The notes under the pieces: model-generated
The model's input: the letters and a program-made list of their open reading frames with translations, nothing else
Told to the model about the DNA's origin: nothing
Databases searched by the model: none
Part shown: positions 1-64,000 of the stretch, piece after piece
Position numbering within the stretch: the first letter of the stretch is position 1
Layout of the letters: each line of letters starts with the position of its first letter
IMG/VR virus record: IMGVR_UViG_3300042275_000518
Location: 32,001-96,000 of that record
Direction: 5' to 3' (one strand)
Length of the DNA stretch: 64,000 nucleotides
DNA from: a virus
Taxonomy: Duplodnaviria; Caudoviricetes
Program-made: the position numbers and the translations under genes

Positions 1-27
1 ATTAGTATAACTTCTTTTTGCTGGCAT
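1..27 (-). CDS. Start of an intron-encoded ORF (probable homing endonuclease), running off the window edge
   Basis: ATG at 27 (MPAKRSYTN...) with RBS AAGGGGGTGA, inside a group I intron just after its AUCCGCAG element; TATATTAT motif at 72-79. Confidence 0.55.
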
Positions 28-213
28 AGTTTCACCCCCTTAATTTTCAATTTTCCCTTATATTTAATACTATAATATATTAGACTTAGCTGCGGATCGT
101 CCAATCTTTAACCTTTTTACTATATATGGGCTGCAATTAACAGCTTAAGTTAGTAGTTAAAGCTCTAAGGAGTTTCCCGCAATTCACGAGATTTTAAATC
201 TCCCAGTTTGTTA
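1..213 (-). mobile_element. Group I intron 2 of the RNAP beta-like gene (5' part)
   Basis: 5' splice site after U (AUCUCU|UAA); P1 pairs exon AAAUCUCU with GGAGAUUU; core elements AAUUGCGGGAAA and AUCCGCAG. Confidence 0.85.
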
Positions 214-231
214 AGAGATTTGCATCGCCTG
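214..231 (-). CDS. 18-nt micro-exon of the RNAP beta-like subunit (QAMQIS)
   Basis: Follows the terminal G at 232; P10 UUGUCUG pairs with CAGGCGA; the join DPPR-QAMQIS resembles the beta DxxRxxMxxxxQ region. Confidence 0.85.
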
Positions 232-525
232 CATTAATTTTCTTCAGCTAAATTCGTTAAATTTAACCCGCTTTCGCTGCTGCATATTTCTATGCAGATG
301 AGACTATATCTTCATCTTTCGATGCCTTCCGCTTCCACTCACTTGAGTGTACTCTCTCTCGAGATAGTCGTTGAACCTTCATCTCACTGAGATGCTTGGC
401 TGCTGATTGCCCAATCTTTCAGATTTTCAAACCTTCACGATTACCTTTGCAGGTTGCGTTGTGGTTCTGAAAGCTTAAGGGTGTTCCAGCAATTAAAAAG
501 GTTTATACCGCGCCAGACAATTTTA
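232..525 (-). mobile_element. Group I intron 1 of the RNAP beta-like gene (294 nt, no ORF)
   Basis: P1 CCGCGU/GCGCGG; AAUUGCUGGAA, AAUCAGCAG, UUCAACGACUA and AAGAUAUAGUC core elements; terminal G. Confidence 0.92.
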
Positions 526-3486
526 ACGCGGTGGATCAGCCATTGTACTTGTAAAGCTTGAAATCATTTCAGCAGGGCTTAGAATATTTGTTGGTTCTAA
601 CGCAGCTTTATTGTCAATATCCGGAACATAACCACGAATTGAGTTAAGTTTTGGATTATATGATAAGCCACGAGTTACCCCTGAATTTGGCCCAAATGGT
701 GTTGCATTACCTGCAACTATTCCAACCATTGAGTCGTCATAAGCTCGAAGTTCTAGTGTATATGCACTTCCAAGATTTATTCCACGGAATCCCTTGGCAC
801 TTACAGCTGCAATTTGTTCCATTTCTAACACAGGGTTAAGTGTTGAATGGTCATTAACATTTGGCTCTGTCAACAATCTACTTACAAGTATTTCACGAGG
901 AATATCTAGACTTTCGACATTACGTCCATTTAGTTTACCTCTTTGATATCTAACATAAGCATCTGCTAATATTTGATACATCATTGCATTAACAATTTCA
1001 TTTCCACGAACACGGAAGTTTCTAATGTCATTTTGTGGACGATAACTGTTATTTGTCAACATTGTATTTGCTAATAATAACAAATCAATTGGGTCAGTTG
1101 GAAGTTTAAGATCTTTCAGAACTTCTTTTGTGATTGGGTCGATCATAACATTCAAGTTAATACGCAATGTATTTCGAATATAAATTGGTTGGTCTAGTTT
1201 TTCAATAAAGTAGTCTGTATATGGACCATCTGTATCGAAGTCAGCAAATTCATAAGTTTCAGTTCCCATTGTATAAAGAATATTTAACAATAGTGTATTC
1301 TTAATTGTATCTTCATAGTACAAGAACTTGTCTTTAAATTCAACCTCAACATAATTTGGATCTTTCTTTAATCTTGTTGGACTAAGTTTATATTTCACAT
1401 TATATCGTTTAAGAATATCTGTGATTCCATTCATTAAACCAACAACGACAAAGATTGGATAAGTTTCACCAAGAATTTTCATCTTAGAATAGATATAACT
1501 CTTACCAATTGTTGGAAGAGATTCATTCTTAGTTTTCCCAAGTATATTTTCATAGATGAATTCAAATAAACCTTCGGCTAGTTGGCCTCCGCCCTGATTT
1601 GGAATATACTCATAAACTTTCTTATCTTCTAAATATAATAATCCATTCTTGATTTTATTTAAACCGATTGGTGTCATATTTTCATTGAAGAAAGCATCAT
1701 CAATATCCATCATATCGATCTCTTCTTTTAATTCTTTTCTATTGAAAATAATTTCATATTTTGGATTTGAGATTCTGCTTAGGCTATCAGCAAGTTCTTC
1801 ATACTCGAAGTCACTTGTAAAACCAGCGTTAACAATTGAATTAGATCCAAACTCAATTTCTATATTTTCATTTTTGATATCTTTTAGCGTTTTTAATAAA
1901 TAAGCATTCTTTCTTGAAAGTTTACCATTAGTTCTTTCAATTGTGATTTTATTATAATTGGTTGTAATTTCAACACGATCTTGCTTAGTTTTAACAATTG
2001 GCAAACGAACTAATTGCTTAGTCATTACTTTCTTATTACCACCAAGGTAGAAGTATCTTTTATCAACAATTTTTGGAATATCTAATGCAAATGAAAGAGT
2101 TTTTCCTTCATCTGTTTTGAATCTTACAAAGATAGTTTCTACTTGTTTAAAATCATCGCTCGTATCTTCAATTTTAAAACTATCAATTGTTAGTGGAAGA
2201 TAGTATGAACTCGAAAATCCAGCCAATATATTCATCATATCTTTCTTGAATTGTTTCTTGTTATATTCTTCATCTAGACTTGAAAGTTTACTTTCTTTAA
2301 CACGCTCATCAACGCCTTCAACTTCAAATCTGTCAGCTTCGATTATATCTTCACCAGCATCTAAATCTTCAATACTACCAACGACTTCAACCTCTTTTTC
2401 AAGGTTTTTAGATAATTGTGCTAGTCTCTCAGCCGCAGCTTTTTTAGTTTCAACATATCTGATCGCTTTTACTTTAACTTCTTGATCGTTTTCTATTTCA
2501 CTAACAAGTTCAGAGAATGGTTTATCAAGATTAAGTGGGTTTTCAAGATATTTATCGATTTTTCTATCAATTGCTAACATGATATCTTGCTCATCTTTAT
2601 TAGCTGCCTCAAAGTCAGTTAAATTATCTGCTTTAATTTTCTTAGCCATTTTTGATAAGACAAGTTGTTTAATTTCTTCTTTTGTATTTTCTATTTCATC
2701 CTCATCAGATAGATCAACAGCATCTGCTGTCACATCGTCAAGAGCATCTGTTCCATTATTGAAATTATTCAAACGGTTGATTCTACTGAACATAATTGTA
2801 TAATCTTTTTCTGGATCAAATTTCTTCATATCTAATGGATAGAGCGCATCTGCGTTTGGATTATAGAAAATAATTAGATCAAATTTCTTATATAAATCAT
2901 AATCTAAACTATTTCTCTTAATGCCACGTAGGAATAATAATAACGGATTAATAGTATCATAATCTGTTAGAACTCCTGCTTTAAAGGCTGGAATATAATC
3001 AACCATTGGAAAGATGAGATATTTCTTTTCATATTGAACTTCTTCCATTTTTTCATTAAGAAGATCTTCAAAATATCCGTATAAATATTTTTGTAGTAAT
3101 ACACCCGATTTCATTCTTCCTGCTAATTTTGCAGTTTGAGCATATTCAGGAACTGTATTGTATATCATGTTTAATCCGTTATAGATATTTGGATTGATTT
3201 TTCCAATTTTAATCTTTCCATTTGTTTTTGCTTTAACATCTGTATAGTATTCTTTTTGATTTAATCTCATTGGTTTTCTTCCCATAGGACGAATTATACG
3301 AGGAATAAAAATACTCATCATTTGTTGTGGACGGAACAGTTTACTTGTAATAACAGCTTCTAGTGCAGTGTTATTATCTGCTCCGATTAATACTAAGTTT
3401 TGATGAGTTTTTCTCGTTGTCTCAAAATTTAGAGTACGATTCTTCACGATTCGTTCTAAGTTAAGTTTGCTTGGAGATACTAACAT
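526..3486 (-). CDS. Phage multisubunit RNA polymerase beta-like subunit, exon 1 (probably virion RNAP)
   Basis: Beta-like motifs (IPKIVDKRYFYLGGNKK..KQL; R.YD.SM.G...TP.G..SG); ends at an intron; preceded by a late-type promoter. Confidence 0.8.
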
Positions 3487-3513
3487 ATTATCACTCCTTT
3501 AAATTTCTTCATA

Positions 3514-3525
3514 TAAATAATTGTT
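3514..3525 (-). promoter_or_regulatory. Late-type promoter motif AACA-N6-TA (one of 12 copies found)
   Basis: AACAATTATTTA upstream of the RNAP gene; matches the AR9 late consensus. Confidence 0.7.
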
Positions 3526-3574
3526 CAGTATAGAAAAATAACTTAGAATTATAAAAAAAATCTAGAATAATTAT

Positions 3575-4000
3575 CTAGATTTTTACTAATTCTTTTTCTT
3601 TTTTATTATTTTGCTTTACTATTTTATTACCTTTTTTAGTATTGCATCTTTCACACATAGTTTGCAGATTATCCAAATCGTCAGTTCCTCCTAATGATTT
3701 TGGAAATATATGATCTTTTGTCATCAATCTCTCTGAACCATTTGGTGCTATACCGTACAGATTAAGATGGTAAGGATCTTTTGGACTTGTTCTTTCCTTT
3801 GCAAAATAAACACCTTTTATCCCACAATTTACACATTCTAAATTTTTTACAAATGTTTTGTATCTGAGGCTTGATGCTTTCATCCTGTCACCATCTAGTT
3901 TAAAGTGACCTTGGAAATTTAATCGGCTTAAAATAGAAAATATTTTTTCTAATGAGTAAACTTGTTTTCTTTCATAGTGATTCTTTTTCTTCTTTTTCAT
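3575..4000 (-). CDS. HNH endonuclease
   Basis: CxxC ... TKDHIFPKSLGG..NLQTMCERCNTKK; start placed at MKKKK after an AGGAGAG RBS. Confidence 0.85.
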   Translation of the reverse strand: MKKKKKNHYERKQVYSLEKIFSILSRLNFQGHFKLDGDRMKASSLRYKTFVKNLECVNCGIKGVYFAKERTSPKDPYHLNLYGIAPNGSERLMTKDHIFPKSLGGTDDLDNLQTMCERCNTKKGNKIVKQNNKKEKELVKI

Positions 4001-4025
4001 AATTAAACTCTCCTTTTCTATATTT

Positions 4026-4033
4026 ATAATATA
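4026..4033 (-). promoter_or_regulatory. Early-type promoter motif TATATTAT (one of 7 intergenic or intronic copies)
   Basis: ATATATTATA immediately upstream of the RBS. Confidence 0.6.
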
Positions 4034-4055
4034 TAAATATAAAAAGACAAGTAAC

Positions 4056-4083
4056 AAAAAAGAATAACCCTAAGGTTATTCTT
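4056..4083 (-). terminator. Intrinsic terminator after phoH
   Basis: AGAATAACC-TTAG-GGTTATTCT followed by a U-run. Confidence 0.8.
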
Positions 4084-5050
4084 CTGTCCATTCATTATTA
4101 TCAAAATTTTCGACTATGGTTTGTACAATTGGGTGTCTTACAATGTCACTAGTTTCGAATTCTAAAATACCAACATTCTTAACATCTTTAAGTGTTTCAA
4201 TGGCTTGCCTCAAACCAGATTTAACATTACGAGGTAAATCAACCTGAGTTATATCACCTGTAATAACCATTTTACTTCCAAAGCCTAATCTTGTTAAAAA
4301 TAGTTTCATTTGACCTTTGGTTGTATTTTGCGCTTCGTCTAGAATTATAAATGCGTCATCGAGAGTTCTACCTCTCATATAAGCAAGTGGTGCAACTTCA
4401 ACTTTACCATCTTCAATTAGTTTTTCAATTTCAACTGGTGTGAAGATTTCTTGCAATCCATCATATAAAGGTCTTAAATATGGATCAACTTTTTCCATCA
4501 TATCGCCTGGAAGAAATCCAAGTTTCTCTTCAGCTTCTACAATTGGCCTTGTTAATATAAGTCTTTTAATTTGATTTGTTTTTAGGAGATAAGCCGCCCT
4601 AACTATTGGAATAAAAGTTTTACCAGTTCCAGCTGGACCAATTCCAAACACAACATCATTATTCTCAATTAACTCAAAATATTTCTTTTGATTCATTGAT
4701 TTAACGTATATTCCATTTTGTCGACTTTTTGCTATTTGTGTCTTATTTATATAAATATCTATAATGTCCCTGCAACTCTTACTTTCTGCACATTGCTTAA
4801 AGACATATATGATATCTCGTTCTCTTAGTATATTATTATTTGCTGCGATTTCTATTAATGCTTTCATTACCTTCTCAATTTTTTCTACTGCAATTGAGTC
4901 TTCATTTAATTTTACATTTACATATTCTCCTTTTGTAAATATCTTAGTTTTGGTCAATGTTTCTAATACTTCTTTATTAGAATCACCTGGCCCCATCACA
5001 TTCCTAAAATTCTCTGAATTTTCAAACTTAATATTTAATTTCTCAGTCAT
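4076..5050 (-). CDS. phoH: PhoH family ATPase
   Basis: GPAGTGKT, LGFLPG, YMRGRTL, DEAQN, GDITQVDL, IVRHP. Confidence 0.95.
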   Translation of the reverse strand: MTEKLNIKFENSENFRNVMGPGDSNKEVLETLTKTKIFTKGEYVNVKLNEDSIAVEKIEKVMKALIEIAANNNILRERDIIYVFKQCAESKSCRDIIDIYINKTQIAKSRQNGIYVKSMNQKKYFELIENNDVVFGIGPAGTGKTFIPIVRAAYLLKTNQIKRLILTRPIVEAEEKLGFLPGDMMEKVDPYLRPLYDGLQEIFTPVEIEKLIEDGKVEVAPLAYMRGRTLDDAFIILDEAQNTTKGQMKLFLTRLGFGSKMVITGDITQVDLPRNVKSGLRQAIETLKDVKNVGILEFETSDIVRHPIVQTIVENFDNNEWTEE

Positions 5051-5146
5051 ACATTCACCCTTTCTTATTAAGTATAATAAATTGTTAACTATAATTAGAA
5101 AGTATTAAAAATCTAAGAAAAAAAAAGAAACCCGAAGGTTTCTTTA

Positions 5147-5737
5147 TTATTTATTCATTACATATTTGATTAAATTAATTAAATCGCCTTTACGAATTCC
5201 ATTAGGAATTGGTATATTGTAGCGATTTGTTGCAAATTCTTCTAACTCTGCAACTGTCATTGATTGTAAATCAATTTCTTCTACTTCAACTTCAACTGGT
5301 TTTTCACCAACTAAGATTTCTTCAAAGTATTCAGACAATAAATGATAGTTACGTTGAGTTCCATAAATATTCTTTTTAAGAATTGCCATGGCAATACCTT
5401 TTTCAAGGTCGTATACTTCGCCTTCTGCGGCTGTAACACGAGTTTTCGTACCATCATCCCAAGTAATTTCAGTCATTGGTGGTTGAGAGAAAATCCTTAC
5501 AGGTTTTTCAAACCAGCAGAACATATCATTAATCTTTTCAGATTTTTCGATAAATGCTTGTCTTTCAACATCGATGGAAAGTAAATCATCTTGTAACTCT
5601 CCTGCTTTTCTATGGACTTTGCTTCTTAATCGTCTAACTTCTGAGTTATAGATATTTTCAAGCTTTTCCATTTCTTTTTGAACTAATTGTTCTTTTCTCT
5701 CAAATTGAGCCACAATTTTTTGTTGCCGTCTATCCAT
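5147..5737 (-). CDS. Hypothetical protein with C-terminal Rho-N/HeH-like domain
   Basis: DLQSMTVAELEEFA...IRKGDLINLI. Confidence 0.5.
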   Translation of the reverse strand: MDRRQQKIVAQFERKEQLVQKEMEKLENIYNSEVRRLRSKVHRKAGELQDDLLSIDVERQAFIEKSEKINDMFCWFEKPVRIFSQPPMTEITWDDGTKTRVTAAEGEVYDLEKGIAMAILKKNIYGTQRNYHLLSEYFEEILVGEKPVEVEVEEIDLQSMTVAELEEFATNRYNIPIPNGIRKGDLINLIKYVMNK

Positions 5738-6281
5738 TATTTTTCCTCCTTTTTAAATTGGTCTTCCCAAATTTTTTCTTCATATTTTGTAGTATCAAAT
5801 GCTTCTTCTTCTTCTGGATTTAACCAATGGTAATACTTATCACCTGTGAATTTGTTGCTTCCGAATACTGCAATATTTCCATTTGTACTAAGAGTATAAC
5901 TCTCAATAACAATATCTTCTTTGACATTATGCCAATCTGAACCTTGTAATCTTTTCATATATCCTCCTTAAAAATAACATTTTTCTTCCTTCTTTTGTAT
6001 CTGTATTCCAAAAGACTCTAATGCTTCTATAGTTTGATCTCTTTCCATACCTTCCATAAAATATATCATCCGATCATCATACTCCGGAAGTAAATCGCTA
6101 TCCTCTAATGCCTCTGCGAAATCTGGATAGTTTTCATAGAATTTATCTATATCGTCATCATCGTTTGCATCTTTGCAAAAATACGTTATTATTTCTTCAT
6201 TAATTTTAAAATAAACAAAACCACAGTCTTTAATAAAGACTGCAGTAATATTACTAAAATTATTTCTTGATAGATTATACA

Positions 6282-7400
6282 TTATTTGTCATCTTCTTCT
6301 AGTAAGAACTCTGGATTAATTACCTTAAATGAAGTTTTATAATCAAATGTTCTTAACACAAGACCTTCACGTTTTTGTTCTGGTCTAACAACAGATTGCC
6401 CCTTACTAAACTCAACTAATTCTTTAATAGTTGCTGGTAAAGTATAGTCTGCTTCAATTAATGGAACTACTAATAGTTCACCAAAAGCTGCTTTCAGTCT
6501 TTCTGTTATCAATTGTTCCATGTCACTATAATTAAGTTTAACATTATCTATGATAACGTTAAAGATAAATAATTTTAGTTCATCAAATTTGTATTTATTT
6601 CCTTGAACTCCTGGTCCACAAATTTCACCTTGAATTACAACTCTTTTAGCTTTATATAAGTTCTTAATTGCTTTCAACACCTTTTCAAGATTGTATTTAT
6701 GAAATACTTTTGCATAATTTGAGTCACCAGCAATTGGAACACTAAGATTTCTACTGCACACACCATAATGATTTTTATCATCGATATATGCTGTACAACT
6801 TTGTCCATCTAGTTTCTCAGTTACAAATACTTTTGATTTGCTTTCTAAAAGTTCATTGAATACTCTAACGATATTTTGAACTCTTGTCTCATCTGTCTTT
6901 GAAATCCAACCTGGAAATGCTGTTTGTTTGAACTTTTTCTTGCGCATTTCTCTATACCATTTAAATCGCATTAAGAATTTTCCTAATCTTGATTTTGGTT
7001 TAGGGATATGAACTTCACGCTCAATTTCAGCTTCTGGGTCATATTTCATAATTCCTAACTCTTTAGTAACGTCATCACCAAGTTTGTATTTCTTACCATT
7101 TAAAATGCTCAATGGAAGAACTAGACCTTGTGAGATTTGCTTTCTGAGTTTAATTGTTCTGACTCTGAATTTTCTGTCTCTTAGAAACTCAAATTCGGGT
7201 CTATCTGGGACAATACTGTCAATTTCGATGTATACAACAAGGTCTCCCACGTTTATATTTTCATCTTTTTTGACAACACATTCCCAACCATCAACCATAA
7301 CCATTTCAATTCTGTCAGCACCTTCAATTGGATGCTTAGCAGCAATTTCACGAATGGTCGCTAATTTTCTTTCTGATTTAATAAATTTTGGATTTGCCAT
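6282..7400 (-). CDS. ATP-dependent RNA ligase (DRB0094/Rnl5-like)
   Basis: RKLATIREI..IEGADRIE N-terminal domain; TEKLDG, QGEICG, REGLV, SFKVINPEFL. Confidence 0.9.
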   Translation of the reverse strand: MANPKFIKSERKLATIREIAAKHPIEGADRIEMVMVDGWECVVKKDENINVGDLVVYIEIDSIVPDRPEFEFLRDRKFRVRTIKLRKQISQGLVLPLSILNGKKYKLGDDVTKELGIMKYDPEAEIEREVHIPKPKSRLGKFLMRFKWYREMRKKKFKQTAFPGWISKTDETRVQNIVRVFNELLESKSKVFVTEKLDGQSCTAYIDDKNHYGVCSRNLSVPIAGDSNYAKVFHKYNLEKVLKAIKNLYKAKRVVIQGEICGPGVQGNKYKFDELKLFIFNVIIDNVKLNYSDMEQLITERLKAAFGELLVVPLIEADYTLPATIKELVEFSKGQSVVRPEQKREGLVLRTFDYKTSFKVINPEFLLEEDDK

Positions 7401-7415
7401 ATTTAATACTCCTCT

Positions 7416-7706
7416 CTATCTTAATTTCATCAATGTCATAACTTCAACGATATTTTCTTCTGCGTACTTAATGATTTCTTCCATTACTTTCTCTGGAATA
7501 TAAGTTGGTTCAATTTCAATTTCTTCATACTCAACTCTATATCCAGATTTATCTTCGATACCAATTGATATCAAATCAACTGGGTCGTCTTTCCGCAACT
7601 TATAACTTAGATTATAGTATTGTACTTCAAGAAAATCTTCTCTTTTTAATAATGATAACATTTTCTCAGGAGTATGGTCTTTATAAAAATTGAATTCCAA
7701 TCTCAT
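7416..7706 (-). CDS. Hypothetical protein with a weak C-terminal tag
   Basis: Ends EVMTLMKLR. Confidence 0.6.
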   Translation of the reverse strand: MRLEFNFYKDHTPEKMLSLLKREDFLEVQYYNLSYKLRKDDPVDLISIGIEDKSGYRVEYEEIEIEPTYIPEKVMEEIIKYAEENIVEVMTLMKLR

Positions 7707-7708
7707 AA

Positions 7709-8308
7709 TTATTCTTCCAATTTTTTTAACAGTAATAAGTCTGGAACTATGTCATCATATTTGCAATGGATTTCTTCTTCATACTTTTCAATCCAATCTA
7801 AAACAGTTTCTCTTGACCATCTACTTTGATTTGTAACTATTTCTAACATTTTTTCAGACTCTTCTGTACCTGTTCTAAGTTTATAAATAATATCAAGTTG
7901 TGAATCTTCTCTTAATCTTGATAGCCTTAACTTAATAGATGATGTGATTCTTCTTTTTGAAGAAGCATCATCCGTAGACATTTCGAATCTTGAATCCTCT
8001 ACTACTAATGTTTTGCTAAGATATGTGTTGCTAAATATCTCACTGTCTAGTCCTTCTAAAACAACTATATCGTATGTAAGAAACATAAATTCTTTTGTTA
8101 ACGCCTCTGGAATTCTAATTTCTAGGTCTATTCCATATCTTCCATCACTTGATATTGAAAAATTTTTTAACTCATCTAGTTTTAGTGTAAATATCTGAAC
8201 CCTGTCCTCAAATTTTTCTCTTACTGCCATTTCTGAATCCATATGTGGTATAATCATCCTTCCTGGTTGTGTTATTTTTATTATAGGTCTTTTATTGTTA
8301 TTGCTCAT
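7709..8308 (-). CDS. Hypothetical protein with a weak C-terminal tag
   Basis: Ends DDIVPDLLLLKKLEE. Confidence 0.6.
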   Translation of the reverse strand: MSNNNKRPIIKITQPGRMIIPHMDSEMAVREKFEDRVQIFTLKLDELKNFSISSDGRYGIDLEIRIPEALTKEFMFLTYDIVVLEGLDSEIFSNTYLSKTLVVEDSRFEMSTDDASSKRRITSSIKLRLSRLREDSQLDIIYKLRTGTEESEKMLEIVTNQSRWSRETVLDWIEKYEEEIHCKYDDIVPDLLLLKKLEE

Positions 8309-8855
8309 CTTTTCTCACCAAAAGTGTATGTGTTTTCAGTATAGTTTCAAATAACAATAACTCTGAATTTATAAGATAGTCAAATGGAATTTCAGCAAAA
8401 TGTGTTTTGTCTCCATAGATTCTCTTATCTCTGACTTCAATTGGGTCTCCTCGTTTTTCAAAACGTTCAAGTAACGTATAGTCGTTCTCTTCCATTTTGA
8501 TTACAATTATTTCGAATTGGTCTGCCATTTTCTCTTTAACTTGTCTTAAACCATTTGGTTCAATAATTGCGATATTGACCTTTTCAGTATTAAACGCAGC
8601 TTTTGCTAAACCATAATAATTTCCATTATAAAAGACATGCTCAACTAATTCGTCATTAGCTAACATCTCTTCAAATCGTTCACGGGTAATGAAATTATAA
8701 TCAATTCCTGGTATTTCTCCTGGTCTTGAATCTCTACTTGTCACACTGACTGCCTCGTGAATTTGGTCTCCATATAAATCTTGAATCTTTCGAACCATTG
8801 TTGTTTTTCCAACACAGCTCCTACCAAATAATATGATTAGTAAATTTTTCTCCAT
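8298..8855 (-). CDS. gmk: Guanylate kinase
   Basis: GRSCVGKTT; TSRDSRPGEIPGIDYNFI; YNGNYYG. Confidence 0.92.
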   Translation of the reverse strand: MEKNLLIILFGRSCVGKTTMVRKIQDLYGDQIHEAVSVTSRDSRPGEIPGIDYNFITRERFEEMLANDELVEHVFYNGNYYGLAKAAFNTEKVNIAIIEPNGLRQVKEKMADQFEIIVIKMEENDYTLLERFEKRGDPIEVRDKRIYGDKTHFAEIPFDYLINSELLLFETILKTHTLLVRKDEQ

Positions 8856-8883
8856 GTTCTTTCTCCTTCTTGTCTAATCTGTT

Positions 8884-9318
8884 GTGTCATACATTAAAGT
8901 AAATAGTGCGTTCAGGAAGCTCAGAGAGTAGCTAAGTTCTCTGAGCTTCACGTTTAGCCATTTAAGAGTTCCTGTTTTTAAGATGATATATTAGCGAATC
9001 ACTAATAGTATCTATGACACTTTAATATCTTTTATACATTAGTAATAATAGAGAGAATCGGGCTATCATAAATGTTTATTTTTCTTGACGGAAAATAAAA
9101 TTTAGGTGTGCCGGATTCACGGTATATTATATTAATTTGTATTTCCCAATTTTTAGTCTAGCGTAACACTAGAATTTCTATAAAAGATTTCCTTATACTA
9201 TCACAAAACGCATATTTTGGCCTGCGAAGTTTCTCGACGGAACTTCGCGGTAAATATATGCGTTTAAAATTTTTTTAAGCGCATAATTTTAGCGTAACAC
9301 TAAAATGGTCTATAAGGA
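8884..9318 (+). ncRNA. Tandem array of three structured non-coding units (8884-9020, 9027-9188, 9190-9318)
   Basis: Each unit is closed by a different terminal helix and has a TAG-CGWAWCA-CTA hairpin before TC plus the 3' helix strand; G-U pairs favour the + strand. Confidence 0.6.
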
Positions 9319-9323
9319 TTTAA

Positions 9324-9854
9324 TTAGCAGCGGTCATGTTCTGCATAAAATCTTGCCAATGTAAATAGATAATCAGACAAACGATTTAAGAACTCTAAAA
9401 TATTAGGTTGCTTAACCATAAGTGACTTTCCGTCCTGTGAATAACACTGTTTAATAAACTCCCTCTCAAGTTTTCTAACAGTTGTTCGAGCTAAATGCAA
9501 TTGAGCGGCAATTGGGTGTCCAATAGGAAGAATAAAATGGCCTAGCGGGTCTAAAAGAACATCAATTTCATCTATCCATTTTTCCATTCTTTGAACTAGC
9601 ATGTTGTCTGCTAAGTCTTCTTTCTTATATAGACTTGCTGAAATTTTATAGAAGTGTCTCATAACTTCTTCTAGCTGTCTTTTGAAAAATACTGCTTCTG
9701 GTGATATCATTTCATAGATAACTCCCAGCATTGCTTGCGCCTCATCAATAGTCCCGAATAATGTGAAAATTGGGTCTGATTTCAATTTTCTTCCATCTGG
9801 ACTCTGACTAAAACCTTCATCGCCTGTTTTTGTGTAAATTTTGGCTTTGCTCAT
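9324..9854 (-). CDS. pduO: PduO-type ATP:cob(I)alamin adenosyltransferase
   Basis: KIYTKTGDEG, GTIDEAQA, FILP, HLARTTVRKLER, FLNRLSDYLFTLAR. Confidence 0.93.
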   Translation of the reverse strand: MSKAKIYTKTGDEGFSQSPDGRKLKSDPIFTLFGTIDEAQAMLGVIYEMISPEAVFFKRQLEEVMRHFYKISASLYKKEDLADNMLVQRMEKWIDEIDVLLDPLGHFILPIGHPIAAQLHLARTTVRKLEREFIKQCYSQDGKSLMVKQPNILEFLNRLSDYLFTLARFYAEHDRC

Positions 9855-9863
9855 AATTCCCCC

Positions 9864-10286
9864 TTATTGTAATTTAGCCCATAATTTTAAATCTTCTGAT
9901 GCTTTTTTGTTTAATTCAGTTAACCTGACTATTCTTTCAGGCCACCAATTTGTTTTGTCATCACTATTTTGAATATAGTCCAATATATCTACATCCACTT
10001 TGCACTTCACTAATAGATAGTCTGCTATTGAGAATATCTCTCCAGTGCTTGTGTTAAATGATATAATATCAAAGATATTAATATCTTCTTTTACTATTTT
10101 ATCAGCTATTTGTTTCCTGGTCCAACTGAATCTAGGTCTATCAGTATTACGATAGTGAAATCTTATATTATACGAATCTTTATATTCGAGAAAGTCTGTG
10201 AAACTTCTCAAATGCCCATAAAAACTTGAAGGCTTGGCTCTCAATAGTTTTAATATTTCTTCTTTATAATATTGATAGTTATCCAT
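9864..10286 (-). CDS. Hypothetical protein with C-terminal tag
   Basis: Ends SEDLKLWAKLQ. Confidence 0.7.
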   Translation of the reverse strand: MDNYQYYKEEILKLLRAKPSSFYGHLRSFTDFLEYKDSYNIRFHYRNTDRPRFSWTRKQIADKIVKEDINIFDIISFNTSTGEIFSIADYLLVKCKVDVDILDYIQNSDDKTNWWPERIVRLTELNKKASEDLKLWAKLQ

Positions 10287-10831
10287 TATTCAAGATCCCC
10301 GTTATTAAGTTTATATAATAGAATGATAGCATCATCATCCATCCCATTTACAACATCTTGCTTGATATATTTTGAAGTTAGTGCTTTATGGTCACCTGTT
10401 AAAAATTTAACAAGTGCCTTTTGACCTTTATGTTGTATGATAGCGTAGTCGCTATATTTCTTCTTTCTATTTTTCAACAATTCGTCATCGGTGCTTTGTC
10501 GTATAAGTCTCAATTTTTTATCTGCATAATATCCAGTTTTTAACTCATATTTTCTAGACTTAAAATAAAACTCAACTTCGATAAATCTATAATTTCTTTC
10601 AAACGATAGTCTATTTCCCCATCTTTTGTCTGTTTCAACAATACGTATATTGTCGTAAAAAGATGTCTTACTGAATAGATACTCTAATGTGCTTTTCTTA
10701 GCCGTCTTTTCGTCACTAGAATTTAAAACTTCAAAGTAGTGATTTTTAATCTCATCTGAAAAGAATATCTCATTAATTTCTTCATGAAACAGTTTTCGTT
10801 CTTTTGGTGTAAACTCATTTTTATTTGCCAT
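10286..10831 (-). CDS. Hypothetical protein with C-terminal tag
   Basis: Ends MDDDAIILLYKLNNGDLE. Confidence 0.7.
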   Translation of the reverse strand: MANKNEFTPKERKLFHEEINEIFFSDEIKNHYFEVLNSSDEKTAKKSTLEYLFSKTSFYDNIRIVETDKRWGNRLSFERNYRFIEVEFYFKSRKYELKTGYYADKKLRLIRQSTDDELLKNRKKKYSDYAIIQHKGQKALVKFLTGDHKALTSKYIKQDVVNGMDDDAIILLYKLNNGDLE

Positions 10832-10869
10832 ACTTAACCTCCTCTATTTTATAATATATTTTCATTTTA

Positions 10870-11580
10870 TTATTTATAGAGTTTCATCAATAATTTTAAC
10901 TCTTCATTTCCCTTTTTTCGTAGGTCTAATCCTTTGAAGCGGATACGCTCTCTATCTTGACTACCCCGTCTTAGATAATAATAATTGAAAGCTTTATAGA
11001 AACTATCATAATTCTCTAATATATAGCCTAAATCCAATTCAAAATTAACTGCCATCATTTTAAGTAGAGATAACTTTTCAAACTCAGTGTCGTCACTAAG
11101 TCCCTCGTCATCATATCTTTGCACACGCTCTTTTATTTTCTCTATAATGAAACTATCCTTAGAATCTACTTGTCGTTTTATGACTTGATAAAATTGCAAA
11201 GAGTCAATCTTGTTTGCAATAGCCAGCTCAGTCAATTTATGAATGAAACTTGTTTCTAAATCTTTTCTGTTAAAGACATAAGTTCCAAGTTCACTGAAAA
11301 GAGCCGCTCCCTTATACTTATAAATATTTACTTCGCCGCTATATTTATAATAACTTATTGACATATCTTTGTTATAGTTTTTAATAGATTCTTTTAATAA
11401 GTTTTCTATAAAACCTAGCGATAACTCTTCTAGATTGTTTTTTACTACTTTTAACAGGTCTAGGTGTTCCCTGTATTTCTTGATAAATTCTTCTGAGAGC
11501 TTCTTATTAGAAACCTTGTGCCAGAAATTTTTATCTATATTCTCCTCAAATATATTGAGAAATTTTTTCTCTATCTTCAT
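10870..11580 (-). CDS. Hypothetical protein (Trp-repeat-like N-terminus) with C-terminal tag
   Basis: W..VS...LSEEFI..Y repeat unit; ends NEELKLLMKLYK. Confidence 0.65.
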   Translation of the reverse strand: MKIEKKFLNIFEENIDKNFWHKVSNKKLSEEFIKKYREHLDLLKVVKNNLEELSLGFIENLLKESIKNYNKDMSISYYKYSGEVNIYKYKGAALFSELGTYVFNRKDLETSFIHKLTELAIANKIDSLQFYQVIKRQVDSKDSFIIEKIKERVQRYDDEGLSDDTEFEKLSLLKMMAVNFELDLGYILENYDSFYKAFNYYYLRRGSQDRERIRFKGLDLRKKGNEELKLLMKLYK

Positions 11581-13181
11581 TATTTGCCACCTATATATTT
11601 TATAAGGAGTTTCGCTTCCACAGGTGTGCTTTGCATTCTGCCACCTTCTCTGTCTCCTGCTGACACTGAGATACCTTGTGATGCAGCTGACATTTGAACA
11701 TCTAAAACTGAACCACCTTCATTTTCAAGCTTATTCAGAAAAGAATCTAGTTCATACTCACTAATAATTTTATATTTTATTTGCCCTGACAGATTATTTA
11801 AATTAGCATACAGAAGAATTTCTTCTATAAGTTCTATCTGCCCTTGACTATGAAGAGAACCTTCATTTTCAAGTTCTTCTTTCTTCATCTGCAGGTACTT
11901 TACTAAGTTCATTTTTTCGCGTTTTTCCTTTCTATGTTGTTGTATTCGTATCCTTTTAATACTAAAAATAATTTAACTGATTCATCTAGATTTTCCTCAG
12001 TTGCCCAAGGATTGAGTTCTAAATTTATAACAGAAAGGGGATTGAATCTCTCAACGAGTTTCAATCCCTTATTAACCCTCATATAATTATTAAAACCCTC
12101 ATGCATTCTGAGACATGCATCTTCAATAGCTTCAAAGTTCTCTATGAAGTACTCAGGAGTTATAGATGTTTTGGTTATATCATCATAATAATCTCTGAAA
12201 TCTTTCATTTAGAACTCTTCTTCACTATAAAATTCTTCTTTTACTTCATCTGTTAAATTTTCTTTTGAAATTGATATAACCAGATTTCCTTCTTTGTCTA
12301 TCTTGGTTAACTGTCTTGAATTTTGTCCAAATGGCTCATCATCGTCATTCCAGTCTAAATGAAAATGCTCAGTTGTTTCATCTTCATAATAAAAGGTTAC
12401 TTGAGTTAAATCTTGGAAATTTAATACTCTGTCCTTTACAAATAAGTCTTTGTTATCTTCATAAATATCAAACTCAGTCTTAGCATTTTCTAGATATTTA
12501 CTAGAAATAACAAAATTAGCGTTTTCTGCATGAATGAATGTTTGCATTCTTGAATCAAAATTCATAAATTTTTCTGTACTGAAACCTCCCGCTGATACTA
12601 ACAAAACATACTCAGCTGGTACCGTGAAACCGTCACAGTTTTCTAATGCAAAATCTATTTTTACTAATCTTTTATACATGTTCTCCTCCTAAATATCTTT
12701 CCAGATGATGTCTATTTCTTCAATAGTTTCATGAATAAACATCTCTATATCATACTTTGCCTCTTCCATTGTGTCAAAAGCATAATCTTTGACAGCCTCT
12801 GGTGCCCAAGCATAAGTCTCTTCATCTGCAAATTTTTCCAGATTTTCTAGTTCTCCAAGGAGTATAACTGCGTCTAAATCTTCTAAATAACTTACTATTG
12901 TTAGATTATGACGTTTAGCTGATTCATTCCAGCTGTCAAAACCTCTTTTACCGTTGTCGGCAATTACTCCAAAGTATTTCATTATTCTTTCCACCTCTAA
13001 TGTAAATCTAATGTCAATTTTCTAATTCTATAATAAGCTTCATGCCCACGTTTTTTATTATTTATTTTCAGTTCTTTAACTCTTTTTTGTGCCAAAGGTT
13101 TAGTTGAATATCCTTCAACTATTTTATCAGTTTGATATTTTCCACCATCGAAATAAGTTTTTAATATAATAAATACTTCCA

Positions 13182-13535
13182 TTATTCTTCCCCTTCGTAT
13201 AATTCAATAATTTCTAAAATATTGAGCATATCAGTATCTGGTTCTAAATTGTATTCTTTTATGAATTCATCGGTTATCCACACAAAATCTATTTCATTTG
13301 CATGTTTAATAATAAATTCTTTACTGTCAAGAACTTTTTGCTTATTATTTAATATATAATACGAGTAAATATCTAGATTTTCTAGTGGAAGTATTTCTTC
13401 AAATGTTAGTGTGTCTAATAATTTTTGGAATTTTTCATCCCGACACATTTCAGAGACAACATCCCAATAATCGTCACAATCTAAATTTTTAGAGAATTGT
13501 TTTAATATAAATTCTAATAATTCTGCAGTGTTCAT
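13182..13535 (-). CDS. Hypothetical protein, close paralog of 60789-61169
   Basis: Near-identical sequence MNTAELLEF...DTDMxNILEIIELYE. Confidence 0.8.
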   Translation of the reverse strand: MNTAELLEFILKQFSKNLDCDDYWDVVSEMCRDEKFQKLLDTLTFEEILPLENLDIYSYYILNNKQKVLDSKEFIIKHANEIDFVWITDEFIKEYNLEPDTDMLNILEIIELYEGEE

Positions 13536-13753
13536 AATTTCCTCCTTTTTTAAAAGAAGACAACTCTTAATTGAGTTATCTTTATTTTTTACTGAAATGA
13601 ACTGACCTTGAAAGTCACTATATCGTTTATTTGCATATTCATTAAACCATAAAATGGCGTCTTTGTCATTTTCATCTTATTTATTCCCCTTCTTGTATTT
13701 TATATAAATTTTAATTATTTTCAAATTAAAGACCCAGATTTCTCTGGGTCATT

Positions 13754-14626
13754 TTATTTCTCAAACAAAGGCACTACCTTAATATCGTTTAATTTCAATA
13801 GCAGCGCAATAGTTTCGTTCTTCATTTCTATTTCCAAAAAGTCACAGTCCTTCATTCTCTCATTCATTCTCAGATAATGAAAATTTATCTTGAAAAGATT
13901 TTGTATAAAGAACTCTTCTGAAAACTCTTGATACTTTGATATATTATCCCACATATTCGACTTAAAACTCCCAGAATTTATAATAATATTTAACATATCC
14001 TCTGTAAGTTGTTTGCTAGTCAATATATAAGCTAAATCTAATTTATTAGAGAACTCTTTTAAAAGTTCCTCAGTAATTTCATTATTTTCGACATAAAATC
14101 TAGTAAATGATTGCCAATTAATTTTGTTAGAATATTTCCTTGCAAAGTCAAGCGTTATTATTTCTTTTTGCATGTCATAACTCCGATAACTATGAGGAAT
14201 AATTCGCCAGTTTAGATAATCTTCATACTTCTCAATTAAGTCAACTGTTATATTTTTTAATCCTATATAATCTCTGCCTTTTAAGAAGGATATTACATCA
14301 TTTTTCTTAAACAATTTTTCAAGTTGCTCACCTGTTAAAAGAATATTAAATATAGTATATAGTCCAATCTTTTTACGATTTTCAACTATGAAATCAAATT
14401 CCTTATTGAAAAATTGTTCGCCTTCATATGAACTAAAGAAACTGCTCCAATGTATGTGTTCCGCAATTTTCTTAATTTCACTGACAGGAAGCATTCCTAC
14501 TTTCCATGAAAGACTATAAAAGTCAAATCTATGTGGATACTTCAATATTAAATCCGCTCCATATTTAGGAGAAGATGTAAGACCTTTCAAACTAAGCAGT
14601 CTCTCTTCATTGTATTCTATTTTCAT
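13754..14626 (-). CDS. Tryptophan-repeat helical protein with C-terminal tag
   Basis: Repeats of (L/I)(N/D)W..(I/L)S....L(S/T)E(E/D)F(I/L); ends NETIALLLKLN... Confidence 0.7.
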   Translation of the reverse strand: MKIEYNEERLLSLKGLTSSPKYGADLILKYPHRFDFYSLSWKVGMLPVSEIKKIAEHIHWSSFFSSYEGEQFFNKEFDFIVENRKKIGLYTIFNILLTGEQLEKLFKKNDVISFLKGRDYIGLKNITVDLIEKYEDYLNWRIIPHSYRSYDMQKEIITLDFARKYSNKINWQSFTRFYVENNEITEELLKEFSNKLDLAYILTSKQLTEDMLNIIINSGSFKSNMWDNISKYQEFSEEFFIQNLFKINFHYLRMNERMKDCDFLEIEMKNETIALLLKLNDIKVVPLFEK

Positions 14627-14890
14627 ATTATATACCCCCTGTTTGAAGATATTTATCTATCTTTTTCTTAATAGTACCGTACGTATTCTGTACGTTATGT
14701 CTAAATATAATCTTGTCATCTTGCTCATCATAAATATAATACTCAGACTTTTTTCCAAATACTTTTCCAGAAACGGGGCGGTCATTATGAAACACACCAT
14801 ACCAAAATCTCTTCTTGTGTATTAAATTCATAATATGTGCATTGACTGCCATATATGCTCTTAAATCTGACATTGCCATAATTTCTCTCC

Positions 14891-15184
14891 TTAATTTAGT
14901 ATCATGTATAAATCAATTGCATCATCATCCATATCATTAAATATACTAAAATCATTAATTCCAAACAATTTAGCATATATTGGGTCAGTTGAATAAACAC
15001 AAAAGCGTTGAATATCAGTTGGGTTCAATAAACCTCTTTGATATGCTCTAATCAGCGATTTATAGTCAGACAAAGCTTCAAGAATAGCAGCATAACTTCT
15101 GTTTTCCCTGAAACTTTGTATAATTTGTTCATCGCTATATTTTTTATACTTTTTAACCATACAAAACTTCTCCAAATAACGCAT
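14891..15184 (-). CDS. Hypothetical protein with C-terminal tag
   Basis: Ends MDDDAIDLYMILN. Confidence 0.7.
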   Translation of the reverse strand: MRYLEKFCMVKKYKKYSDEQIIQSFRENRSYAAILEALSDYKSLIRAYQRGLLNPTDIQRFCVYSTDPIYAKLFGINDFSIFNDMDDDAIDLYMILN

Positions 15185-15530
15185 ACTGAATAATCATATC
15201 ATGGTCAGCAGCATCCCAGTCGTCTGGGTCTAAGCTAATCGAATTATTATCCAATGCTAATTGAATTCCCTTTTTAATATCCTCTTTATATAATACTCTC
15301 ACATCGTCTTCATCAGTAATTTTTAGCCAGTCTCCTCTTTCGAGTAATTCGGTCAGTACTTCTTCAAATGCTGGGTCTTCTAATGATTCTTTGACTTCGA
15401 TATATCTATCTGCGTGCCAATCTAAAAGTTCAACCCAATATCCAGAATAGGAATAAAATCCTGACAAAATGCTTACTAAATCTTCTTTTGTAACTTCTGT
15501 TACTTCTGCTTTAAATTTCATAATTTCCTC

Positions 15531-15833
15531 CTAATTAAATCTCATCCATAACTCAAATGCTTCATCATCCATATCCATAAATACTTGTGGATATGATATA
15601 AATAGCTCACTAGTCATAGGTGCAAAACTACAATTTCTGAGATTATCTGCAGCAAATTTCATCATTTCACCTTGTACAGCAGTACTCATTTGAATAAAAT
15701 TTCTTCTTTTCTCTCGCTCAACAGACATAATAACTTGATTGTTATCTATATCTATTGCATAGTTGTATTTGTATTCTAAACCACTACGTTCAACTAGTGA
15801 TTTAACTCGTTCTAATAGTTTTTCTAAATCCAT
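15531..15833 (-). CDS. Hypothetical protein with C-terminal tag
   Basis: Ends MDDEAFELWMRFN. Confidence 0.75.
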   Translation of the reverse strand: MDLEKLLERVKSLVERSGLEYKYNYAIDIDNNQVIMSVEREKRRNFIQMSTAVQGEMMKFAADNLRNCSFAPMTSELFISYPQVFMDMDDEAFELWMRFN

Positions 15834-15842
15834 ATATCCTCC

Positions 15843-15905
15843 TTAGAAATTTAACTTGAACCACAACAATGCGGCTTCATCGTCTTCAAATTCAGCTATA
15901 ATATC
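15843..15905 (-). pseudogene. Orphan C-terminal tag, out of frame with the upstream ORF
   Basis: Encodes DIIAEFEDDEAALLWFKLNF* with no start codon; in-frame stops lie just upstream. Confidence 0.75.
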
Positions 15906-16807
15906 TAATACAAACTATACTCATAGCCAGCATCTCTTAGTCGACTCCACATAATATCTAATTCAACTTCTTTTTCGTTAACAAAGAATTTGTCATTTTC
16001 GATATCATATTTATGAACATAACTGTTTTTATAATCAGAACTATAAGTTGTTATAGAGTTATCATGAATTCTGAAAAAATCAACTAATCTTTTCTTTTTT
16101 CGTTCATATTCTTTCTGTTTTTCTTTTCGTTCTTCTAATATAAAAATCCCGTCTTCTAAACTTTCGAAATATTCATCATTTATAATAATTCCATTTTTAA
16201 CTTTTTGGATATTGTACTCTTCTAATAATCCCATGCCAGCTTTTAATAGATATTCTTTTACATATCTCTTAGAATCAGAAGAATGAATATTCAATTTATC
16301 TATTTCAGGCATTTCAATATATACATCATGTTCTCTCCAACGACCGTTATCGATTTCAATATAAAAATAGAAGTCTTTTCCATGTTCAACCAAAAATGAA
16401 AGAACGTTATTTTCGGAAAACTTCATTTCATAATATATACCATTCTTTTCAGCTGTTTCTATAACTCCTTCGAAATAGCCGTTAATAATCATTTGAACCG
16501 TTTCAACATCTTGTTTCAAAAGATTATTCAGAGCTAATAGGGAAAATAAATTCTCAAAATCGGTTTCTTCAATATTAGAAATTTTGTAAGTTCTGTCACT
16601 TTGTTCTTCTATTCTACAAATTATATATTTTGACCTCGTATAGTAAAAACCATTAGTTTCACTTATAATATATAACTCATTACTTCTCATAGAATTTGTT
16701 ATAGTTCCTCGTTTACAAGAGCAATATTCTAATAGTTTGCCTATTTTTAATTCGCTTTCTCGTTCTTCTGTTATATGGTATAATTTACCATATTCGTTTC
16801 TTGTCAT
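15905..16807 (-). CDS. Hypothetical protein
   Basis: 300-aa ORF with RBS. Confidence 0.7.
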   Translation of the reverse strand: MTRNEYGKLYHITEERESELKIGKLLEYCSCKRGTITNSMRSNELYIISETNGFYYTRSKYIICRIEEQSDRTYKISNIEETDFENLFSLLALNNLLKQDVETVQMIINGYFEGVIETAEKNGIYYEMKFSENNVLSFLVEHGKDFYFYIEIDNGRWREHDVYIEMPEIDKLNIHSSDSKRYVKEYLLKAGMGLLEEYNIQKVKNGIIINDEYFESLEDGIFILEERKEKQKEYERKKKRLVDFFRIHDNSITTYSSDYKNSYVHKYDIENDKFFVNEKEVELDIMWSRLRDAGYEYSLY

Positions 16808-16819
16808 TCTTTCACCTTC

Positions 16820-17260
16820 TTAATTTCCATAATTTAGTTTAAACCATAAATCAAATGCTTCATCATCCATATACATAGTCTGAACAAATTCAGCAGGTAA
16901 ATATCCTTCAAATAAATCTTTATTAAAAATTATAGTTTCAGCAAGTATGTCTATGAATATGTCATCTTCATAACTCATAAACATTGAAAAGCCTTCACCA
17001 TCTTTGTAATACTCATGATGTGATGAAAATAACGTAGAAAATCTCTCGCTAATAAAATAATGAAGATCTAGATAGTCTATTTTCATTCCTTTAACATCTG
17101 AATAGGGGAATATTGATATTCGTTCATTATCCATCTCAACGTCTACAGTAATATCTGGTAGACTCTTTCTTTCTAGAAACACATCCATTATTTTATAACT
17201 TAGTCGCACAACATGTTCTATTACCATTTTTTCTGTTATTATTCCCATATTACCCTCCAT
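16820..17260 (-). CDS. Hypothetical protein with C-terminal tag
   Basis: Ends MDDEAFDLWFKLNYGN. Confidence 0.75.
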   Translation of the reverse strand: MEGNMGIITEKMVIEHVVRLSYKIMDVFLERKSLPDITVDVEMDNERISIFPYSDVKGMKIDYLDLHYFISERFSTLFSSHHEYYKDGEGFSMFMSYEDDIFIDILAETIIFNKDLFEGYLPAEFVQTMYMDDEAFDLWFKLNYGN

Positions 17261-17519
17261 AATTCAATTTAAACCACAATAAAGCATCTTCATCGTCGTT
17301 AAATTCTTTTATTTCTTTCTTTAAATCTTCGGCAAATAAGAATGCCATATATTCCTTTTCTTCTATATCTTCATCATCTTTATAAATATATTTATCGATG
17401 GAAACTGAGTAAAAACCCATTGATGATAACACTGCATCATATCCGTTCTTGTCCATTTTAACTCTCACAAGATTTCTACCTCGTTTATCATCATAAATGA
17501 TTGTAAAATATTTTGGCAC
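17250..17519 (-). CDS. Hypothetical protein with C-terminal tag
   Basis: Ends FNDDEDALLWFKLNYGG. Confidence 0.75.
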   Translation of the reverse strand: MPKYFTIIYDDKRGRNLVRVKMDKNGYDAVLSSMGFYSVSIDKYIYKDDEDIEEKEYMAFLFAEDLKKEIKEFNDDEDALLWFKLNYGG

Positions 17520-17535
17520 TGTTATTGCCTCCTTC

Positions 17536-17736
17536 CTAATAGTTCAATTTAAACCATAATAATGCAGTTTCATCATCTGGAAATTTTATTGTTTCTACGA
17601 AAATTGTACTTATTGTTGCTTCCCCATGCATTAAAGAGAGAGTGCTACAATTTTTTCCAGTTGGTATTACTTTATAAAGGCTATAACTTTTAGAAGAATT
17701 ATTATCAATATTTTCTCCTACTCGATATATATTCAT
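17536..17736 (-). CDS. Hypothetical protein with C-terminal tag
   Basis: Ends FPDDETALLWFKLNY. Confidence 0.75.
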   Translation of the reverse strand: MNIYRVGENIDNNSSKSYSLYKVIPTGKNCSTLSLMHGEATISTIFVETIKFPDDETALLWFKLNY

Positions 17737-17746
17737 ATATTCCTCC

Positions 17747-18073
17747 CTAATAGTTCAATTTAAACCATAGTATTGCATCTTCATCATCTTCAAATTCTAT
17801 TAATTTATCTTCACATTCTGATTCGAATATCAAGCCTACAAAATAAGGATCATCGGTAGAATCTGATTTCCACTTCCAAGAAATAGAATCTTCATTTCTT
17901 GTTTTGCGAATTTTTATAGGAATGTCTTTTTTAGGTACATTCGCTATTAAAAATTTTTTAAGTCTTATTAATTTATTGTCATCATCGATTTCTAGTATAT
18001 CTTGGTCTATTGCAAATAGAATGAAATAATCTCCAAGTTCATCACTAAAATGTCCTACATAATAAGTTTGCAT
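17747..18073 (-). CDS. Hypothetical protein with C-terminal tag
   Basis: Ends FEDDEDAILWFKLNY. Confidence 0.75.
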   Translation of the reverse strand: MQTYYVGHFSDELGDYFILFAIDQDILEIDDDNKLIRLKKFLIANVPKKDIPIKIRKTRNEDSISWKWKSDSTDDPYFVGLIFESECEDKLIEFEDDEDAILWFKLNY

Positions 18074-18082
18074 ATTTCCTCC

Positions 18083-18451
18083 TTAGAATCTTAATTTAAA
18101 CCATAATTCAAAAGCTTCGTCATCCATATCAATAGTATTATGAAATAAAAATTTCTTAAAATTTGCAGCCTCTTGATACAGATTTCTCATAATATTAACA
18201 CTAATATTTCGTATAAATCCGTTCGTAAATTCAACTTTTATCAGTTCACCATATACGTTATTTATGTATTCTTCTACTTTTTCAAAATCTATTTCTAAAA
18301 AATCATAATTTGTTGTAAGTATAGCTCTAACATACTTCTCATTGAAAGAATATCTCACTTCTAAATTTTTAGATAGTGCATCATCATATTTAAATATCAA
18401 TTTAAATATTCGCTCAACATGATTCTTTATTTTCTCATCTTTTGGTCTCAT
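18083..18451 (-). CDS. Hypothetical protein with C-terminal tag
   Basis: Ends MDDEAFELWFKLRF. Confidence 0.75.
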   Translation of the reverse strand: MRPKDEKIKNHVERIFKLIFKYDDALSKNLEVRYSFNEKYVRAILTTNYDFLEIDFEKVEEYINNVYGELIKVEFTNGFIRNISVNIMRNLYQEAANFKKFLFHNTIDMDDEAFELWFKLRF

Positions 18452-19005
18452 ATTATCAACTCTTTCTTAATAAAGTAAGAGGGAGAAATTCTCCCTCTTT
18501 TAATTTAGTTATTCTTCTTTAATCTTTTGTAAATCATTCATCATCTTAAAAATAGCTGTTGCTTCCCAAAGTTCTAATCCAAGTCTATGTTTTATATTAA
18601 GTTCAGAGCGTGAATCCCAGATGATTTCTTCATCATCAAAGAGTGCTTCTCCTTTTTCAATTTCTTCCAAAGTATCCTCATAAAATTTGATTAGTTCATC
18701 TGTTTCTAATGGCATACATGCTCTTCCACATCGATATTGAATCGGATAGTCTGAGAATTCCTTAATTCTTGCATGATTTAAAAGTTCTTCTAATCTTACA
18801 ATAACCCATTTATATTCTTTGAAAATCTGCCTCCAATTATTTTGATGTAAAACGATTTTTCCATAAGAGTTATTTTTAAGTGCTTCATGTTCAAAGTCTT
18901 TATATTCTTTGTCATTCCATGAAGTTCCATGACCATGAATTGCCTCATATTCTTTTCTTACTTCTGATTCACTTCTACCTTTATAATATTCTACTGTTAT
19001 AGACA

Positions 19006-20061
19006 TTATATCTTCTCAGGCACCTCTCTTTTCTTAAATTTCACATCTTTAAGTTTCTCAACTGAGTCTGCCATAATAATACAACCATGGCCAATCAAGT
19101 TGATAACTTCAAAATCTGTTTTCCAATTTCCAATGACAGACAGAATTTCCTGAACTTCTTCTAATCCACCACATGGCACGTTATTTTCTGTATAAGTTGC
19201 AGTTTCTGCATATACATGAGCGTGGACCATATAGTTGATATTTGGAAGTGCCTGATAAAGTCTTAATTGAATTGGTGTATCGACAGATGGCTTGTTATCG
19301 GAATAATACACAATATGGCCATCATCTGTTATTTTAGTTGGCACGAAACCTTCGGGTCTAATGTATCTTTTGTCAATATTTCTTTGAGAAACATAGACTA
19401 AGCCATTGTGACGAAAGCTTGGAAAACCTTTTGAGCATCTGAAAGAACTATTTCCTAAGAAGCGAGTGGTTGGCGCTGGGTTCACTAATTCATGGAAGAC
19501 CTCAGCTGTTCCCTTAACATAATCAAAGAACTCTTCTTCATTTGGAACTTCATATCTTTCTTTTCCTTGTATAGTTCCCTGACGAGATACTTTTGAAAGG
19601 AAGCTTGCTCTTTTCATTAGAACCTGAACCATTTCTGCAATGTCAGTTCCTTTATAATAATAATTTGCGAGTGGATCGAATATCATCATTTCATAAGGCT
19701 TCTCTAATGTATTGAATTCTATTGTAAGATTTGCCTTTAAATCCAAAGCGTGTTTAACTAGCTCCATGAAACTGTATCGTCCATTATTGACTTTTGAAGT
19801 TATAAATATACAACGTGGGTTATAGAATTTGATGTCACGATATTTTTCTTCTTCATTACCTACATTAGGAAACCACATAACGACGTCATAATCCACAGTT
19901 TCTTCGATATAGTTTTCTAGCTCATCAAATTGACCGCCATTGTGCATATCTACTTTATCTATTTCTTCACTTTTAATAATTTCCTCATACATTTTTGTAA
20001 TAAGACTTGATGGTTTCCCACCGTCTCTACTGTATGTTCCACCTACCAATAATATTCTCAT
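19006..20061 (-). CDS. Protein with a C-terminal class II aldolase/adducin-like domain
   Basis: GNSSFR, KPSVDTPIQLRLY...NYMVHAH, NLIGHG. Confidence 0.7.
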   Translation of the reverse strand: MRILLVGGTYSRDGGKPSSLITKMYEEIIKSEEIDKVDMHNGGQFDELENYIEETVDYDVVMWFPNVGNEEEKYRDIKFYNPRCIFITSKVNNGRYSFMELVKHALDLKANLTIEFNTLEKPYEMMIFDPLANYYYKGTDIAEMVQVLMKRASFLSKVSRQGTIQGKERYEVPNEEEFFDYVKGTAEVFHELVNPAPTTRFLGNSSFRCSKGFPSFRHNGLVYVSQRNIDKRYIRPEGFVPTKITDDGHIVYYSDNKPSVDTPIQLRLYQALPNINYMVHAHVYAETATYTENNVPCGGLEEVQEILSVIGNWKTDFEVINLIGHGCIIMADSVEKLKDVKFKKREVPEKI

Positions 20062-20825
20062 TAAAGTTCTCCTTTGTCTTTCTGATATTGTTTCAAGTCT
20101 CTATATGCAATAGAGGTTCTGTTAAATATTTCCCTTGGTACTTTTTTAATATGTTTTTCTACTACCTCAATTAATTCATCGTAATTTTTATAAGTTCTAG
20201 AAATAATAATATTTGCATACTCTATGAAAGACTCTCTCTCCATTGAAAGAAGTTTCTTGTACTCTGGCGGAGTTATTGTAATAGAATGGTCTAAATAAAT
20301 ATAAGTTGACTCGAGTAAACTATGATTATCTATTGATAAATTTACTTTTAGTCTATACGATAAATCGTATCTATTCATAAACTCATAATGTTCCAAACTA
20401 ACTTCAAACCATATGCTGTCAATTGTAAGCCTTTCGTTATAATTAGGGCTCTCATATTTCTTATATAAATCTCTTATACTAATAGAGACAGACCTAGTTA
20501 AAATTTCGCTTGCTCTATAAGGAATATCTAGTATAGGAATTTTATATTCTTGCAATTTGAAGAACAGTTCCGTTTCTTCCTTCATATTAGTTAGCCAATC
20601 TTGATTTAGTAGAAGATTTCTTAAAAAATCTTTATTAGATGTCTTGCTAAATAATTCAATAAACTCTTCTTCGTTTAATCTAATATTTTTTAATAGTTTG
20701 CTATAATCCTCCCCTGTACTTTCCAAATAGGGAACATAATCAAGTAATTCATCAATTGTAGGAAAATTGTTTCTAAAATATTTTTCCCAATCTACTATAT
20801 TATAATATGCTTTGTCAATCTTCAT
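20061..20825 (-). CDS. Hypothetical protein with an internal tag-like motif
   Basis: Internal MKEETELFFKLQEY at about residues 80-93. Confidence 0.6.
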   Translation of the reverse strand: MKIDKAYYNIVDWEKYFRNNFPTIDELLDYVPYLESTGEDYSKLLKNIRLNEEEFIELFSKTSNKDFLRNLLLNQDWLTNMKEETELFFKLQEYKIPILDIPYRASEILTRSVSISIRDLYKKYESPNYNERLTIDSIWFEVSLEHYEFMNRYDLSYRLKVNLSIDNHSLLESTYIYLDHSITITPPEYKKLLSMERESFIEYANIIISRTYKNYDELIEVVEKHIKKVPREIFNRTSIAYRDLKQYQKDKGEL

Positions 20826-21063
20826 AATCTTCTTCCTCCATTACTTCTCGGATATCTAAACCATCTTCTGAATACCATTCACACCATTCGCCATTTTCAT
20901 AAACTTCTAGTCCGCCAGCATTCCAGATAATATCTTCATTGTCAACTTCTGCTTGACCAAAGCCTTTTAAACAACCTTTGGCCTCGTCAATATTTTTCAC
21001 ATCTACACGTTTTTGTTGTCCATTACTTGTCCACCAAACTTGTAAATCTCCTTCTTTTGGCAT
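20815..21063 (-). CDS. Small protein resembling the P22 gp17-like family
   Basis: LQVWW...NAGGLEVYE.GEW.EWY.EDG pattern. Confidence 0.45.
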   Translation of the reverse strand: MPKEGDLQVWWTSNGQQKRVDVKNIDEAKGCLKGFGQAEVDNEDIIWNAGGLEVYENGEWCEWYSEDGLDIREVMEEEDYED

Positions 21064-22178
21064 AAAAATACCTCCTATTTCTTAATATTTATTTTCTCAA
21101 TAATTTGAACAGCTCTTGCTACATTGATTTGTTCATGTGACATTGGATCGACAACATACCAGCCTTCTCCTAAGAAATAATCTGTCATTACCTTAACAAA
21201 CTCTGCGTCTGTCATAGGTTTTGGGAAGATATTTTCTTCTGGGTCGTTACTGTACTTATCGAGGACTCTGTCTAAGAATTTTTCTTGTCTTTCTGTTTTC
21301 TTATTCTTTTTTCTCATATTTCCTCCTATATTTCTAGATAAGATTCTGTTATTTCTAATACTTCAATATCTGACAGTTCAGCATTATACCAACTTCTAAG
21401 ATAAGCACTTTCTGCTTTCTTTTTACTCATATAAGTCTTGATAGAAGTATCTCCGATTTCAGAGATCTTTTTAAAAGTATAATTTCTAGCTAACCCACAA
21501 AATATTTCTGTTCTTTCTTTTCGAGTAATAACAAATCGTGCTCTTTCTATTTTTAATTTTTCCATTCTACTTATTTTCATCCACCTTTTCTATTGGTTCT
21601 AAAACTAGATTTGCAATATTTCTTCGTTGTATTTCCTTCTCAATTTTCTCCATAAGTTTTACTAGCTCTTTATCCGTAAGAAATGTAAGAACAGGAGTAT
21701 TTCCACTTTTTAATATATCATAAGCCATTCTAATAAACCCCCAAATAACTTCTAACATCTAAAAATATCCATTTTTTATTCATATACACACTCCTCACTG
21801 TAATTTATTTAGTAAAACGTAATGTTCCTCTGCCTCAGTTGCAATTTCTTCTAACATATCTCTTAGTATTGAAATCTCACCAGGTATAACAACTTCTACC
21901 TGTCTAGTTAGAAATTCTGTTCTCTCAAATGCTTTGCGTCCTTGATATCTCAATAGACATACTTCTTCAAGAGTGCGGTCTGGATAGTCATAGGCATTAG
22001 TTTTATGAGCATTTGCAGCTATGGAAATATTGTTTATTTCATTTCTAGCTGTCCATCTTTGATGCAACAGGTCTTCTATTTCTTTTTTAATACTTTCATA
22101 TTCTTCATTTAATTCTTCCAGTGTTTTGTCACTCATGTTGCTTCCTCCCTTAAAAAGAAAGGGGAATTAATGATTCCC

Positions 22179-24170
22179 CTAATTATTCAACATTTTTAAT
22201 AAATGTAAACTGTCACACATTGTAAGCATTTCTTCTTCATTTATGATTGGAATGCCCAATTGTTGTGCCTTCAAGTTCTTGCTTGTTCCAGTTGTTTTAT
22301 CATTTGTAATCAAATAGTGTGTATTCTTGCTTACACTTCCAACAACTTTCCCACCAAGACTTTCAATTAAATCAACATAATCGTCTCTCTTTAATGACAA
22401 TGCGCCCGTAATACAGAAGTTCTTTCCGTCTAATGATAATGCATCTGTTTTATCGCTTATATCTCCTTCTTGAAGTTGTAAACCATAATCATCAATAAGA
22501 GTTTGAATCATTTTCTTATGCGCAGGGTCTCTGAAATATTCATATAAAGATGTTGCAATTGTTTCACCAATATCATCCATTTCTAAGAATTCTTCTTTAC
22601 TTGCACCCATGATGAGTTTAAGAGTTCCGAATTGCTTAACAAGGGCTTTACCGACTGTTTTTCCAACATTCCATATTCCCAAACCTGCAATGAATTTTTC
22701 TAATTTTTGTGTTTTAGAATCTTCAATATTTTTCAATAGTCGATCGACTAGCTTTTCACCAACACGTTCTAATTTCAACATTTCTTCTTTATGAGACTTC
22801 AAGTTATACAAGTCTTCAAAGGAACATAGAAATCCTGCGCTGTAAAGTTTCTCAACCATGATTTCTGCAAATCCATCAATTTCCATATCTGTTGTAAACT
22901 TAACAATCTTTCCAACTATTCTTGCTGGACAGTCATCGTTTGTACAATAATAATCTTGATGGTCATCATTTAATTTCTTTAATTTAGTATTACATTCTGG
23001 GCAGAATTGAGGAAAGATAACTTTCGTTCTAGTTTGTCCGTCTCGAATACGCTCTTCAACAACAACATGGTTGATGAACGGAATAATTTCTGCAGCCTTT
23101 TTAATATTGACTTTGTCACCAATCATAATATCTAGGTTCTTCATATACTCTTTATTATTAAGAGTTGCCTTTTGAACTGTTGAGCCAGATAAAAATACAG
23201 GTTGTAAAATTGCAACTGGTGTAATTTTTCCAGTTCTTCCAACCCAGAATTCAACGTCTTTTACAGTTGTAATTGCTGTATCTGGTTCATATTTATATGC
23301 TTTTGCCCAATGCGGAAATTTAGATGTTCCGCCAATTGCTTGCCATAAACCTCTGTGGTTTACTTTAATAACAGCACCATCAATTTCGTATTCAAGGTCT
23401 TTCTTTTTATTTTCAATTGTTAAAATATGGCCCCAAAGAGTTTCGAAATTTGATGCTGTATAATATTGACCAACATTAAATCCAACATTTCTAAGATGTT
23501 CTAAACTATCTTTATGAGTTAGAAATTTACTGTCTTCAAGCCAATAAGTATATGCTCTCAATTTTCTCTCTTTAAATCTTTCAACATCTAATAACTTCAA
23601 AGTTCCAGAAGTAAGATTTCTTGGATTAGCGTATTTTCCATCTGTATTTAATCTCTCAAATTCAGATTTCTCCATAAGAATTTCTCCACGAACTTCACCA
23701 GTGAAATCGCTAGTTCTACTAAGTTGAAGATCTTCGATAAGTTGAAGATTTTGTGTGATATCCTCGCCATATTCTCCATCTCCACGAGTTAAACCACGAA
23801 CTAGTTTTCCATCTTCATAAGTTGCTGAAAATGAAACGCCATCATATTTGTATTCTACGATAACATCTAAAATTCCAAACTCGATACGCATTTTATTAAA
23901 CCATTCTTGCAATTCTTCTTTACTATAAGTATTTTGAAGAGAAAGCATTGGTCTATTATGTTTAAATTTTTCACCCATTGTAGAAATTCCTGGGCGTTTT
24001 GTAATACTGTCGTCTCTGACCCATTCTGGATGGGCTTCTTCGATTTCTTCTAGTTCTTTCAAAAGCATATCAAATTCTCGATCTGAAATCAATGAAATAT
24101 GTTCATTGTAATAGGAATTTGAGTAAGCGATGAGTTTATCTAAAAGTTCGTTGTAATATTGTTGTGTCAT
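22179..24170 (-). CDS. ligA: NAD-dependent DNA ligase
   Basis: EYKYDG, TRGDG..GEDIT, EVRGE, VGRTGKITP, Zn finger, HhH, BRCT. Confidence 0.97.
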   Translation of the reverse strand: MTQQYYNELLDKLIAYSNSYYNEHISLISDREFDMLLKELEEIEEAHPEWVRDDSITKRPGISTMGEKFKHNRPMLSLQNTYSKEELQEWFNKMRIEFGILDVIVEYKYDGVSFSATYEDGKLVRGLTRGDGEYGEDITQNLQLIEDLQLSRTSDFTGEVRGEILMEKSEFERLNTDGKYANPRNLTSGTLKLLDVERFKERKLRAYTYWLEDSKFLTHKDSLEHLRNVGFNVGQYYTASNFETLWGHILTIENKKKDLEYEIDGAVIKVNHRGLWQAIGGTSKFPHWAKAYKYEPDTAITTVKDVEFWVGRTGKITPVAILQPVFLSGSTVQKATLNNKEYMKNLDIMIGDKVNIKKAAEIIPFINHVVVEERIRDGQTRTKVIFPQFCPECNTKLKKLNDDHQDYYCTNDDCPARIVGKIVKFTTDMEIDGFAEIMVEKLYSAGFLCSFEDLYNLKSHKEEMLKLERVGEKLVDRLLKNIEDSKTQKLEKFIAGLGIWNVGKTVGKALVKQFGTLKLIMGASKEEFLEMDDIGETIATSLYEYFRDPAHKKMIQTLIDDYGLQLQEGDISDKTDALSLDGKNFCITGALSLKRDDYVDLIESLGGKVVGSVSKNTHYLITNDKTTGTSKNLKAQQLGIPIINEEEMLTMCDSLHLLKMLNN

Positions 24171-24484
24171 TTATAATCCCATCTCCTCTAGAATTTTATA
24201 AACCATATCTTTATGAGTTTTCATAGCTTCTTCGTCTTTATATACACCCTTTATGCTATCTCCATTAAACCAGATGCTTATGAGAGTTGTATATTCTGAA
24301 GTATTCTCATCTAACATTATAAAATATTTTTGTTTTTGAGGTATTACTACAATCTTAGCGTCAAGTAATTCTGATAATGAGTTTCCTATGTCCTCCATCA
24401 TTTCTCGTTCAGTACTCCAAACTTTTTCCTCAGCCTCTTTAACTCCTCTTTTGGCATCTATTAGTTTCTTAAAATAGTCTTTCA

Positions 24485-25063
24485 TTATTCCTCTTCCTCT
24501 TTCTTAATTTTTCCATTCCATCCATATTGAGCTAAAAGATAAAGTAGTTCACTTTCAACAAAGTCTTTATCCAACCACTCTTCAACTTCTATTTGAAGAT
24601 TTAGTTCAATATTTTTTGTTTCATTTGAAATTTCTCCTAGTTCTAAATTTCTATTTTTAATAGTATCTTCCAATATTGGAATTGCATCCATAAAATATAA
24701 ATCATACTTTCTAAAAGCCGAATCTATTGTTTGGAACATACATCTTCCTTTGTGAAAGAATAATTCTCTTCCTTCAAGAAATTCATCTAAATATTTTTCT
24801 AACTCATCAGCTTTAATTGAAACTGTTGTTATTGCAAAAAGATCTCCTTTTCGAATAATTTGTCTTTTTACACCATCATCTTCAATATCAATTACTGGTT
24901 TATCAATTAAAAATTTTTTCAATTCATAATAAGTATCTTGAAACATTTTTCTTCCAAATTTTGTTTTTAGTAGTGTAGATGAATTTTTAAGATCTAATAC
25001 AAATAATGTATACAGACCGCTTTGTTCTTTTTGAACTTTTTTATAAACCTCTTCTATCGTCAT
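24485..25063 (-). CDS. Hypothetical protein, possible nucleotide-cyclase/SatD-like fold
   Basis: LFVLDLKNSS ... RKGDLF spacing. Confidence 0.3.
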   Translation of the reverse strand: MTIEEVYKKVQKEQSGLYTLFVLDLKNSSTLLKTKFGRKMFQDTYYELKKFLIDKPVIDIEDDGVKRQIIRKGDLFAITTVSIKADELEKYLDEFLEGRELFFHKGRCMFQTIDSAFRKYDLYFMDAIPILEDTIKNRNLELGEISNETKNIELNLQIEVEEWLDKDFVESELLYLLAQYGWNGKIKKEEEE

Positions 25064-25292
25064 TATCTTTCACCAGCCTTGGGCAATTAGTCTCTGTTGC
25101 AATTTCCCAATCATCCTCTGCAATATTAGAAAGTGTAAAAATAATATCATTCGTATCTTGAAGGTCTAAGTTATCTCCTTCTTTAAGATGAATAATAACT
25201 TTCTCTTCTTCTTTGATCCAATATCCTTCCCAATATTTTCTTTTGATAGGAAGACCTTGTCGTAAATATTTTAAAGCTTCTTTAAAATTCAT
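25041..25292 (-). CDS. DUF2829/Tad2-like small protein
   Basis: MNFKEALKYLRQG..IKRKYW ... IAEDDWEI. Confidence 0.55.
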   Translation of the reverse strand: MNFKEALKYLRQGLPIKRKYWEGYWIKEEEKVIIHLKEGDNLDLQDTNDIIFTLSNIAEDDWEIATETNCPRLVKDNDDRRGL

Positions 25293-25434
25293 ATTAATCC
25301 TCCTCTGGATCTTTCTTTTTAAGTTCAATTTTTTTATGTGATTTCTTTCTCATTTCATAAAAAGTATCGACTTGTTCTTGTGTAGGTTGTTCCATTTTTT
25401 CAGCCCATTCCTCCCAGAATTCCTGCGCTGTTTG

Positions 25435-25695
25435 CTACTGTTCTTCTTCAATATTTTCTTCTGTGTTTTTATTTTTATCCTGTAATATAGCCAAAAGAAT
25501 AAATATTGGCCATCCAATAGCAAATAATACTAGTGCTTTCTTAATAGCCGTTTCTGACATCATTCTTGGTGAGACATCTAACTTCTCCCTGATTTCTTCA
25601 TCATTTAGTGCTTTCCAAATAGTTAATGATATCAAAGCCCCAATCGTTAAATAAATAATTCCAATAATAATTAAAACTTGTTGTGTTGCATCCAT
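25435..25695 (-). CDS. Small two-TM membrane protein
   Basis: Two hydrophobic segments and a WP motif. Confidence 0.6.
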   Translation of the reverse strand: MDATQQVLIIIGIIYLTIGALISLTIWKALNDEEIREKLDVSPRMMSETAIKKALVLFAIGWPIFILLAILQDKNKNTEENIEEEQ

Positions 25696-25907
25696 TTTAT
25701 TCCTCCTTTTATTTTATCAACATCTACATATACTCAATCTTATAATATATAATCAATACAATTTTTAGATTTTAAGATTAATTTTTTCTAATTATTTTTA
25801 AAAGAAAAAAAATTTTAGTTTAAACATAGAACAAAAAATTATAGGATATCAAGTAATAACACCATTTCCTATATATAAATCTAAAAATTAAAGGAGGTAT
25901 AAGAAGC

Positions 25908-26120
25908 ATGATGACATTATCGAGAGATTATGGTAAACAATATGCCCAACTCAAACGCAGAATTAGCGCCTTACGTATAAAGCTTCTTTATGCCGCTATG
26001 ACTGACACGACTTTATTGTATGCAGAGATACTAGACAACTTGGCAAAAGAGCTTGATATACTATATTCAGATGGACGATATTTTGACGAAATTGAGAAAA
26101 AAATTGAAGAACTAGAATAA
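25908..26120 (+). CDS. Small protein transcribed against the main direction
   Basis: AAGGAGG RBS, late promoter at 25830-25841, terminator at about 26120-26150. Confidence 0.75.
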   Translation: MMTLSRDYGKQYAQLKRRISALRIKLLYAAMTDTTLLYAEILDNLAKELDILYSDGRYFDEIEKKIEELE

Positions 26121-26152
26121 AAAAAAGATAACCTTTTGGGTTATCTTTTTAT

Positions 26153-26338
26153 ATTATCACACATTATAAAATTGAACAGCAGCCGAATGCAATTCGATTC
26201 CGATTAGTAGTCCCCTTTTTATTCGATAGAAAAAGGGGCTACTTTTGGACCGATTGATGTCGGCTGAGGCTCCATTTATAAAAACTGAAATTTATTACAA
26301 TATTAATCTAGCGAAACACTAGAAATTTCTGTGATAAT
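26153..26338 (+). ncRNA. Dispersed fourth copy of the structured unit arrayed at 8884-9318
   Basis: ATTATCACA/TGTGATAAT closing helix, CATTA, long hairpin, CTAG-CGAAACA-CTAG, TC. Confidence 0.6.
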
Positions 26339-26430
26339 TTTTAAATTTTATTCATCTTCAAGAAGTTCTTCTTCGGTCATTTCACTAATGCGTTTTATTT
26401 CGTCTATAGTTTTCCTTTCTTGTTACTTTC

Positions 26431-26919
26431 TTAAAAATTCAATTTAAACCACAATTCAAAATCCTCATCGTCCATGTCAATTGTTTGATAGAATAACGGA
26501 AATCTGTTTTTCATGGTTTCATAAGACATTGGGTCTCTGTATATTGATAAATCTAGTATAACAAAGTTGTCTTCTTCTACATTCATTATCAAGGATCTAA
26601 ACCTTTCATTTAAGGTTCTAATAGCATGTTTTGTAAGTCTTAAAGTTCCATCGTTGATGATTATTTTAAACTTATGACCATTATATATATTGCTAACTTC
26701 TATTTTGCTATTATCTCCTATAACGTTTTTAAGAGCCGCAATATAAACACGTTTTAGGTGAGATTTTATATCTAGGCTTCTTATTTCTTGTCGGATTTTT
26801 TCCATTTCTTTTTCAAAGTCATTATGAACTTTGTGAAGTTCTTGAAGGAAATTGACATCATTTTCACAGTATTGAGATAACACTGGTTCAACTATTTTTT
26901 CCTTTTTAAATGGCCACAT
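26431..26919 (-). CDS. Hypothetical protein with C-terminal tag
   Basis: Ends MDDEDFELWFKLNF. Confidence 0.75.
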   Translation of the reverse strand: MWPFKKEKIVEPVLSQYCENDVNFLQELHKVHNDFEKEMEKIRQEIRSLDIKSHLKRVYIAALKNVIGDNSKIEVSNIYNGHKFKIIINDGTLRLTKHAIRTLNERFRSLIMNVEEDNFVILDLSIYRDPMSYETMKNRFPLFYQTIDMDDEDFELWFKLNF

Positions 26920-26962
26920 ATAATTCCTCCCTTAAAATAAAGAGAACCCTAAGGTTCTCTTA

Positions 26963-28996
26963 TTATTGTTCAAATGTTGCTTTGTATTCTTCTTCGCTAT
27001 AAGGTGTCTTACATTTTGGAAAATTATTACAAGCATAAAATGCTGAGCCCGCAGATTTTCCAGTTTTAGCAATCTTTTTAACGATTTTACCTTTTTTGCA
27101 TACAGGACATGTTGGAGCAGTTTTTAGTTGCTCTTCACGCTCTGCTTTTGCTTGTTTTTGTTCATCTGTCATAATTGCTTCTGTAAATTTACAGTGTGGA
27201 TATTTAGAACATGCTTTGAACTTTCCGTATTTACTTTGCCTAATCAATAAAGGCGCTCCACATTTTGGACAGACTTCATCTGTTTCCTCAGCAAAATTAT
27301 TCCCTTTAAACTCACGATTAGCTTTTAATACTAGTGGATTAAATTCTTCATAGAATTTTTTAAGCTCAGCAAGTTTTTCAACTTCACCATCTGCAATTTT
27401 ATCAAGCTTTGTTTCAAGCTCAGCTGTATATTGCACATTTAAAACAGAGTCATTAAAATACTGTTCAAGCATATTGATTAACTCAATTCCTTTATCTTGT
27501 GCAACAAGTGTCTTACCTTCTTTTATAGTATACTCACGGTCTGTCAAAGTGTTCATAATACTTGCATAAGTGGAAGGTCGTCCAATTCCGAGCTTTTCTA
27601 ACGTTTTAACTAAACCAGCTTCTGTATATCGTTTAGGCGGTTGTGTTTCTTTCTTTTCAAATTCAAGTGGTTTTGCATTTATAACTTCTTGCAATTTAAA
27701 CGCAGGAAGTATTTGATAACCTTTGTCATCTTCATTATATTCTTGATAAACTGCAAAGAATCCATCGAATACAATTTCGTTTCCAGAAATTCCAAATTTG
27801 TGCTTACCATTCTTGATTAGAACTTTTGTATCTTTAACCTGAGCATCAACCATAAGCGCTGCAAGTGTTCTTGCATATATAAGTTGATATACTTTATATT
27901 GCTCATTTGATAGAAAAGGTTTAACATCATCTGGTGTAAGTTCTAAATGTGTGGGACGAATTCCCTCATGAGCATTTTGTGCATTATCTGCAACTGCACC
28001 ATTAACTTTACCAGTGAAATATTTCTTTCCATAATCTTTTTCAATCTTCGTCTTGCACTCTTTAATAAAATCATCTGAAAGACGTATGCTGTCAGTTCTC
28101 ATATAAGTAATTAAACCATAATGAGTTCCTTTAACAACCATTCCCTCATATAATTCCTGAGCAATTTTCATTGATTTTTTCGGATTATAATTTAATTTAG
28201 CCGACATTTCTTGTTGAAAGCTTGAAGTTGTATAAGGCGGATTCGCTTTAATTTTACGAGTTTTTTGATTAATATCATCAACGATATAATCTTTGCCTTC
28301 ACAATCTTTAATAACTTTGTCAACTTGTTTTTGAGTTGATAATCTCTTTTCAACTTTTGTTCCTGAACCTTCATATTGAGCTTCGTAATTCTTTCTACTC
28401 TTAGTGAAGGGTAAGAAGATTTCAAAGTATGTTTCAGGTTTAAAAGCACGGACTTCTTTCTCTTTGTCAACTAAAATTTTAAGTGCTGCACTCTGAACTC
28501 GACCTGCAGATTTTGCATTTAACTTAGATAGTGCAAGTCCAGATAGTCTGAAACCAGCAATTCTGTCAATAAATCGTCTTGTTTCCTGACTCTCAACCAT
28601 TTTTTCATCAATATCTCTTGGATTTTGCAAGGCTGCAAGTACTGCTTTTTTTGTAATCTCATTAAAAGTAATTCGTTTTAATTTTTTTGCAGGAATTGAT
28701 AAAACACGTTTAAGAGATTCTGCGATTGCTTCACCTTCTCTATCTCCATCCATGGCTAAAATAACTTCCTCAGCTTTTTTTACAGATTCTTTTAATTTTT
28801 TTACAACGTCTTTTTTCTTTGGATCTATTTTATAACTAGGTTTGAAATCATTTTCGATATCTAATCCTAAATTGTATTTACCTTTTTTTTCTAAAATTTC
28901 AACATGCCCAATAGATGCCATTATTTGATATTCGGGGCCTAAGAATGATTTAATTGTTGAAATTTTCCCTGGTGATTCTAAAATTATAAGTTTCAT
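26963..28996 (-). CDS. topA: DNA topoisomerase I (type IA)
   Basis: ILESPGK TOPRIM, DGDREGE, SAGRVQS, ITYMRTDS, AHEGIRPT, GIGRPSTY, two Zn ribbons. Confidence 0.97.
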   Translation of the reverse strand: MKLIILESPGKISTIKSFLGPEYQIMASIGHVEILEKKGKYNLGLDIENDFKPSYKIDPKKKDVVKKLKESVKKAEEVILAMDGDREGEAIAESLKRVLSIPAKKLKRITFNEITKKAVLAALQNPRDIDEKMVESQETRRFIDRIAGFRLSGLALSKLNAKSAGRVQSAALKILVDKEKEVRAFKPETYFEIFLPFTKSRKNYEAQYEGSGTKVEKRLSTQKQVDKVIKDCEGKDYIVDDINQKTRKIKANPPYTTSSFQQEMSAKLNYNPKKSMKIAQELYEGMVVKGTHYGLITYMRTDSIRLSDDFIKECKTKIEKDYGKKYFTGKVNGAVADNAQNAHEGIRPTHLELTPDDVKPFLSNEQYKVYQLIYARTLAALMVDAQVKDTKVLIKNGKHKFGISGNEIVFDGFFAVYQEYNEDDKGYQILPAFKLQEVINAKPLEFEKKETQPPKRYTEAGLVKTLEKLGIGRPSTYASIMNTLTDREYTIKEGKTLVAQDKGIELINMLEQYFNDSVLNVQYTAELETKLDKIADGEVEKLAELKKFYEEFNPLVLKANREFKGNNFAEETDEVCPKCGAPLLIRQSKYGKFKACSKYPHCKFTEAIMTDEQKQAKAEREEQLKTAPTCPVCKKGKIVKKIAKTGKSAGSAFYACNNFPKCKTPYSEEEYKATFEQ

Positions 28997-29928
28997 TCTA
29001 TCAACTCTTTCTGTAATATCTTTTCGATATTATCATAATCTGTATATTTTATTCTTATTAATTTTATATTATTTTCTTTACATAGTTTATCTTTATATTT
29101 ATCTCTTTTTTGCTGATTTTTAAATTTTTGAATTGATCTTTTTGAATTAGAAAAAGATTCAAAATGTAAACGACCATCATATTCAATAAATAGATAATCA
29201 TTAATTTTAAAGTCAAAGGTTATATATTTAAATTTTTTATCTATTTCTCCATCATATCTAAAATTAAAATCAAAATCTATTTTATTAGAATTTAAAAATC
29301 TCATTATACGAGACTCACCCTTTGAAATCTTATTTGAGCATTGCGGGCATCTATTAGGTTTGTGCTTTTTTAAAAAATCTACAGGTCTAACATAATATTC
29401 ATTCTTGCATATATTATGCCTATGAAGAATAGGTACGTTAGCGTTTATATAATCTTCTAAAACTGAGTATTCATCTTTAACTAAATTATATATTTCACTT
29501 TTATATTCTTTTGTAGATTTTAATTTAGTACCATAGCATTTTGGACACCTTCTTCCTCTTATAAAAGAATCTGGTCTGACCTTGTATTCATGACCACAGG
29601 TATTATGCCTATGAAGAATTTTCACTTTATTTGTTTTATAAAAACTAGATAATACTGTATATTCATCTTTAACTAAATTATAAACATCTTGTTTATAATT
29701 TTTTAATGTTTTAGTTCTCTTTTTTATTTCTTCTTTTTTTGAACATTTTGGGCATCTCTGTCCATTTAAAAAATTATTAGGTCTTTTTTTGAATTCGTAA
29801 CCACATATATTATGTCTATGAAGAATAGGTGTATTAGTGTTTATATAATCTTCTAAAACTGTATATTTTCCTTTAGTTATTATTTTTATTCTTACCTTAT
29901 ATTCTTCAGTTGTTAATCTTTTTGGCAT
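28993..29928 (-). CDS. Free-standing homing-type endonuclease (Zn-ribbon repeats plus PD-(D/E)xK/Vsr-like domain)
   Basis: Three H..CG/K.EY...P..F...RCPxC repeats; SKGE, FDFK..FIEYDG..H, RD..KD..C. Confidence 0.8.
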   Translation of the reverse strand: MPKRLTTEEYKVRIKIITKGKYTVLEDYINTNTPILHRHNICGYEFKKRPNNFLNGQRCPKCSKKEEIKKRTKTLKNYKQDVYNLVKDEYTVLSSFYKTNKVKILHRHNTCGHEYKVRPDSFIRGRRCPKCYGTKLKSTKEYKSEIYNLVKDEYSVLEDYINANVPILHRHNICKNEYYVRPVDFLKKHKPNRCPQCSNKISKGESRIMRFLNSNKIDFDFNFRYDGEIDKKFKYITFDFKINDYLFIEYDGRLHFESFSNSKRSIQKFKNQQKRDKYKDKLCKENNIKLIRIKYTDYDNIEKILQKELIE

Positions 29929-29990
29929 TTTAAGTCCTCCTTTATATCTCTATTAATATAAAAGATTGTTATCTTTTGCAAAATATATTT

Positions 29991-30554
29991 TTAAAGTTCT
30001 TGTATTAGCATCTGACATGCATAGTTAATATATGTATCATTTTCTTCTTTAAATACTCTTCTTAATTCACTAATAAATCTGCTTCCTGCACCATTATATT
30101 TATTTTTTGCCGCTCTGTATTGGTTTATTAATGGAATAGTGTACTGTAAATTTTCAGGCCTATTGTCTTGTTTATTTCCATTTATATGGTCAACATCTTG
30201 ATCAACTTTTTTCCCATCTAAATATATCTTATTATAATAAGAGAATGCAACTACTCTATGAGCAGCATCCCAATATCCAACTTTTGAGCATTCAATTTCA
30301 ATATAACCATTTGCATCTACTCGTGCTTTTACTGGCTCTAATAGAATTTCATTTGTATTTGGGTCTACAATAAGGCAGTCTTCATTTTCAATATATTCAA
30401 AGATATCTGTAATTAGTCCATAAGAATTTCTTCCAACAATTAGACCATAACCTTCATTTAGCCTGTAAGTTCCAATTGTATTTATTAAATTGTTTTTTAT
30501 AACATATTCAATTCTTCCATCAACTTTTGTAGTTGATAATACTTCATATTTCAT
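29991..30554 (-). CDS. HNH endonuclease-like protein
   Basis: HRVVA...VDHINGNKQDNRPENL. Confidence 0.85.
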   Translation of the reverse strand: MKYEVLSTTKVDGRIEYVIKNNLINTIGTYRLNEGYGLIVGRNSYGLITDIFEYIENEDCLIVDPNTNEILLEPVKARVDANGYIEIECSKVGYWDAAHRVVAFSYYNKIYLDGKKVDQDVDHINGNKQDNRPENLQYTIPLINQYRAAKNKYNGAGSRFISELRRVFKEENDTYINYACQMLIQEL

Positions 30555-30571
30555 AATATTCCTCTATTCTT

Positions 30572-30985
30572 TTAATAATTTAATAGTAAAAATAATTTAA
30601 TTTCTTCGCTTTGTAAGTTTTCATTATTTTTAATAATACTAATAAGTTTTTTTAAGTAACTTGGAAAAGAAATAAATGGGGATAATATAGCAGATATAAC
30701 ACCAACATTAATAATCTTTTCAGAACCAAACCTAAGCAAATAAAAAATTAATGGAACTTCTAATAACTCAACGGGACTTACATGTACCTCTAAAACTCTG
30801 TTTAATTCGCCATCCAAAAGGAAAAACCAATCTTTATTTGAAATAGTCGTTCTATTAGTAAGCATTTTTTCTGAAATTTTGTGAGTAGAAGTAGCTTCAG
30901 GAAAAGTTTCATATATTAATTCTTTTAATTTTTTCTTATCAATGTCATCTATCTTTATATTTTTTAATACTTCATAAAAATCCAT
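30572..30985 (-). CDS. Hypothetical protein with C-terminal tag
   Basis: Ends SEEIKLFLLLNY. Confidence 0.7.
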   Translation of the reverse strand: MDFYEVLKNIKIDDIDKKKLKELIYETFPEATSTHKISEKMLTNRTTISNKDWFFLLDGELNRVLEVHVSPVELLEVPLIFYLLRFGSEKIINVGVISAILSPFISFPSYLKKLISIIKNNENLQSEEIKLFLLLNY

Positions 30986-31003
30986 ATAATTTCCTCCTTA
31001 TAA

Positions 31004-31578
31004 AACAAAAAAGATAGTATCCGAAGATACTATTTTTCATAAGTTTACCCCCTTACTTCTTTAAGAAGTTTTTCAGATTCTTTAATTTTCTTTTTCAAAT
31101 GTTCTATTCGTTTTTTAGAATCCGTAATATATCCTTCCAAATTCTCTTCTAAAGACTGTGCCAGGTCTTCAAATTTTATATATTGTACTTTATTTTCTAA
31201 TAACCAATGACCATAATATATAAAATACTCTTTATCAAAATCTGGAATTAAAAATCCGCAACCAAACATTTGATAATCAACAACATAAAAAGTTCCTTCA
31301 GAATCTATAAATGATTTACAATAATCAATCTCACCTTTTGACAGTCCATAACTTTTAGTTAATTTTTCTTTAGCAAGTTCCTGAGCCTGACTTAAAAAAT
31401 CATCGTCATTAATATCTCCATAATCTTCTATTAATTCTAAGTTTTTTATAGGTAATGAGGCTCCTTTAACATTCTTATGAAGGACCATAGGCACCTTAAT
31501 TAATTTTACTATCTTTTCGTAACTATCCATCTTATTTTCTCCTTCAATAACAAAAAAGATAGTATCCGAAGATACTAT
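31004..31578. repeat. 30-bp direct repeat (31004-31033, 31549-31578), a duplicated terminator flanking ORF 31045-31530
   Basis: AACAAAAAAGATAGTATCCGAAGATACTAT is identical in both copies. Confidence 0.85.
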
Positions 31579-31608
31579 CTTATATGCGTTATTTATATTT
31601 GTTTTATT

Positions 31609-32049
31609 TTAGAACCCTAAATCTTCGTCTTCTTCAAGTAGTCTTGCTTCAACGGTTTCGATTTTCTTAGGTTCTTCAAACTTCATATAGATTATTGTTA
31701 AACCATCTTTTACTTCATATGCTAATTTTTTAATTTCATCATCGAACAGTAATCTAATTGAGAAATCGACTTTATTACTAAAATCAATCTTTTCCATTTC
31801 AGTTGTACCTTTTACATTAAGATATCTGTATGGGTCTCCTTTTTTGTTAGCGATTTCAATTGTTAAATCATCTCTGCTTATACCGAGCGTATTTAGAACA
31901 AAGATAATTCCGCCATCTTTTCTTACAACCTTGTATGGTTGCATGTCTTTTACTGGTCGATTAAAATTACTGAATACTTGTTTAAATAAATTGTTGATGT
32001 CTCTATCGAAGCTATCAAAAACTCCAAAGTCATCGAATAAACCTCTCAT
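31609..32049 (-). CDS. Small heat-shock protein (Hsp20/alpha-crystallin)-like
   Basis: FDRDINNLFKQVF N-arm, LGISRDDLTIEI, AYEVKDGLTII; late promoter at 32137-32148. Confidence 0.7.
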   Translation of the reverse strand: MRGLFDDFGVFDSFDRDINNLFKQVFSNFNRPVKDMQPYKVVRKDGGIIFVLNTLGISRDDLTIEIANKKGDPYRYLNVKGTTEMEKIDFSNKVDFSIRLLFDDEIKKLAYEVKDGLTIIYMKFEEPKKIETVEARLLEEDEDLGF

Positions 32050-32468
32050 AAAATATCAAAGCCTCCTTAAAAATATTAAAATATTATTTATAAATCTTGT
32101 TGCAAAATATAAAATATGAAAATATAAATAACGCTCTAATATATTGTTCTTAGGCTTTTTAAATTTTTAATTTTAAAGGTTTAGGATATTATATATCCTC
32201 TTTGATTACTAAAACAGCCATGCTTATTCCTAACAAAGTTACTAATTCTAATGCTACTATTAGAACTACATGAACATACGTTTGTATTTCCTTAACAAAT
32301 GGTACCAAAATTCCAACACTAAGAAATAACATTATAAGCAATACACCTAACAATTTTCTATTTTCTTTTTGGAATATTGCTTCTAATACTCCTAGTATGA
32401 CTATTCCTACTGCAGACATTGCAAAAATTGTAATTAATATACTTTTTAAAATTTCCATTTTTATCTCC

Positions 32469-33512
32469 TTAATTTAACATATCCAACACTACATGAGATT
32501 GTAAATCTTCATTTAGTCTGAAAGGGTCAAATTTTAACCCTTCTTCTTCTAAAATATCTTTCAATCTACTGTATGTTGAAAGGAATTGTTTTCTCTTTTT
32601 GCCTTTATAGTGAGTTGTATTGAGATAATCGTACATAATATTTTGTGTTTTTTCTGAATCTTTTCTGAGCATATCTTTTAGAATCTTTGCAAATTCATAG
32701 TTAAATACTCTAAAAACTCTGTCTTTTGCTACTGGATCCGATTCAACTAAATCAAAGTTGTTAATCATCGGAGCCTTATCTTTTTTCTTCATTCTTCCAT
32801 CCTCTACAAAGAAACTTGATGTATCAATAGTTTTAATAATATCTCTGTATTTCTTATAGACTCTGCTATAGAAATTTCTATTGAATTCATTTTTGAAATA
32901 TCCAGTTGTATTATAGATAGAACGTATATATGATTCAAGAACAAATTTATTTATATTATTTTCTGTTTGTTTTTCATAATAGTTAAACACAGGAATGTAT
33001 TCATTCGAAACAGAACTTTCTATACTAACAATATATCTATCTTCATAATAATAACCTCTACTGCGCTCATTAGACGCTGCTACAAATTTTCCAAATACCA
33101 TTTCAGCTTTTTCCATGTTATTTTTTCTAGTAAAATAACTGTATAAAATCTGTGTTGATGTTATGTCTTTACAAGAAATTTCATCCGCTACTTCTTCTAC
33201 TTCTTCTTCCGTCCAATTATATAAATCAAACATTGTAACCTCTTCATCTCCTACAACATAGGTTAATCTGTAATTTATATCTCCTAAACTACCATCAAGT
33301 GGGATTTTATTTCCATAACCCAAATAGAAATTGTCAGATTCCTCAAAAGACTGTTTTAATTTCTTTATATTGTGGTCTCTTATAGCCTTTAATAAACTTG
33401 GAAGCGCTTCTGACCTTCCAAATATAAAGAAAGTTGTATTATCAATTTTCTTTGTTGCTTCATCAAATGCTTTTTTTAGTTCTTCTTTACTTTCATAGAT
33501 TTTTTCAATCAT
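32469..33512 (-). CDS. Hypothetical protein
   Basis: 347-aa ORF with RBS. Confidence 0.7.
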   Translation of the reverse strand: MIEKIYESKEELKKAFDEATKKIDNTTFFIFGRSEALPSLLKAIRDHNIKKLKQSFEESDNFYLGYGNKIPLDGSLGDINYRLTYVVGDEEVTMFDLYNWTEEEVEEVADEISCKDITSTQILYSYFTRKNNMEKAEMVFGKFVAASNERSRGYYYEDRYIVSIESSVSNEYIPVFNYYEKQTENNINKFVLESYIRSIYNTTGYFKNEFNRNFYSRVYKKYRDIIKTIDTSSFFVEDGRMKKKDKAPMINNFDLVESDPVAKDRVFRVFNYEFAKILKDMLRKDSEKTQNIMYDYLNTTHYKGKKRKQFLSTYSRLKDILEEEGLKFDPFRLNEDLQSHVVLDMLN

Positions 33513-33526
33513 TTCTATTCTCTCCC

Positions 33527-33934
33527 TTATTGTAATTTTAATAATAATTTAAATGAATCTTCGTCCATTTCGTTGTATTCCTTTAATAATTTGTACATTT
33601 CTGGTGTTATATAAAACCAAGCATCAAGTAGTTGATATTGTTGTGCTACAAAATATTCGTAATCTTCCCTAAATATAAATTTAAGAAAATTACGTATTTT
33701 TTTAGTCTCTTCATATATATCTAACATATCACCTTCGATTTCTGTTTCATAGAACGAAAAACCTATGCTTATTTCTTCTCCTGGTGGATCTGCAATATCT
33801 GAAGCGTCAATATCTATCAGTATGTCAGCCTTTTTGATTAAATCTGTTATTAAAATTTTACACTCAAACACAAGATTATCGGCTTCAATTCTATATAATT
33901 TCCTTTTTTCTTCTGCACTCTTAAATCTATCCAA
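33527..33934 (-). CDS. Hypothetical protein with C-terminal tag
   Basis: Ends MDEDSFKLLLKLQ. Confidence 0.75.
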   Translation of the reverse strand: MDRFKSAEEKRKLYRIEADNLVFECKILITDLIKKADILIDIDASDIADPPGEEISIGFSFYETEIEGDMLDIYEETKKIRNFLKFIFREDYEYFVAQQYQLLDAWFYITPEMYKLLKEYNEMDEDSFKLLLKLQ

Positions 33935-34274
33935 TGTTATTACCCCTTAATTTTATTAATAGTTTAATATCTTCTGTTAACTCATCTTGTTCAAGTACAA
34001 ATTTACATATTTCTTCAATTACTTGAGTATGACTTTCAAGAGGAGGTTGATATATTCTCATTCCAATGTTTGAAATAAATCTAGTTGTTCCAAAGCATAT
34101 GCCTTCTAATTGTTTAACCTTAATGAATGAAATCATTATATTAGAATTTTTTAAAACAACCTCTTCTATTGTGTCAAAAGATTCAAGAATAATTTTTTCT
34201 CTATCTTCTAAAGTATCTCTGCTGCCTGCTGTTATAATTACTTCAATAGTCTCCTTAGAATTATAAGGTATCAT
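33927..34274 (-). CDS. Hypothetical protein with C-terminal tag
   Basis: Ends LTEDIKLLIKLRG... Confidence 0.7.
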   Translation of the reverse strand: MIPYNSKETIEVIITAGSRDTLEDREKIILESFDTIEEVVLKNSNIMISFIKVKQLEGICFGTTRFISNIGMRIYQPPLESHTQVIEEICKFVLEQDELTEDIKLLIKLRGNNIG

Positions 34275-34297
34275 ATATTTTCTCCTCCTTTATAATA

Positions 34298-34687
34298 TTA
34301 TAGTAATTTTATTAATAATTCAAAACCTTCTAAATCGTGTGAATGTAGATCATATACTGCATCTAGCAAATAATCCATTTTTCGTTTTTGTGCCACCGGA
34401 TCTATAGTTGTAGTCATTACAAACATAATATTTCTGCTATCACTATTATTATCAAGTATTACAGTACCATAATTTTGAAGCATCTTAAATAATCTACTTT
34501 CTAATATTTTAAGTACCTCATTATAAGTAGTGCCATAAAACTCAAATAAAAATCCTGCAAAGCCATATACCATTATTGTTGGACATTCAATTCCATCAAG
34601 TTTCATAATATCTCTACAAAACTTCTTAAACTTTTTTAATTTTTTCTTTCTCAATTTTGAGTGTTCTTTATATTCGCTAAACAACAT
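34298..34687 (-). CDS. Hypothetical protein with C-terminal tag
   Basis: Ends DLEGFELLIKLL. Confidence 0.7.
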   Translation of the reverse strand: MLFSEYKEHSKLRKKKLKKFKKFCRDIMKLDGIECPTIMVYGFAGFLFEFYGTTYNEVLKILESRLFKMLQNYGTVILDNNSDSRNIMFVMTTTIDPVAQKRKMDYLLDAVYDLHSHDLEGFELLIKLL

Positions 34688-34797
34688 AATCTCCTCCTTA
34701 TTAATCTTCTCAATATCTCAAATTTATTATATATATTTATATGGAATTTTAGTACTGAACAATATTTTATATGAAACGTTTATAAGGAGGAGATATT

Positions 34798-36237
34798 ATG
34801 GCCAGTAAATTAAGAAGACAAAAAGATTTGATTAGAAGAAAAACTAGCGAGTATATCGATGCAACCACACAAGATTATGCTAAATATCTAGAAGGTAGTC
34901 CAACATATATTACATACTATAGATTAGACGATATTGCAACCAAACAAGACAGTTCATTAGAAAATGTTCATAGTCTTACAGGTCCAAATACACCTAATAA
35001 ATATCAAAAAATAAATGATGTTGTTATATATGGTGTTGATGCTATGGATATTAGCAATGAATTAAATGAAAAAGGTTTAGAAAGTATGGTTAGTGGTGAG
35101 TTCATCATGTTGCCAGATACTATTAAACCATATCCAGGTGACTTTTTCACATTTGATTATGAAGGAATTAGTGACCATCTCTTCCGCGTAGATGAAGTTC
35201 AATTTGACCGTGCAAGTCCTAGAAAATTCTATCGTCTATCATATGCGCTTTATCCAGACAATGCAGATGAAATTTTTGATAATGTTAGCGATGACTATGT
35301 TCTAAACTATGATGCTGTCGGTGGAAGTATTGCAACAATCGTTAAAAAGGCCAGTCAAGAAACTGCTGAACGTGCAAAAGATTTAGTCGATAGTTTAATT
35401 AATAAATTTGCCGAATTATTCTATGATGAAGACCTAGATGTTTTTGCATTGGAAACTATCAATCTATTCCCAGATGCAGAAAATCAAAAGCTTCATATAT
35501 GGTCACCATATCTTCAAAAATTCCTTCACGATAACAAAGTATTAGAAAAATATAATCGTGAAATTCTTGAAGAGTTCTATATTGTCGATATCAATGAGAG
35601 AAGTAATCCAGATTTCTTCAAAGATTTGGCTTATCGTCAAAGTTTATTTAGAAAAATTGAAACTCAAGATAGGACACTAACATTCCAAGATAGCCTAATG
35701 GGTGTTGTTATGGGTTATAATATGAATGAGATTAGAAATCTACCTTTCTTTCATACACAAGAAGATTACAGATTTGCAAGACCTCATGACGGAAATGAGT
35801 TCTATTTTGAAGCGTTCCATATTCTAAATCAAGAATATTACAATACTTTTGAAACTTTACCTGAAACTCATAAGTTCGTTGATTCCAGCGAATTAAATGC
35901 AAATGAAGCAAGTATTGCCGTAGGTGACGTTATATATCGTGTTAATGCAACAAGTAGAATCATTCCAGAAGATGTGTTCTTAGCAACAGACAGAACATAT
36001 TTTAGTATATCGTTCAACTCATTAATGCAGGACCTTACAGGTACAGATGCATATTTAGCTAATGAGGAATTATTTGCAATTGTTAGAAGTTATCTTAAAG
36101 ATGAAATAGTTCTAAATGATGACCTAATCATTCAACTAAACGATTTCTATTACGATATATCATTCAAAAACTATATCTTAGTTCCAATCGTTATATTCAT
36201 AATCAAGCAATTAATCAAAGATGCTTTTGAGAACTAA
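34798..36237 (+). CDS. Late gene, probable virion structural protein
   Basis: Late promoter at 34758-34769; + strand; the PYPGDFF segment recalls jumbo-phage structural proteins. Confidence 0.5.
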   Translation: MASKLRRQKDLIRRKTSEYIDATTQDYAKYLEGSPTYITYYRLDDIATKQDSSLENVHSLTGPNTPNKYQKINDVVIYGVDAMDISNELNEKGLESMVSGEFIMLPDTIKPYPGDFFTFDYEGISDHLFRVDEVQFDRASPRKFYRLSYALYPDNADEIFDNVSDDYVLNYDAVGGSIATIVKKASQETAERAKDLVDSLINKFAELFYDEDLDVFALETINLFPDAENQKLHIWSPYLQKFLHDNKVLEKYNREILEEFYIVDINERSNPDFFKDLAYRQSLFRKIETQDRTLTFQDSLMGVVMGYNMNEIRNLPFFHTQEDYRFARPHDGNEFYFEAFHILNQEYYNTFETLPETHKFVDSSELNANEASIAVGDVIYRVNATSRIIPEDVFLATDRTYFSISFNSLMQDLTGTDAYLANEELFAIVRSYLKDEIVLNDDLIIQLNDFYYDISFKNYILVPIVIFIIKQLIKDAFEN

Positions 36238-36313
36238 AAATTTAATATTTTAAATAATAAACAACATAATTTTATATAAATTGTTTTACACAAACAAGAG
36301 GAGGAAGAAAACT

Positions 36314-37024
36314 ATGCCAGATAACGGTTTTGTCAAAGTAAATATTCATAATGAAGGTCGTATTCCTTGGTTGAATATTCAAGGACCAAGATACAATATT
36401 AGTGTATCAGCAACGATCTACAGACTACTTAGAGAAGACGGAAGAGTAGTTGTTCACCCAGTTGATAATGACCCAGTAATGAGAGCAAAAGAAGCAGCTA
36501 AGAAAGAAGAGCAGGTTGTAGTTCAAGATGAAGTAGTTGTACAGGCTACTGTTGATGTTGAACCTGAAATAGTTGAGGAAGAGGTAGCTGAACCTGAAAT
36601 TCAAGAAGAAATTGTTGAAGAAGAAGTTTTAGATGAAGTTACTGAACCAGATGTTATTATTGAAGAAGAGGAAGAAGAAGTAGTTGAAGAAATTACTCCT
36701 GAACCTGAAATTCGAGAAGAACAACCAATTATGCAAATCTTAGAACCAGACGAAGAAGACTTAGCTATCGAACAAGCTCTAGAAGAACTTCCTGAAGAGG
36801 AAGAAGAAAATATCGTAATTACTGAAGAAGAATTAATTGAGGAAGCACAAGAAATTTCGAACTTTACTGTTTACACTGAAGATGAATTATTACAATTAAC
36901 AAAAGAACAACTAAAAGTTATTTTAAATGAAGACCGTGGATTCGAACCTGGAACTGAGTTCTATGGTAGATACCATGATAATCATGACGTTCTAGTTGAA
37001 AAAGTTTTAAATTCACAACAATAA
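36314..37024 (+). CDS. Highly acidic low-complexity late protein
   Basis: E/V/P-rich; RBS GAGGAGG; late promoter at 36263-36274. Confidence 0.7.
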   Translation: MPDNGFVKVNIHNEGRIPWLNIQGPRYNISVSATIYRLLREDGRVVVHPVDNDPVMRAKEAAKKEEQVVVQDEVVVQATVDVEPEIVEEEVAEPEIQEEIVEEEVLDEVTEPDVIIEEEEEEVVEEITPEPEIREEQPIMQILEPDEEDLAIEQALEELPEEEEENIVITEEELIEEAQEISNFTVYTEDELLQLTKEQLKVILNEDRGFEPGTEFYGRYHDNHDVLVEKVLNSQQ

Positions 37025-37073
37025 AAAAGATAATCGAAAGATTATCTTTTCTTTCCAAAAAAAAAATTTTTTT

Positions 37074-37183
37074 ATGACCTTGAAGGTGTCGGTCCGACCT
37101 TACAGTGATTTTTGCTCCCATCCAACGGGGTAACCAATTCTATAATATTTGGCTAGGGTTTCACTGCTCCCTATCTATTCACA
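37074..37183 (-). ncRNA. Candidate small RNA with two potential pseudoknots
   Basis: ORF-free and relatively GC-rich; lies between an early promoter (37187-37194) and a terminator (about 37022-37050). Confidence 0.45.
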
Positions 37184-37240
37184 TTTATAATATATATTTA
37201 TAGATAGTCCAAATACAAAAAAAAAAAGATAATCAAATGA

Positions 37241-37624
37241 TTATCTTTTATATTCCCAAATTTCTAATAAGCAGATTTTTCCAATAACTGTTTGATTAGT
37301 TCTTTTAAAGCCGTTCATAACAGCGAACTTTCTAATCTTTGGGTCATTTGGACTAACTGCCATGGTAACGTATTCTCGATTCTTTACAATCCTGAAAACA
37401 TGTGGAAGCAACTCCCTTGAATACTTTCTCATATCTTCTTGTATAAATAAACTCTTGAAATGCGTTCCATCTATTACGAAGAAACCAACCATTTCTCCCT
37501 TAAATATAATTGGTTTTAACTTTCCTTCTAGATTATATCTTAGTAGTTCCTTTATTGTCATGAACTTAGGGAACTGATGTGAATAATCTGTAATGAATTT
37601 ATCTTCTCTTGTTAGTAGTTGCAT
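37241..37624 (-). CDS. GNAT-like acetyltransferase
   Basis: GEMVGF...SLFIQEDMR...V...D....KF....GFKR. Confidence 0.55.
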   Translation of the reverse strand: MQLLTREDKFITDYSHQFPKFMTIKELLRYNLEGKLKPIIFKGEMVGFFVIDGTHFKSLFIQEDMRKYSRELLPHVFRIVKNREYVTMAVSPNDPKIRKFAVMNGFKRTNQTVIGKICLLEIWEYKR

Positions 37625-37823
37625 GTTCCCTCCTAAAATAACTTTTTGCGGATTAGAATAAAGTTCTTTATTATTATTCCACTAATGTCTGCTTTTTGCT
37701 TAGTTTCATCAATAAGAGCAACCACTTTATTGTAATTCTCAACGCTGTCCACTTTATACGGCACTGTAATAATAACATTTCCACTACCTTTTGTGTGGTC
37801 GTATGATACAAAATAAACATATT

Positions 37824-38369
37824 TCATATAGATTCCTCTCCCTCTTCAAATCTTAGCAATAACAATATTGCCGGATGATTAAAAATTTCCTTAGCGTCTT
37901 CTAATTCAATATTTTCTTCATCGATATATTCCTTAAAGTATTTCCAGTTTGTAGTTATGATATCTGCAAATTCATCAGTTATTTCTCTTTTAAATGTTGC
38001 TAATTGATAGATAAATGCACTAAATACATCTGGGTTTTTGAGTATTCTGGTTTTATAAGAAAGTATTAAATCTGTCGGTACACGTTGTGCCCACAATAAT
38101 CTTTCTAATCTGAAATAACTATTAAAAATTATTTTTCTATGTTTATACAACATTTTATCAGAAAATGTCTTCCCGCCAGTCATCATATGAGAAATAGCGT
38201 CTAACAAATATGGTTTGCCTCTATAATATGACATATCTTTATCTTTTCTTTTTAGAGTTCGCCAATGAGACTTCCATTCTTGATATTGTTTTTCTCTTGA
38301 ATCGTTATACTCTTTTGCTGATTTTAGACCTTTTTGGAAATCTTCTTCTGTTATTTCTTTACTGAACAT
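37824..38369 (-). CDS. Hypothetical protein with a weak C-terminal tag
   Basis: Ends HPAILLLLRFEE... Confidence 0.6.
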   Translation of the reverse strand: MFSKEITEEDFQKGLKSAKEYNDSREKQYQEWKSHWRTLKRKDKDMSYYRGKPYLLDAISHMMTGGKTFSDKMLYKHRKIIFNSYFRLERLLWAQRVPTDLILSYKTRILKNPDVFSAFIYQLATFKREITDEFADIITTNWKYFKEYIDEENIELEDAKEIFNHPAILLLLRFEEGEESI

Positions 38370-38810
38370 AGCGTATAAAACCTCCCTATTCTATTTTTTC
38401 TATTTGAATGTCTGTATAAGCATCTGGACTACCATAATCTTCTTTTGATGCTTTTTCTTTTAGCTCAAATAATTTCTCAATTGTCATTTCTCCTTCAACT
38501 TCAATTTCATCGCTATACTCAAAAGTTGTTGTACTACCAACAGGGTTTTCATCCCAGTCACAATCTTCTTCTTCATAATTGTATGAAAATGTTATTCTAT
38601 ATTTTGACATTATCAGAGTCCTCCTTATTTTCTCGTATTAGAACATTGTCTGCTTTAATTCCATACTCACTACAAAGTGCTTTAAGTTTGTCTTTAAACT
38701 CATTTGCTTTGTCACTATCTAAATCATATTTTCTCATTTTCTTAATTTTATTATCTTCCATAACAAATGATGCATGATATATATCTAGTGTCTTAAATAG
38801 TCTCTTCATA

Positions 38811-39254
38811 TTATTTCCTCCCTTTAAAATAAAGAGAATAGTTGTAGTTATTCTCTATTTTTTTGAAACCACTCTTGAAATTCTTCATTTCCATAAAAAT
38901 CACCATTCTTATTATTATAAGAATTGATATAATAATATTCATCAATATTATTTAAAATATCTAGACTATTAATATCAGATATTAATACAAAATCTTTTTT
39001 TCTAGAATAATGCATCTGTACATCATATGGTAAATCAAATTTGAAAAATAATAATTCCCCATCTATTCTAAATAAAAAGTGGTGTGTGAACTCACAACTA
39101 TATGCAAATACAAGTTCTACATCTGCTATAAGTGGTTCTATTATAGTATGAGTATACTGAATACTACTTCCATAAAACATCATAGGTTCTAACATCTGTA
39201 TTATCATTTCTGTTTTATTCATTTTATTTCCTCCCTTAAAAATAAAGAGAATAG
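38811..39254. repeat. 31-bp direct repeat (38811-38841, 39224-39254) flanking ORF 38848-39222
   Basis: TTATTTCCTCCCTT(T/A)AAAATAAAGAGAATAG, one mismatch; consists of a terminator 3' arm plus RBS. Confidence 0.8.
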
Positions 39255-39267
39255 CCGAAGCTATTCT

Positions 39268-39654
39268 CTATTTTCTTTTCTTTTCAATTTCTTCAATTAA
39301 CTCTTCCGTAGATGGAAGATCGAAATATTTTTCACCAATTCTGGTAAAATCAAAACTCATAATCGAATCTACAAGTGTTGGTCCTAAATCTGGTGTTGTT
39401 CCATCGCCTTCAGCTGCTGCTTCATTTTTAGATACCGGAAATAAATCGTCATAGTCGTATTCATTTAACAATTTTTGTTTAATGTGGTCATCAACTAAAA
39501 AGAATTTTCCAACTTGTGTATTCTTATCTAAGTTGTATGCACGAATAATTGATGGATACAATGAAGCAAAGTCTTCATCGAAGACGTTCTCAAACAAGAA
39601 GTTTGATTTTTTACCATTTAACATAATACCATTATCTGGTAAATTTTGATTTGG
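39268..39654 (-). CDS. Family B DNA polymerase subunit, exon 3
   Basis: Begins PNQNL after the terminal G; motif A DFASLYPSII. Confidence 0.9.
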   Translation of the reverse strand, partial: PNQNLPDNGIMLNGKKSNFLFENVFDEDFASLYPSIIRAYNLDKNTQVGKFFLVDDHIKQKLLNEYDYDDLFPVSKNEAAAEGDGTTPDLGPTLVDSIMSFDFTRIGEKYFDLPSTEELIEEIEKKRK

Positions 39655-40004
39655 CGTTTATCTTATTATCTTTCGATAATAAACTGACTATATCTTCAAT
39701 TTATAAAAAGTTATAAATTGCACTATACTTCGGGTGCTAACCCTACTCTACTCGCTTCTTCACTTAGGCTGTTCCCTAAGTTATGCTTTCGATAGTCGAT
39801 GAACGTTCCTCTTAATTGAGGCTTCGCTGCGGATTGTCCAATCTTTAACCTTTTTACCATCTCTAAGGCATTACCCTTCGATTAGCAGGTAGTTAAAGCT
39901 CTAAGGAGATCCCCGCAATTCATAGTGTTTATTTTAACGTTGCGAACCAAATCTTAGTCTATTTAATATAAGATATTATTCTATCTATCTTAAACAGTTT
40001 TTAA
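39655..40004 (-). mobile_element. Group I intron 2 of the DNA polymerase gene (350 nt, no ORF)
   Basis: P1 GUUGCGGAU/GUUCGCAAC; P10 GAUUUGG/CCAAAUC; core elements present; splicing restores GAFVAD-P. Confidence 0.92.
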
Positions 40005-40739
40005 ATCCGCAACGAACGCACCGAAATTTTCGTTAGTTTCAAATAAGTGCTTGTAAATCTGTTCATGTTCAATAAGCGTATTACTATTCATGAAGTTCTT
40101 TTCATAAAAGAAACTATCTTCACCATATTTGGCATTTTTATTATTATTCATAACAAATCCGTTATCTTGTGCAAACTTGTTAACGAAGTTCTTTAACGAT
40201 ACTGTCTTAGCGAATACTTTCTCTTTACGAGTATTTGTAATTTCAGAAAGACGTTGTACCATGTCCATATCCAAGTTTTTGTCTTCTAATAAATGTAGAA
40301 GAATAACGTCTTTAATATTATACTCACAGAACTTAGCAAAATTCGTCCAAGGTAAAGTCTTGATTGTTTCACCTGGTCCGAATTCTAATTTCTCTTTATC
40401 CAATTCTTCGTTTGCAATTGCATCAAGTGCATATGATTCTTTTTGACCCGAAACTTTCCTAATGTTAGCATAATAAAGCATCTGGTCACACCAGTTTATA
40501 CCATCTACAACCTGAAACTCATCAATACGATTTACGAATGATAAATGTTTCTTAGCACGGTAATATGCTTTTGGAGCAATATAAGCTGTTTGACCCTGGC
40601 TATCTTTCTGCACGGTATATTTAACATCTGACATAGTTGTAACCATCGCATCATATGAACTGCGCTCTTGGTCTTTTAATCGACCATAAAGTCTTTTTAA
40701 TCTATTTTGCAAGGTGATAACATCAAATGCTGCATTCCA
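40005..40739 (-). CDS. Family B DNA polymerase subunit, exon 2
   Basis: WNAAFD (ExoII), SYALDAIA, YNIKDV (ExoIII). Confidence 0.9.
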
Positions 40740-42036
40740 CTTTTATTACGTTTAATCGCTAATTAAACTCTATATATTTCTATATAGTTTAGACTATATC
40801 TTCACCTTTCAGTGCCTTATGTTTCGAATTCGCTTGAATTCTACTCTACTCACTTCTAGATATTTTTTGATAATATATTCCATCTTTTATTATCGTTACA
40901 TCTATGTTTTCGATAGTCGTTGAACTATTTATTAAAATTTCATCTAATATAAACTGTATATTTTCTTGTTCCCAATAAGGAATGATTACGAAAAATAAAT
41001 TATTTTCTAATGCGAACTTTTCTTTAAGTAAATCATTTTCAATTGTTTCATTTACTCTGTGATAATACTCATTAAGGTTATCTGCATTGTAGTGAAATTC
41101 TCCATTATACTCTATTCGAATTAATGGCTTATTCACTAAGAAATCAAATTCAAGATTTCATTTTCCTCTTGTCCCTTTTAATTCTTCTTCCTTATAATGA
41201 ATTTCATATTCAAAATTATTATCTTTTAAATACTCTTCTATAACTATTTCTGGTTTACTTTTTATACAATATGGACAAAGGTTTTTATTATAAAATAAAT
41301 TTCTTCCTCTTGTCAAGAATTCCTGTCCACATGATAAATGTTTAACTAATAAGTTTTTAGTATGAACATCTACATATTCATTCAAATTCAATAATTCATA
41401 ATCATTATATATTACATTTTCTAATTTTTTTGTTATATCATCTTTAGATAGTCTACAACGATTTCCGTTTTTTTCATGCCCACATTTAGGACAACCATTT
41501 CCTTGTTTTAATCTGTCTCATGATGTTAATCAAGACTCATGCATACAATCATTGTCATTTACTAAAATCTTAGTTTTTGATGTTATATCCACTTCATCAG
41601 AAATTATTATATATTTACCATGATATTTTCTATTAAGTTTTTCCTGTACTATATCTTTTGATAAGTTTTTTATACCTTCATTACAAACAGGACACTTTTG
41701 TACTCTTAGAAATGTATTCAAATTATTATAATTAAATTTCCATCCACACGAATGTTCCAGTATATTATCTGAACGTCCATTATATTGTATAAGTTTAAAT
41801 TCATTATTTGTTTCTTTTTTAATTCGTTCATATCAGTTTATTTTTTTAGACATAGGAATCACCTCTAATTATTTGTTCCTATATCAAATTCGAAATTTTA
41901 ACAATAGCTGCGGATTGCCCAATCTCTTGCCTTTTTACCATCTCTCCGACGTTACTCTTCGATTAACAGGTAGCTAAGAGCTCTAAGGGGTTTCCCGCAA
42001 TTAATAAGGTTTTAGTTGACCTGGAATACTCAGTTA
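40740..42036 (-). mobile_element. Group I intron 1 of the DNA polymerase gene (1297 nt), carrying a decayed homing endonuclease gene
   Basis: P1 UUGGCU/GGUCAA; P10 AUUCCA/UGGAAU; AAUUGCGGGAAA, AAUCCGCAG, UUCAACGACUA and AAGAUAUAGUC elements. Confidence 0.92.
40846..41853 (-). pseudogene. Frameshifted intron homing endonuclease (Zn-ribbon plus PD-(D/E)xK type)
   Basis: Fragments with CPVC, CPYC..SKPE and IEYNGEFHY...ND..KE in different frames; ATG at 41853 meets a stop after 6 codons; own late promoter at 41866-41877. Confidence 0.8.
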
Positions 42037-42846
42037 AGCCAACATAAAGTCTGGATCAAGTTCATGAACCTTCTCAAAGAAAGCCTCAATTGCTTCTAAT
42101 TCGTCATCATAGAAATAAAACTTCATATCATTCATCATTATTAGATCTTCTTCAAGAATCTTTTTAGAAAGATACGTTTCAAATTTGTCAATATTAATTT
42201 CAAAATCTGTTAGTGTTTTATTATCTTTATTTCTAACAACAAATGTGTGAGATACTTTTGCCTTTTCATCAAAAAGAGTAATGATATTTACTGGAACTGG
42301 CGCCATTTCCTCATCTGGGAAGCCCATGTATCCAATATTTCCTTTACTATCTTTCTTCCATCCGTTAGGCATCAGATCAACTTCGATATCATAATAACAT
42401 TTATGAAGTTTATATGCTTCATCTGGCTCAAACTCTTCATGGAATTTCGCAATATATCTGTCTGCAACGTCCATGTCAGTATCATACAGCCAATTGTGTT
42501 TAAATAGATTCTTCATTGTATAACTACCAGACCCCCAAGTTGTGAGAACTCTATCGTAATAATGAAGTGAATCTGTTTTGATTGCAATTTCTCGATACAA
42601 CAAATCTGAGAATGTTGTATTCTTAACCAATTTATCTCTCTCAATAAACATTGGCGGAGAAACTGCTGCTTCTGACTCTTTATCTTTAATTACATAGTAT
42701 GGCACTTCGGCACGGTCAACAAATCGTGTTCTTTTAACTCCATCTTTGTCTCTGTAAATTAATAATATTGAATCATACTGTGTCGTGTCATTAATATTTC
42801 GTTTACTCGAAATTACTTTAATCAATGTTCCAATTTTCTTTTCCAT
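42037..42846 (-). CDS. Family B DNA polymerase subunit, exon 1
   Basis: YYDIEV (ExoI), DPDFMLA; spliced product about 643 aa. Confidence 0.9.
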
Positions 42847-43543
42847 CGTGTCAACTCCTTAAATTCTTGTTGTGTAGAAATTGGAATTTTAAAATTTCTT
42901 TTTTCTAGTTTATATTTATTGTTTTAATTATTCTCTTTCAAGCTCATCTACTACATATTCAATTTCACTTGGTTTATATCCATTTCTAGTTACCAATAGT
43001 TCTTCATGCCAACTTCTAAGTTGTGAGATTCTTGCATCAACCATATCTGGTCTTCCACAGAAGCTCTTGTTTATTAGTTTGCCACCTGCATATAGTATAA
43101 CTACATGTGTATAATCTCTGTAAGATTTTCTTGTAATCTCAGGGTGTTTTTTACCCTTATATTTGTATATTTTCATATTATTTCCACTCTACCCAGTCTG
43201 GATGTATAAGATGTGCGTCCTCAATTTCAGAAAAATCATTCCAAATAGGAACTGCAAATACACTATCGACATTCCATTCATCTAAGATATGGATTTTATC
43301 ACTAGTTATAGAGTATTTATTAAATACATCTCTTATATAATAATATCTATTAAGAGGCTCGCCTTCGATTTTATCTAAGAAATCATTATTGAAATAATTC
43401 AATAAACCCTCTTCTTCCATATTATTATCTAGCATCCATTGAGCGTATTTACCTCTGTCAAAATACGGTAATCTTTCGTCTAACATTTGTCTCATCCTGC
43501 CTATTCTTGATGTAAAATAAAGAAGGTATATTTCTATACCTTC

Positions 43544-44494
43544 TTACCATTTCATAAATTTGTTTCCATCTGCCGCAAAGATTCTGTCTGTGAATTCTTG
43601 TGGCTCTGTATTGTCCAACTCTTTATTAATTGATTCAATAACTGCATCCATTGCATCCGCTTTGGCTACAACCACTGCTTCAAGTGTTGCCGGAGTCGTT
43701 GGTGAACCCCATTCTAATTTTTCATGATGCGAAAGAATAATATGTTTAATAACTAATATCTTTCTGTCAGAATTTGCGCTCACGCCTTTTGTGGCACAAT
43801 AGTCTGTGACTCTTTCTACACCATCAACTAAATGAGATATCATATCTCCAAATGCTGTGCGGCTTCCATCTTCATTATATTCAGAAAGTTTTCCAATATC
43901 ATGAAGCATTGCGCCAGCAATAACAACTTCAATATCAAGATTTTTACCTTGATAGTTATTCCAAATTCCCACTGCATTCTTTACAACCTGTGTTGTATGA
44001 ACTGCAAGTCCACCTTTATAAGCATGGTGCAATTTTGTTGCAGCTGGCCATTTGAAGAAGTCTCTGTTATTAATTACTAAATCTTCCAACATATCTCTAA
44101 TAAGAGGTGTTTGAATATATTTAGTTATGTAACTTTCTAATTCACGTTTTAATGCGACCGCATCAACAATCTTCAATATTTTCTTTTCAGATTGTTTATT
44201 TAATTTGCGAACGTTTCCCATTCTTATTTGTTCTTGGTCTCTGTAAACAGCACCAATACCTTCTACAAGAAGCACATCGAGTGTGTCAACGCTTTCCTTA
44301 ATCAAATCTAATGCATCAAAATTCCATGATACAACATCTTTTCTCTCGCCGCTTCCTTCAAGTTTAAGTATTACTCTGAATGGAACTTTATTTTCAAAAG
44401 AACCTTCATTTGGCACTTCAAGAACTGTTGCTTCGAATTCAATTGCATCGCTATTTTCAAAATTAATTTCTTTTAAACTCGATACTCTCTTCAT
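43544..44494 (-). CDS. YhaM-like OB-fold/HD-domain 3'-5' exonuclease
   Basis: WPAATKLHHAYKGGLAVHT, LHDIGK, SHH..LEWGSP..P, AD..DA. Confidence 0.85.
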   Translation of the reverse strand: MKRVSSLKEINFENSDAIEFEATVLEVPNEGSFENKVPFRVILKLEGSGERKDVVSWNFDALDLIKESVDTLDVLLVEGIGAVYRDQEQIRMGNVRKLNKQSEKKILKIVDAVALKRELESYITKYIQTPLIRDMLEDLVINNRDFFKWPAATKLHHAYKGGLAVHTTQVVKNAVGIWNNYQGKNLDIEVVIAGAMLHDIGKLSEYNEDGSRTAFGDMISHLVDGVERVTDYCATKGVSANSDRKILVIKHIILSHHEKLEWGSPTTPATLEAVVVAKADAMDAVIESINKELDNTEPQEFTDRIFAADGNKFMKW

Positions 44495-44528
44495 TTTTTC
44501 ATCTCCTTATAAAATGAATAGATGAGCC

Positions 44529-44990
44529 CTATTCATCATCCTCATCTGGATAATCTTCTAAGAGCTCATCTATTTCTGCGTCTAAACTTGTATCTTCAAT
44601 CTTAGTTGCAACCTCTTGGTGCTTTTGATTGCTTTTGTCGATTTTTTTCTTGCTATCTTGAACTAATTTTTGAAGTTCTTTAAATAAGTTTTGTTCTGAG
44701 CCTTCATCATCATCTTTGAATGTATAATCTAGTATTGCTTTCTTAATAGAAAACTTGTCTTTGATTATGCTTTGTCTTTGACTTTGAAGGGTAATTGCAT
44801 TTCTAATGTGCTCAATCAAATAGTGTTGTCCACCTTTTGAATTTGCAAAGTCAGAAAATTTCTTTATTTCGTCATCAATTGTTTTAGAATATTCATTTGA
44901 TTTAGCAAACTCTTTTTCAAGCTCATCTAAGATTTCTTGAAAATATTGCTCATATTCTTGCTTTTTATCTGCCATAATAACCCTCCTCAT
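44529..44990 (-). CDS. Hypothetical coiled-coil protein
   Basis: ORF with late promoter at 45000-45011. Confidence 0.65.
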   Translation of the reverse strand: MRRVIMADKKQEYEQYFQEILDELEKEFAKSNEYSKTIDDEIKKFSDFANSKGGQHYLIEHIRNAITLQSQRQSIIKDKFSIKKAILDYTFKDDDEGSEQNLFKELQKLVQDSKKKIDKSNQKHQEVATKIEDTSLDAEIDELLEDYPDEDDE

Positions 44991-45025
44991 AGGTCTATAT
45001 AAAGAATTGTTATTATAATTTTAAA

Positions 45026-46783
45026 TTATAAAGAGCAAATAATTACAAGTTCGTCTCTTGCTTTCTCAACGTTATCTTTCATTACTGATTCTGGATTTAG
45101 TTCTTCAACGAAATCTCTTAATGCATTAAACTTGCGTGCAACTAAAGTTTGTAAATCGCTTTCATTTAATTCATTAACAACGTCTCTTCCAATTTTATCT
45201 GTATTAAGTATAGTCGAAACTTCTGTCACCATATCATTCATATAGTCGTCATCTTCAAATTTAATGAAGTATTTGTTATATAAATATGGTTTAAACGCTG
45301 GATTAGATTTTGTTACTCTTTTGAATATTGGAATTATAAAATCAAAGAAATTCTTAATATCATGTGCAACGTCATCTCCTGCACGCCATCCGTTTAAATC
45401 AGAAACCATTCCTAGTTTTGAAAAGTATTTTTCTGAGAATAACTCGAATTTTTGAATATTATCTTCTTTTAAGTTTGAAAGGAATTTAACAATAGAATCT
45501 CCACGGCTTAGATTATTACCATAATATCTTCCTGAGTTTTCTAATCTATATGAATTTCTAAAAGATTCAGAGAATATATCTGGATATTTATTCACATAGT
45601 GCATTGTAAGATCGAAATCGTTATCTAACATGATTGAAAGGCTTGAACTTACATTAGTCATATAATCAAAATATAATCTTTCTAGTTTCTCATCGCCTTT
45701 AATTTCTTCTGGCATTTCTGTAAGATTAGAAAATAATTTTCTACCGATATCACTACTAGCTCTCGACACAATCATCTTATGTTCAAAATCTTGCTCTTTA
45801 AACAATTGAGATATAAAATGTACTACGTTTCTTTGAGAACGCCAGTCTGAACGTTGAATCATATCTTTTACCATTCCTGTTGAGAAATAGTCTTTATATT
45901 TTTCAACAAATTCTTTTACATGTAATATGTTGTCTAATTTGTTTTCAACATAGAAATACTCACCGCGCATTCCAATAAATATTCTTCTAATTAAGTCCAT
46001 AAAGCCTTCTTCTTCTTTACGAACGCGGTTATTTTGTAAGATAGTTGCTTCGATGAAATCATCTAAATCATTCATATCTGTCAGATTTTCCCTAATAAAT
46101 TTTGTATATTTATTTAGATCTTTCTTACGATATGTTGACTTAATCATTTCTACTTTATCTTCTTTTTTAAGATTCTTATTAATAATAACTAATGGGTAAT
46201 CCACGTAAGTTGAGCTAAAATAACTATCCGCTTCAAACGCATCTTTAATTTTATTAATAGTTTCTAGGTCTTCATAAGTCATTGCATGATTTGCCGCAAT
46301 TTTAATGAAGTCTTCATAGTTATCATGGAATCTGTCAAGTAAATTATTATCGATAATCTTAACTAAGAACTCAGATAATTCACTTTGCTTAAGATTCAAA
46401 GAGTTTCCTTTAACTTTCATAGTTGAAATTTTCATTTTTTCAATTATTTTGTCATAAACTTTTGATCGCTCTTCTTTATCAAGTTTCCCCATAAAATTAC
46501 TGACTTTGTTTTCTTGAACCAATAACAAGAATTTGTCATCATTATTTTTTGGTGTTTGATAATAATATCTATCTGAAACTAATTCGACAAACTCATTTTC
46601 AAATAATGGGTCTAGAAAATCTTCTACTGAAACCGTTTCTATTAATTGTCTCTCATTTATAGATATCGTGTAACTATTAAATACTGATTTGAATTCTTTT
46701 ATCATATCAATTTTTTCTTTAAAGTTCTTCACCGTTGTATTTCTCTCCTTCATCGTGTAATATCGTGCTAGTAATGGTGTCAA
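45026..46783 (-). CDS. Large hypothetical protein
   Basis: Long ORF; true start uncertain. Confidence 0.7.
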   Translation of the reverse strand: MTPLLARYYTMKERNTTVKNFKEKIDMIKEFKSVFNSYTISINERQLIETVSVEDFLDPLFENEFVELVSDRYYYQTPKNNDDKFLLLVQENKVSNFMGKLDKEERSKVYDKIIEKMKISTMKVKGNSLNLKQSELSEFLVKIIDNNLLDRFHDNYEDFIKIAANHAMTYEDLETINKIKDAFEADSYFSSTYVDYPLVIINKNLKKEDKVEMIKSTYRKKDLNKYTKFIRENLTDMNDLDDFIEATILQNNRVRKEEEGFMDLIRRIFIGMRGEYFYVENKLDNILHVKEFVEKYKDYFSTGMVKDMIQRSDWRSQRNVVHFISQLFKEQDFEHKMIVSRASSDIGRKLFSNLTEMPEEIKGDEKLERLYFDYMTNVSSSLSIMLDNDFDLTMHYVNKYPDIFSESFRNSYRLENSGRYYGNNLSRGDSIVKFLSNLKEDNIQKFELFSEKYFSKLGMVSDLNGWRAGDDVAHDIKNFFDFIIPIFKRVTKSNPAFKPYLYNKYFIKFEDDDYMNDMVTEVSTILNTDKIGRDVVNELNESDLQTLVARKFNALRDFVEELNPESVMKDNVEKARDELVIICSL

Positions 46784-47390
46784 TTAACATCTTGTATTCT
46801 GGTGAATGTAGGTCTGGCAGACCTTTAAGATGTATAAATTTTGAATTTGGAAAGTATTTTTCCAAATATTGTTTTCTAAACAATTTGAAATCTTCAATAT
46901 GTTCATACATATATGAAAGATCTCCTAATTCTAAATTTCGATTTCGATGCATGATTCTTTCAATTGTTTCATCCGCACTTTCTTCTAATAGAATAATGTA
47001 ATCAAAATGAAATGGTCTTGAAATTCCATCAATCGCTAATCTTTCTTCTTCTGTTAAACGACCTGCTTTTGCATGAATATTACAGTATATGAATGACGAA
47101 TATGGAGCATCAACAAGCGCCACACTGTATTCACTACCATCTTCCTCATGATCAATTATATCTGTGTATATTCCCTCATGTGCTGCTGAAACCCCGCTCT
47201 GCAACGCATAAGCCCAACGAGAAGTATTTTTATAAAATTTTCTCAGTATTTCATTTAGGTCCCCGTGAATAATACTTGGTTCACCATATGTTATTGTGAG
47301 TTCTCCTAATTTGTTAAATTTTTCAGCTAACCTCTCTAAAAAAGTTGACTTTCCTACACCGATCGTTCCTATAACTCCGATTCTTTTCAT
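46719..47390 (-). CDS. Deoxynucleoside kinase family protein
   Basis: GTIGVGKST, EP, FY...RWAYALQ, ERI..RNR..E. Confidence 0.85.
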   Translation of the reverse strand: MKRIGVIGTIGVGKSTFLERLAEKFNKLGELTITYGEPSIIHGDLNEILRKFYKNTSRWAYALQSGVSAAHEGIYTDIIDHEEDGSEYSVALVDAPYSSFIYCNIHAKAGRLTEEERLAIDGISRPFHFDYIILLEESADETIERIMHRNRNLELGDLSYMYEHIEDFKLFRKQYLEKYFPNSKFIHLKGLPDLHSPEYKMLIDTITSTILHDEGEKYNGEEL

Positions 47391-47749
47391 TACTTCTCAC
47401 CTAGATCGTCTAAGAATTTTTGAAATAACGATACTTCTATTTTATAGTCTTTATTTCTATATACTAGATTTTCTAATGAAAATTTCCCAGCTTCAACTAA
47501 ACCCATTAGTATTCCGCCTTCTATGCTTTTATCTCTAACAAAAATTTCAAAATTGTTATCATCGTCAATATTATCTATAAAAGTTCTATAAAAATTCTGT
47601 TCGTCTCTTTTATTAATTGCAGATAATATAATTTTTTTAAATTCACTACATATTTTCTTTTTATTATCTTTTTCCATGTTGTCTCTCCTCATGTTGTAAA
47701 AATACTGGATACAATTCTACGTCATATCCAGTATTATAATATATATTTC

Positions 47750-48313
47750 TTACTCTTTTAACTTAAACAGTAATTCAACTGACTCTGTCATTTCAAGAGC
47801 CCTATTCTTTTTTAATAAATCTTTGTCAAGATATTCATAATATTCTAAAATAAATGCTTCTTTTAATGGATAGTATTCTGATATATTCTTCCAACTAACT
47901 TTTTCAGTTTTCATTAAATCTTTTATCAAACTCAAACTAATGTCTTGATAATATGGAAGATATGAGAAGTCAATGTATTTCTGGTGTTCTCTAATAAATT
48001 TCTCACTCATAGTTTGATTAATGGAAACAAATATCCATATTAATTCGTCTTTGTATTCATCCATAAAATCTTCGCTGAGTTTTTGATACATAGAGATAGA
48101 TATTCTATGAAGATTGGTTGTTGCTTTGTACATATAACGTCTTAAAAGTTCATCATCAAAATCAAAGTGCTTAAAGACCATTGTCCAATCCAATTTATCT
48201 GCGTACAGATTCAAGAAGCCATCATCTATTTCATCTAAATGATTTATAAAAAGTAATTCGTACTCTTTCGGCGTCAGTATCTGACCTGACTTCACTCTTT
48301 CTATCAGATTCAT
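47750..48313 (-). CDS. Tryptophan-repeat protein with C-terminal tag
   Basis: LDW/LIW..VS..Q.(L/M)SE.FI repeats; ends MTESVELLFKLKE. Confidence 0.75.
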   Translation of the reverse strand: MNLIERVKSGQILTPKEYELLFINHLDEIDDGFLNLYADKLDWTMVFKHFDFDDELLRRYMYKATTNLHRISISMYQKLSEDFMDEYKDELIWIFVSINQTMSEKFIREHQKYIDFSYLPYYQDISLSLIKDLMKTEKVSWKNISEYYPLKEAFILEYYEYLDKDLLKKNRALEMTESVELLFKLKE

Positions 48314-48314
48314 A

Positions 48315-49196
48315 TTAAATATGACAGTCTACAATAACTAACCAATCATCAGAGTCTTTTTTAGACTCAAAATAATCTGCGATTTTTTGCTCATACAGAG
48401 CACGGGTTTCATCAGTTTCGTCAGACATTGCCCACCAGCCCATTTTTCCTGGTTCAATCCATTCGCCGTCAATCAACATAGCATATGTTAAAGAGTTATT
48501 ACCTTCTTCTATTTCTTTAATATATTCATCAATACTAGAATATTTTTCGTCAATATATTTTTTGAGCTCTTCGTCTGTGTTATATCTATTGATAACATCT
48601 TTCTTTGACTCAAAATCATACTTGAAGTATTTTGAAAGTTGAAAATCAATATCTTTAAATCTTGCGCCATTGACTCCTTCATATTTGTCGGTTTCTCTCT
48701 TAGGAATTTTTCCCTCAATAAAATCAAATGAACTTAAAGTTGCTCTTGAAGAACCAATTCCTTCTTTTCCAAGTTCTATTGCTAACATATTTGGCCAACG
48801 ACCGCCGATAGTATACCAATCCCATTTTGATTTTGGATTATAAGTTGACAAAACGTTTCCGTCATCATCAGTTTCATATCCATCGATATATTCTTCATAT
48901 AGTTCAATTTCGGTCTTATCTTTGATTTCTTCGTATCTCTTTAAGATATAATCTTTATTATATCTCGGATATAATCTATCAAATTCTGCTTCATCTTGTT
49001 TTATAAGTCTATAATATTCTTTATACTCTTCTCTTTGATTTAATACTTTTTGAATAATATCTGCTTTATGTTCAGATATATATGGGTCCATTTCTAATGA
49101 TTCATCAAATGGCGCTAAAACTTCTTTTAATTTGTATTGAACGTCGCTTATATCATACGAACCATCAATTACTACGCCTACTGTATAATGTGACAC
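48315..49196 (-). CDS. Hypothetical phage protein
   Basis: MSHYTV...YNPKSKWDWYTIGGRW...GKMGWW...VDCHI. Confidence 0.7.
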   Translation of the reverse strand: MSHYTVGVVIDGSYDISDVQYKLKEVLAPFDESLEMDPYISEHKADIIQKVLNQREEYKEYYRLIKQDEAEFDRLYPRYNKDYILKRYEEIKDKTEIELYEEYIDGYETDDDGNVLSTYNPKSKWDWYTIGGRWPNMLAIELGKEGIGSSRATLSSFDFIEGKIPKRETDKYEGVNGARFKDIDFQLSKYFKYDFESKKDVINRYNTDEELKKYIDEKYSSIDEYIKEIEEGNNSLTYAMLIDGEWIEPGKMGWWAMSDETDETRALYEQKIADYFESKKDSDDWLVIVDCHI

Positions 49197-49254
49197 TTTA
49201 CTCTCTCCTCTTGTTGTATTTAATATGAGGGATGATTTCTCATCCCTCTTTTAT

Positions 49255-49761
49255 TTAACTTACTAATTTAATAAACAACAGCAACGACTCAGAAACCCGC
49301 TCTGGGTTATTCTTTGCAAATTGTCTAATCTTTCTTTTCAGTTTCTCTCCGTATGAAGGAAAGTCCCCAATAATTTCTTCATCATCAATAACGCCATACT
49401 TCAATCTCTTTATGACTCCTAGTCTTAGATAAAAGAGATTTCTGGTTTCCTCTGAAAGTCTCGGATAGTTATCCAATATTGTCTCAGGAGTTAGCGCTTT
49501 AATATATTTCTTGATAAAGTCTTCTGTTAGGAAATCGAATTTTGAAATTCTCTCCCAACGTAAATTCATACCTCGTTCAATTAATTTTTCCAAAACAGTC
49601 ATTGTCATATCATCGAAAAATTTATCGTTTAATAACAACTCTTGTTCTATTTCTGAGCGTCTCTGGTTATATGGTTTGCTACTTTTTCCATAATAGTTCC
49701 CCATTTTATTTGAGATATAATCTTCTATTTCCTGTAACAATTTGTATTCTTTATCCGTCAT
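49255..49761 (-). CDS. Trp-repeat-like protein with C-terminal tag
   Basis: LRWERISKFDFLTEDFIKKY; ends VSESLLLFIKLVS. Confidence 0.7.
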   Translation of the reverse strand: MTDKEYKLLQEIEDYISNKMGNYYGKSSKPYNQRRSEIEQELLLNDKFFDDMTMTVLEKLIERGMNLRWERISKFDFLTEDFIKKYIKALTPETILDNYPRLSEETRNLFYLRLGVIKRLKYGVIDDEEIIGDFPSYGEKLKRKIRQFAKNNPERVSESLLLFIKLVS

Positions 49762-50352
49762 ACTTTCTCCTTTCTAGAAACCTAAATCGGTATCATCGTC
49801 AATTTTAAATGAATAATCTATATTGCTGTCTCGTACTTCTTCTGGTTCAGGTATTCTAACTGTTGAAGCTGAATAATCAACTGAACTGAAATAATTTGTA
49901 TCATAGAAGTATGGCACATTTTCTGGAATGATTATGAAATCATCATAATCTGTTATTCTGAACCATGGTTTTAATACTCCTGATGATTGAAAACCGTTAA
50001 ATATTTCACTACTTTTGCTAACACTTCTTTGATACAGGTCTCCACCATGTTTATAAAAGAATGTTATTTTAGTTGTTCCCTTGTTTTCGTCACTATCTAC
50101 TACTTTGAAAATCTTTTCGAAGAATATTCCAGTGACTTCCTCTTTCTTATTCAATATCATAGTGACAAGAACAGCAAAAGAGGTTTCAAGTTTTTGTTTA
50201 ATTTCATGTATTTGATATGGTTTTAGTTCTATCGATCTTTCACCTAGATATACTACACTGTTGACATCGTCATAAGACAATGAATGTAAGAATACATCTT
50301 GTGTTAGTATACCATAAATGACTTTTCCTTTATTGAAAAACATGTGACCTCC

Positions 50353-50655
50353 TTATGTGATATTTAGTTTAAAATATAATAATGCTGAATCATTGTCTTC
50401 GAGTTCTAAAAGTTGCATAACATCTTCATGTGTTAAGCAATGTTTATAACCTTTTTGACCTTTCCATTTCCATTTATAATACTTAGTTCCATTTTTAATG
50501 AAATATTTGTATTGTACAAATTCGGACTTTTGGACTATTTCCAGTATATTATATCTCTCAAATCCAATTTCTTCAACTCTGTATATTGGATAAGTCCCTT
50601 TATTAGACTTAACATGAAGATACCCGCAAAATGCGTATTTATTTAGTCCGTCCAT
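50353..50655 (-). CDS. Hypothetical protein with C-terminal tag
   Basis: Ends LEDNDSALLYFKLNIT. Confidence 0.75.
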   Translation of the reverse strand: MDGLNKYAFCGYLHVKSNKGTYPIYRVEEIGFERYNILEIVQKSEFVQYKYFIKNGTKYYKWKWKGQKGYKHCLTHEDVMQLLELEDNDSALLYFKLNIT

Positions 50656-50656
50656 A

Positions 50657-50962
50657 TTATGTAAAAAGTGCTAGGGCCCCAAAAATTATTCCGAGATACA
50701 CTATTAATATGATTAAACTAGCACCAATAGTACTTGTTGTACGAGATTTTCCGAGCGTTAATAATGAGTATAAAAATAGACCCAGCATCAAAACAAAGGC
50801 AAAACCAGCACTAATCCATAAAGGCGAAACTATCCACCACCATGACCAATCAATAAGATTAGTCAATTTTAAAATCAAAAATACCACGAATACTACACCT
50901 CCAAGAGTCATTCCACTACTTGTTGATGAGCTGTTGCTTCTTCTTTTATCGTTATAATACAT
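50657..50962 (-). CDS. Small membrane protein
   Basis: VFLILKLT..IDWSWWWIVSPLWI; three hydrophobic segments. Confidence 0.7.
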   Translation of the reverse strand: MYYNDKRRSNSSSTSSGMTLGGVVFVVFLILKLTNLIDWSWWWIVSPLWISAGFAFVLMLGLFLYSLLTLGKSRTTSTIGASLIILIVYLGIIFGALALFT

Positions 50963-51229
50963 ATAATACCTCCTTAAAGTTCAGTATGAGTCCATCTAAC
51001 GTAAGCACGCTTTATGTCTTCATAATATTTGAATGTTATTTTCTTATACTTTCCGTTTGTTTTGTTCACGAAATCATTGTATCCAGAACTTTTGATTATT
51101 TCGTTAACCATATTTTCTTTATACAACATCATATATCTTTTCGAGATTTTTAATTCTATGAATCTACTTATCTCTACAATAATACTAAAACCTGAGCTCA
51201 TAATAAATAAAGAGAACCCGAAGGTTCTC

Positions 51230-53953
51230 TTATTCTGTCTCCTCAACTTCAAATATAATCTTTTTGTTGCTCATAAAATCTGGACCTTTTTGCTTAACGT
51301 TTGAATTTTTAAGCAAGATTAAGTCCATTTCCTCAGTATCAAACGCATCATTATGTGAAATAACGAATACTTGCTCAATTCCGAGCTTATCAATTTGTTT
51401 GTTAAGAATTTCAAGGAAACTCTCTCTGTTATCGCTGTCAAGTGGACCATCAATTTCATCTAATGCTAAGATGTTATAATTTCCGATTGACTGTTCGATA
51501 AGTGCCAAACTAATTGAGATAGTTGTTAAGGCTGTTTCACCTTGACTTGCGTCACTAATATCGTTCTTGATATGACTTCCTGAACGAACTCGAATGAAGA
51601 ACTCTCTTGCACTTGTTATGAAATCAATTTCGAAATCATCATCAAAAGCAAGCGCTAATAATTCATTTGTAATGTCTCTTGTCTTTTCAAGATACGCTTT
51701 AATGAAATATAGCGGAATTCCCTTGTTTGGATCCAACGCATTTTTAAGAGTTTGATAGTCAGCATAATCGCTGTTTAACTCTTCTTGTTTTGCTTTAAGA
51801 TTTGTTATAGTTGTTAGAACCATTCTTGAATCCATTAAGCCTGAATTAGCTTCAGTTTTTCTGGTTCTCAAATCTGTTAGATTGTCATTTTCAACTTGAA
51901 GCGATGCTTGCTTATCTTTAATAAGCTGAGCTTTTTCTTTATAATCCGCTTCTTGCTTCTTCAAATCTTCAACTTCTGAGACTAAGTCACGAATAGTTTG
52001 TTTTCCATGAAGATATGTTTTATAGTCTTCAAGAATTTCTTTCTCATCTTCTAAGTCAGCGTTCTTGTTCTTGCCGTCACTAATAAGTTGAGTTAACTCA
52101 CCATTTTTAGTTGCAATTTGCTTATTCTTTTCATCTATATTGTCATTGATTTGCTTTTTAAGCTTTTCATTATTGACAATTAGATTTTTCTTGTATTCAT
52201 AATTTTGTAGAGAAGCCTCATATGTTGAGATTTCCTGAATAGTTCCGATTGTGTTATTTACAGTGTCAATGACATCTTCCATATTCGCTTTGAAGTCATT
52301 ATAGTTTCCTAAAAGTCCTTCAACAACAGAACCGAATGTATCCACAAAATATAGATATACTTTGTTCATACGTGGATTGAGATTTGTATAATAAGCGTTA
52401 AATGATTTATACAGATTTTTTAGTTCACCAAATCGTTCGGCTTTACCTTCGAATTCTTCTAAATCGTTTTCCATTTGCTCAATATTTGTTTTCAATTCTT
52501 CAATTTTATCTGGAAGATTCTTATATTCTAGCACATCTTGAATCAATGGACAGTCTTTACAACGTTCATCAAATCCATCTGCATCTAGTCCATCTTTACC
52601 TTCGTAGAAGTTGCTGAACTTAATATAATCTGCTTCTTTTTGTTGAAGCTCACTGTTATAATTAGCAATCGCTGTTTGCTTACCTGAAATCAAGTTTCTA
52701 ATAGTCGTTGTTTGACCGTTAAGTTTTGCTTCGATATCGTCTTCTAGGAAATACTCAATGTTAGCCTTTTCCTTAGATATATCATTCGCTTTTAACTCGC
52801 TAAAACTTTTTACTAAGAAGTTTTTGAAGTCTTCGAATCTTGACAGATAAGTCGCAATATTCTTTTCTTCTTCAATCATTTCTCGAATAGTTTTATTTTC
52901 ATTAGAACGAAGAGATTTCAGTTCGTCATTAATTGATTTTATATTTCTTTCGATTTCTTCTAGACTTTCGCTAATATCAAATTCAGATAAACTGAACGTT
53001 AACTTCTGAACTTCATTTTCTAGTGAAACAATTGATGCACTAGTATTTTGACGATTAGCTGTTATAGTTGCAATTTCTTCTCTTAGATTTCCAACTGTCT
53101 TTTCTTTTTCAGAAATCATTGCCTCACATTCGTCAATAGTTTTCTTTCCATACTTATTGTTGAACGCAATTCCTTCTTGCATGATATTTATCTTTTCTTG
53201 CTCTTTACCACTTCGAATGATTTCTAGTGCAGCAAGATTAGTTCCTTTAATTTCAGTATTCAATCCATTTATATCCGAATTTAGAACTGCGATTTTACCT
53301 GAAACTGTTTCAATTTCTTTGTCGATATTCGCAATTAATTTTTCAAAGCCTTGGATTCTTAAATTTACTGTTTCTTCATCTTCAAGTTTATCTAAATCTT
53401 TTGAGACTGTTTTAATATTATTACTAAGCTCATTGAACTTAGTTTTAACAATTTCAAATTTTTCTAAATAATCTTCAATATCTGGCAGGAACTTAGAAAT
53501 ATACTTCTTTCTGTCAGTTGCGGTGAACTCAATAAAGTTCTGAGTATTTGAACCAATTTTACCGATTTTGAAATAGTCTGTTGTTAGTCCAAACTCATTT
53601 TCAATATATTCGTTAAAAGTTCTAACTCCGCCATTTTCATTCATTTCAACTCCATCTTTTTTGATGAAGCTCTTTGCACTTTTTTCATAAGTATGCACAA
53701 TTTCATATATGCTTCCTTCATGCTCAATATCGATTTCTTTTAATCCATCTTTATCTTCTAAGATAACAGATTTTCTATTGTCAAAAGAATCTTTGAACGG
53801 ATGAAGTTGACTTAGCAACGTTGTTTTTCCACTGCCGTTTCCACCATTAAGCATAATGATCTTACCATCTTGAAGTCTAATTTCTACTTCGTCAAGACCC
53901 ATACCATGTTTTATACCTATGAAATTTACAAGTTTTAATCTGGTAATTCTCAT
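51230..53953 (-). CDS. sbcC: SbcC/Rad50-like SMC ATPase
   Basis: GGNGSGKTT, long coiled coil with CxxC hook, ASQGE, LDEIDGPLD, ISH. Confidence 0.9.
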   Translation of the reverse strand: MRITRLKLVNFIGIKHGMGLDEVEIRLQDGKIIMLNGGNGSGKTTLLSQLHPFKDSFDNRKSVILEDKDGLKEIDIEHEGSIYEIVHTYEKSAKSFIKKDGVEMNENGGVRTFNEYIENEFGLTTDYFKIGKIGSNTQNFIEFTATDRKKYISKFLPDIEDYLEKFEIVKTKFNELSNNIKTVSKDLDKLEDEETVNLRIQGFEKLIANIDKEIETVSGKIAVLNSDINGLNTEIKGTNLAALEIIRSGKEQEKINIMQEGIAFNNKYGKKTIDECEAMISEKEKTVGNLREEIATITANRQNTSASIVSLENEVQKLTFSLSEFDISESLEEIERNIKSINDELKSLRSNENKTIREMIEEEKNIATYLSRFEDFKNFLVKSFSELKANDISKEKANIEYFLEDDIEAKLNGQTTTIRNLISGKQTAIANYNSELQQKEADYIKFSNFYEGKDGLDADGFDERCKDCPLIQDVLEYKNLPDKIEELKTNIEQMENDLEEFEGKAERFGELKNLYKSFNAYYTNLNPRMNKVYLYFVDTFGSVVEGLLGNYNDFKANMEDVIDTVNNTIGTIQEISTYEASLQNYEYKKNLIVNNEKLKKQINDNIDEKNKQIATKNGELTQLISDGKNKNADLEDEKEILEDYKTYLHGKQTIRDLVSEVEDLKKQEADYKEKAQLIKDKQASLQVENDNLTDLRTRKTEANSGLMDSRMVLTTITNLKAKQEELNSDYADYQTLKNALDPNKGIPLYFIKAYLEKTRDITNELLALAFDDDFEIDFITSAREFFIRVRSGSHIKNDISDASQGETALTTISISLALIEQSIGNYNILALDEIDGPLDSDNRESFLEILNKQIDKLGIEQVFVISHNDAFDTEEMDLILLKNSNVKQKGPDFMSNKKIIFEVEETE

Positions 53954-53963
53954 TATATCTCTC

Positions 53964-54326
53964 CTATTCTCTTAGTTTTAATAATAATTTAACACTGTCA
54001 ATATCCATCTCTTCTAATATACGGTCAAATTCATCTTCATATTCTAATTTAATTTCCATAAATAATTCTCTATAATCAGCAAGATTTGGAAATTGTAAGG
54101 TCTCTTGATGTTTTAGAAATGGAAATAATAATACTATATTTTTCATGATCTTCACATATTCTCCAACAGATAATTTACTTTCATTTAAATCAAAATAAAT
54201 CTTAGTTGAATTATTTAACACTTCTACCTCTTTGAACTCTAACCTCCAACTTATTACAGGTGAAAGCTCTTTCATTTTTTCTGAAACCATTTCATTATAT
54301 TTTAATATACCTTCATGTATTCCCAT
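53964..54326 (-). CDS. Hypothetical protein with C-terminal tag
   Basis: Ends MDIDSVKLLLKLRE; early promoter at 54379-54386. Confidence 0.75.
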   Translation of the reverse strand: MGIHEGILKYNEMVSEKMKELSPVISWRLEFKEVEVLNNSTKIYFDLNESKLSVGEYVKIMKNIVLLFPFLKHQETLQFPNLADYRELFMEIKLEYEDEFDRILEEMDIDSVKLLLKLRE

Positions 54327-54427
54327 AATAACCTGTTCCTTTCATTCTATTATATTAAAGTCTCATAAACTCATGATTATAATATATACATATAAAAAAA
54401 ATTAAGACCCGAAGATCTTAATTTTAA

Positions 54428-54721
54428 TTAATCTTGTTCATCCCAGAAATTCCAACTTCCCGGATTTCCAGGTTCGGCATTCTGATTGCCTTTACCTTTT
54501 CCAGTTCTTACGTAATAATTGCCTTCCCAGTATACAACATCGCCTTCTTCATAGGGTTCTTCTGGATTTGGTTCCCATACAGGAGCATAAAACCACTCAC
54601 CTATAGTTAGTGAATTAGTCATGCTATAATTGGAGATATTCCAATATGCATAAGTCGTTGTTATACCAGCAAATAATACAAAAAGATAGACAAGTAAAAA
54701 TAATATAATTTTTCTCATCAT
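54428..54721 (-). CDS. Secreted protein with SipW-type signal peptide and CBM5/12-like module
   Basis: Hydrophobic N-terminus with TYAYW; WEP...YEEGDVVYWEG.YY...EPG..W. Confidence 0.7.
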   Translation of the reverse strand: MMRKIILFLLVYLFVLFAGITTTYAYWNISNYSMTNSLTIGEWFYAPVWEPNPEEPYEEGDVVYWEGNYYVRTGKGKGNQNAEPGNPGSWNFWDEQD

Positions 54722-54735
54722 GTTGTTACTATTTG

Positions 54736-55236
54736 TTAGGCTATAGTAAAAACTATATCAAATATAATATCTTTATTTTTAATTGCATCATATACTGTTT
54801 GACTAGGTGGTTCAGTTAATGTGACTTTCACGCTAACTGCAATTGCTCCAGTACTTTCAAACGTATATGTTTCGTTGGTAATATTAAAATTTACTAAACT
54901 GCTATAATCTGAGCTACCACCGATTAAAACATTTTCAATATTAACTGTTAAATGTGTAGCGCCTGCTTCAAGAGCCTCATTATTTATAGAAACTTCATAA
55001 ACGTAGGTAATTGAAGTTACTTCATTACCTGTTGCTGTTTGAGTATCTGGAATTAAAATGCCAGATCCTGTTGTTGTTTCGCTTACAATTAGTTCGTCCC
55101 CTTCACCAAGAGTAATTGTTTCACTTTCTGTCTGTGTAAGCATATTCCACCAAGCATATGTTACCCCCACTGTCGATACAAATGCAAATATCATTACGAT
55201 AAATGCTGATACTACTTTTCTTTTTAATTTTTTCAT
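54736..55236 (-). CDS. Secreted beta-rich protein with SipW-type signal peptide (TasA/camelysin-like)
   Basis: MKKLKRK..hydrophobic..GVTYAWW..T....TITLG; C-terminal I.F...F strand. Confidence 0.65.
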   Translation of the reverse strand: MKKLKRKVVSAFIVMIFAFVSTVGVTYAWWNMLTQTESETITLGEGDELIVSETTTGSGILIPDTQTATGNEVTSITYVYEVSINNEALEAGATHLTVNIENVLIGGSSDYSSLVNFNITNETYTFESTGAIAVSVKVTLTEPPSQTVYDAIKNKDIIFDIVFTIA

Positions 55237-55274
55237 AATCTTTTACCATCCTTTTCTAATTTTTTTTTAGAATT

Positions 55275-55349
55275 AAATGGTAGTCTGGCGATCCCTTAGG
55301 GACCCATGACTTTGTGCCCATACATTACTGCATGTTTACCCTTACATTT
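55275..55349 (-). promoter_or_regulatory. c-di-GMP-I (GEMM-I)-like riboswitch
   Basis: GGGUAAAC-stem-GUAA-stem-GGCACAAAGUC...CUAA...GACUACC; lies between a late promoter (55363-55374) and the RBS. Confidence 0.7.
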
Positions 55350-55393
55350 TTTTCTTATTATTTAAATAATTGTTATAAATATTTTAAATATTT

Positions 55394-55467
55394 TGGAGGC
55401 CAATACCAGATTCGAACTGGTGCTCAGGGAGTTGCAGTCCCTTGCCTTACCACTTGGCTAATTGGTC
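55394..55467 (-). tRNA. tRNA-Cys(GCA)
   Basis: Cloverleaf, U73, encoded CCA. Confidence 0.93.
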
Positions 55468-55471
55468 TATA

Positions 55472-55565
55472 TGGCGGAGAAGGTGGGATTCGAACCCACG
55501 CACCGGATATTAACCGGTCTACTCCCTTAGCAGGGGAGCCCCTTCAGCCTCTTGGGTACTTCTCC
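55472..55565 (-). tRNA. tRNA-Ser(GCT)
   Basis: Long variable arm, G73, encoded CCA. Confidence 0.95.
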
Positions 55566-56217
55566 AAATAAACAACCTAGTGAAACTAGATTCTATTATT
55601 CTTGATGTTGTCTGGACCGTATAATCTCATATGTCTTAGAATTGAGAATAATGATCTAGATTGATCCTCCCTTGACATTCTCATTACTTCAATGTCCATT
55701 AAATTCATACTGAAAAACATTTTTACACTCTCCTTTTTATAGTAATATTATTAGAATAAACTTCCAAATAGATTGTTCTAATAAGACTAATATAAATTCC
55801 TAGAAGGAGAAAAGAGCAATTCCCTGGCTGCAATAGCGGGAATCTCTGGGTCTCTTTTCAATAGCCCCGACAATATAGTCGATGGTTTGACAGTCCATTC
55901 GTCTGGCTCAGGTTTGAGGCATTGGCACGCCATTTTATTAACTACGTGTGGATACTATCCACATCATAGTATAAATTATATGTTTAAAAGAAAATTTTTC
56001 TTTTAAATTTGTCCATACTCAGAAATGTTCCCTCATACCATTTCTAAGGAATGTAATCTCCCTTACCATAATATGAACTCCCTGGACTTTGTTCACATCT
56101 GTAATCCACTGGCTGGGACCAAAGCACAGCATAACGACCTGCACTTGAAACTTTTTATTTATAGTCGCTACAATAGATTACATCCTTTAATATATTTTAT
56201 TTCTTATTTCTTAATGA

Positions 56218-56294
56218 TGGCCGGAAGAGTGAGAATTGAACTCACCTACTCCGGATTTTCAGTCCGGCGCTTGAACCTACTCAGCTATCTTCCG
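56218..56294 (-). tRNA. tRNA-Phe(GAA)
   Basis: Anticodon loop CUGAAAA, encoded CCA; atypical C1-G72 pair and G73. Confidence 0.85.
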
Positions 56295-56308
56295 ATTAGA
56301 TGCAAATC

Positions 56309-56617
56309 CTAGAGGATTTTTGTTACTTTACCATATATATTCTTTTTAGTAACCCAACCATTAACATGTTTATGGTTATTACTAATCTGAAATTGATTAC
56401 CTTTAATTGCTGAAATCAAATGTAAATAATGGTGTCCTCTTACTTTGCACAAAACAATATCGCCCTTATTTAAAGATGAATAATCTTCAATTGGAGATAC
56501 TTCACAAACTTGACCAGATTTCAAGATTGGGGTCATAGAATTTCCAAAACCTTGAACTAAACAAGTTTCTCCATTAAGAAGTTTTTGTGCAGTAATTGCA
56601 TTTTCTTTGTCATACAT
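56309..56617 (-). CDS. S24/S26 peptidase-like protein (Ser/His type)
   Basis: GNSMTPILKSG ... KGDIVL ... YLHLI. Confidence 0.65.
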   Translation of the reverse strand: MYDKENAITAQKLLNGETCLVQGFGNSMTPILKSGQVCEVSPIEDYSSLNKGDIVLCKVRGHHYLHLISAIKGNQFQISNNHKHVNGWVTKKNIYGKVTKIL

Positions 56618-56641
56618 AATTTTATTTCCTTTCTTTAAAAA

Positions 56642-56728
56642 TGGAGCGGGGAAACGGCATTGCACCGTACTCCTTCTACATGAAGCATCTAGAATTCATG
56701 CATCTGTTCTACTCATAAAACTACCCGC
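56642..56728 (-). tRNA. Atypical tRNA-like RNA with a Gly-like acceptor
   Basis: GCGGG...CCCGC-U-CCA; T-loop UGCAAUG; no canonical anticodon arm. Confidence 0.5.
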
Positions 56729-56731
56729 ATA

Positions 56732-56808
56732 TGGTAGCAGTGGTTGGACTTGAACCAACGCTCCCGGAGGTATGAGCTCCGTGCTTTGACCATCTAAGCT
56801 ACACTGCC
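56732..56808 (-). tRNA. tRNA with CAT anticodon (elongator Met or Ile2)
   Basis: Anticodon loop CUCAUAC, encoded CCA. Confidence 0.9.
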
Positions 56809-57293
56809 ATATATTTTTGACGAATTTTTGAAAATTAGGTAAGTTAATGATGGAGTTGAACTTATCTCGTTGAGAAGCTTCGTCTTCTCCTCTTATCCTG
56901 GTTTGCAAAGTTCTACCGCTTAACCTTGGACCCTTCCATCACTACTACTTTACCTTTTGTTGCTATTGAACAGGATACATAATAATTCTAGATGCACTGT
57001 CTTCACACACATATTCCTCAACAGAATCTGGTCGTTCAATAATATTTCGAACTTGTAGATTATGTTGATCTAGGACTTTAAGCATGAAACGAAGTGCGGA
57101 TTTTTCCGATTTAAAAGTTTTAGGTTTTAGATCCGTTCTGTTAACAACTGGTTGTACAGTATAACTCATAGCATTAATCTCCTTTAAATTTATTTGACTT
57201 TTAACGACTTGCTTAGGTCGAGATAAAGAAGATTAATGTGAGTCTAAAATTTATTGTTTAAGATTTTCTATTACATTTTTTATAATATTATTT

Positions 57294-57370
57294 TGGCACG
57301 CCGAGTAGGATTCAAACCTACGACCCTCTGATTCGTAGTCAGATACTCTATTCAGCTGAGCTATCGGCGC
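57294..57370 (-). tRNA. tRNA-Arg(ACG)
   Basis: Anticodon loop CUACGAA, encoded CCA. Confidence 0.92.
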
Positions 57371-57884
57371 ATTTTTCTAATAATATTTTTCTATTTTTTA
57401 ATTCATGTAATCCCAATGTTATTTTTCTATGGCATATAGGGCATAAAACAATTAGATTCTCTAGACTATTGTTATCTCTATTAGAATCTATATGGTGAAC
57501 TTCCAAAATTCTATTATCTTTATCCCAGCCACAAACAGCACATTTGTGGATATATACTTTTAATGCTCTTTCTCTATATCCGTTAGAGCCATTTATATAA
57601 TTTGGATGATTTTCACCTGTTCTTATATTTAATTTATTTGTATAACTAGCTGAACAACTTTTATTACAGAATACATTTCCATGTTTTGTTTTATTTATCT
57701 GGGATTGAGTACGATATATAATCTTCCCACATGATGCACATGTTTTTTGAATTTTACCTTTATTCTTTCGACACGTATCAGAACAATAAAAATTGTAACC
57801 ATTTTTAATATATGCATTATATTTCTTTAAAGGTACATTAAATGGCTTACCACATTTCCCACATTCTACTTTTACTTTTGTCAT
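57348..57884 (-). CDS. HNH homing endonuclease within the tRNA cluster
   Basis: CxxC/YCS..C repeats; EVHHIDSNRDNN..ENL..LCPICH; 3' end overlaps tRNA-Arg; late promoter at 57900-57911. Confidence 0.9.
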   Translation of the reverse strand: MTKVKVECGKCGKPFNVPLKKYNAYIKNGYNFYCSDTCRKNKGKIQKTCASCGKIIYRTQSQINKTKHGNVFCNKSCSASYTNKLNIRTGENHPNYINGSNGYRERALKVYIHKCAVCGWDKDNRILEVHHIDSNRDNNSLENLIVLCPICHRKITLGLHELKNRKILLEKCADSSAE

Positions 57885-57943
57885 TTTATTTCCTCCTTTT
57901 AAATAGTTGTTCTCATATTTGGGAAAGAAAATGTCTTATGAGA

Positions 57944-58019
57944 TGGGGTAACTAGAGGGAATTGAACCCTCGATGCCGGAGTCACAATCCGGTGCGTTAA
58001 CCACTTCGCCATAGTTACC
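57944..58019 (-). tRNA. tRNA-His(GTG)
   Basis: Encoded G-1 pairing with C73; anticodon loop UUGUGAC; encoded CCA. Confidence 0.95.
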
Positions 58020-58033
58020 ATGTAGAAGAAGAG

Positions 58034-58519
58034 TTATCTTCTTCTTTTACTAAATCTATCCGCTACAGTTGATGCAGCTAAACTATCTGGTTTGATTCTA
58101 TAATCAAATCCGTAAGCTTCAACATATCCTGTAATTTCAGATATGAACGCAGAAGTCGGTCCATTTTCACCGATGTCAATATCGATAGTAATCTTAAAAT
58201 CAAGATCTCTATTGAATAAATATTTCAATAACCTTTCACCAGTTTGAATACTTTGTGTAGCTTCATGATACATCCTATCTCTTAACGTATGGAATTTCTT
58301 TTCAACTCCATTTAACCAGAAGAATATTGCGCCTTTGCCTTTTCGATATAATACAATAACGTTCGAAACGCTAGTGTTACTATATTGTTGACTATCAGTT
58401 CCAATATAAATTTTGAATGTATCTGGCGGATTATTTTCGATACTGTCTGCAATTATTTCAAACACTTTCTGTTCGCTTATACGACCATAAGTGAATGAAT
58501 TATAGACTCTCTCTTTCAT
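58034..58519 (-). CDS. YkuK/DUF458 RNase H-like protein
   Basis: IYIGTDSQ, GKGA.FF, LR.R...EA..S, IDIG.NG, KPDS.AAS.VAD. Confidence 0.85.
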   Translation of the reverse strand: MKERVYNSFTYGRISEQKVFEIIADSIENNPPDTFKIYIGTDSQQYSNTSVSNVIVLYRKGKGAIFFWLNGVEKKFHTLRDRMYHEATQSIQTGERLLKYLFNRDLDFKITIDIDIGENGPTSAFISEITGYVEAYGFDYRIKPDSLAASTVADRFSKRRR

Positions 58520-58559
58520 GATGTATCATCTTCTTCCTGTATATTTGTCTATATTTATT

Positions 58560-59255
58560 TTATACCCATTTTAAGAGTATTTCTCTTTTAAAAATATTTT
58601 TATTCTTGCCGAATAATTTCTTCTGCGTGTCAAACCACTTTTTACTAAACCCAAGTTTTTTCCAGGTATACTTAATAATGTTGAACATTCCTACTCCTTT
58701 AAAATCAATTAGATTCTTTAAGAATATAGAGTTAAACTTATTAGTTGGTCCTGCAACTGTTTCCATTATAATAGCATCCCATCCCTCAAGCATTGAGATA
58801 TAAGGATTTCCATCTGGAATAAATGCTGCGTCAGAAACAACTAACCTTTTCCCTAGTCTTTCATCTGATGTCATCTTATCAACCGCATTTGCAGTTTTAA
58901 AATGAATCTTTTGACGACCGTTAGTTATCATGTTCCTTTTTATGGTAATATTATTAATAAAAGAGTTTAATTGTATAATTTCTTTTATTTTCAATAATAT
59001 CATCATATTATCGTGCATTGTTCTGGAAATTACAATCGTATCATTCCAACAAGTATTACTAAAAAGGTCATAAATTAGATTTAGTATTATTGAAGTAGAG
59101 CGACCACTTTGCCTCGGACTTATTAATATGAAATTTTCACCCTTATCAAAACTCTTAATAACAGATTCTTGAAGTGGGCTGTAATTTAATTTTATCCCTT
59201 TCAGAACACCAGGCATTGGCACTCTGACAGTTTTAATAAAATCTTCTCTTGTCAT
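58560..59255 (-). CDS. Terminase-ATPase-like protein with degenerate Walker motifs
   Basis: SPRQSGRST and VVSDAAF, compared with canonical PRQxGKT and hhhDEAAF; C-terminal F.RE. Confidence 0.55.
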   Translation of the reverse strand: MTREDFIKTVRVPMPGVLKGIKLNYSPLQESVIKSFDKGENFILISPRQSGRSTSIILNLIYDLFSNTCWNDTIVISRTMHDNMMILLKIKEIIQLNSFINNITIKRNMITNGRQKIHFKTANAVDKMTSDERLGKRLVVSDAAFIPDGNPYISMLEGWDAIIMETVAGPTNKFNSIFLKNLIDFKGVGMFNIIKYTWKKLGFSKKWFDTQKKLFGKNKNIFKREILLKWV

Positions 59256-59282
59256 AATTTCTCTTCTTTCTTTTATATTATA

Positions 59283-59655
59283 AAATATTCATAACCCGGA
59301 TTCTGTTTATCTTTTATCTCAATCTATACAATAGAATTGCTGAATCATCGTCTGGTAAATCAACAATTTCAGGTGTATTATTACTGAGAAATCCAAGTCT
59401 ATTCCCTATCGCACAATTAGAATCGTCTGAACCAAATTCCAATATCCTTATTATTTTAACGAAGTATTTTGAGGGGTTTATAAAAAATTTGCTAGTTTCC
59501 CCAGGCACTTCCTCAACTTCAGCAAGGTAATCGTATTTTGTAACCTTAACTATACTTTTACCGTTACTATATTCCCAGGAGTCTCCTATATAATATTTGA
59601 TATTGATCTCTCCTTTTTATATTTTTAAATATTCATAACCCGGATTCTGTTTATC
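59283..59655. repeat. 29-bp direct repeat (59283-59311, 59627-59655) duplicating the RNase P RNA 3' end
   Basis: AAATATTCATAACCCGGATTCTGTTTATC is identical in both copies; similarity extends about 13 bp further. Confidence 0.9.
59314..59601 (-). CDS. Tagged hypothetical protein with an ATC start (non-canonical start or pseudogene)
   Basis: Frame open from ATC at 59601 after an AAGGAGAG RBS (xKYYIGD...); ends LPDDDSAILLYRLR. Confidence 0.6.
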   Translation of the reverse strand: MKYYIGDSWEYSNGKSIVKVTKYDYLAEVEEVPGETSKFFINPSKYFVKIIRILEFGSDDSNCAIGNRLGFLSNNTPEIVDLPDDDSAILLYRLR

Positions 59656-60009
59656 CTATGATTTATCTAAGCCTCTACCATAATTTGAGTTGCTATCCAG
59701 CCAGTGCCAGCCGTTTCATTTAGTATTGGAAATATCTCAACTATATATTACCTTTATAATGGAGTTTAGGCAATTGCTTTCGCATCTCTCCAACTCATTC
59801 CCCAGGCCATTAAGAAAACCTGCACTATAAAGAACCAATCTAACTCGTCTCTGTTCCAGCACTGCCATAGTTTATTAAACTACAGCGTTGAACCGTTTTA
59901 ACCTTTCGGTGATAGTCCGGAGTTTCCTCACAAACCAGTGTCAATTATAGAATCTCTAAAGAGTTCCCACATTGTATCGTTTTAAGTCTGTGCCATAGGT
60001 TGAATATTT
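59627..60009 (-). ncRNA. rnpB: RNase P RNA (phage-encoded, minimal, type-B-like)
   Basis: P1 AAAUAUUCA/UGAAUAUUU; P2 CCUAUG/CAUAGG; GAGGAAACUCCGGA and ACAGAAUCCGGGUUA form P4; ACAGAGACG, UGAAACG, L15 GGUA, AGAUAAAU. Confidence 0.88.
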
Positions 60010-60295
60010 TAAAATCTATTTAATACTTTCAATATTGTTTCTTTATAATCTTCGTTCATACTTCCAGAGTTATAAATGCGAATTTGATCTGAATCTATAT
60101 TAAACACAGCTGAATTTCTAAACTCGCATATTTCAATTTTTATAGAAGATATTTCATTATCATCCATAACTATAGAAATATTAAAGAGTGAATCCCAGAA
60201 TTTAAAAGTTGATCTAAACTCTTTATCTAATTCTCTCTCTAACTCTTTAACAAAATTAGTTATTTCTGAATTTATCTCTTGAATTCTTTTCATAT

Positions 60296-60787
60296 TTACA
60301 CCTTTGGTGTTTCTGAACCTGCAAATTCCAGATATTCTAATAATTGATCTCTACTTGTAAATATTTCGCCATTCTCTTTAATAGCTCCAACTACAAATAG
60401 ATTCACATAACTAAATTGATTTTCTAATGGTACATCTAATGCATTGATTTTTTGCGTGTTACTAAAACCTTTTGAGCAATCTCTACTATCTGTATATAAA
60501 CCAATAATAAGTTTCCCTCTTGCTGCAAAATAACCAATTTCTGCCGCTACACCTGGATCGACAACTGGTCCATCTAAAACTGCTACTAAACAGTCTGCCC
60601 AATCAAGTTGTTCTCTGTCGCCATTATAAATCATAATACTATCTGCAAAATTAGATTTGTCATTGATAGCATCGTTCTTTTGAGGTGCATATACTTCATG
60701 ACCTCTTACAATCATCTCATCAAATAATAATGAGTTGTACATAAGATCTGCCTCTGAAAACAAGGCGTTCGCTAAATAAATCTTCAT
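60296..60787 (-). CDS. Nucleoside 2-deoxyribosyltransferase family protein
   Basis: MKIYLANALF, YAPQ, D...L..AD..VA.LDG...DPGVAAEIGY, YVNLFV.G. Confidence 0.88.
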   Translation of the reverse strand: MKIYLANALFSEADLMYNSLLFDEMIVRGHEVYAPQKNDAINDKSNFADSIMIYNGDREQLDWADCLVAVLDGPVVDPGVAAEIGYFAARGKLIIGLYTDSRDCSKGFSNTQKINALDVPLENQFSYVNLFVVGAIKENGEIFTSRDQLLEYLEFAGSETPKV

Positions 60788-60788
60788 G

Positions 60789-61169
60789 TTATTTTTCATC
60801 CTCTTCTTTGTTAATTTGATCTTTACTTTCATATAGTTCAATAATTTCTAAAATATTGCACATATCTGTATCTGGTTCTAAGTTGTATTCTTTTACAAAG
60901 TCTTCAGTTACCCATATGAAATCTATTTCATCTGCATGATTGATAATAAAGTCTTTGCTTTCAAGGACTCTTTGTTTATTATTTAGTATATAATAAGAAT
61001 AAATATCCAGATTTCCTAGTGGAAATATTTCTTCAAATGTTAGTGTGTCTAATAATTTTTGGAACTTTTCTTCTTTACACATAAGATTAACAACATCCCA
61101 ATAGTCATCACAATCTAAATTTTTAGAGAATTCGCCTAATAAGAATTCTAATAATTCTGCTGTATTCAT
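60789..61169 (-). CDS. Hypothetical protein, close paralog of 13182-13535
   Basis: Near-identical protein and DNA. Confidence 0.8.
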   Translation of the reverse strand: MNTAELLEFLLGEFSKNLDCDDYWDVVNLMCKEEKFQKLLDTLTFEEIFPLGNLDIYSYYILNNKQRVLESKDFIINHADEIDFIWVTEDFVKEYNLEPDTDMCNILEIIELYESKDQINKEEDEK

Positions 61170-61945
61170 TATTTTTCTCCTTTCTCTATTAGTCTTATAT
61201 GGATAGAATTAATTCCATGACCATATAAATCTTTTATTTCATAACCTAAATATTTTTGGTCCATCGGGATTTTCGCTGCATTTTCCATTAAATCACTTAA
61301 GGACACAAAATTATCTCCAATATTGTGTGTATCTGCTACTGGTTTTCCCCATGATTCTTCATCGGTATAGATACTTATTTTTAGATTACCTTTCAGTATT
61401 CCGGATTCTAATATATCATTTAGTGTCATATTTATTCCTCTTTCACTTCTGATTCTTTCCAAACAAGTTTCTTCTCTAAACCAGTTGGGTCTTTACTTTC
61501 AAAATTCTCTTCTAAAACATTGCAACAATAATTAAGAATATCTTCTTCCTCATAATCTTCAAATTCATTGCCATCAACTTCAACTGTAATTTCTAATTTA
61601 ACTCTTTTCATAATATTTTCTCTTGTTTCCAGTTAAATATATCATGTTCAATGATTTCTGATTGAAAACTACAATCATATTTTGATTCTACTGCTTCAAT
61701 AATATCAATGGCGCTTCCATCTAATTCATGTATAAATTCGATAATTTTCTTTTTGTCTTGTTTATTACTTATCATATATAAACTGATTTCTGGCCCTAGA
61801 ATAATTTTACTAACTTCTTTTTCCATATTACTCCCCTTTTAATCTAATATCTTTTAATATCTTTCTCTTCAATAAGTTTTTCACCTTCATAATAATTGCG
61901 ATAACTCTGAACTGGGTCGTGATTTAAATAAAATATATTTAATTC

Positions 61946-62275
61946 TTATCCTCCATAATTCAATCTAAACCATAATTTTGCTGATTCGTCATCCTCAAAT
62001 TCTAATAATATAGATCCTTCACTTTTCTCAAATAATCCAATATTAAAATCTTCTATTCCATCTGCAAACGTCCACATATAATTTTTACCAATCTTTTTAA
62101 ATTTTATCTGTTCATTTCCAACTAAAACTTCTTTAATATTATAAACATGAGAATAGTCATGATAAAGTACATTATAATCATTATATTTTATAGGGTATAG
62201 TTGATCTATTCTATATAAACAATGGAATTTAGGACCTGAATAGTATTTATATTCTGCTACTGTATATTTTTTCAT
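61946..62275 (-). CDS. Hypothetical protein with C-terminal tag
   Basis: Ends EFEDDESAKLWFRLNYGG. Confidence 0.75.
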   Translation of the reverse strand: MKKYTVAEYKYYSGPKFHCLYRIDQLYPIKYNDYNVLYHDYSHVYNIKEVLVGNEQIKFKKIGKNYMWTFADGIEDFNIGLFEKSEGSILLEFEDDESAKLWFRLNYGG

Positions 62276-62284
62276 TATTTTCTC

Positions 62285-62611
62285 CTAATTTAACCTGAAC
62301 CATAGTAAAGCCGTTTCGTCATCCTCAAATTCTTGAAGAAAGTGACCTTTATCAGTTCTTTCTTTATCTAATTGTATTACATCATAGTAAACAGAATCTC
62401 CTAAATACTTACTCCATTTAAGCGTGCCATTTATTATTTTAGTATTAAAATGATATTTATTATCATCATCTCTGATATTCTCATATAACGATTTATTAAA
62501 TTTAAATATATAATATTCTTTACCAACGCTATCTGTAATAATATTCTGAACTATGACTTCTAAAAATGCAAGAGGTCCTAAATTATCTCTAATTACTAAA
62601 TATTTTTTCAT
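62285..62611 (-). CDS. Hypothetical protein with C-terminal tag
   Basis: Ends EFEDDETALLWFRLN. Confidence 0.75.
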   Translation of the reverse strand: MKKYLVIRDNLGPLAFLEVIVQNIITDSVGKEYYIFKFNKSLYENIRDDDNKYHFNTKIINGTLKWSKYLGDSVYYDVIQLDKERTDKGHFLQEFEDDETALLWFRLN

Positions 62612-63265
62612 TTATTCATCCTCAAATTGATCTAGAACTCTTTGTGGTTTTATTTCCTTCCAAAGTTCTTTAGTTTTCTCAACATCAATACTTCCATCAT
62701 TTTTTAATACTAAATCACTCGCATCTCTTCCATCAGGTTTTTGTTGATCTTTATACCATTCTTGAAGAAATCTTCTATTCAGTCCTGGAATTTGTCCAAG
62801 CATATCAATAAATTTCTTTATAGGAACTGGTTTATAATCTGTATGCTCAACACATACATTAAAGTGTTGTCCAGTTGTTAGACTTATTAAATGAGTGTGT
62901 CCATGAATATTAATCATTCCCGGTTCAACTGGCATTGGGTGATGCGAAATTAAAATTCTCTTATTATAAAATATTCCCGCATCATGGACTTCATCAAAAT
63001 ACTTTCGATAGAAACTTTTTCCATATTTGTCATGGTTTCCAAGTATTAATATTTTATATCCCTTCATTTGTGGAAGATATTTTTCTATTGCTGCTTTGTC
63101 GCCCAAGTCTCCCATCCAATATACTCTGATACTAGGATGTGTGATGACAGAATTATATTGCTTTAACATATAATCATTCATCTCGTCATCAGAGGAAAAT
63201 TTAGGACGGCTTTTGATTCTTAGTTTTGTGTGACTAAAATGTGGGTCACTAAATAAATAATCCAT
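62612..63265 (-). CDS. Calcineurin-like metallophosphoesterase
   Basis: SDPHFSH, GD, GNHD, SHHP, HGHTH. Confidence 0.9.
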   Translation of the reverse strand: MDYLFSDPHFSHTKLRIKSRPKFSSDDEMNDYMLKQYNSVITHPSIRVYWMGDLGDKAAIEKYLPQMKGYKILILGNHDKYGKSFYRKYFDEVHDAGIFYNKRILISHHPMPVEPGMINIHGHTHLISLTTGQHFNVCVEHTDYKPVPIKKFIDMLGQIPGLNRRFLQEWYKDQQKPDGRDASDLVLKNDGSIDVEKTKELWKEIKPQRVLDQFEDE

Positions 63266-63604
63266 ATTATTCCTCCTTCTTCTGGAATCCCAGATCCGAT
63301 TCTTTAGAAACTAACATATTGAAGTATCCAACTTCCTTATATGTATCAGTTTCTCTTTGATACTCAAATATTCTAATAGGATCATGCACTGCGCCAACAC
63401 TATTTAAGTTAAGAGTTACAAGTGCAATATACGGATAAACAGTTTCCCATAAATCCGACCAATTAGATTTGATGATATTTTCTATTTTTTCTAGATCATC
63501 AGTAGCATAATAGAAATATATGCCACCTTCATAAATCATTTCATCAGTTATTTCTCTTGAATTTAATTGTCGGATCATATAAATTTTATCCATAATCTTC
63601 TCCT

Positions 63605-63940
63605 TTACATATTTAATTTTATAAATAATTCAAATGTTTCATCATCCATCTCAGTTATAAAATCTTTAAACTCAAAGATAATATATCTCTTCATAGAAAA
63701 ATCTTCCTCAAAAGCCAACTCAATTTCTATTGCTTTGAACATTATATTTTCTCCAAGTTTTAAGAGAAATCTAGAATTTCTAGTCTCAATAGGAACTGGA
63801 CCGCTTGGACCATCTAGATGCATATCTAGATCCATAAGCATTTTTATTCGTCCATCATCCATAAGTACTGGACGATTGCTTCCAAACTTTTCGTACTCTT
63901 TTTGTTTTAGTATTTCTATAAATTTGTCTAATTTTTCCAT
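63605..63940 (-). CDS. Hypothetical protein with C-terminal tag
   Basis: Ends MDDETFELFIKLNM. Confidence 0.75.
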   Translation of the reverse strand: MEKLDKFIEILKQKEYEKFGSNRPVLMDDGRIKMLMDLDMHLDGPSGPVPIETRNSRFLLKLGENIMFKAIEIELAFEEDFSMKRYIIFEFKDFITEMDDETFELFIKLNM

Positions 63941-64000
63941 TTTCTCTCCTATAATATCCAGTCAAAAGTTATAATTTTTAAATCTGAAATCCAATTAACA

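Follow-up and report, generated by a model that had tools for sequence, protein, structure and literature searches.

RNase P RNA, the ribozyme that matures tRNA 5′ ends, is regarded as a cellular housekeeping gene. Bacteria carry it as class A (RF00010; E. coli M1 RNA, encoded by rnpB) or class B (RF00011; Bacillus, Mycoplasma), archaea have a form of their own (RF00373), and bacterial RnpA proteins can partner RNAs of either class. The 5′ ends of tmRNA are made by RNase P, and in class A RNAs the helices P9, P13/14 and P18 make known inter-domain contacts. Diverged RNase P RNAs of the candidate phyla radiation are missed at Rfam thresholds; they lack P13, P14, P16, P17 and P18, some of them also lack P12, and about two thirds have no CCA-binding motif (PMC8172020). 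As cited in the same article, the RNase P RNA of M. fermentans is without P12 (PMC8172020), and megaphage genomes at Rfam thresholds yielded only tRNAs and a tmRNA (PMC8172020). Among viruses, an orthopoxvirus (camelpox) encodes an RNase P-like RNA with some structural similarity to RNase P RNA and no cleavage of pre-tRNA in vitro (PMC3001073). This inactive look-alike was the only viral case found in the literature, and no phage RNase P RNA was described there, as far as we found, with subscription journals outside the coverage.

The stretch of DNA analyzed here (the window; 64,000 nucleotides) covers positions 32001-96000 of a 189,901-base IMG/VR record with 31% G+C and an estimated completeness of 74%. 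Its sequence supports identification of the record as that of a jumbo phage, uncultured and a distant relative of Bacillus phage AR9. The RNA polymerase (RNAP) beta subunit shares about 30% identity with its counterparts in AR9/PBS1-like jumbo phages of Bacillus, Staphylococcus and Listeria, one virion protein matches AR9/PBS1 and staphylococcal jumbo phages, and the RNA gene described below is flanked by phage genes on either side. Further genes in the window specify an NAD-dependent ligase, a topoisomerase IA, an RNA ligase and a nucleoside deoxyribosyltransferase. Searches of IMG/VR with a 907-aa protein and RNAP beta found no close kin. A group I intron (280-534, minus strand; 90.7 bits over the full Rfam model) overlaps by 12 nt the 3′ end of a 987-aa RNAP beta-like ORF (523-3486); in AR9, the annotation of the beta gene joins six pieces.

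On the minus strand of the window lies what is probably a genuine phage-borne RNase P RNA gene, a member of a tRNA-adjacent subfamily whose product would process phage pre-tRNAs together with host RnpA (Table 1). As the initial annotation had described, direct reading of this strand gives all five conserved regions (CRs) in order, with P1 and P2 closing the ends; the same canonical order, CR-I to CR-V, is obtained from the cmscan consensus and from the covariance model R1 introduced below. P3 is followed by CR-I (GAGGAAACUCCGGAC), P4 pairs AAC-U-CCGGA with UCCGGGUU and has the bulged U, and P5 is CUAUC/GAUAG. P7 is a weak helix of 4 bp, P10/11 is AGUGCUGG/CUGGCACU with CR-III leading directly into its 3′ strand, and J5/15 is CAA. 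P15 runs through GCUUAGAUAAAU (CR-IV) into the P2 3′ strand with nothing between, and direct reading confirmed the earlier observation that P15.1, P18 and P19 are absent, as are P6/16/17, P9 and P13/14. The substrate-reading domain is intact in its P7, P8, P10/11, P12 and CR-II/CR-III modules, with P9 absent. The RNA had been called a minimal catalytic domain, which is apt for its C-domain but not for the whole molecule, as this keeps CR-II/CR-III and an enlarged P3 and P12. The region had also been called ORF-free, but trivial ORFs of 34-46 aa do lie within it.

Table 1. Features of the RNase P RNA gene and its surroundings, in window coordinates.
Feature	Position	Strand	Basis or remark
RNase P RNA gene, 383 nt	59627..60009	(-)	direct reading; Rfam RNaseP_arch 26.8 bits; R1 138.3 bits over 59636-59929
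P1 5′ strand AAAUAUUCA	60001..60009	(-)	perfect 9-bp complement of 59627-59635
P2 5′ strand CCUAUGG	59993..59999	(-)	pairs with UCAUAGG at 59655-59661
P3, enlarged, 64 nt	59929..59992	(-)	closing helix CACAGAC/GUUUGUG
CR-I and P4 5′ strand (AGGAAAC-U-CCGGA)	59916..59928	(-)	C at 59922 in place of the usual G
Hairpin ACC-GAAA-GGU between P5 and P7 (P5.1 place)	59901..59910	(-)	folds
P8 hairpin GCUGUAG...CUAUGGC, loop UUUAAUAAA	59864..59886	(-)	nearly invariant within the subfamily
CR-II AACAGAGACGAG	59844..59855	(-)	also read as ACAGAGACGAG; Rfam and R1 alignments
P12, enlarged, branched, 124 nt	59720..59843	(-)	constrained fold; contains the GCGAAAGC hairpin
CR-III AUGAAACGG	59711..59719	(-)	Rfam and R1 alignments
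P15 hairpin (CUC/GAG, 3 bp)	59673..59689	(-)	11-nt loop L15 AAAUUAUGGUA with GGU for the tRNA CCA end
CR-IV GCUUAGAUAAA	59662..59672	(-)	direct reading; also read as UAGAUAAAU
CR-V and P4 3′ strand ACAGAAUCCGGGUUA	59636..59650	(-)	G at 59639 pairs with C at 59922
P1 3′ strand UGAAUAUUU	59627..59635	(-)	pairs with 60001-60009
Small ORF bracketed by repeats	59314..59616	(-)	ends ...DDSAILLYRLR; no Pfam family
Repeated 3′-terminal 29 nt of the RNA and 12 nt of 3′ flank (second copy)	59271..59311	(-)	direct repeat of 59615-59655
YkuK-like RNase H-fold protein (PF04308/DUF458)	58034..58519	(-)	Pfam E 1.2e-41
Six co-oriented tRNA genes (Cys, Ser, Phe, Met, Arg, His)	55394..58018	(-)	all encode CCA

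Folding constrained to these helices, with P4 left out, gave -79.6 kcal/mol, the unconstrained minimum being -89.4, and the P3 hairpin was given by unconstrained and constrained folds alike; relatives have a P3 of 3-5 bp at the same place. The first base of P1 is shared with the stop codon (60011-60009) of the ORF upstream, so that a classical promoter would not fit there. AR9-type phages use polymerases of their own for transcription, and a sigma-70 promoter and terminator scan of the locus, with a model that is not meaningful for such a phage, stayed at chance level.

Rfam was run at its curated gathering cut-offs and then in E-value mode. At the curated cut-offs, the window RNA was not called as RNase P. 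In E-value mode, the archaeal model gave a full-length match of 26.8 bits (E 1e-5 for the region and 5.7e-7 for the genome; cut-off 84), in whose alignment P1-P3 are misplaced. An Infernal search with the class A and class B models had been proposed as a check; it returned sub-threshold matches to both (24 bits for class B, cut-off 97; a local match of 11.5 bits for class A, cut-off 100), with every score far below its cut-off. Relatives of the window RNA were found by RNase P motif pattern scans of IMG/VR and metagenome contigs, and R1 was built from four of these alone (contigs L072, L100, L115 and L116), with the window sequence excluded. The model spans CR-I to CR-V, and support for P1-P3 is by pair counts only. 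R1 finds the window RNA at 59636-59929 on the minus strand with 138.3 bits and an E-value of 1.6e-27, a match beyond chance.

In the alignment of these five sequences, 95.2% of cells are paired and 33 pairs are changed on both sides; none of 500 shuffles was as good, and sliding the partners left 31-40% paired. The closing helices P1, P2 and P3 have 83%, 97% and 100% of cells paired, each with changes on both sides, P1 covarying and five of the seven P2 pairs changing on both sides. P15 also covaries (CG/GC and UA/CG), P7, P8 and P10/11 are supported by pair counts, and the L15 motif AUGGUAG is conserved in the subfamily. Of the five aligned members, only the window RNA and L100 have the P5.1-like hairpin; L072, L115 and L116 do not. 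A larger alignment of 20 sequences, viral RNase P RNAs plus a few from cells, has 96.4% pairing in the core helices, and the eight pairs of P4 reach 98.8%, with seven of them changed on both sides. This pairing evidence supports the window RNA being a structurally maintained RNase P RNA homologue.

Cellular RNAs have G-C at the third P4 pair, and the G in CR-I is near-universal. The window RNA has C-G at this pair (59922 with 59639) in place of the usual G-C, which had been read as a compensatory change arguing for a maintained structure, and the swap proved to be real and to recur in ten tRNA-associated RNase P RNAs. The 20-sequence alignment divides evenly, with ten C-G and ten G-C sequences, and all ten of the former come from viral or metagenome contigs, where they are in or next to tRNA arrays. 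By comparison, the seven canonical class A genes that come from contigs without tRNA genes (255-328 bits; a small sample), and are probably host DNA, all have G-C. The recurrent flip from G-C to C-G offers a ready-made test of base identity at a near-universal P4 pair.

With class A RNAs, the window RNA has in common the P1-P5 core, a P4 with the bulged U, the order CR-I to CR-V, a J15/2 of UAGAUAAAU leading into P2, P7/P8/P10/11/P12 with CR-II and CR-III, and the GGU for CCA. It differs from them in being without P6/P16/P17, P9, P13/P14 and P18, in having an L15 that is a hairpin loop rather than an internal loop, and in its C-G third P4 pair. Shared with class B are a hairpin at the P5.1 place, the lack of P13/14 and P6/16/17, and an L15 close to the loop of a class B RNA on contig L076 (AACCCAAAUAAUGGUAGGGGC); the cultured phage relatives infect Bacillota, and P12 is missing from the class B RNA of M. 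fermentans as it is from subfamily members L072 and L100. Unlike class B RNAs, however, the window RNA has no P10.1, P15.1 or P19. The archaeal form provides the best Rfam match and likewise has no P13/14 or P18, but the score is far below the cut-off and the context of the window RNA is bacterial, with a tmRNA gene and AR9-like genes. All structural features of the RNase P clan (CL00002) that were tested are present in the predicted fold, which has the full set of class-defining helices for neither class A nor class B.

Closer comparisons can be drawn with reduced and virus-encoded forms. The candidate-phyla-radiation RNAs serve as the only RNase P RNA of their cells and reach at most 38 bits with the phage subfamily model, and the window RNA, in contrast to most of them, keeps the CCA-binding motif. 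A hairpin L15 with AUGGUAG is also found in two Patescibacteria genomes, L102 and L107. Their RNase P RNAs (6561-6836 and 2291-2566, respectively) are near-identical in bins labelled Saccharibacteria and Dojkabacteria, and either one bin label is wrong or the gene is shared. The orthopoxvirus RNA is likewise virus-encoded and RNase P RNA-like, but it belongs to an animal virus and has no tRNA gene context, whereas the phage RNA keeps every conserved region. Finally, miniature phage RNAs of about 150-250 nt (L014, L073, L080, L086 and L097) are also located within or next to tRNA arrays and score below or near the Rfam cut-offs, and many have the same P4 C-G swap. These have lost the substrate-reading domain, whereas the window RNA keeps CR-II/CR-III and an enlarged P12, and the match between its subfamily and the miniature forms is only 39-43 bits.

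The four relatives used for R1 share 69-84% of 176 core columns with the window RNA, and a protein-led search found a sixth member on contig L131 (156 bits). Six contigs thereby carry the subfamily (the window, L072, L100/L126, L115, L116 and L131), and its members score 138-232 bits with the subfamily model, compared with at most 38 bits for the five cellular genomes tested. Judged by sequence, this is a small, tRNA-adjacent subfamily on viral and metagenome contigs that is separate from the miniature phage forms. P12 varies from 124 nt in the window to about 60 nt in L115, about 30 nt in L116 and none in L072. The L072 RNA (680-884, minus strand; 205 nt) is a natural deletion without P12, and the L100 RNA (2840-3036, plus strand; 197 nt) is a natural deletion without P12 and CR-II, in which GGCUGAUAU is joined directly to GAAACGG. 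This deletion series on one core with 69-84% identity makes the need of a bacterial-type RNase P for its substrate-reading domain directly testable.

AR9-type RNAP beta was not detected on the L072 and L100 contigs, which hold the closest RNAs, so the RNA subfamily extends beyond a single phage lineage. The initial annotation had also suggested a survey of related jumbo phages, and here the outcome was negative, with no R1 match in AR9, Staphylococcus phage PB50 or Listeria phage LPJP1; since these cultured relatives are without such an RNA, it is not required for that lifestyle. A blastn search of the window RNA against 50,697 GenBank phage records gave no match, and two other phage-array RNase P RNAs matched only a Salmonella draft genome and short Acinetobacter "phage" contig pieces.

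The gene had been placed near the tRNA cluster. The tRNA association was upheld, but the gene (contig 91627-92009) is actually inside, and co-oriented with, a 19-kb tRNA/tmRNA island (contig 87.4-106.5 kb). Over the whole record, 24 tRNA genes covering all 20 amino acids and one tmRNA gene are encoded, all on the minus strand. The L15 GGU had been connected with CCA-encoding phage tRNAs, and this holds for the entire set, with the loop reading AAAUUAUGGUA and CCA encoded by all 24 genes. No gene for a CCA-adding enzyme was found in the record, and the encoded CCA ends match both this absence and the retained GGU. The six co-oriented tRNA genes listed in Table 1 are likely RNase P substrates.

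Several other elements were observed in and around this island. The tmRNA gene (contig 96376-96715, minus strand) lies 376 bases past the window end and encodes the tag ANTQELAFA; the ending AFA in place of LAA is, we presume, reminiscent of Mollicutes tags. An HNH endonuclease ORF (57348-57884) and an S24 peptidase-like ORF (56309-56665) are located among the tRNA genes on the minus strand. A c-di-GMP-I riboswitch aptamer (55276-55350, minus strand; 55.8 bits, cut-off 35) is found just downstream of tRNA-Cys and upstream of a 166-aa ORF (54736-55236) with no Pfam family.

The window RNA is most likely an active ribozyme that would use host RnpA in the maturation of phage tRNAs. It would be cut out of a long minus-strand transcript, bind host RnpA, and cleave the 5′ leaders of the phage pre-tRNAs and probably of the pre-tmRNA as well, with the L15 GGU pairing with the encoded CCA and CR-II/CR-III reading the tRNA elbow. 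The benefit to the phage would be a supply of tRNA maturation during the shut-down of host gene expression. As the helices that brace the two domains (P9, P13/14 and P18) are missing, a strong dependence on protein is expected, and the RNA alone may be weak or inactive. Speculatively, the GAAA-capped P5.1-like hairpin and the GCGAAAGC hairpin in P12 could act as substitute contacts.

The absence of these struts, together with the base swap in CR-I and the lack of a detected phage rnpA, would also be compatible with an RNase P-like fold that is not an active enzyme and serves as a decoy for host RnpA or pre-tRNAs, or as some other regulator; such roles were discussed for the RNase P-like RNA of orthopoxviruses, a viral precedent that lacked activity (PMC3001073). 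We consider such a role unlikely. A decoy for RnpA would need only P2-P4 and the CR-IV/V region, whereas the positions for catalysis and docking (CR-I, CR-IV, CR-V, the bulged U, the L15 GGU and CR-II/III) are all kept across the subfamily. In addition, P4 is kept by compensation, and the place among tRNA genes fits a processing role.

The initial annotation had seen no rnpA in the window, and the same is true of the whole 190-kb record (74% complete), in which six-frame translation gave no match to PF00825 at E <= 10. None of the flanking ORFs (94 aa upstream, 94 aa inserted and 231 aa downstream) belongs to a Pfam family or resembles RnpA, and the upstream ORFs of L115 and L116, which are alike, have by eye no evident likeness to that of the window. 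A YkuK-like gene is located 16 nt upstream of tRNA-His and 1.1 kb downstream of the RNase P RNA. PF04308 homologues are found beside the RNase P RNA in L115, L116, L100, L076 and L131, and in five of the six subfamily contigs the distance is 0.1-3.4 kb, often in the order RNA, tRNA, YkuK-like gene. In the YkuK-like ORF of L115, an in-frame TGA (617-619, minus strand) is aligned with a standard-code W in the L116 homologue (GHGGFWFHTVDW), which suggests that TGA encodes Trp in L115.

This recurrent proximity, which extends to the class B RNA of L076, the matching of PF04308 in only 2 of 14 control genomes and the lack of a detected rnpA would all fit an active ribozyme that works with a phage protein other than RnpA, whether the YkuK-like protein or one encoded in the missing quarter of the genome. 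We nevertheless find this quite unlikely. Of 34 viral PF04308 loci in IMG/VR, 29 have tRNA genes within 4 kb (eight or more in 18), but only five hold an RNase P RNA, which points to a tRNA-island protein in general. Moreover, PF04308 is absent from the L072 contig (48% complete), and the family is not known to bind RNA (PMC3985635). A self-contained tRNA-maturation module, made up of the ribozyme and the neighboring YkuK-like protein and acting instead of or alongside host RnpA, is decidedly improbable; if true, it would add a new protein partner for RNase P RNA and a first function for DUF458 as a phage tRNA-island family.

The 3′ end of the RNA is present twice. The 41-nt direct repeat is 95% identical, with the second copy 344 nt downstream of the first, and R1 has a weak match at 59292-59352. 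The bracketed ORF has a good ribosome-binding site and no ATG, GTG or TTG nearby, with only ATC/AAT at the start place. From its sequence, this arrangement looks like a single-gene insertion that regenerated the RNA 3′ end. Stable-RNA genes are common integration targets, and an inserted ORF bracketed by a repeat of the RNA 3′ end is what might be seen if the RNA were the decaying remnant of a host rnpB that the phage had captured and now retained solely as a place for genes to insert. This is very unlikely, as the gene is complete after the insertion, its subfamily is found on six contigs, and its helices covary across contigs sharing 69-84% of core positions, which is not expected of a relic. 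The duplication also bears on mis-assembly, in which host DNA would have been joined to the phage contig. That explanation is without direct support and is extremely improbable: the duplicated RNA 3′ end 344 nt downstream belongs to the same gene string, the RNA abuts phage ORFs without a spacer and has the upstream stop codon overlapping P1, all relatives adjoin tRNA genes, and the cellular genomes tested give at most 38 bits against 138-232 for the subfamily.

Copies on other viral contigs extend beyond this subfamily. The CR-IV-to-CR-V motif was found in 33 stretches of IMG/VR, at least 15 of which are inside same-strand tRNA arrays. Single 15-16-mers from CR-I/CR-V occurred in IMG/VR at about chance level, with L014 the only real case. 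Four contigs pass the Rfam class A cut-off (L068 with 209 bits, L087 with 148, L061 with 143 and L065 with 136). Viral contig L076 carries a class B RNase P RNA (1685-2045, minus strand; 223.8 bits) in a locus with 11 tRNA genes, where the RNA is followed by tRNA-Arg and a YkuK-like gene, which means that both bacterial classes have phage copies. Others are below the cut-offs, including L067, L083 and L014 (43 bits; class A cut-off 100), and annotation at Rfam cut-offs misses such phage RNase P genes. If the window RNA is active, large phages would bring a ribozyme besides tRNAs, tmRNA and RNA repair enzymes.
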